A stretch of 28,261 bases of DNA from a virus (taxonomy: Duplodnaviria > Caudoviricetes): the IMG/VR virus record IMGVR_UViG_3300032290_000281, positions 1-28,261 of that record. One strand, given 5' to 3'. Positions within the stretch are counted from its first letter, which is position 1; each line of letters begins with the position of its first letter. The notes beneath the pieces are model-generated. The model was not told where the DNA came from, searched no databases, and worked only from the letters and a program-made list of their open reading frames with translations. Position numbers and translations under genes: made by a program. Positions 1 through 28,261 of the stretch are shown here, piece by piece.

Positions 1-123
1 TGGTATATTAGTATTGTTATTGTTATTGTTATTGTTATTAGCTTCGGTTTCGCTTACTTCTTGCTTCGGTTTTGCTTCGGTTTCGCTTACGTTTTGCTTC
101 TGTTTAGGTTTACTTCCGTTTAA
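1..123. repeat. Terminal direct repeat (circularisation overlap) identical to 28139..28261
   Basis: 1..123 (tggtatatta...ccgtttaa) is identical to 28139..28261, and a reading frame continues across the joined ends. Confidence 0.95.
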
Positions 124-330
124 GAACCGCTTTAAATTCGCTTCTATTTGCGGCTTAATAAGCAACCATAAAGTTTTAGACAACCCTTCTAACTCTACTT
201 CTTTTTGATTAAAACCTAGTTCGAAAATAGCGTTCCATACGTCCGCCTGTACTTCCTTTTGGCACCCTTTCAAACTTTCGAAAAATGATCTATAAACAAT
301 CATGGTTTCTCTTTGCTTTTCGTCTGTCAT
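1..330 (-). CDS. Phage replication initiator, N-terminal part (DUF6291-like); continues across the junction into 28138..27887 (193 aa total)
   Basis: Manual translation from ATG 330: MTDEKQRETMIVYRSFFESLKGCQKEVQADVWNAIFELGF...LIKPQIEANLKRFLNGSKPK...NNNNNNNNNTNIP, in frame with TLDEFVAYGL... after circularisation. It contains internal tandem repeats and lies directly upstream of the helicase. Not in the ORF track. Confidence 0.8.
   Translation of the reverse strand, partial: MTDEKQRETMIVYRSFFESLKGCQKEVQADVWNAIFELGFNQKEVELEGLSKTLWLLIKPQIEANLKRFLNGSKPKQKQNVSETEAKPKQEVSETEANNNNNNNNNTNIP
13..113. repeat. Putative replication origin: 11-bp-phased iterons plus AT-rich (ATTGTT)x4 tract inside the initiator gene
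   Basis: GCTT-initiated units at 41, 52, 63, 74, 85, 96; GCTTCGGTTTCGCTTAC exact at 41 and 74; (ATTGTT)4 at 13-36. Lambda O-type arrangement. Confidence 0.7.
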
Positions 331-334
331 TACT

Positions 335-763
335 CTATATTTTGTTAATTCGTTGGTATTTTGTCTTTAATAAACTTTCAATACGTCGTGCTGAAATGAT
401 TAAAGAAGTATTGTAGTCGTTAGCGTGCGCGTTCGTTATTTCTATACAGTCTATAACTTCCTGCAGCTTTTCACGTAGTAAAGGGTGGTAACCTTCCAGT
501 GCTAATTTAATCATACTAACCGCATAAATAACGGTGGCATGGTCTTTTTCAAACATTTTGCCTGCATCTACCAACGTGTTACCTGAAAGTACGGCCCATG
601 TCATACCTAGCTGTCGCCACTGCATACGGTCTCTAGATCTATTTGCTATTTTCAGTTCTTCGTGTGAATACGGACAAACTAGAAAAAATTCGTGCATAGT
701 GTAAAATTGTCGTAGTGGTAACTTCTTTTTAATTATTGCTACCGTTGTGCTGTCTTTAACCAT
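335..763 (-). CDS. DnaA C-terminal (domain IV)-like HTH protein
   Basis: RSRDRMQWRQLGM...TLVDAGKMFEKDHATVIYAV matches the DnaA domain IV pattern (R..RQ.AMYL...IG..FG.RDHTTV.HA). Confidence 0.7.
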   Translation of the reverse strand: MVKDSTTVAIIKKKLPLRQFYTMHEFFLVCPYSHEELKIANRSRDRMQWRQLGMTWAVLSGNTLVDAGKMFEKDHATVIYAVSMIKLALEGYHPLLREKLQEVIDCIEITNAHANDYNTSLIISARRIESLLKTKYQRINKI

Positions 764-981
764 TGTCTAAAAGCTATTTGTATGTTTACTTGTTGTTCGC
801 TTGTTTCTGCGCTTGCGTTTTTCATTACGCGTTCGTCTATTTTGCGTATTTGTCCTATTAAATTCTGCGTTGCTATTTTCATTTCAGTTCTAAACGCTTT
901 GTCTTCGTTTAGGTCTTCCAGGAAGTCGGCTAATACCGGAAGTATGGCTATAGCCGAAATAAGTTTTAGATCATTATTCAT
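739..981 (-). CDS. Hypothetical phage protein
   Basis: 80-aa ORF overlapping neighbours in the operon. Confidence 0.7.
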   Translation of the reverse strand: MNNDLKLISAIAILPVLADFLEDLNEDKAFRTEMKIATQNLIGQIRKIDERVMKNASAETSEQQVNIQIAFRQWLKTAQR

Positions 982-1277
982 TTTGGTAGGTGTTTAGTTC
1001 GCATGTATTCTAATTCGTTTTTTACTTCTGTCCAATATTGCAGCGCGTTCATTCTTACAGGTTTAATACTTTCATTGTCTAACCAATTATTTATATCAGT
1101 TATTGTATGTTCATTCCATGCAAAATCAAAATTTAAATTTCCAGCCATTTTTAAAATTTCGTCAACTGCTTTTATTGCAGCGCGGTAACCACCACTTTCG
1201 ACAAAATACGCGTCTGCATCTATCATTACGTCTTCAAATTTATCGTAAAGTTCTTTTGCTTTTTCTATTGGGTTCAT
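978..1277 (-). CDS. Hypothetical phage protein
   Basis: 99-aa ORF with ATGA overlaps on both sides. Confidence 0.7.
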   Translation of the reverse strand: MNPIEKAKELYDKFEDVMIDADAYFVESGGYRAAIKAVDEILKMAGNLNFDFAWNEHTITDINNWLDNESIKPVRMNALQYWTEVKNELEYMRTKHLPK

Positions 1278-1420
1278 AGTTCTTCTACGCTAATTATTAC
1301 ACCTTCCCAAAGGTCCGCTTTTTTACGTGCATCTTCTTTGCTTGCGGCCGTTACTATTTTATACATTTCTACCCACATTTTATGCGCGTAGCCTTTATAG
1401 ATTACTTTGAATTTTTTCAT
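1274..1420 (-). CDS. Small hypothetical protein (48 aa)
   Basis: Manual translation MKKFKVIYKGYAHKMWVEMYKIVTAASKEDARKKADLWEGVIISVEEL; ATGA overlap with the next gene. Confidence 0.7.
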   Translation of the reverse strand: MKKFKVIYKGYAHKMWVEMYKIVTAASKEDARKKADLWEGVIISVEEL

Positions 1421-1464
1421 GTCAAATAGTTTTTACTTTTTTGTTCGTTTTTGTAAAGGGTATT

Positions 1465-1620
1465 TTACGTTGTCGCTTTTTTAATTTCGCTTATCCTATT
1501 AACTAGGTCGCTATTGTAATTAGTCCACCATTTTTTACGGTCCGCATGGGTTATACCTAGCTGCCGTTTAAACTGCTCTTCTAGCTGTTTTAAGTCTGTT
1601 TTAATCTTGTTCTGCTTCAT
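1465..1620 (-). CDS. Small hypothetical protein (51 aa)
   Basis: Manual translation MKQNKIKTDLKQLEEQFKRQLGITHADRKKWWTNYNSDLVNRISEIKKATT; fills an operon gap. Confidence 0.6.
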   Translation of the reverse strand: MKQNKIKTDLKQLEEQFKRQLGITHADRKKWWTNYNSDLVNRISEIKKATT

Positions 1621-1771
1621 TGTCTTCTACGTAAATAAATACTTCGCCTGAACCGTTACATTCGTTGCATCTAAACATACCTGTTCTAGAGTAGTCGCCT
1701 TCGTTCGTTTGGCCTTCAACGACACCTTCGCCGTTGCAGTCTTCGCATGCAATTAAAATCTTTTCGTACAT
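1601..1771 (-). CDS. DnaJ-type zinc-finger small protein (56 aa)
   Basis: Manual translation MYEKILIACEDCNGEG...RCNECNGSGEV...; two CxxCxGxG motifs. Confidence 0.75.
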   Translation of the reverse strand: MYEKILIACEDCNGEGVVEGQTNEGDYSRTGMFRCNECNGSGEVFIYVEDNEAEQD

Positions 1772-1773
1772 GG

Positions 1774-1989
1774 TTATAGGTCTGTTACGTTAATACCTGC
1801 TATTTCAATCATTGTTTCTTCTACTATATTTCGGGCCGTGTAGTAGGCCGTACTTTCAGCGTCCGTTTTTGCGACCTTCTGGTTATGGTTTAGCTGTCGC
1901 ATAATTTCCTTGTAGCCTTCAATAAGTGCTTCAATTTTATCGTTCTTTTGTTCGATAATTACTGCCTGTTTGTATTCGTAAGCTGTCAT
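1774..1989 (-). CDS. Hypothetical phage protein
   Basis: 71-aa ORF in the operon. Confidence 0.7.
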   Translation of the reverse strand: MTAYEYKQAVIIEQKNDKIEALIEGYKEIMRQLNHNQKVAKTDAESTAYYTARNIVEETMIEIAGINVTDL

Positions 1990-2000
1990 GATTTAAGTTA

Positions 2001-2117
2001 TTAAAGTGAATAAAAATAAAATACAATTCCTAAGATTAAAAGGCCGAAAAACATACCAATTAAAGAGTTAGTCTCTTCGGCGTTGCGTGGTGTGAAATAG
2101 TTAAGTAAATTTTTCAT
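2001..2117 (-). CDS. Small single-pass membrane protein (38 aa), first gene of early operon 1
   Basis: Manual translation MKNLLNYFTPRNAEETNSLIGMFFGLLILGIVFYFYSL; A-rich leader and a TAnnTTTG promoter directly upstream. Confidence 0.65.
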   Translation of the reverse strand: MKNLLNYFTPRNAEETNSLIGMFFGLLILGIVFYFYSL

Positions 2118-2150
2118 GTCGTTTTGTTTTTTTCGTTGTTGATTACCTTA

Positions 2151-2180
2151 CAAAGGTACTGCTTTATTTTTAATACACAA
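2151..2180 (-). promoter_or_regulatory. Bacteroidota housekeeping-sigma promoter, early operon 1
   Basis: Minus strand TTGTGTATTAAAAATAAAGCAG-TACCTTTG: a -7 TAnnTTTG element with TTG upstream. Confidence 0.75.
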
Positions 2181-2307
2181 TAGTTCCTAACATTTTTTTG
2201 ACATTTTTTTTTATCTTTTTTCAGAAAGTCAATGTTTACGCGGGTTTCAGGACGAAAAAAAAATTCACTTTGTCACGAATTTAGATTAAAAGTGTGACTA
2301 TAAACGT

Positions 2308-2335
2308 AAAAAAGGCAGCCTTTCGACCGCCTTTT
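2308..2335 (-). terminator. Intrinsic terminator (end of lysis/late transcript and of the candidate sRNA)
   Basis: AAAAGGCGGTC-GAAA-GGCTGCCTTTTTT: GC stem, GNRA loop, U tract. Confidence 0.85.
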
Positions 2336-2368
2336 CTGTACCTAAAATGAAAAAAACAAAACTTGTGT
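2308..2368 (-). ncRNA. Candidate ~60-nt antisense regulatory RNA
   Basis: Lies between TATATTTG (2372-2379) and the terminator. Its 5' part GUUUUGUUUUUUUCAU is complementary to the start regions of the genes at 2117 and 25505. Confidence 0.5.
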
Positions 2369-2371
2369 CCG

Positions 2372-2379
2372 CAAATATA
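2372..2379 (-). promoter_or_regulatory. TAnnTTTG -7 element upstream of the candidate sRNA
   Basis: GTATATTTGC; the same GTATATTTG core occurs at 22814 and 25529. No clear -33 element. Confidence 0.55.
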
Positions 2380-3153
2380 CTAAATTCCGTTAATCATTTT
2401 GTATTCTATCCAGTTCATGTAAACTTTATTGTTTACTGAATAAGCAGAACGACAACCGTCCTTACAAAGTAACGAGTGCATAATGGTACCTGCAGCTGTC
2501 GTATAGGTTTTACTTAGTCTTACGTTTGGCGTGCCGCAGTTAGGACATTCCCAACGTTCGCCACCGCGCAAAGTCGAATAGTTAACCTTATGTTTAGAAT
2601 AAGGCCGCAGTTTTTCGAATACCTTTTCTAAAATAACGACGTCGTTTTTACAATAGTCCACCATGCGTGTAAGAGCTTCCTGATCTTTGTCAAAAAGTAT
2701 AGACTTCCAGGTTTCAAAGCCGCCCGTTTCTGTCTTCGCACCAACGCCTAAGTATTTACTAATATAGTCTAACTTATTAGAGTTAAAATAGAACCCACTT
2801 TTAGCGTATTTAAGCGTGTCAATGGTGCGGTAGGTAGGAAACATTTCGACGTCGTGGTAAATACAGCGTGTACGTAACCATTTAATGTCGAAGCGGTCCC
2901 CGTTGTGGCCTATTATTTCGTCCGCTTTATTTACTTCTTTAATAAACTTTTCTAGTAGCTTTTTGTCGTCCTGCTTTTTGTCCCAGGTTAAAGCATGTAC
3001 TTCGTCTTCGCCTTCCCACTTCCAACACACGCAAATTATAGCGCGTTCTTTTACTATATTGTCGTGTGAAATGTTTAGGTTATATCCTATCCTCCAACTA
3101 GTAACTATGTTAGGTGAAGTTTCAATGTCGAAAAATAGTCTTTTACGTGTCAT
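2380..3153 (-). CDS. DEDD / RNase H-like 3'-5' exonuclease with C-terminal zinc ribbon
   Basis: ExoI FFDIETSP, ExoII IIGHNGDRFD, ExoIII YCKNDV; C-terminal CPNC...CKDGC. Confidence 0.85.
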   Translation of the reverse strand: MTRKRLFFDIETSPNIVTSWRIGYNLNISHDNIVKERAIICVCWKWEGEDEVHALTWDKKQDDKKLLEKFIKEVNKADEIIGHNGDRFDIKWLRTRCIYHDVEMFPTYRTIDTLKYAKSGFYFNSNKLDYISKYLGVGAKTETGGFETWKSILFDKDQEALTRMVDYCKNDVVILEKVFEKLRPYSKHKVNYSTLRGGERWECPNCGTPNVRLSKTYTTAAGTIMHSLLCKDGCRSAYSVNNKVYMNWIEYKMINGI

Positions 3154-3713
3154 GGTCTAAAGGTATCGTAATAATCTGACAATCTATTTAGCCAACCTTT
3201 GCGGTATTTAGCGTTCTTACTTCCGGGTTTACTAATAGCAATAAAAAAGGCTTCGCGAAGTCTAATAAGTTCGTCAAATAAGATGCGTTCGTTTAGTTCG
3301 TTTGCAGCTGCTATAGTCTTAGGTCCTATTGCGCCGTCAATGGCGACGTTTTTACCTAGATTATTTAAGGCTTGTTGAAGTGTTTTAATAGCTTGTCGTT
3401 GTCCGGACCCCCACGCCATACCTGTTACTATAACACCAACGGAAAAAGACTTAAATTCGTCAGCTCTTACGCTGTCCCAATAACCGCGTTTGAAAATCTT
3501 AAACCAGTCTTCCGTATTCATGTTTAAGAAACGTTGATCGTTAAACGTTCCGAAGGTACCTACCCAGGTAGAATAACAAATACCCATGTTTGTGTGGTAT
3601 TTCTTACCATTGAATAAAGTAGGACAATACATGGCGCTGCAGCTGTCCGAAGGGTCACCACTTAAACCGCCTTCCCACTTTTTAATAAATTTAATGTACG
3701 TATTTATGTCCAT
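3150..3713 (-). CDS. Endolysin, glycoside hydrolase family 108 with peptidoglycan-binding C-terminus
   Basis: KWEGG...D..D, TNMGI, LQQAL...DGAIGPKT, KYRKGWLNRL. Confidence 0.85.
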   Translation of the reverse strand: MDINTYIKFIKKWEGGLSGDPSDSCSAMYCPTLFNGKKYHTNMGICYSTWVGTFGTFNDQRFLNMNTEDWFKIFKRGYWDSVRADEFKSFSVGVIVTGMAWGSGQRQAIKTLQQALNNLGKNVAIDGAIGPKTIAAANELNERILFDELIRLREAFFIAISKPGSKNAKYRKGWLNRLSDYYDTFRP

Positions 3714-3728
3714 AGTAAAAATTTTTTA

Positions 3729-4187
3729 CTAAAGTACACGTTTTCTTAATAGAATAAACAGAAAAATTAAGGTTAGAATAAACCCCGAAATAATAAATAA
3801 GTTCTTGAATTGGTTTAGCGTAGAGTGTTTTGCACCTAAACGTTCCTTTTTTAAGTCATTTTCACGCGATTTAAGCGCATTTCTCAAACTGTCCTTATAC
3901 ATTTGTCTAATCGTACGCAAACTATCGTTAAAACGCTTGTAATCGTATCGTATTTCGTAACGTGTTTTTGGTATGTAGGAAGTTCTATAGTGTATAATAG
4001 TATCTTTTGACGTTATTATTTTTTCCCAATAGGTCGTGTCATGCTTAATTACTAGAAAACTATCTACCTTAACTACTCTAATAGTGTCCGTAACGGTGTC
4101 GCATCTGTAACCTTTTTTTTCTGCACGTCTAATTAGGTTCTGAACAGAACAGGACGCTAACAATAAAATCAAAAATAAATACTTCAT
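3729..4187 (-). CDS. Putative unimolecular spanin (u-spanin)
   Basis: N-terminal lipoprotein signal (LILLLASC), C-terminal transmembrane helix (LFIISGFILTLIFLFILL) then a basic tail; located between holin and endolysin. Confidence 0.75.
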   Translation of the reverse strand: MKYLFLILLLASCSVQNLIRRAEKKGYRCDTVTDTIRVVKVDSFLVIKHDTTYWEKIITSKDTIIHYRTSYIPKTRYEIRYDYKRFNDSLRTIRQMYKDSLRNALKSRENDLKKERLGAKHSTLNQFKNLFIISGFILTLIFLFILLRKRVL

Positions 4188-4601
4188 TTAGAAACTGTCT
4201 TTAATTGCTTTAGCTTTTTTTACAAACGACTTGAAACGTGCTATAAAACCTTTGTCGTCACCGTATTTTACTCTTATTTTCTCGTCAATACTTACGACTT
4301 CAATACTAGCTAGAAATAAACCAACCAATTTAGTTAGCGTATAGTCCACCGAAAAGACTGTCTTTACCATTTCGTTAACCATTGAATAGTCTATAAGGAA
4401 GAAAAGCAATACCGCACTTTCGTAAGTAATCATTTTACCTATTAAACCTTTTCTAAGTCTACGGCTGCTAAACTTTTCATCTGTTAATCTAATAGCCACA
4501 AACGTATCTACAAAAATAGCTATACCAATAACCAACAAAATAACCTGAATAGGCGCAAAGAACGAATAAACCGCTACAAGGCCTGCTATTAAATACTTCA
4601 T
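4188..4601 (-). CDS. Holin (Phage_holin_4-like)
   Basis: Several hydrophobic segments; D in TM1, SRRLRKG..K, E..SIDE pattern; basic C-terminus. Confidence 0.8.
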   Translation of the reverse strand: MKYLIAGLVAVYSFFAPIQVILLVIGIAIFVDTFVAIRLTDEKFSSRRLRKGLIGKMITYESAVLLFFLIDYSMVNEMVKTVFSVDYTLTKLVGLFLASIEVVSIDEKIRVKYGDDKGFIARFKSFVKKAKAIKDSF

Positions 4602-4828
4602 ACTTCGTATTTAATTAGCTCGTTAAACGTCCAGGCTATAACTTCATCTTTAGACCAGGTAGAAGTGTACGTATAACCGTCTAAATTTACGCCGTAGTCC
4701 TGCGCTTCTGTACTTAGTAACACGTCAACTTTACACGCTTTGTTTCTTAGATCATCTGTAATATAAACTACCTCTATTTTAGGGTCCGTTATTGTTTCTT
4801 CGAAGAAGATAAATTTATAGTTTGCCAT
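4598..4828 (-). CDS. Small fibre-associated / hypothetical protein
   Basis: 76 aa, immediately downstream of the fibre-like gene. Confidence 0.6.
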   Translation of the reverse strand: MANYKFIFFEETITDPKIEVVYITDDLRNKACKVDVLLSTEAQDYGVNLDGYTYTSTWSKDEVIAWTFNELIKYEV

Positions 4829-4832
4829 AGTT

Positions 4833-6377
4833 TTAACTTATTGTAGTTCCGTTTACCGTACATACTCTACACCACATACCATAAAGCGCGCTTGTTTTTG
4901 CACTTGACGTAAAAGGGTTAACACCTGCTAGGTCTGTAGCAACCCCAGAAGCGCCTGCAGGTTGTGTACTTACCCAAAAATAACGTAGCGTAGTATTAAA
5001 TGGTGGGTAGTTTAATTGGTAGTTAGCAAGTCTTCCCCAGTCTAAAATGTTAATCATTTCCTGCATGTTAGTAAGATACCAACCACGAAGACCGTCAAAT
5101 ACATTATTTGTATATAAACTACATTGGGTTGCTAGTGGGCGTGTACTTGACATGTCGCCGAAGTAATAAGCAAGTACTGTAGTACCATTATGCGTAGACC
5201 AGTCAAAAGTTACAGACGTTGTATACGTACTACCACCCGTTTTATTTGTAAACCTATTTGTATTTCCAAAAGGGTTATTTGAAAGTAATGTTAATCTATC
5301 AGTTAAACGACCTCGTTGTGTAGCTCCGTCGTCGTGTGCTGTATAAGACGTTGTTTGTCCAGTCTTTAAAAGCGTTGCGCCTACCGGTACAAAAGAAGAC
5401 GTGTTTATGACTATATGGACGTGGTCTTGGTTGCCGTTATACGTTACGCTTTGAGGTGAAATAGTACCACCGCTTTGGTTTTGTAGTAAAATATCAAGGG
5501 GTTCTTCTGCGTGAATTACAAACCCATTCCCACCGTTTACCGTTATATCGTTGTTTTGAATAATATACTCAGTGGTGCCGTTTGAAGGTGTGCTAACATT
5601 GGCTATAGTGCCGTCCGCTTCATGCTTAATATGTACAATACCGTCGGGTGCTGTTATTGTCGCGTTGTCGCCGCAGTCAATAGAACCCGAAGTAATTAAA
5701 GTTGGTACGCTGTTGTATAGATCGTAGGTGGCAGGTTCACATGCAGGAAGTGTAACACTAATAGTTTCGTCCTGTACGCTTGGGTAGTAGGCATCTGAAA
5801 GTACGTTTTCGTTTTGGTCCAATACTACAAGGTGAACGTCAGGTAAAATAAGTAAACCACCGCTAGCGACCGTTGCCGTATAGCTTCCGTCCGTATTTTC
5901 AACGCTTCCGTCTGCACATTCTACAGGTGTAGGTATAATTGGTTCCATTGGTATTTCACAAGGTCCGTAAGTAGCAACCTCAAACGTAATAGACATAACC
6001 CACCCTGCTACGTAGTCCAGGTCGAAGTTGTTAATAGGTGTCATTGTAGACGTTCCTACTACGTCTAACTGCGCGTCCATGTCGTTCGTGTAGTAAACGT
6101 ACATGTCTTTTAGAATAAGTTGGCAGTCGCTAACAATAGTGTTAAGGTTTGCGCGGTCTTTTTGTATAATGTCTACGCAATAGACGTTTATACTAAATTG
6201 GTTCGTGTTTAGGTCTTCTAAGTCGCTAATAGGTTCAACAAAAACTACCGGGTATTTTTCATTTTTAGTTGAAAAGTTAGGCATCTGTTCGCGAAATTCG
6301 CCGCCGTATTTCTTGATCTGCAAGTGAGCGTTACAAAACTGCTCTATTTTACTTAGTAATGTTATATAGCTTGTCAT
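4833..6377 (-). CDS. Tail terminator/completion-like N-terminal domain fused to a fibre with DUF1566 (C-type lectin fold)-like C-terminus
   Basis: First ~145 aa (YPVVFVEP...DIIQKD...SDCQLILKD...VAGWVMSITFEV...CEIP) look like a tail-terminator-type protein. The C-terminus has KTGQTTSY..DDG..QRG, GWYL.NMQE...I.D, YFWVST...CR. Confidence 0.6.
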   Translation of the reverse strand: MTSYITLLSKIEQFCNAHLQIKKYGGEFREQMPNFSTKNEKYPVVFVEPISDLEDLNTNQFSINVYCVDIIQKDRANLNTIVSDCQLILKDMYVYYTNDMDAQLDVVGTSTMTPINNFDLDYVAGWVMSITFEVATYGPCEIPMEPIIPTPVECADGSVENTDGSYTATVASGGLLILPDVHLVVLDQNENVLSDAYYPSVQDETISVTLPACEPATYDLYNSVPTLITSGSIDCGDNATITAPDGIVHIKHEADGTIANVSTPSNGTTEYIIQNNDITVNGGNGFVIHAEEPLDILLQNQSGGTISPQSVTYNGNQDHVHIVINTSSFVPVGATLLKTGQTTSYTAHDDGATQRGRLTDRLTLLSNNPFGNTNRFTNKTGGSTYTTSVTFDWSTHNGTTVLAYYFGDMSSTRPLATQCSLYTNNVFDGLRGWYLTNMQEMINILDWGRLANYQLNYPPFNTTLRYFWVSTQPAGASGVATDLAGVNPFTSSAKTSALYGMWCRVCTVNGTTIS

Positions 6378-8368
6378 AATGTCGCGTTTTCCTGCATCTT
6401 TTTAACCTTGTTTTGTGTACTTGTTACGTCACTTTCGACTACCACTGCTTTAACCGTTAATTGGTTAGACTTATTTTCAGCGTCTTGCGGTCCGCTTGTA
6501 GTGTTCATGTTGTTTCCTTGACCGAAAAGTGAGAATGATGGCGCACCACCTCCAGCGTTTGTAGCACCTCCACCCATAGGGGGCGTATTTCCACCGCCGC
6601 CTGCACCGCCGCCTTTACTTCCGTATTGAGTACTCGCGATTTTAGCAATGTTTGCAAGTGAAGTCGTAATAGCAAAAGCAAGTGATGCAATACCTGCAGG
6701 ATTCGGTACTGGACCAATGGCAATAGGTGAAGACGCTAACGAAGTTGTAACAGCTTTAAATCCGTCCATGATAGCCAAACTTAACTGCAACGCTTTAGCG
6801 ACTTGAAACTGTCTCTTTGCTCGTTTCTCTTTGCTTTCTTCGTCTTGCTTTCCGAAACGGTTTGCTATAGTGAACGCGGTTTCTGCGAGGTTGTTAACCG
6901 TTCCTGCATAGTCTTCGGCTATCTTTACTTTACGCTCAAATTCAGCACGTTCTTCGGCTTCACGTTTAGCCCGTGCATCCGCTTGTATTTTATCAATTTC
7001 TTCTTGCTGTCGCTTTTCAAGTTCTTGCGTATCTAACCCGTATTGCTTAGCTTGTTCGATTAAGTTAAAATACTTTTCACGAACGGCATCCTCTTCAAGT
7101 TGCGCTGCGCTGCGTGTGTTTTGGTCGTATAGTGCAAAGAAATCTTCCTCTTCCTGCGCTCTTAATAACTGAGCATCTTTAATGACCTTTGAAAGTTCGG
7201 CTTGTTTTTTAGCTTCAGCATCAACGTATTTCTTGTTGATTGCATCTGCAGTTTGAGCCGCCTCTTGTACGTACAAAGCGTTTAAAGCAATACGTTCTTT
7301 TTCGTTAAATTTCTCATTCTTCAAAAGGTCTTCTTGAAGTCGCGCGTATTTCAGTCGGTTTGCTTCAAGTTCCTTCTCAACTCCTTCTTGCATTAAACCA
7401 ACACGAAGGTCTTCAATTAAACGAGTGGCTGCAAGTCTATCTAATAAAAATTGCTTTTGTGCCTCTGCTGCTTTCTTACCTTCGGCGATTACTTCCTGGT
7501 TTAACTTTACTTCTTCGACTTTAATTTCCTGCGCCTTTGCTTTGTTTTCTTTAACCGTGTCTTTGTATAGTTTTGTTTGGTTTAGGAACGCGTTGTCCAT
7601 AACCTCTAACAATTTAAGGTTATTATTTATTTCTTCCTGCAGGTATTTATTACGTTCAATTCTTAACGCTAAAGTACTTTTACCTTCGGCATCTAACAAG
7701 GCTATTTTGTTGTCCATAATACTAAGGACCTCTTGACGCTTTTCTTTTTCCTCTTCCAGGGCCGCAGTAGTTTTAGCAAGTGCTTCGTCCGCAGCAAAAG
7801 AAGTTAAACCTAACATGTCTAAGAACCATTTAACCATGTCAATAAGTGGTTTAAACGCGGCCGTTAGGAAGTCTACAAATTTAGTTACCCAACCTAGTTT
7901 ATCGGCTAACATGTAAAGTGCAGCTACAACCCCTGCAATAACTGCAGCAATTAAGAATATAGGGTTAATTAAAAGCTGCGCACCTAGTTTTAGGAAGGCG
8001 CCACCTACAGAACCAATAGTAGAACCTAACCCCTTCAAAGAAGAAGAAATAGTTTTACCGTCAATTTTACCTAAACTACCTGCGAACAATTTAGCACTTT
8101 CAGACGCGCCTTCAAAGTCCATAGACATTAACTGCGACTGCATCAAACCAAACGCGTTAGACGTCTGTTCAAAACGTGAACCAGAAGCGAAGACCGCCGC
8201 ACGTTCGTTGGCATCTTTAAGTTGGTCACTTAACGCACCCGCTTGTTCTGCAAGTGCCGCCATTTGTTTAGGGTCTGTTGCGTTGGCAAGTTCACCTTTT
8301 AAGGCTTTTAACTCAGATCGTATTTGTGCAATACCATTGAGTTTTATATTTATTTCCTGGTCTGCCAT
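6374..8368 (-). CDS. Tape measure protein
   Basis: 664 aa, Ala/Leu-rich helical, NPIFLIAAVIAGVVAAL hydrophobic segment, long coiled coil, Gly-rich C-terminal linker. Confidence 0.85.
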   Translation of the reverse strand: MADQEINIKLNGIAQIRSELKALKGELANATDPKQMAALAEQAGALSDQLKDANERAAVFASGSRFEQTSNAFGLMQSQLMSMDFEGASESAKLFAGSLGKIDGKTISSSLKGLGSTIGSVGGAFLKLGAQLLINPIFLIAAVIAGVVAALYMLADKLGWVTKFVDFLTAAFKPLIDMVKWFLDMLGLTSFAADEALAKTTAALEEEKEKRQEVLSIMDNKIALLDAEGKSTLALRIERNKYLQEEINNNLKLLEVMDNAFLNQTKLYKDTVKENKAKAQEIKVEEVKLNQEVIAEGKKAAEAQKQFLLDRLAATRLIEDLRVGLMQEGVEKELEANRLKYARLQEDLLKNEKFNEKERIALNALYVQEAAQTADAINKKYVDAEAKKQAELSKVIKDAQLLRAQEEEDFFALYDQNTRSAAQLEEDAVREKYFNLIEQAKQYGLDTQELEKRQQEEIDKIQADARAKREAEERAEFERKVKIAEDYAGTVNNLAETAFTIANRFGKQDEESKEKRAKRQFQVAKALQLSLAIMDGFKAVTTSLASSPIAIGPVPNPAGIASLAFAITTSLANIAKIASTQYGSKGGGAGGGGNTPPMGGGATNAGGGAPSFSLFGQGNNMNTTSGPQDAENKSNQLTVKAVVVESDVTSTQNKVKKMQENATL

Positions 8369-8883
8369 TATAGAATAATCATCGTGTTATCGTAGTCCCC
8401 TCTATTGCTACACGAACCTACAGGTTTAATGTCGCTGTCTCTATTAAGGTCGCTTGTAAACTGAGGATATAACGCTTTATATTCTAGTAAGTAATTAGTT
8501 AAACGCTTTTCGTAGAACGCTGCCATTTGCCCGTAATGGTCCATAACGAAGGCCGTTTCATTTTGCGAAACACTACTTGAATAGTCGCCGCTTTGTTGCT
8601 GAATACCTTTATTTTTTAATTGGTATGTTAGTCCAAACGCGGCCTGTTCTGCAGCTCGCCATGCTACGACAAACTGAATTTTTTCAACTAGCGTAGTTTC
8701 GTCCGGGTTTAATGTTTGGTCGTTATACTGAGTTAGCAAATAGTTGTAGAAATAACTACCTAAAATAGCCTGTAGGCGCATGTCACTAGCAGGTTTAACG
8801 TATGGGTATACGTCCGTAACGTCTACATTTTTTGTTATAGGCGTGTTTATCTTAAGAAAATTTTCTGTTACAAAGTAGATCAT
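8368..8883 (-). CDS. Head-tail adaptor-like structural protein
   Basis: Directly downstream of portal; 171 aa, mostly helical. Confidence 0.6.
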   Translation of the reverse strand: MIYFVTENFLKINTPITKNVDVTDVYPYVKPASDMRLQAILGSYFYNYLLTQYNDQTLNPDETTLVEKIQFVVAWRAAEQAAFGLTYQLKNKGIQQQSGDYSSSVSQNETAFVMDHYGQMAAFYEKRLTNYLLEYKALYPQFTSDLNRDSDIKPVGSCSNRGDYDNTMIIL

Positions 8884-10169
8884 TATACTAGTGTTTGAGT
8901 GTCAGGTAATGGCGGCAAAGACGCAAGTTCACGTATTTCGTTTGCAGTCATATTTTCCAAAACTTTTGTAGCTAGATTAGGGTTCATCGCGTTAAGTGCG
9001 TTAATTACGTCACGTCCTTTTTCGTCCACCGCTGTAATAGTTTCGTTTACTATCTGGTAGTTAGTAATTTCGACATGCGCGTTAATACCTACAGCTTTAA
9101 GAAGGCCGTTAAACACGTCTGTAATGGTTTCACGTAGTGGTATAATAGTATTCTTTTCGAAAATAACGTAGGCTTGTTTAATATCTGAACCAGAACCTAA
9201 CGCACCCGAAGTTCTAACCCCCAAAAGGATAGGGTCTATAGTGTGAGCGAAACAAATTTGTTCTGTATTAAGTTCACTAACACCCTTAAACAATTCGTCG
9301 TTAGAGTTTGTAGGTACATTTACAAGTTCTGGTAAACTTTCGCTGTTATTTGCGAAGAAGGCTACCGCTTTTCCTGCGTTTTCCGCGCCTTTTAGCTTGT
9401 TAACGGTGTCTTTAATTAACTGCATCTCTTCTGTGCTTTGTGGTTTCTTAGGAAACATCATAGCGAACGAAGGAAAAATTGAGTTTTGTATGTTAGACTT
9501 TTGTAAATAGGACAATTCACCACTTAAAAAAGCGAAGTTTAACGCGCTCGTATATTGCGGTAGTGGATAGTAGTCCTGTCCTACGCTCTTTTGTTCGTAT
9601 ACGTACAGGTACGTTCCGTCTTTACATTCTGGGTGGTATGGTTCGTAGGTCGTTATTTGAAGGCCAAAACGCCAGTCTTCGTTTACCGCGTATAAAGTTT
9701 TAGTTTGGTTTATACGTACCTTTTCAGGTGCCACCCTTTTAACGTTATACGTCTTACCGTTTTTAAGTTCAATTAAAAAGTAACAACGGCCATGTAAAAT
9801 AACGTCTTTTGTGATCACTTTAAGCGTGTCTTTAAACCCTATCTTTTTACCAAAGGCGTAAAGTACTACTTTTTCCATGTCTGTTAGCTTACTTTCGTCG
9901 AAGGTATAGCCACCACCAATAGTTGCGTTTGTCTTAAAGTCTACAATAGAACCATGCAAAGGCGACATGTAGTACATTTCGTTCAAGTACTGAGGGTACA
10001 AATTGTCTTCGCCAAAACGAACGTAACCTTGCGTAGTATATCTTACGTCAATATGCGGTAGTGACAAATTGCCACCAGGTACACGCAAAAATGGCGTACT
10101 AAAACTTTGGTAACCTGTTTCTACTACTTTAAGACTGTCGTCTTTTTTAAATTTTCCCAATAAACCCAT
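8883..10169 (-). CDS. Portal protein
   Basis: FGEDNLYPQYL...SPLHGSIV, YYPLPQY, GAENAGK, I.FAH.I.P.LLG are typical of portal proteins in this phage group. Confidence 0.85.
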   Translation of the reverse strand: MGLLGKFKKDDSLKVVETGYQSFSTPFLRVPGGNLSLPHIDVRYTTQGYVRFGEDNLYPQYLNEMYYMSPLHGSIVDFKTNATIGGGYTFDESKLTDMEKVVLYAFGKKIGFKDTLKVITKDVILHGRCYFLIELKNGKTYNVKRVAPEKVRINQTKTLYAVNEDWRFGLQITTYEPYHPECKDGTYLYVYEQKSVGQDYYPLPQYTSALNFAFLSGELSYLQKSNIQNSIFPSFAMMFPKKPQSTEEMQLIKDTVNKLKGAENAGKAVAFFANNSESLPELVNVPTNSNDELFKGVSELNTEQICFAHTIDPILLGVRTSGALGSGSDIKQAYVIFEKNTIIPLRETITDVFNGLLKAVGINAHVEITNYQIVNETITAVDEKGRDVINALNAMNPNLATKVLENMTANEIRELASLPPLPDTQTLV

Positions 10170-10516
10170 TAGTCATAAATTGAATTAGATATACCTTCGA
10201 CAACCATACGGCCCTCTTCTACTTTATTTAAGCCTTCTTCGTTCGTGTTTTCGTCCACTACAATAGGCTCTAAACTTTCGTAAATTTCGTAGCGGTATTG
10301 TCCTAGTTTGAACGTCGCGTCGTCGCCTTCTGTTAAGTAGAATAAATTGTAGCGGTTAGGGTAACTTGAATAGTCAACACCAACCCAATAAACAGGGTCT
10401 AAACTTTCGTCCATTTCCCACACGAATTTAAATAACCATGTAGGCGCCTGTATAGTTGCACTTTCAGTTAACGTTAAAGCGAAGGTATTAAGCGAATTTT
10501 TTTCTAAGTATATCAT
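10169..10516 (-). CDS. Small structural protein (beta-rich)
   Basis: 115 aa in the head/neck module; first gene after a late promoter. Confidence 0.6.
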   Translation of the reverse strand: MIYLEKNSLNTFALTLTESATIQAPTWLFKFVWEMDESLDPVYWVGVDYSSYPNRYNLFYLTEGDDATFKLGQYRYEIYESLEPIVVDENTNEEGLNKVEEGRMVVEGISNSIYD

Positions 10517-10520
10517 ACTA

Positions 10521-10552
10521 ACTTAATAAGTACGTTTTAGAAAAGTTGGTTA
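10521..10552 (-). promoter_or_regulatory. Putative phage late promoter (TAACCAA-N13-TACTT)
   Basis: TAACCAA-CTTTTCTAAAACG-TACTTATTAAGT, ending 4 nt before ATG 10516 and just downstream of a terminator. Confidence 0.75.
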
Positions 10553-10555
10553 AAT

Positions 10556-10584
10556 AAAAAAAGGGGATCTATTACGACCCCCTT
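10556..10584 (-). terminator. Intrinsic terminator after the major tail gene
   Basis: AAGGGGGTC-GTAATA-GATCCCCTTTTTTT. Confidence 0.8.
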
Positions 10585-10603
10585 CCTTTTAGCGTTTATC
10601 TAA

Positions 10604-11113
10604 TTAGATAATGTCAGGAATAATAGCAGCAGCTACTTCGTAAGCCAAAAATTCGTTTTCAGCAACGAACGTAACTGAGTATTTAGACCCGTCAGCTTTT
10701 GCTGTACCGGAACCTTCCGTAACTGCGTTTAGTTGAGCCTTTGGAAAATACCAATATTTACCGTTAGCGTCACCAACTACAAGTGCTAGGTCGCGTTGAC
10801 CTTCGCCTAGAATTTTAATAGACTTAGACTTTGCAGCTTCGCGGCGGTGGAAAATTAAAGTTACAGTTTGAGTGTAATACTGCGAACCGTTAACTAGATC
10901 GTTAGCCAATTCTTCCGTATACATTCCTGTATTTCTGCGAAATTCGAACGGCACAAACTGCGCTGCCAAAGTTCCGAAGTCTGTAATAACGTAGTCTGTT
11001 ACGTCAATTAAAGACGTGTCTACGTTATCTTGGTCGTTAATATAAATAGAAGTAATACCCCCTATATTATTGTCGCACCCCTTAAGGATAGAAACTAGTG
11101 TGTTACAAGCCAT
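10604..11113 (-). CDS. Major tail (tube) protein
   Basis: MAC...GC..NIGGI N-terminus, D.NGKYW, GSGTA.AD...Y.VTF...E; 169 aa; downstream of the capsid gene. Confidence 0.7.
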   Translation of the reverse strand: MACNTLVSILKGCDNNIGGITSIYINDQDNVDTSLIDVTDYVITDFGTLAAQFVPFEFRRNTGMYTEELANDLVNGSQYYTQTVTLIFHRREAAKSKSIKILGEGQRDLALVVGDANGKYWYFPKAQLNAVTEGSGTAKADGSKYSVTFVAENEFLAYEVAAAIIPDII

Positions 11114-11134
11114 TTTATTTAGTGTTTAAGAGTT

Positions 11135-11163
11135 AAAAAAAAGGGGGCGGTTTAGACCCCCCT
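11135..11163 (-). terminator. Intrinsic terminator after the major capsid gene
   Basis: AGGGGGGTCTAAACCGCCCCCTTTTTTTT. Confidence 0.75.
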
Positions 11164-11180
11164 ATTGTCTAAATAAATGA

Positions 11181-12113
11181 TTAAGCTGGGCAAATATCTC
11201 CCCAAACCACTATCTGTGAGGTGTTTACAGTATAGAAACCTGCTTTGAAATCACTTCTGGCCCCGATACGACGGTCCAAAGTAGTTTTAGAGAAGTCAAC
11301 AATTTGTAGGTTGTCCTGGTCACCTTCTGCATCTAGAGCGTAAATGAAGTTAGTGTAGTCAGACAAAATAATTGTGTTTGCAGGTAGTCCGTACTCAACT
11401 ACTACAGGAATATCTAAGTAAGTCAAAGACAAACCAACTGTTACGTTTGTTACGTTGTTTTGTGCAGCTGTAGCAATACGGTAATTTGCCGCTACGTCCG
11501 CAGAAACTTTAAACTGCATCATTGAAGGGTTAACCAACATTTCAGGTGTAGCATCACCCAAAACAGTACCCATTGTAGCAAGTACGTTAGATGAAGTAAT
11601 TGCTGCAGTTCCAGAAGGGATAAAGTCCCCTGCGTCACACAAACGGAACAACCAACCATTACACAAAGACAATACACCTGCACCTTCTGCTACGTTACCT
11701 TGCCACATGATCTGCGCCAATTCTTGGTGTCCTTTCTTCGCCATAGTTGACCAGAAGAAGTTCATAAAAGAAGCTACAGAAAAATCTGAGTTAGAACCTT
11801 TAGCCATTTCCAACGCCAACCAAGACTGCTCTAAGTCAAACTGACAAACAGACGCCTGCGAAGTCAAAGCACAAACGTCAATTTCTACTGCTGATACTTC
11901 TGCCTGTGCAGGGTCGAAATCGCAGCCACTTTCTTGTAAAAGTCTACCGAAGGTTACGGTTGCAATTTTTGTCTTATTTTTAATCGAAGGCAAAACACGG
12001 TAGTTTGTTACTGCGTTTTCCATTCCGTAAAGAAGTGAATAGTATTCACTTGGGTTTGCTTGCAATAGAGCCGACGCGTCTACTGTCAAATCGAATTTGT
12101 ACTTTTTAGCCAT
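11181..12113 (-). CDS. Major capsid protein
   Basis: 310 aa, directly after the protease/scaffold gene and followed by a terminator; IK.K, CDF.P, IMWQG motifs. Confidence 0.8.
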   Translation of the reverse strand: MAKKYKFDLTVDASALLQANPSEYYSLLYGMENAVTNYRVLPSIKNKTKIATVTFGRLLQESGCDFDPAQAEVSAVEIDVCALTSQASVCQFDLEQSWLALEMAKGSNSDFSVASFMNFFWSTMAKKGHQELAQIMWQGNVAEGAGVLSLCNGWLFRLCDAGDFIPSGTAAITSSNVLATMGTVLGDATPEMLVNPSMMQFKVSADVAANYRIATAAQNNVTNVTVGLSLTYLDIPVVVEYGLPANTIILSDYTNFIYALDAEGDQDNLQIVDFSKTTLDRRIGARSDFKAGFYTVNTSQIVVWGDICPA

Positions 12114-12116
12114 TTC

Positions 12117-13082
12117 TTATTTCTTTAAGAAGTTTACTACTTGATTGAATTTTTGTGCAGCTGACATTTTAACTTCTTCTACGGGCGCTGCTTCTTCCGT
12201 ATTAGTCAATTCATTTTTAAGGTCTGCAATAACTTGTAGAATTTCGCTAACGCGTTGTTCTAATACAGGATTAACAATAGCTAAAATAGCTTCAGTGTCC
12301 GCTGCAGGGTCAATAGCTGCTTCAACTTCTACTTCAACTGCAGGCTCTTCCTCTTTTGTAGGTTCCTCAGTTGGTGCTTCTGTTGGTGCTGCCATTTCTA
12401 CTTCTGTAGACGCTTCAACTTCCATAGCTACCTCAGTTTCTGGCTCTTGAACTTCGACAACTACACCGTCTTTTACAACGATGACCGTCCCGTCTTCAAG
12501 CGTGTGTTCGCCTTCTGGTAACATATTATTTGTTTTTATTTGGTTGCTTAATTTAAGGCCTAAAAAACCTTCAATAGAAAAGCCTACTTGACCTGCTTCG
12601 ACTAGTTTATTGTAGTAGTCCGTGTCTGTGACCTGCGCCGTCACCATTAAAGTACCTTTAGGCACGTCAATTCCGAAGGTCGTTTTTGCTTTGTCGCCTT
12701 CGGGGTTGTCAACAAGCCACGCTTCAAGAATATAGGCAGGTACAATTTTGTCGCCTTCGTGTTCTAGGTTGAAAAGGTTTCTATTGTTCAAGTTCAACAT
12801 GAAGTCCTTGAAAATAGTGTCTATTTCCTGCTCGGTAAATTGAACATAATACTCGCCCATCTCATCGTCACGTCTGTAAATGTCCATTGGAATCATGGCA
12901 GGTGCAGTAATACGGTACTTTTTCTCGTCTGCGAAGTGGCTCTTTGCTTGAGACTTAAACGCTACACCCTTAACCAATACGGCAGGGTTTGCGGTGAAAG
13001 CTATTGCGTCAACTCCAAGTGGCTCGGTGCCGTCGTTGTATGCTTCGTCTATAGTGATTTTGTAAGTCGGTAGTCCTTCCAT
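12117..13082 (-). CDS. Prohead protease (XkdF-like) fused to an acidic scaffold domain
   Basis: AIAFT.NPA, PAMIP, FNLEH, EAWLVD, GTLM, GFSIEG; Glu/Ala/Pro-rich C-terminal third. Confidence 0.8.
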   Translation of the reverse strand: MEGLPTYKITIDEAYNDGTEPLGVDAIAFTANPAVLVKGVAFKSQAKSHFADEKKYRITAPAMIPMDIYRRDDEMGEYYVQFTEQEIDTIFKDFMLNLNNRNLFNLEHEGDKIVPAYILEAWLVDNPEGDKAKTTFGIDVPKGTLMVTAQVTDTDYYNKLVEAGQVGFSIEGFLGLKLSNQIKTNNMLPEGEHTLEDGTVIVVKDGVVVEVQEPETEVAMEVEASTEVEMAAPTEAPTEEPTKEEEPAVEVEVEAAIDPAADTEAILAIVNPVLEQRVSEILQVIADLKNELTNTEEAAPVEEVKMSAAQKFNQVVNFLKK

Positions 13083-13084
13083 TG

Positions 13085-13116
13085 ACTTAATAAGTACACT
13101 TAAAATGTTTTGGTTA
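13085..13116 (-). promoter_or_regulatory. Putative phage late promoter (TAACCAA-N13-TACTT)
   Basis: TAACCAA-AACATTTTAAGTG-TACTTATTAAGT-CA-ATG. Confidence 0.75.
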
Positions 13117-13144
13117 ATTTTTAAACAATATTTTTATACCTTTG
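13109..13144 (+). promoter_or_regulatory. Bacteroidota-type promoter for the plus-strand cassette
   Basis: TACCTTTG at 13137-13144, 15 nt before ATG 13160; TTTG at 13109-13112 (spacing somewhat long). Confidence 0.65.
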
Positions 13145-13159
13145 GTTAAAATCTAAGCA

Positions 13160-13438
13160 ATGAAAAAAATGACAGTTACTAAAAAAATGATTAAGAGTGA
13201 CGAGAATTTAATGTGTCATTCACAAATTAACTTACTTTGTCATGGTCATTTAATTGAAACTTATGGATTGACTTTGGAAGAGTTATTTATTTGGAACATG
13301 GAAGAAAGCCCCGAATTTAAATATGCTTACTGGGAGTGCGGAAGAGTGCCACGAGTTGAAGTATTAACCAATGAAGATTGGGGGACAAATGTAAGAGCAA
13401 GAATATATTTTGAAAAACCAATAAACAAAAACAAATGA
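13160..13438 (+). CDS. Hypothetical protein (AT-rich)
   Basis: 92-aa ORF after the promoter, ATGA overlap with the next gene. Confidence 0.6.
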   Translation: MKKMTVTKKMIKSDENLMCHSQINLLCHGHLIETYGLTLEELFIWNMEESPEFKYAYWECGRVPRVEVLTNEDWGTNVRARIYFEKPINKNK

Positions 13439-13983
13439 TACAGATGTACGGGGTCGAAATTCCCAACCAATTAAACGAGTTGACTATACAACAATTCGAT
13501 GAACTCAACAAAATAGAAAATAATGCAGAACTAGATACCATTGAAAAGTGGATTGAAAAATTTATCTATCTAGGTGTACCTGAAAAGGCCTTCGACAACA
13601 TGGAGTTAGAAGAGTTTGCTAACTACATTAAATTATTTAACAAGTCCGAAGTACCAAACGCTGCAAAAGTTACTGAATTAGTCATTGACAAATATACCTA
13701 CCAGGCTAACGAAACTATAGGCGTTAAAGACTTAGGTTTATTAGAGCGAATTTACCGCAGCAAAGCGGACGACTTCTGCGCGCAAACGTTAGCTATTTTA
13801 TTTAAGCGGACGGACCTAACCCGGACTGAACACTACGCACCTGCGCATCTAAAGTTTAAGGTGAACCTTATGAAAAAACAAAGCGCGGAAATAGCCTTCC
13901 CGTACATTATGGAAATTCTACAAAAAATTACTGCAATTTCTGAAAAGAAGGTAGAAGAAATTAAAGAAGACGTAACAGAATAA
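13435..13983 (+). CDS. Hypothetical phage protein, possible tail assembly chaperone-like
   Basis: IPNQLNELTIQQF...LAILFKR; similar to the following ORF. Function is inferred only. Confidence 0.6.
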   Translation: MIQMYGVEIPNQLNELTIQQFDELNKIENNAELDTIEKWIEKFIYLGVPEKAFDNMELEEFANYIKLFNKSEVPNAAKVTELVIDKYTYQANETIGVKDLGLLERIYRSKADDFCAQTLAILFKRTDLTRTEHYAPAHLKFKVNLMKKQSAEIAFPYIMEILQKITAISEKKVEEIKEDVTE

Positions 13984-13985
13984 AG

Positions 13986-14723
13986 GTGAATTTACCTAGA
14001 AATTGGAACGAAGTAACGGTTAGTCAGTGGCAGGAGCTTATGTCTATTGACCCCGTAGAATTTAACAGCGTATTCCTGCAAACAATAGAAGGCCTATCTA
14101 TACTTTCTGATACAGACCCCGAAGAAATAGAAGACCTTACACCCGAAGAGTTAGTAGATCTAGCTTCTAAAGTTAGCTTTACTAAGCGTGAGCCGTCTAA
14201 TAAACCTAAAGACATGGTTAAAGGTTTAAGATTAAAACCGTTAGACGCGCTTACGCTAGGGGAGTTTATAGATTTAGAATATTATACTTTACAAATAGTA
14301 CAAAATTTCGATATAATACTTAGTATATTATACAAACGTTGGAAAACGGACGAGTGGGGTAACGTTATTTTTGAGCCGTATTTATACCCCCTAGTGAGCC
14401 GCAAAGAAATATTTAGCGACGTGTCTATAAACGAAGTCTTTAGAGCTGTATACAACTACATTGAATACGCTAACGACTTTAAACAGCGCTACGAAAATCT
14501 ATTTAACCCGGTAATAGAAGAAGAAGAGCCTGTAGAGTTAGACGAAGAAGACCTTAAAGCCGAAGCCGAAGAAAAGGTATTTAGTAAATGGTCGTGGGAA
14601 AAATTACTTTACGATCTATCTAACCAGGACCTAACTAAAATAGACGCCATTACAGACCTTAATTTAGTCTTCGTCTTTAACATGCTTTCAATGGTTGAAG
14701 AGCTACAGCTAAACAAAGATTAG
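13986..14723 (+). CDS. Hypothetical phage protein, possible tail assembly chaperone-like
   Basis: LPRNWNEVTVSQW...LTLGEFIDLE...ILSILYKR...YENLF...KWSW...L...D; GTG start. Confidence 0.65.
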   Translation: MNLPRNWNEVTVSQWQELMSIDPVEFNSVFLQTIEGLSILSDTDPEEIEDLTPEELVDLASKVSFTKREPSNKPKDMVKGLRLKPLDALTLGEFIDLEYYTLQIVQNFDIILSILYKRWKTDEWGNVIFEPYLYPLVSRKEIFSDVSINEVFRAVYNYIEYANDFKQRYENLFNPVIEEEEPVELDEEDLKAEAEEKVFSKWSWEKLLYDLSNQDLTKIDAITDLNLVFVFNMLSMVEELQLNKD

Positions 14724-14724
14724 T

Positions 14725-15201
14725 TTACCAATTCCACCAGTGCGTAGCGTAGTCGTAGGTTCCGTCCCAATTCTTTTTACCGTCTGAACCAAACAAGTTA
14801 TACGTAATTTCTAGCTTAATGTTGTCAGGTGTTACGTTTATGGTAGCGACGTCCAAAATTGGGTAGGTCTTTTGCATCCAGTCTAAATATTCGCCTATAG
14901 CATCTGAAATAAACTGCTGTCCTAGTGGACTATCTAACGCCTTTTGAGTAATAAAGTAGGGTCTAATTTCACCACCGTTTGTTAGCTTCGCGCCTTTGTC
15001 CAAAAACATGTAGTAAAAGATAGCGTTAATTGTAACATAAAGCCTATTTAAGTCACCACTTGCAGCTGAAATACGTATACTGTCGTGCATGGTTCCTGTA
15101 CCTTCGCCACTTTCATTAAAACCAATTTGCGTTATAGCTTGCTGTATTGCTTTTTGTAGCTTGTAACGCGTTTTATATTTAATCTTAAATTGACCCTTCA
15201 T
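14725..15201 (-). CDS. Tail completion / neck-like protein
   Basis: TG.M.DSI and YY.FLD.G motifs; preceded by a late promoter. Confidence 0.55.
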   Translation of the reverse strand: MKGQFKIKYKTRYKLQKAIQQAITQIGFNESGEGTGTMHDSIRISAASGDLNRLYVTINAIFYYMFLDKGAKLTNGGEIRPYFITQKALDSPLGQQFISDAIGEYLDWMQKTYPILDVATINVTPDNIKLEITYNLFGSDGKKNWDGTYDYATHWWNW

Positions 15202-15202
15202 A

Positions 15203-15234
15203 ACATTTAAAGTAGTGTCTTCGTCTTTTGGTTA
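15203..15234 (-). promoter_or_regulatory. Putative phage late promoter (TAACCAA-N13-TACTT)
   Basis: TAACCAA-AAGACGAAGACAC-TACTTTAAATGT-T-ATG; the TAA is also the upstream stop codon. Confidence 0.7.
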
Positions 15235-17874
15235 AATGAAATACCATTTATTAAGCGCGCCACAAATTAAAGTACGTGTAGCTAGTGGTGCTATAGTTAT
15301 AGTTGCAGCGGACCCGTCTATAGTTGAACCGTTAACGTTTAAGAAGGTGTTATAGTCTGTAGACTTAATTACTAAAACTTGACCTATTACAGACGTCGTA
15401 GGAAGGTAAACCGTAATTGCTGCAGGTGGCGTAGCTATTAAACAATAGTCGTCTGTAGTTATATAGTAGTCCGCGTCAATATTTAGGACCTTAAACACTA
15501 CGCTTCCGAAAAGGTTAAGAGCTGTAATATTAGCGACATCTGTAGTTATTCTATTTGTCGCTATACCTGTTTGGTCCAGGACTTTATTGTTACCTACTAT
15601 AATACCATTAACACCAGGTTGTATAACGTTACCCTGGCCGTAAATTGCACTAACAGAAGTAGACGGTACCGTATTGCCGACAAAACTATTATCCCAATGT
15701 ATACTGCCAGTATGAGTAGATAGGTCGCCTACCGTCGTAGGTGTTACGCGTCCTTTCTTAAATGGTGCTAGATCTATTTCCGTGTCCGCTGACATTAACT
15801 CTACTTTCGTTAAGTTGTTCGCGTTGCAGTCGTAGTCTATAACCTTGTTAATGGTCCACCAACTATTGTCTATTCGTATCTTAGAATTTAACTTTAGACT
15901 TTGTATGTCGTCTTCGCGTAGGTTAAAATACGCCGTTAGCATCTTACCTACGTTTATTTGATTTACCGTACGTCGCCAATATAAGTTATATAGGTTGTTA
16001 TTCGTTACGCTATAACCTTCGTAGAACATGTAGTCTGGTTGTGCAAATAGAATATCGAACGTAGGGTTAACGGGGTTGTCCCAATGGTGCAAAATTGGGT
16101 AGGTCGTTACGTTCGTTTCGCCTGTCGTTCCATAGTTATACAAGTTGTAGGCGTCACACGTTCCTACACCACCGTCGTGTAAAATTCGTATGTTAACTTT
16201 AGGCGCGCCTGACAAAGTAGGAAGGTAAGCGTCAAAGGTACTCTTTACAATTGGCGTTGGACTGAAAAGAATTTCCTTGACATCTATTCCCTTAACGTAC
16301 TCATTGTCGAACACGTACTCTAGCTGTCCGTAAATTTCCTTAGTCGCTTCAAAGTAAATTTTATTGGGGTCGTCGCTGTCGTTCTTATAGGTTAGTATTA
16401 ACTTCTTCGCGCTTAGTTCCGGAAGGAAGTTTAACGTTTGGTCTTTGTCTTTGGCTAACTTATAGGTCCAGTCTATTTCTGCGCCGCTGTCGTAGTAGTC
16501 ATCGCGGTGCATAAGAATAAGATTGTTAGGTATTTCGTTGTCCTGTTCGACGTACAGGTTATACATGGTAAAAATAGACTTAATAAAGTCCGCTTGTTTC
16601 ACCTTGTTAGGTACCGCGTTGTTCATGTCAATTACGGCGCCATAACCTAGAATATTAGACGACGGTAGTATACGTACTTGCAGGTTAGTAAAGTCGCATG
16701 TAGTAATTATAGGCGTAGGTACACCACCTGCAAACCAAGTAGTACCTATATTCATTGAACACCCACCTAACAGATCTAGCGTGTCCGTAGTAATTACGTT
16801 ACTAACTAACAAAGTCACTGTACCCGAAACGGTCCCCATTAAAGTAGTTCCGTTTGGTATAAACGAAAAGAACGAAACAGGTACCCCTTGCGGCGTTGCT
16901 GAAATAGAGTATAAAGTCCCGTTTTTATTTACTGCAAAAATTGGTGAATAAGTCGTAGAACCAGACTGCAAAAAAGCAAATAGGCCACTAGAATTAGTTA
17001 GGCTAATTTCTGCGGTGTAGTTTATTTCTATTGCTATATTTTCGCCACCCTGCAGGTTTAATGGTACGTCGTATACGCCCGTCGTAGGGTTAAATAAATT
17101 AAACGCGTCTTGTGTTTCAGTCCACCCCGTCAATGGGTCGTAGAACGTAGTAGAACCACCCGAAGTTACTATAGAGTTTGTGGCGTCCACTAAGTAGTCG
17201 TTGTAATCTACTAGGTTAGCTTCGCCGTTAAAAGGTATAATAAGTTTGTCGAAGTGTGCGGCCGTCAACGTGTCCCAAGTATAGCTAAACCCTGCGTTAC
17301 TAAAGATACGGTCGAAATACGTCTTAGCATAAATGGCAGGTTTAAGTTCCTGCAATAGGTAGCTATTCGTGTCCTTAAATGGTAGTAGGTATTTATAGCC
17401 GTCTACCTGCGTATTGTCGTAGCTGTCTATTACATTTTCCGCGCGGTATTCGTGGTTAAGGTCGCTAAAGTCTAGATCTGTTAGTTCTTTATTTCCTAGC
17501 TTAGTGTAGAAGTCGCTACTTTCATCTTTAATTAGTACTTCGTATTCTACTTCGTTTTCGTAGTCCGCGGTTACTTGCGACTTGTTAATAGATATTAGCT
17601 GTAGGTAGCCGCTTTCAAGTACAGGTATACCGTTCTGTATTACGCTGCATCTAGTCAACGTGTTTATGTTAAACGTCCCTGCCTGTATGTTTACGTCGTA
17701 GTAGTGGTTTAATAAGTTGTGGTTATTGTCCGTTCCGGTTAAGGTAATGGTCTTACTAAACGCTCCCGACTTTTTAGATACGTCGCGTATGTCAGCTACA
17801 CCAAAATTTAAAGGGAAGGCCGTACCTTCTTTAACGTCCAGGTAGCCTGTCTCTAGTTGTATTTTTACATTCAT
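15232..17874 (-). CDS. Tail tip / baseplate hub-like protein with C-terminal fibre domain
   Basis: 880 aa; LDV...PLNF..ADIRD...FSKTITL.GT..N N-terminus; beta-rich; C-terminal ITVYLP...GQVLVIK...IDG...KWY module. Confidence 0.7.
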   Translation of the reverse strand: MNVKIQLETGYLDVKEGTAFPLNFGVADIRDVSKKSGAFSKTITLTGTDNNHNLLNHYYDVNIQAGTFNINTLTRCSVIQNGIPVLESGYLQLISINKSQVTADYENEVEYEVLIKDESSDFYTKLGNKELTDLDFSDLNHEYRAENVIDSYDNTQVDGYKYLLPFKDTNSYLLQELKPAIYAKTYFDRIFSNAGFSYTWDTLTAAHFDKLIIPFNGEANLVDYNDYLVDATNSIVTSGGSTTFYDPLTGWTETQDAFNLFNPTTGVYDVPLNLQGGENIAIEINYTAEISLTNSSGLFAFLQSGSTTYSPIFAVNKNGTLYSISATPQGVPVSFFSFIPNGTTLMGTVSGTVTLLVSNVITTDTLDLLGGCSMNIGTTWFAGGVPTPIITTCDFTNLQVRILPSSNILGYGAVIDMNNAVPNKVKQADFIKSIFTMYNLYVEQDNEIPNNLILMHRDDYYDSGAEIDWTYKLAKDKDQTLNFLPELSAKKLILTYKNDSDDPNKIYFEATKEIYGQLEYVFDNEYVKGIDVKEILFSPTPIVKSTFDAYLPTLSGAPKVNIRILHDGGVGTCDAYNLYNYGTTGETNVTTYPILHHWDNPVNPTFDILFAQPDYMFYEGYSVTNNNLYNLYWRRTVNQINVGKMLTAYFNLREDDIQSLKLNSKIRIDNSWWTINKVIDYDCNANNLTKVELMSADTEIDLAPFKKGRVTPTTVGDLSTHTGSIHWDNSFVGNTVPSTSVSAIYGQGNVIQPGVNGIIVGNNKVLDQTGIATNRITTDVANITALNLFGSVVFKVLNIDADYYITTDDYCLIATPPAAITVYLPTTSVIGQVLVIKSTDYNTFLNVNGSTIDGSAATITIAPLATRTLICGALNKWYFI

Positions 17875-19274
17875 ATATTTACCTTATCCTGGTTCGCCAA
17901 CTTAATAGTAACCGTTTTTCTAAATAGGTTCTTATTGCGCTTCTTTTCTACTTCAAACGAATTGTCCATAACTTGACATGCTAGGTATTCTTCGCCGTTC
18001 CAAAAGTAAACAGAAGGGGAGCTAATAAGTTCCTGAAAGTATACGGCCATTTCTTCTGTTATCCAGTTACTATTTAGCGTGAACGTTTTTTCTACTACAC
18101 TAGAGTAAGTGGTTAGGCCTGCTTCTGTATTGTCGTAGGTCCATTGACCGTCTGCAACGTAGCCTTGCACGTCTTTGTTAAACGCTTGTTTAGTGGCCGT
18201 ACCGTTTTCAGTATAGCGAAGTTGGAAGGCAAAACTACCCCACGACCCCATGCGGTCCAGGAAGGTTAAATGAAAGTCATTTATTGCGCAACGCTGATCT
18301 ATAGTAAACCGCCATGTAGCACTATCTGTTGGCACGTCCGCGTCTATAAAATAAACGTCGTAGTAGGTCGTGTCGTCTTTAACCAATGGTAACGTACCGC
18401 TTAGTTCTTCTAACGTCATTCTACCTGCTACCTTTAGTTGGGTAGTTATTTCTGTATTGGTAACGTCATACTTAAAGACGTCGCCGTTAGAGTTAGTAAA
18501 AATCATTTTACCGCTTACGCCTAAATTCATACCGTTAAACCAAAGGTCCTGCGTTGGTGTTATGACCATACCAGACTGCGGACATGAAGTTAGAAACAGC
18601 GCCGAAGGGTTGTCTAAAACATAGGTAAGTAGGTTATAGGTGTTAAACATTTTCCATGGCAAAGCACCATTGAACACCCACTTGTTTAACTCTTCTTCAA
18701 TGTCACGTGTCACGGTCTTACGTTTGTCCGCGTAGGTTACCGTACCATTTTCTGTAGGGTCCACCACGTTAGACCATAGCGCACTAATAGTTAGGTCCGT
18801 CGTTCCTGTTACAGCTATAACGGTCCATAGTCCAGTTATTAGAGTATTGGTACCTGCATCTACTACTACCTGGTCGCCTACGTTAAACGTGTGCGCAGCC
18901 GTTGGTGTTATCTTTACATTGCCGCCATTGTTAGTTAGCGTGGCCGTATAGTTGTAGGTTACTATATACTCTTCGCCTACCTTAACGTCGTATTCGTACC
19001 TGGTGTTTGGGGTGTCCGCTTCCGAGTAGTTAGTAGGAAAAAAGTCTACAGAAACTTTTGAGCTTAATAACTTGCTTAGATCTACTTCGCCGTAACCAGT
19101 TCCGTATGTTGGTAGTACACGGTATTCTGCTATCTTATTCGCGGTGCCTGCTTCGTAAATGTCGAATATATATCTAAACCCTTCGTTGTTCTTATTGGTC
19201 GAATTGTAGATAAACTTACAAGGGTTGTAAGCAGGCGTGAAGTCCTGCGGTGCTGCTATTAGTGTCATTGCCAT
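17871..19274 (-). CDS. Distal tail / structural protein
   Basis: 467 aa; FLDRMGSW.SF.F, TLNSNWI.E, ELISSPSVY; precedes the tail tip gene. Confidence 0.65.
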   Translation of the reverse strand: MAMTLIAAPQDFTPAYNPCKFIYNSTNKNNEGFRYIFDIYEAGTANKIAEYRVLPTYGTGYGEVDLSKLLSSKVSVDFFPTNYSEADTPNTRYEYDVKVGEEYIVTYNYTATLTNNGGNVKITPTAAHTFNVGDQVVVDAGTNTLITGLWTVIAVTGTTDLTISALWSNVVDPTENGTVTYADKRKTVTRDIEEELNKWVFNGALPWKMFNTYNLLTYVLDNPSALFLTSCPQSGMVITPTQDLWFNGMNLGVSGKMIFTNSNGDVFKYDVTNTEITTQLKVAGRMTLEELSGTLPLVKDDTTYYDVYFIDADVPTDSATWRFTIDQRCAINDFHLTFLDRMGSWGSFAFQLRYTENGTATKQAFNKDVQGYVADGQWTYDNTEAGLTTYSSVVEKTFTLNSNWITEEMAVYFQELISSPSVYFWNGEEYLACQVMDNSFEVEKKRNKNLFRKTVTIKLANQDKVNI

Positions 19275-19275
19275 A

Positions 19276-19307
19276 CCTTAAAAAGTAACGCGTCCGTCTT
19301 TTGGTTA
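19276..19307 (-). promoter_or_regulatory. Putative phage late promoter (TAACCAA-N13-TACTT)
   Basis: TAACCAA-AAGACGGACGCGT-TACTTTTTAAGG-T-ATG; the TAA is the terminase stop codon. Confidence 0.7.
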
Positions 19308-20456
19308 GAAGGCCACGTAACCGTCGTCCGTATAGTACATTTCTTTTATAAAGGTCGTAGCGTACCGGACCGCGTCCATGGCGTCGTCGTATAGCTTAAC
19401 AGGTTCGTCTAGAATAAGGTCGCCTACCTTCTTCCATTTGTAGTTGTCGTATTCCTTTTTTATGTTAGGTTCATCTTCGCAAAATACGCCGAAAGTCTTA
19501 ACGTAGTTTATACCCATTTTCACGACCTTGTTTGCGTTGTTTACGTTATACCCTGCGTTCTGCATCTCAGCTATTATTTCGGGCCGCGAGTAGTCCGCTA
19601 GTATGTCTACCGTCTTTTCAATGTCCATGTCTTTAAACTTTTCTATTAGCTCAGAAGTCGTTAGGTAGCTTTGGTATATTACAGGCTCAATGTAAACGTC
19701 ACCGTCCGACCAATAGACGCGCACTAACGCGGTGGGGTGGTTATACCCGAAGTCCAACCCGTAGACGTAGTTAGTAAACCTTCCTGGTCTACTCTTAGTA
19801 AATGTCCAGTTGTTGTATATATTGCTTTTACTTATAGCCTTTTCACCTAACGCGTAAATTTGGTATAGCGCTTCGTCAGTTCGTTTAAGGTCTTCTATCT
19901 GTCGCTTAATACTTTCGGGCAGGAACGGGTTGTCTTTGTAGGTGGACTTAATAAGCGTACTTTCATGCGGCGGTAGTTCATACAACCAGGAAGAAGAGTC
20001 CGAAGGGTTATAGTCGAAAATTAGCTTGTCTTCCGTACGCATGTTTAATTGCTGAAAGTCTTCGAACCATAACTCGTTAGCTTCGTTGCACCACCCAATA
20101 TCTCGTTTACGGCCGCGTATCTTTTGCTCGTCGTCCACGCTAAAAAATTCTACTATAGATCCGTTAGGGAACCTATAAATATTTTCGGACATGTTATGGT
20201 TTGACTTTTCGTAAATGTCCAGGTCCTTAAGTATTTCGAAGAAGTCACGCATGACCGTAGCGCGCAGTGCAGGGAACGTCTTACGTACTATACTTACTAC
20301 CTTGTTGGGGTTTTGTATACAGTACACTATAACCATTTGACATAGGCTATAGGTCTTAGACGAACGGCTACCCCCCTCGTTGACTATAAACCTAACTTCG
20401 CGGTTAGTCAGCGCGTCCCAATTTCTCGCAAAGATATTAGTTGCCTGAATTTCCAT
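19305..20456 (-). CDS. terL: Terminase large subunit (PBSX/XtmB-type)
   Basis: Walker A GGSRSSKT, Walker B WCNEANE, DYNP, nuclease GLDFGYNHPTA and DDAMDAVRY. Confidence 0.95.
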   Translation of the reverse strand: MEIQATNIFARNWDALTNREVRFIVNEGGSRSSKTYSLCQMVIVYCIQNPNKVVSIVRKTFPALRATVMRDFFEILKDLDIYEKSNHNMSENIYRFPNGSIVEFFSVDDEQKIRGRKRDIGWCNEANELWFEDFQQLNMRTEDKLIFDYNPSDSSSWLYELPPHESTLIKSTYKDNPFLPESIKRQIEDLKRTDEALYQIYALGEKAISKSNIYNNWTFTKSRPGRFTNYVYGLDFGYNHPTALVRVYWSDGDVYIEPVIYQSYLTTSELIEKFKDMDIEKTVDILADYSRPEIIAEMQNAGYNVNNANKVVKMGINYVKTFGVFCEDEPNIKKEYDNYKWKKVGDLILDEPVKLYDDAMDAVRYATTFIKEMYYTDDGYVAF

Positions 20457-20859
20457 TAACTATCTTAACGGTTACAGGTTGGTTCATTTTGTCCCCTCCG
20501 GTAGTTACGTCCGTCTTTTCGGTTAGGCCATTAAGTCGTGCTACGATATTGTTATTGTATTGGCCAATTAAAGCACCTTCTATTTGGTCCTGGCGTATCT
20601 CTTCCTTTATGCGCGTAACGGTGCTTACATACGCAGAATATTCACCCCCCACATTATAGAAGTATCGGTTAATATCTGACCCTGCCCTATTACAAAACGT
20701 CTTAAACCCGTCAATGGTTAACGGCGGTGTATGCTCTTCGTATACTACGCCTTTGTTCGTGGCCTTTGGTATACGTCTTACTCTTCCTTTTGTAGCTTCT
20801 ATATACGCGTTAAATAGTTCATATAGGTCTTCTGGTTCTTTTAGGTATTTACTTTTCAT
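20437..20859 (-). CDS. terS: Terminase small subunit (P22 gp3-like DNA packaging protein)
   Basis: PLTIDGF...RIKEEI..DQIEGA..G.YN.NI.ARL.GL.EK; overlaps the terL start. Confidence 0.8.
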   Translation of the reverse strand: MKSKYLKEPEDLYELFNAYIEATKGRVRRIPKATNKGVVYEEHTPPLTIDGFKTFCNRAGSDINRYFYNVGGEYSAYVSTVTRIKEEIRQDQIEGALIGQYNNNIVARLNGLTEKTDVTTGGDKMNQPVTVKIVNGNSGN

Positions 20860-21046
20860 CTTTATTCGTCTTTTTAATGAAATGGTCTAAAAATTCGTCT
20901 TCGCTTATTTGCTCCAAACATAGCAGGCCGTCAGCGTCCGTAAGATAGAGTATAACATGATCGCCATTAGACTTTAGGTTCTTTTCAAGTGCCACGGCGA
21001 ACGCTGTCATGTTCTTACCAGTATCTAGTAGGTAGTACTTAGCCAT
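20849..21046 (-). CDS. Hypothetical phage protein
   Basis: 65-aa ORF in the operon. Confidence 0.65.
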   Translation of the reverse strand: MAKYYLLDTGKNMTAFAVALEKNLKSNGDHVILYLTDADGLLCLEQISEDEFLDHFIKKTNKDEK

Positions 21047-21509
21047 TTGTGAATAGTTTACCTACGGTCCCTAGTTCGTTAATTACGTCAGGGTTATTGT
21101 CGTAGTGGGTTTGTATACCTAGTTCTTTTATCTTTTCGACTTTGGCCTTATTGCTTCCTGTAGCGTATATTCTGCTTTCAGGTATTCCTAACGCCTTAGC
21201 AGTATTTAACATTCTGTCTATACTTCTTCTAGCTGAAATAATATAAACCGTGTTTCCGTCGCTTATTTTGCGTTTAGCTAGTTCCTTACCTTTTTCAGTG
21301 CTTAAAACGTCGTCGTAATCAAACGAAATTTTTTCATTTACAAAGGCTTGTTTATACCGTTCAATTATATTCATTCGTGTTTCTGTCCAGGTGCTTTCAC
21401 AAACGGCGTAACGTTGCGCTTCATCTGGGAACGACGTCTTACTTTCGCTGTCGTCCATACAACGTGTTATGAAGTCGTCGTGTGTTTCGTTTGGGTTAGG
21501 CTTAGGCAT
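21039..21509 (-). CDS. HAD-superfamily-like protein with a small Cys-containing N-terminal module
   Basis: Motif I SFDYDDVL, motif II IISAR, conserved K, motif IV HYDNN; N-terminal PKP.PNE...FI.RCM...QRYAVC. Confidence 0.65.
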   Translation of the reverse strand: MPKPNPNETHDDFITRCMDDSESKTSFPDEAQRYAVCESTWTETRMNIIERYKQAFVNEKISFDYDDVLSTEKGKELAKRKISDGNTVYIISARRSIDRMLNTAKALGIPESRIYATGSNKAKVEKIKELGIQTHYDNNPDVINELGTVGKLFTNG

Positions 21510-21672
21510 GGTCCGAAGTTTCGCCTGTTAAGGCAATTAAATAACATAGATAGCTAATTAAAGACCACCCCGAAAACTGCATAGCGTGTGTAGCGTCGTT
21601 GTAAATTAGACTTAGTGCCGCAACGAATACTAAACAGGCTACCAGGAAGGCGAATAAGTGGCTTAACTTCAT
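21502..21672 (-). CDS. Small two-pass membrane protein (56 aa)
   Basis: Manual translation MKLSHLFAFLVACLVFVAALSLIYNDATHAMQFSGWSLISYLCYLIALTGETSDHA; overlaps both neighbours. Confidence 0.65.
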   Translation of the reverse strand: MKLSHLFAFLVACLVFVAALSLIYNDATHAMQFSGWSLISYLCYLIALTGETSDHA

Positions 21673-21896
21673 TTTCTTTTGCGTTTAGGTTTAGGTTGTT
21701 CTACACCTTCGTAGGCTATAGTAGGTAGTTCCGTCTTTTCAACGACCTCATCGAAGTATTTACCCAAGTTCAACCCCCACTTTTTCGCGGTCTCAATGTC
21801 CTTTTCGGTAAGCTCTTCTATTTTCTTCGTTATACGCACTTCGCCTAACGTGTATTCTACGCTGACGTCTTTATATTGGTTCTTTATCTTTAACAT
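21669..21896 (-). CDS. Hypothetical phage protein
   Basis: 75 aa with a basic C-terminus. Confidence 0.65.
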   Translation of the reverse strand: MLKIKNQYKDVSVEYTLGEVRITKKIEELTEKDIETAKKWGLNLGKYFDEVVEKTELPTIAYEGVEQPKPKRKRK

Positions 21897-22374
21897 AGTT
21901 TCTAAATTTTTCCTTTATGTCGTTAATGTAAATAAGCGCACTTGACGGGTCAATGTTAAAATGGTCCGCAAGGTCGCGTTTTGTCCGTTTACCCTTGTCA
22001 AAATAGACCTCAAAAATAATTTGATCTACGCGGTTTAACGTATTTACAAAATCCGATATATCTATTTTAAGTAGTAGGTTGTCTGTTTGGTTATTCGTGT
22101 CTGAAATGTCAAAGTCTAGATCTACCGGGTTAAGTCGTTCCTTTAGGTTCGTTTGTGAATTGGTTCTTATTAACTCTAACAGTATAAACCCGAAGGCTAA
22201 ACGCGGTATTTCATCTTCTGTAATGGTGTCAACTTTGCCTACTACGTACAGGTAGGAAGAAGATACTAAACTTTCAGGCTCTATATTTTTCTTTAGTTGC
22301 GTTATTCGTCTTTTCGCAGCTAAAACAAGCGTGTTATAGTTGTCACTATAGAATTTATCTATTGTAGCCTTCAT
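21871..22374 (-). CDS. ECF-like RNA polymerase sigma factor (putative late sigma)
   Basis: Region 2-like FY...Y..L...A......E.LVS..YL; region 4-like LNRVDQIIFEVYF.KG.T.RDLA..FNI..SS....I..IK; 167 aa. Confidence 0.65.
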   Translation of the reverse strand: MKATIDKFYSDNYNTLVLAAKRRITQLKKNIEPESLVSSSYLYVVGKVDTITEDEIPRLAFGFILLELIRTNSQTNLKERLNPVDLDFDISDTNNQTDNLLLKIDISDFVNTLNRVDQIIFEVYFDKGKRTKRDLADHFNIDPSSALIYINDIKEKFRNYVKDKEPI

Positions 22375-22558
22375 ACCATTCTAAAAAGTCCTTAGCGTAT
22401 ATCCTACGCTGCACTGACGAACACATGCAATAGTTAACGGTTCTGTCGGCGTACTTGTTATAGACGTCTCTAACGCGGACAATAGTAACCTTATTAACCT
22501 TACCTGCGTTAAATTCGTCTTTTAGCTGCTCAAATAGGCTTATTTCCTGCGGCTCCAT
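22355..22558 (-). CDS. Hypothetical phage protein
   Basis: 67 aa with a CxC motif. Confidence 0.65.
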   Translation of the reverse strand: MEPQEISLFEQLKDEFNAGKVNKVTIVRVRDVYNKYADRTVNYCMCSSVQRRIYAKDFLEWYEGYNR

Positions 22559-22797
22559 ACTTCATGTACCATTTGAAGTCCAAAAACAATAAACGAAGAC
22601 ACTACCGCCTTTTCAAAAGACCAGGTAATAGCCAACGCGGACCAGAACGTGCAGCACTGCCAACACTCTAAAGACCCGAAAATGTATTCTACAATAGGCC
22701 GCGGCTTCATTTTGGTGTATAACCAGTCAGCTATAAACTTAAACGGTTCAAACTCTTGAATAAACCACCCTAACGCAATTAAAAAAAGATACTCCAT
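22540..22797 (-). CDS. Small membrane protein with CxxC..FW motif
   Basis: LECWQCCTFWSAL flanked by hydrophobic segments; first gene after the 22814 promoter. Confidence 0.65.
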   Translation of the reverse strand: MEYLFLIALGWFIQEFEPFKFIADWLYTKMKPRPIVEYIFGSLECWQCCTFWSALAITWSFEKAVVSSFIVFGLQMVHEVWSRRK

Positions 22798-22813
22798 TTG
22801 TTTAAATTTTAAT

Positions 22814-22840
22814 CAAATATACGATTATTTTTTAACCAAA
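22814..22840 (-). promoter_or_regulatory. Bacteroidota-type promoter for the sigma/terminase operon
   Basis: TTTGGTTAAAAAATAATCG-TATATTTG, 16 nt before ATG 22797. Confidence 0.7.
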
Positions 22841-22863
22841 GAAAAAACAGCTATTTACTGCCA

Positions 22864-23325
22864 TTAAAATTTAGTTAATAGTTCTCTACTTAAAAAATAT
22901 CCTTTACCATGTCCTAAGTCTTTAATATTTTCTTCTTTGATTAAGTCACATTTATAGGCCCACCCAATAAATTCAACTAGATCTTCATCTACATAGGCTA
23001 AAATATACACGTCTATATCATTATTTACCTTTAAGGTGCTTAATAAATTGCCGTTTTTATGCTTTGTAGACTTTATGTCATACCTAAAACCTTTTGGCGT
23101 TACACCGTCGTAGCTACCACTTCGTGGACTTAAACCAAAGTCAGGAAAAACGTTAATGTATTTAGCAAACGCAAATTCGGCTTTAAAACCCTGTATGTCT
23201 GCATCTACTCCGTCTTGCGTTCCAATTTTGGCGTCAAATACATTATTTGAACGTGCTATATTAGACCTTTGTTTACCTATATATTCACATAGATCTAATT
23301 CGTGTTTATCTAATTTTATTTTCAT
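22864..23325 (-). CDS. Hypothetical protein, possible PD-(D/E)XK nuclease fold
   Basis: G..AE.AFA...YD......YDIKST pattern; AT-rich. Confidence 0.5.
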   Translation of the reverse strand: MKIKLDKHELDLCEYIGKQRSNIARSNNVFDAKIGTQDGVDADIQGFKAEFAFAKYINVFPDFGLSPRSGSYDGVTPKGFRYDIKSTKHKNGNLLSTLKVNNDIDVYILAYVDEDLVEFIGWAYKCDLIKEENIKDLGHGKGYFLSRELLTKF

Positions 23326-23349
23326 AGTAAGTAAATTAAAAACCCCAAC

Positions 23350-23472
23350 TTATTCGTCAGGGTTTAAACGCTCAAAAGGCGGTAGTTGAAAGATATAACG
23401 ACAAATGTCTATTTTAGTTCGTCTTTTCGTCCTATAGTTGCGGTGGTTTTTATCTATCTTCCTTCGCTTCAT
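23350..23472 (-). CDS. Small basic protein (40 aa)
   Basis: Manual translation MKRRKIDKNHRNYRTKRRTKIDICRYIFQLPPFERLNPDE; fills an operon gap. Confidence 0.5.
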   Translation of the reverse strand: MKRRKIDKNHRNYRTKRRTKIDICRYIFQLPPFERLNPDE

Positions 23473-23671
23473 AACGTCCGTCTATTAGTGCATGCGCTAT
23501 ACGTTCTACAGTGGTCGTGTTTAGGCCGCCTTCGTTGTTTAGTAATTTCTTTACCTGTGAAAACTGCACTTTAGATCTTCGGCAAAACGACCGCATACTT
23601 TCAGTTTCTAAACGGACACTAATAGCTTCCCGTAAGAAGCTATTTAGTCCTGTTAGTTCAGCTACCCTCAA
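23450..23671 (-). CDS. Cro/CI-type HTH DNA-binding protein
   Basis: SMRSFCRRSKVQFSQVKKLLN.....TTVERIAHAL, XRE-like pattern. Confidence 0.65.
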   Translation of the reverse strand: MRVAELTGLNSFLREAISVRLETESMRSFCRRSKVQFSQVKKLLNNEGGLNTTTVERIAHALIDGRYEAKEDR

Positions 23672-23907
23672 AACGGAAGACCTGAAGAGTTAGCAATTTT
23701 TTCGCTGGTGTTCTGCGGTTCGGGTTTAAAAGGAGTTGACACCTTCAAAGACAAAAATTGTCCGTTTTTACCTTCTTTTACCCAACCTGCTAGGTCATAG
23801 TCCACACCGTTAATGTTAATCTTACCCTTGTAGTTAGGGTGTTTGTCTTCTGTTTTGTTGTTGTTTGTGAACAATACACCGCTGTTCGTGTTGTCGTAGT
23901 TATTCAT
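23668..23907 (-). CDS. Small ssDNA-binding-like protein
   Basis: GVLF.N..K...HP.Y.G.I...G......W....K.G.FLSL.V with an LPF C-terminus; in the recombination operon. Confidence 0.6.
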   Translation of the reverse strand: MNNYDNTNSGVLFTNNNKTEDKHPNYKGKININGVDYDLAGWVKEGKNGQFLSLKVSTPFKPEPQNTSEKIANSSGLPF

Positions 23908-23913
23908 ACTTGT

Positions 23914-24111
23914 TTATTTATTGGTTTTAATTTGCTCTTTAATTCGTTCTAAGTATAGGCATAGGTCCATAGCTTCTTCCTGGGCATGCTGTAACCAGTC
24001 TAAAGTTTCTAGATCTGTACGTTCTAAATTGGTTCCGTATTTTTCTAGACCCTTTTCGCTACGGTCTAACATTTGGTGCAGGACCTGCATAACTATTTTA
24101 TCTGTTTTCAT
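23914..24111 (-). CDS. Conserved small helical phage protein (possible nucleotide pyrophosphohydrolase-like)
   Basis: RS..G..KYG..L.R.DL...WLQHAQEE.MD...YLE. Confidence 0.55.
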   Translation of the reverse strand: MKTDKIVMQVLHQMLDRSEKGLEKYGTNLERTDLETLDWLQHAQEEAMDLCLYLERIKEQIKTNK

Positions 24112-24289
24112 CTGTTTTATATTTTTCTTTGTATAAATTCATTACTAAATTCCAAAATCTAAGGTTTTTACCACCGCATATATTCATTGCTATTTCTTCC
24201 CATATTTCATGTTTACGTGCAAATTTGCTTTTCCATGTTCGGTTTTTATATTCTATTCGTTCAAGTTCTTTTTGTGCTAATTCTTTCAT
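24098..24289 (-). CDS. Hypothetical protein (AT-rich)
   Basis: 63 aa, overlaps neighbours. Confidence 0.55.
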   Translation of the reverse strand: MKELAQKELERIEYKNRTWKSKFARKHEIWEEIAMNICGGKNLRFWNLVMNLYKEKYKTDENR

Positions 24290-24957
24290 AGTCGTTCAAT
24301 TAGTTCGTTATAGTATTCTCTTGCGTGTAACAGCTTTTCTTTAACCTTTTCAATGTCTTCGTCAAGTAAGGCTATTAAATACGCTCTAACACGCTTATTT
24401 TCGCTAATATGGCTAAATTCGTGTTTAGCTCTTACTTCGTTTTCGGTTTCTTCCGTGACATCAATCTCGAATTTCTTCCATGAGGTGCGTCTGATTTCAT
24501 CCTGTACTATTTCTTCTGGTGTATCTACTAGACAATAAACTACACGCGCTTTATATTTACCAGTTAGCCACATGTAACCTACTAACTGCCAATAGTAGTC
24601 TTTGTTAGATAGTTCATCTTCGAACCATGGGAAAGTGGTACCGTCCCAACTACATTTTATGTCTACAATTTCGTCTTCTAATACAAGGTCAGGCGTTCCT
24701 TTAATAAATTCGTTTTCAAAGTAGTCCGTGTTTTTGAGCGCAAACGGCAAATTTAGGACTTGTGACGCCATTTCTATAGCTAGGTCTTCCTGAGTGTTAC
24801 CCTTGTCAGTATAACGGCTAGAAAATTCCTTTTTAATTCCGAATTTTTCTTCTAATACTAGTTCTTTAAGATACGTTTTAGCGGTTTGAGACAAGACCTC
24901 CCCCTTTGATTTGGGGGAAGTCATTATCTTACCTAACGAGCTGCAGCGAATTTTCAT
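24286..24957 (-). CDS. YqaJ / lambda exonuclease-like 5'-3' exonuclease
   Basis: G...E..A, GTPD, DIKC, YYWQ..GYMWLTG; adjacent to ERF. Confidence 0.8.
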   Translation of the reverse strand: MKIRCSSLGKIMTSPKSKGEVLSQTAKTYLKELVLEEKFGIKKEFSSRYTDKGNTQEDLAIEMASQVLNLPFALKNTDYFENEFIKGTPDLVLEDEIVDIKCSWDGTTFPWFEDELSNKDYYWQLVGYMWLTGKYKARVVYCLVDTPEEIVQDEIRRTSWKKFEIDVTEETENEVRAKHEFSHISENKRVRAYLIALLDEDIEKVKEKLLHAREYYNELIERL

Positions 24958-25505
24958 AATAACAATAAGGCTTTAGTTTGTAGATCTGTTAATTGGTAAC
25001 CTGACAACGCCTTTTTAAACGCTTCTGGTGTCATTTCTTTATTAGCTATTTTAGTTAGTCCATTTTCAAAACGTTCCTGCGTTATAGTTGGTTTCGTGTT
25101 TTTAACCGTTGCGCTAATTTCGTTACCGTCGTCGTCAATGGCCTGTAGTGACATAAGAGACTGCAAAGACGCGCGGCGGTAGTATGTCGTAGCTCCTATA
25201 AGTTTTTGCGGGTCCAGGACTTCCGGAAGTTTAAGCGTTGACTTAACACATTCGCCGTTTTCAATGTCTATAATCATTGTTTCAACGCAACCGTCTACAA
25301 TAGGCTGTAATAGAAGTAAACCATGTTCTAATAAAATAGGTTCTACCGTTTCTAATAACGCGTTAATGTCAGCGTATGACTTCTTAAAATGGGGGTTGTT
25401 AGCGTTCTTAACTACCTTACCAATTTTCTGCTTTGCAGCGTGTAGCTTTGGGTAAAGACCCGCTACTTTTACCACTTCTTCAATGGTTTGTTCTGTTTTT
25501 TTCAT
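24954..25505 (-). CDS. ERF-family single-strand annealing protein
   Basis: K.A.NPHFK.SYAD, PIL..HGL...Q, PQ..G...TY.RR.SL, DDDGN. Confidence 0.85.
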   Translation of the reverse strand: MKKTEQTIEEVVKVAGLYPKLHAAKQKIGKVVKNANNPHFKKSYADINALLETVEPILLEHGLLLLQPIVDGCVETMIIDIENGECVKSTLKLPEVLDPQKLIGATTYYRRASLQSLMSLQAIDDDGNEISATVKNTKPTITQERFENGLTKIANKEMTPEAFKKALSGYQLTDLQTKALLLL

Positions 25506-25528
25506 CGTGTTTTGTTTTTATGTTTAGG

Positions 25529-25556
25529 CAAATATACGCTTTATTTTTAATACACA
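25529..25556 (-). promoter_or_regulatory. Bacteroidota-type promoter, early operon 2
   Basis: TGTGTATTAAAAATAAAGC-G-TATATTTG; shares 19 nt with the promoter at 2151-2180. Confidence 0.8.
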
Positions 25557-26068
25557 CTATCTTTTATCTTTTTTTTATACTTCGCGATCATTTCTTTTAA
25601 CTCTTCTTTGTCCCATTTCTTCGTGTCGTGGGCAAAACTTTCTAACCAGGCGTAACCGTCCCAACCTATTTTATTTATTAAGGCTTCGCGGTAGGCTATT
25701 AAGTTACCGTGTTTGTGTTGGTTGCAGGCCACACATTGCGCGTGTACGTTGTCCGGGTGGAACCTAACGGAAGAGTGTCCGCCTGCGCTCCAAAAATGGC
25801 CCGCGTCATACTTTGCGCCTAAATGTTTACCGCAACTTATGCAGGGTTGGTCTTTGTCGCGTAACCTTACCCACTTGTTAAATACCTGCTGCGCTAATTT
25901 AAGGTAGTCCGAAGTAGTTAGTAGATCTTCCTTTTGTTTTTTAACCTGGTCTTTTTTTATTTTGGCTAGGTTCTTTAACGCCTGGTCCGTCTTTTTACAC
26001 ACGTAGCAAAATTTATCTAGAGTTGAAAATGGTGTAAAATTTTCGCCGCACTTTTTACATGATTTCAT
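25547..26068 (-). CDS. ninG: NinG/Rap-family recombination endonuclease
   Basis: N-terminal CKKC, AQQVFNKWVRLRD...PCISCG...DAGHF...RFH.DN.HAQC..CN...GN..YR..LI.KIG. Confidence 0.9.
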   Translation of the reverse strand: MKSCKKCGENFTPFSTLDKFCYVCKKTDQALKNLAKIKKDQVKKQKEDLLTTSDYLKLAQQVFNKWVRLRDKDQPCISCGKHLGAKYDAGHFWSAGGHSSVRFHPDNVHAQCVACNQHKHGNLIAYREALINKIGWDGYAWLESFAHDTKKWDKEELKEMIAKYKKKIKDSVY

Positions 26069-26487
26069 TTCATTATTTCTTTAAATTTTTCAAGGTCTTC
26101 TTTTGAAACTCCAATACTCGTCAAGTCCGATTTGTCATAAATACCACTTTTAATTTTTTCAGCATAAAATACTGAGTGTATTTTGTGAAATGGCATCCCT
26201 TCTAAAATCATTTCTTTAATATGATTAGCTTCTTCAATGGTGTTAGACACGTGTTCTTGAATTGCCACATGACAAATTCTGCAAAGTAAAATTAAATTAT
26301 TTTCTTCATCTGTACCACCTTCACATTTTGCTAATAGGTGCGCACGTTCTAAATAATTACATTTATGTCCACAACCCCAACAATAATTTACACTAAAGTC
26401 TTCATCATGTTTTGCGTTCCAGTATTCAACTATTTTTGACTTGGTTGGCATGTTTCTTTTTTGGCTCATAAGTAAAAATTTATCCAT
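26065..26487 (-). CDS. HNH endonuclease
   Basis: CWGC...LERAH...GG.D..NNL.LLC..CH. Confidence 0.8.
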   Translation of the reverse strand: MDKFLLMSQKRNMPTKSKIVEYWNAKHDEDFSVNYCWGCGHKCNYLERAHLLAKCEGGTDEENNLILLCRICHVAIQEHVSNTIEEANHIKEMILEGMPFHKIHSVFYAEKIKSGIYDKSDLTSIGVSKEDLEKFKEIMK

Positions 26488-26738
26488 TCTAAAACCTCAT
26501 CATTAAAAGACCATTTCTTAGTGATCGTATAACTACCTTTTTTGCTTCCTGGTTCAAATGGTGCATCGAATTCGTCCTGTAGGAAACGGAAGTCTTTTTC
26601 TATTAAACTTTTACAATAAATGGTGTCCGTTTTTCGGTTAATTATTTTGTGCATCTGGCTAACTGTTCGTTCTTGCAGCTGTAATTCATTACAAATTATA
26701 GCCAAACGTCTCATTTTTTCTCTTCCTTTTAGGTTCAT
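26466..26738 (-). CDS. Winged-HTH protein resembling the N-terminal domain of WYL regulators
   Basis: R...I...LQ....T...M...I....S.IEKD..FL..EFDAP......G.Y. Confidence 0.55.
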   Translation of the reverse strand: MNLKGREKMRRLAIICNELQLQERTVSQMHKIINRKTDTIYCKSLIEKDFRFLQDEFDAPFEPGSKKGSYTITKKWSFNDEVLEWINFYL

Positions 26739-27016
26739 AACAATATTTTTAAGTCGTTTACTTGCTTTTTTAGCTCTAAATTTTCCGTGTGAATAGAGTA
26801 TATTTTTTTAATTACGGCGTCGTGGTCCGCAATTAGCCGCTGAAATACTAACTGCGCTTCTTTAAGTTCAATTAACCGCGCTTCCATAGGCGTAATAAGG
26901 TCTAACCTGGTGGGGTGGTTTCGCTTAATGTCTTCTACACTAAGTGCTATAGCTTTGTCTAACGTTCGAAGGTTAATCTGAGCCGTTAGAATATCTAGTT
27001 GTTTGTCTTTTGTCAT
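26735..27016 (-). CDS. Hypothetical coiled-coil protein
   Basis: 93 aa, heptad-like, downstream of the helicase. Confidence 0.65.
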   Translation of the reverse strand: MTKDKQLDILTAQINLRTLDKAIALSVEDIKRNHPTRLDLITPMEARLIELKEAQLVFQRLIADHDAVIKKIYSIHTENLELKKQVNDLKILL

Positions 27017-27018
27017 GG

Positions 27019-27900
27019 TTAAAATGGTAAGTCGTTCTTTGTAGATCTATTTCGTTTAATTGGGTCCACGCCATTAAATAAAAAACCTAGGCCGTAGTTA
27101 TAGTAAAATTGTAAAGGCCTGTTAGACATGGTTTGCGCCCCTCCGGTATCTTTGTCTTTAATTTTGTCAATGTCAATAAGCGTAAAAAATTGCATGCTTT
27201 CTAATTTTGTAAGGCGGTGAACGTTTACCCAGTCGTCGCACATGTTCGCGAAAAGTTTACCACCTTCGGCCATTGACTTGTTAGGTACCATAGGCTGACC
27301 TTCCCATTCATGGCCTATAGGGTATTCCATGCTTTTACGTCCTGTAGCTGTTACAGGGTGCATAGACAAATAGGCCGTCTTTTTGTTCAATTTACACCAA
27401 CGTTTCAAATAACGAATAAATTTTATATTGCTTTCGTAGTTCATGTCATGATCTAGTTGGTTAAAAGGGTCTATAAAATAGCCGTCTGCAGGTATTTGTT
27501 CAAACTCTTTAAGCAAATTTTCGGGTGTATATTGTAGCTTATTGTCTACGAAGAAAAAATAATCTTCCAGGTAGTCGCAAAATTCGTCTATTTCTGCATG
27601 CGTTAACTTTTTATAGGGTATACCTGCATACATTTGTATTAAGTCGCGTAGTACCTGGCCTTTAGAATTTTCATCTGTCCATACTCCCCACTTCAAACCA
27701 TGGTTAGTAGTTAGTGCTAACATGTACCAGGTCATAAAATACGTTTTACCGACGTTGTCACCGCCTAAAATTCCTACGTACTGACCGTATTTAAACCTTA
27801 GTGAATTGTCAAACTCGCAATTTATACCTAGACCCTGCGCAATTTTACCGTCTTTATAGTCATGTAGGTAGTCTTTTGCGCTTCCTTTACTTAATACCAT
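27019..27900 (-). CDS. DnaB-like (SF4) replicative helicase
   Basis: Walker A GGDNVGKT, conserved EN, Walker B FIDP, H3 SMHP, K.K near the C-terminus; follows the initiator. Confidence 0.8.
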   Translation of the reverse strand: MVLSKGSAKDYLHDYKDGKIAQGLGINCEFDNSLRFKYGQYVGILGGDNVGKTYFMTWYMLALTTNHGLKWGVWTDENSKGQVLRDLIQMYAGIPYKKLTHAEIDEFCDYLEDYFFFVDNKLQYTPENLLKEFEQIPADGYFIDPFNQLDHDMNYESNIKFIRYLKRWCKLNKKTAYLSMHPVTATGRKSMEYPIGHEWEGQPMVPNKSMAEGGKLFANMCDDWVNVHRLTKLESMQFFTLIDIDKIKDKDTGGAQTMSNRPLQFYYNYGLGFLFNGVDPIKRNRSTKNDLPF

Positions 27901-28261
27901 ACATTTTAAATTGTCGTTCCATTTCTAAAACTAAAGGGTCCGTAGCTTGTTTCGTTTCTTTAGGTAGGTATGGTAACGTGTTATTTAACGTAGTCTTCCA
28001 ATTTTTAATTTTACGGGTTTTACCGTTGACATTTACGCTCCATTCGTTACTGCTCCATGAGTGGTATTTAAGTCTTAACGCGTCGTTAGAAACTTCCGGT
28101 AGTTGTGCTAAACCATACGCCACAAACTCGTCTAGAGTTGGTATATTAGTATTGTTATTGTTATTGTTATTGTTATTAGCTTCGGTTTCGCTTACTTCTT
28201 GCTTCGGTTTTGCTTCGGTTTCGCTTACGTTTTGCTTCTGTTTAGGTTTACTTCCGTTTAA
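27887..28261 (-). CDS. Phage replication initiator, C-terminal part (track ORF 27887..28123 is only the 3' end)
   Basis: PTLDEFVAY...YHSWSSNEW...KIKNWKTTLNN resembles the C-terminal domain of phage replisome organisers and is in frame with 1..330. Confidence 0.8.
   Translation of the reverse strand, partial: LNGSKPKQKQNVSETEAKPKQEVSETEANNNNNNNNNTNIPTLDEFVAYGLAQLPEVSNDALRLKYHSWSSNEWSVNVNGKTRKIKNWKTTLNNTLPYLPKETKQATDPLVLEMERQFKMYGIK
28139..28261. repeat. Terminal direct repeat, second copy
   Basis: Identical to 1..123. Confidence 0.95.

Follow-up and report, generated by a model that had tools for sequence, protein, structure and literature searches.

How do small phages that lack a recognisable repressor, sigma factor, or RNA polymerase shut off their early genes? 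This open question is raised by positions 2308 to 2379 of the window, i.e., the whole stretch of DNA analysed, which is 28,261 nucleotides long. The first-pass annotation of the window placed here a short antisense RNA directed against the first genes of early operons, and proposed for it an early-gene shut-off or an immunity switch. The unit described below is a precise candidate answer to the question.

The source contig is complete, with 28,261 bases and a 123-base terminal repeat. This repeat at the contig ends indicates a circular phage genome. The genome codes for a terminase, portal, tape measure, endolysin, helicase, NinG, ERF, and a YqaJ-type exonuclease. No integrase or repressor is named by PHROGs among 48 proteins or by Pfam among 27 window proteins, and neither collection names a partition gene in the window. 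The nearest cultured relatives are all Bacteroidota phages, and a Bacteroidota host is therefore likely. They include the Nonlabens phage P12024, related by its capsid (24%) and ERF (45%) proteins, and the Flavobacterium vB_FspS phages, related by the exonuclease (53%).

Anatomy of the predicted small-RNA unit

The unit and its upstream gene are made up of the following elements:

2372..2379, minus strand: -7 promoter box, TAnnTTTG, Bacteroidota type, read from the sequence; the columns T-A-n-n-T-T-n-G are invariant across 16 aligned units of relatives
2308..2368, minus strand: predicted small RNA of ~60 nt, with a putative 5' end at ~2366-2368
2347..2362, minus strand: seed core, single-stranded and antisense to the ERF start, the 2117 leader, and the 13160 start in duplex and folding computations
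2340..2345, minus strand: UUAGGU segment, kept in seed groups A, B, D, E, and J
2308..2337, minus strand: intrinsic terminator, hairpin and U-tract, by fold prediction
2380..3153, minus strand: RNase H-like exonuclease gene, upstream of the unit; a metallo-phosphoesterase gene takes its place in loci L063 and L118, where the unit is kept

The -7 box reads TATATTTG (2379-2372, minus strand) and is located directly 3' of the exonuclease stop codon. The consensus used for promoter boxes, a TAnnTTTG -7 element with a TTG -33 element, is presumed to be the Bacteroidota type. No TTG -33 element is found upstream of the unit's -7 box; most first early promoters have the TTG.

In folding computations, the 5' 31 nt of the predicted RNA are unpaired and are followed by one hairpin and a U-tract. 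The terminator hairpin (2337-2308) has an energy of -17.9 kcal/mol and a z-score of -4.1, and none of 200 shuffles is equally stable. This terminator likely also ends the transcript of the upstream endolysin and exonuclease genes. Across 49 loci, the mean unpaired probability of the seed is 0.72, with a lowest value of 0.43. The unit possesses a promoter box and an intrinsic terminator of its own, without a conserved ORF, as is expected of a trans-encoded small RNA. Rfam covariance models give no match in the window at E<=5, and in nine related loci they identify only tRNA at gathering scores.

Two other readings of the seed region were dropped. Pairing of UUAGGU with the 3' end of 16S rRNA amounts to only 4 bp in a by-eye check. 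An antisense mini-ORF starting from a CAT in the seed varies in frame between relatives and is absent in group D.

An inverted repeat, GTCAC-N17-GTGAC, lies between the unit's terminator and the early promoter (2272-2298). The same pattern is observed in 43 fetched loci, some of which are duplicates, and in group B it is adjoined by short direct CCCCCCAAGT repeats. It is possibly an operator or an origin.

Putative targets in the window

Four host-type promoters are relevant to the predicted RNA, and the leaders of three contain a match:

2115..2134, minus strand: target 1, the leader (2121-2134) and ATG (2117) of the first gene of early operon 1, a 38-aa ORF (2001-2117); promoter box 2151-2158
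25490..25519, minus strand: target 2, the strongest, at the start of the ERF-like annealing protein gene, first in the recombination operon; promoter box 25529-25536
13159..13169, plus strand: target 3, a candidate and the weakest, at the start of the first gene of a plus-strand three-gene insert; promoter box 13137-13144
22814..22821, minus strand: fourth host-type promoter box; the leader of its gene (22540-22797) is unmatched and is an internal negative control

When the matches were re-read from the sequence, every coordinate of the first-pass annotation proved correct. The seed matches target 1 at 14 of 14 positions, as an exact inverted repeat of 2349-2362 and 2121-2134 that ends 3 nt before the ATG at 2117. 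At the ERF start, 16 pairs including one G:U are formed at 25490-25505, plus 11 of 11 at 25509-25519. These two sites share seed bases and are thus alternative registers rather than additive ones. The third match is 11 of 11 at 13159-13169.

Genome-wide duplexfold scans were swamped by long pairings rich in G:U and loops, and a small-loop duplex model was used instead, with stacking and loop energies that are approximate Turner 2004 values. Duplex energies are -17.2 kcal/mol for ERF, -13.2 for 2117, and -12.9 for 13160, and the median of 48 starts is -6.25. The three leaders hold ranks 1, 2, and 3 among these 48 start regions, and the early leaders are thus not simply equivalent to other A-rich starts, a doubt that the first-pass annotation had raised about its own proposal.

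Dinucleotide shuffles of matched composition are as good as the real seed in 0/600 cases for ERF, 0/600 for 2117, and 6/600 for 13160. The best score over all starts is equalled by 2 of 80 shuffles. The 22797 leader has no match by this measure, with 239 of 600 shuffles as good. Thus, the claim of three targets stands for ERF and the 2117 leader, and 13160 is kept as the weakest candidate; in ViennaRNA duplexfold with a wider window it ranks only 5th of 49. Targeting of the early class as a whole is not supported. Early starts are not better matched than late starts as a class (27 early vs. 18 late, p=0.12), and the seed instead matches promoter-led first genes.

The unit in related phages

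A total of 54 relatives were found via the exonuclease, and 52 are readable past its stop codon. The exonuclease is followed by the box, a U-rich tract, and a terminator in 42 of the 52 loci (among them L001, which ends after the seed); the unit is absent there in 10. Flavobacterium phage mumin9-1 shares the exonuclease but has no anti-leader unit after it, and L149 has enough sequence upstream and no unit. The box was also scored in 43 loci without requiring a promoter, 41 of which have a recognised seed. It is present at the stop codon in all 41, vs. 2 of 41 control terminators. The stem sequence of the terminator varies among relatives, and the hairpin and U-tract are kept.

The gene upstream of the unit can be the exonuclease, the metallo-phosphoesterase noted above, a DnaA-type HTH gene (L095, L119), or an unknown ORF. 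Members of groups A-E, J, and K carry the unit after the lysis region. In groups F-I, it is found after the first early operon and before a large primase-like gene. Because the unit occurs under differing upstream genes and at two genome positions, it is a movable cassette and not just the end of a late transcript. Feedback from late to early transcription, which in the first-pass annotation would be allowed by the position of the seed at the end of the lysis transcript, is not a general logic, since four groups (F-I) carry the unit inside the early region.

The cultured phages P12024L and P12024S have a box-seed-terminator unit after the lysis genes; the unit of P12024 is located at 9826 of JQ823123. 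Promoter-led starts of P12024L rank 3, 4, 6, and 9 of 60, and four further promoter-led starts rank 22-59. Between 33 and 40 of 400 shuffles equal the first three promoter-led starts. The identity of this unit with the anti-leader system is suggestive only.

Several other elements were observed among the relatives. The window encodes a gene with a DnaA C-terminal-type HTH (335-763, minus strand); in L095 and L119, relatives of this gene immediately precede the unit, and it is a candidate regulator. More promoter-seed-terminator units with an anti-start appearance are located at L032:12495 and L051:9722, in distant phages on contigs of 34 and 63 kb. In a second type of promoter-terminator unit, the 5' segment and the terminator loop are complementary and change in concert from locus to locus. 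This type is found at L075:2224, L090:5126, L069:1058, L147:2690, L162:2726, L047:13405, and L055:11667 (mumin9-1). It directly precedes a gene, which is an annotated endonuclease in mumin9-1 and in the other loci possibly a gene for replication or a nuclease. The unit may therefore act as an attenuator or form a pseudoknot, and the five loci scanned have no Rfam match.

Co-variation of seed and leaders

The sequence of the seed is not conserved; it follows each phage's own leaders. For comparison, 49 loci were sorted by eye into 11 seed groups, and the U-rich unit was chosen where a locus held two. In the resulting 11-group grid, the L125 leader was replaced by its ERF start and the L058 seed was re-cut by hand. 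The own recombination-operon (ERF) leader is the best partner in 10 of 11 rows and 9 of 11 columns, and 0 of 200,000 label permutations are as good. For the first early leader, compared in nine groups, the own leader is best in 7 of 9 rows and 5 of 9 columns (p=1.5e-5; the seed groups are related, and all p-values given here overstate independence). Between groups G and H, the seed differs at two positions, and the first leader differs at the two matching ones.

Two further searches led to 92 non-redundant loci. A uniform rule gave a unit in 44, and three more were added; most of the loci in which a unit was missed had too little upstream sequence. L243 was left out of this later set and of the shuffle test as its ERF start is mis-called. 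The 46 loci with a unit form six groups, with an exact p of 1/720, and of 1/120 within lineage F; groups K and F1 overlap the first set and only F2-F5 are new.

Of the 76 distinct seed-leader pairs in the two sets, 68 score better than at least 95 of 100 shuffles. Energies of <=-10 kcal/mol are reached by 28 of 38 units vs. 0 of 41 other terminators, each represented by the 32 bases before it, including 0 of 11 U-rich ones. Several seeds contain only 31-46% U yet still track their leaders. Seed and early leaders therefore co-vary among relatives, in the grid as in its repeat. Shared ancestry alone does not keep two separate changing loci complementary.

Exceptions are observed. Group J (L107, L116, L118) shares the anatomy of the unit and retains the UUAGGU segment, but its seed matches neither the ERF nor the first early leader, and 41-61 of 100 shuffles are as good against the ERF leader. 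The combination of a single-stranded 5' seed and co-varying start regions, observed overall, fails in group J. Four of five F2 pairs, which are marginal, and L013 fail the shuffle cut. For the F2 and F4 leaders, the F3 seed is a better partner than the seed of their own group. The first early leaders of group B reach only ranks 10-29. Wobble counts (G opposite a seed U in 29 of 77 mismatches, U opposite a seed G in 27 of 94) are drawn from rows that are not independent and are confounded by transitions. Outside the phages, a chromosomal gene start of Formosa mirrors the group-B seed over 17 nt.

Taken as a predicted RNA, the discrete trans-acting antisense RNA against the first genes of early operons is strongly supported, being conserved and co-varying, with negative controls. 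The comparative support is strong that the feature is real and that it represents a putative trans-acting antisense control in a new form.

Proposed mechanism

The reading considered quite probable is that the conserved promoter-seed-terminator unit gives rise to an antisense RNA of ~60 nt that would block translation of the early first genes, probably as a delayed brake. Host RNA polymerase would read the unit's -7 box, and read-through from the upstream operon would add RNA with the same 3' end. As the -33 element is absent from the unit's promoter, the RNA may come from read-through only. The terminator would stabilise the RNA, and the unpaired 5' half, with its computed complementarity, would anneal to the early operons around the starts of their first genes.

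Messages of the Bacteroidota are described as lacking a Shine-Dalgarno sequence, with initiation tuned by upstream adenines and low structure (PMC6847099). Pairing from about -20 to +13 would cover this A-rich initiation region of Bacteroidota ribosomes. For both ERF and the first early gene, the RNA would hide the leader adenines and the AUG and would stop 30S loading. GibS is reported to repress by pairing at such start regions (PMC7366714), and FopS-10 to block translation beside the start codon of first-in-operon genes, as compensatory mutants prove (PMC11697453). The lost translation of a first gene may in turn be polar on the rest of its operon.

The same host polymerase would drive both the early messages and the inhibitor, and a delayed lytic brake is therefore favoured. 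The RNA would lag behind the messages and cap the early burst, in what would be an incoherent feed-forward loop. The predicted RNA would thus probably have the role of a lytic timer. As a side effect, a later-arriving phage of the same group would be silenced.

Alternative explanations

The main rival is that the same antisense RNA could have immunity or exclusion as its main job, by keeping the early operons off in a carrier or extrachromosomal state or by silencing superinfecting kin, and the seed groups would then be heteroimmunity groups comparable to those of c4, which is described as underlying P1/P7 heteroimmunity (PMC12197685). The seeds are indeed largely group-specific, and PHROGs and Pfam name no protein repressor for the job. 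However, the seeds cross-react within lineage F, no integrase or partition gene is named in the window, and P12024, the closest cultured relative, is described as lytic. Two narrow scans of GTDB genomes, one with capsid-protein patterns and one with a group-B DNA pattern, revealed no prophage copy. With no integrase or CI named in the window and no prophage in these scans, nothing points to a lysogenic state in need of protection, and the immunity switch of the first-pass annotation is unlikely. A different objection concerns the origin of the RNA. The seed could function solely as the 3' end of the message from upstream (the late lysis transcript or the end of early operon 1), intact or processed, with a -7 box that is weak or unused and no separate RNA. 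The unit always ends a same-strand gene and misses the TTG -33 of early promoters, as this would predict, but the TAnnTTnG box is invariant under differing upstream genes and rare before other terminators. Such an origin is considered improbable, and it would change only where the RNA comes from, keeping the antisense mechanism.

The remaining explanations dispense with the RNA. The match could operate at the DNA level, as an operator for a phage protein, as an invertible promoter segment (2121-2362), or through gene conversion between inverted copies. The exact 14-bp inverted repeat flanks a segment of ~215 bp that contains the early promoter, an inverton-like arrangement, and the wobble counts did not separate RNA pairing from DNA similarity. 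The inverton was nevertheless rejected, as 57 forward and 0 flipped arrangements were observed (including contigs fetched twice) and PHROGs names no recombinase. The best match is ~5 kb away, over an AUG and coding bases; the orientation is constant, antisense for the unit copy and sense for the leader copies; and groups F-I carry the unit on the downstream side of the early promoter. A DNA-level cause is very improbable on these grounds. Finally, the locus could be a plain terminator, whose U-rich spacer matches A-rich Bacteroidota starts by composition. The seed is of low complexity, as the first-pass annotation had cautioned, the Formosa gene start mirrors a seed by its 17 nt, and group J and P12024 have no significant match. 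Composition-preserving shuffles, seeds of foreign groups, and other terminators fail to match, though, and seeds of 31-46% U track their leaders. These comparisons answer the caveat and largely refute an effect of composition, which can hardly be credited.

Other features of the genome

An ORF of ~195 aa resembling a replication initiator (minus strand) crosses the contig ends, from 329 through the terminal repeat to ~27887. It contains a poly-Asn run coded by TTATTG repeats, and the 78-aa ORF listed at 27887-28123 is its tail. The three-gene plus-strand insert (13160-14723) is moron-like, possesses its own host-type promoter, and is located inside the structural region; it has no PHROGs or Pfam match.

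The motif GTACTTATTAAGT is common to 13086-13098 and 10522-10534 (minus strand), just before two structural genes (13082, 10516), and is a possible late promoter or leader signal. A non-coding stretch (minus strand) at about 23330-23410 (also given as about 22870-22930) precedes a strong terminator, upstream of the region neighbouring the gene at 22864-23325. Similar stretches are observed at L023:17008 and L057:9226.

Significance

An RNA of the kind proposed would bear on more than this genome. Tentatively, and as a possibility that is open to doubt, a small aquatic Bacteroidota phage family may have replaced the protein repressor with a re-programmable RNA (promoter, ~30-base anti-leader, terminator), by which every early operon would be silenced at its first gene. 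The seed and leaders would be rewritten together, and the resulting RNA-defined immunity groups would set lytic timing and exclude close kin.

Natural compensatory variants are already at hand, in the form of ~15 seed types. The variants also map the leader bases that are important for Shine-Dalgarno-free initiation, and the unit offers a 70-bp design for antisense knock-down in Bacteroidota. Host messages could be targets as well, cf. the Formosa gene start. Cultured P12024, with a similar unit after its lysis genes, is a possible first model, though its matches are weak. In a literature search at the level of listings and abstracts, no description of a self-targeting small RNA in Bacteroidota phages was found.

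Comparison with known systems

P22 sar and lambda oop are phage-encoded small RNAs, each of which adjusts a single developmental gene through base pairing. Both are cis-encoded and fully complementary to one target, whereas the RNA predicted here would be trans-encoded, with partial matches to several targets.

P4 CI RNA and N15 CA RNA are short RNAs that control the phage early operon by antisense pairing and replace a protein repressor. They are processed from the leader of the operon that they control and act by premature termination. In contrast, the promoter box and terminator of the unit are located outside its targets, and start codons are covered.

The c4 RNA of P1/P7 is similar in that a phage small RNA pairs in trans with the phage's own message near the ribosome binding site, and its sequence varies among related phages (PMC12197685). 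As described there, c4 is structured, carries its complementary bases in loops, targets the message of the antirepressor ant, and serves lysogenic immunity. The seed of the unit is instead one linear unpaired tract before a terminator. Its putative targets are the first genes of several early operons (ERF, the 38-aa ORF), not an antirepressor or kil operon. Neither PHROGs (48 proteins) nor Pfam (27) names an antirepressor, CI, or integrase, and the unit has no match to Rfam covariance models, which sets it apart from c4 and P4 CI RNAs.

The FopS and GibS RNAs of Bacteroides thetaiotaomicron come from the same phylum and share a long single-stranded 5' seed and pairing at Shine-Dalgarno-free starts (PMC11697453, PMC7366714). 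FopS is described as targeting the first genes of several operons and as having canonical host promoters (PMC11697453). These RNAs are chromosomal, longer (GibS is ~145 nt), and multicopy, and they regulate glycan metabolism (PMC11697453, PMC7366714). The unit, with FopS compared by description, is ~55-70 nt, single-copy, phage-encoded, and predicted to be self-targeting, with a seed that is rewritten between lineages. As read here, it works like c4 and FopS, yet is a member of neither.
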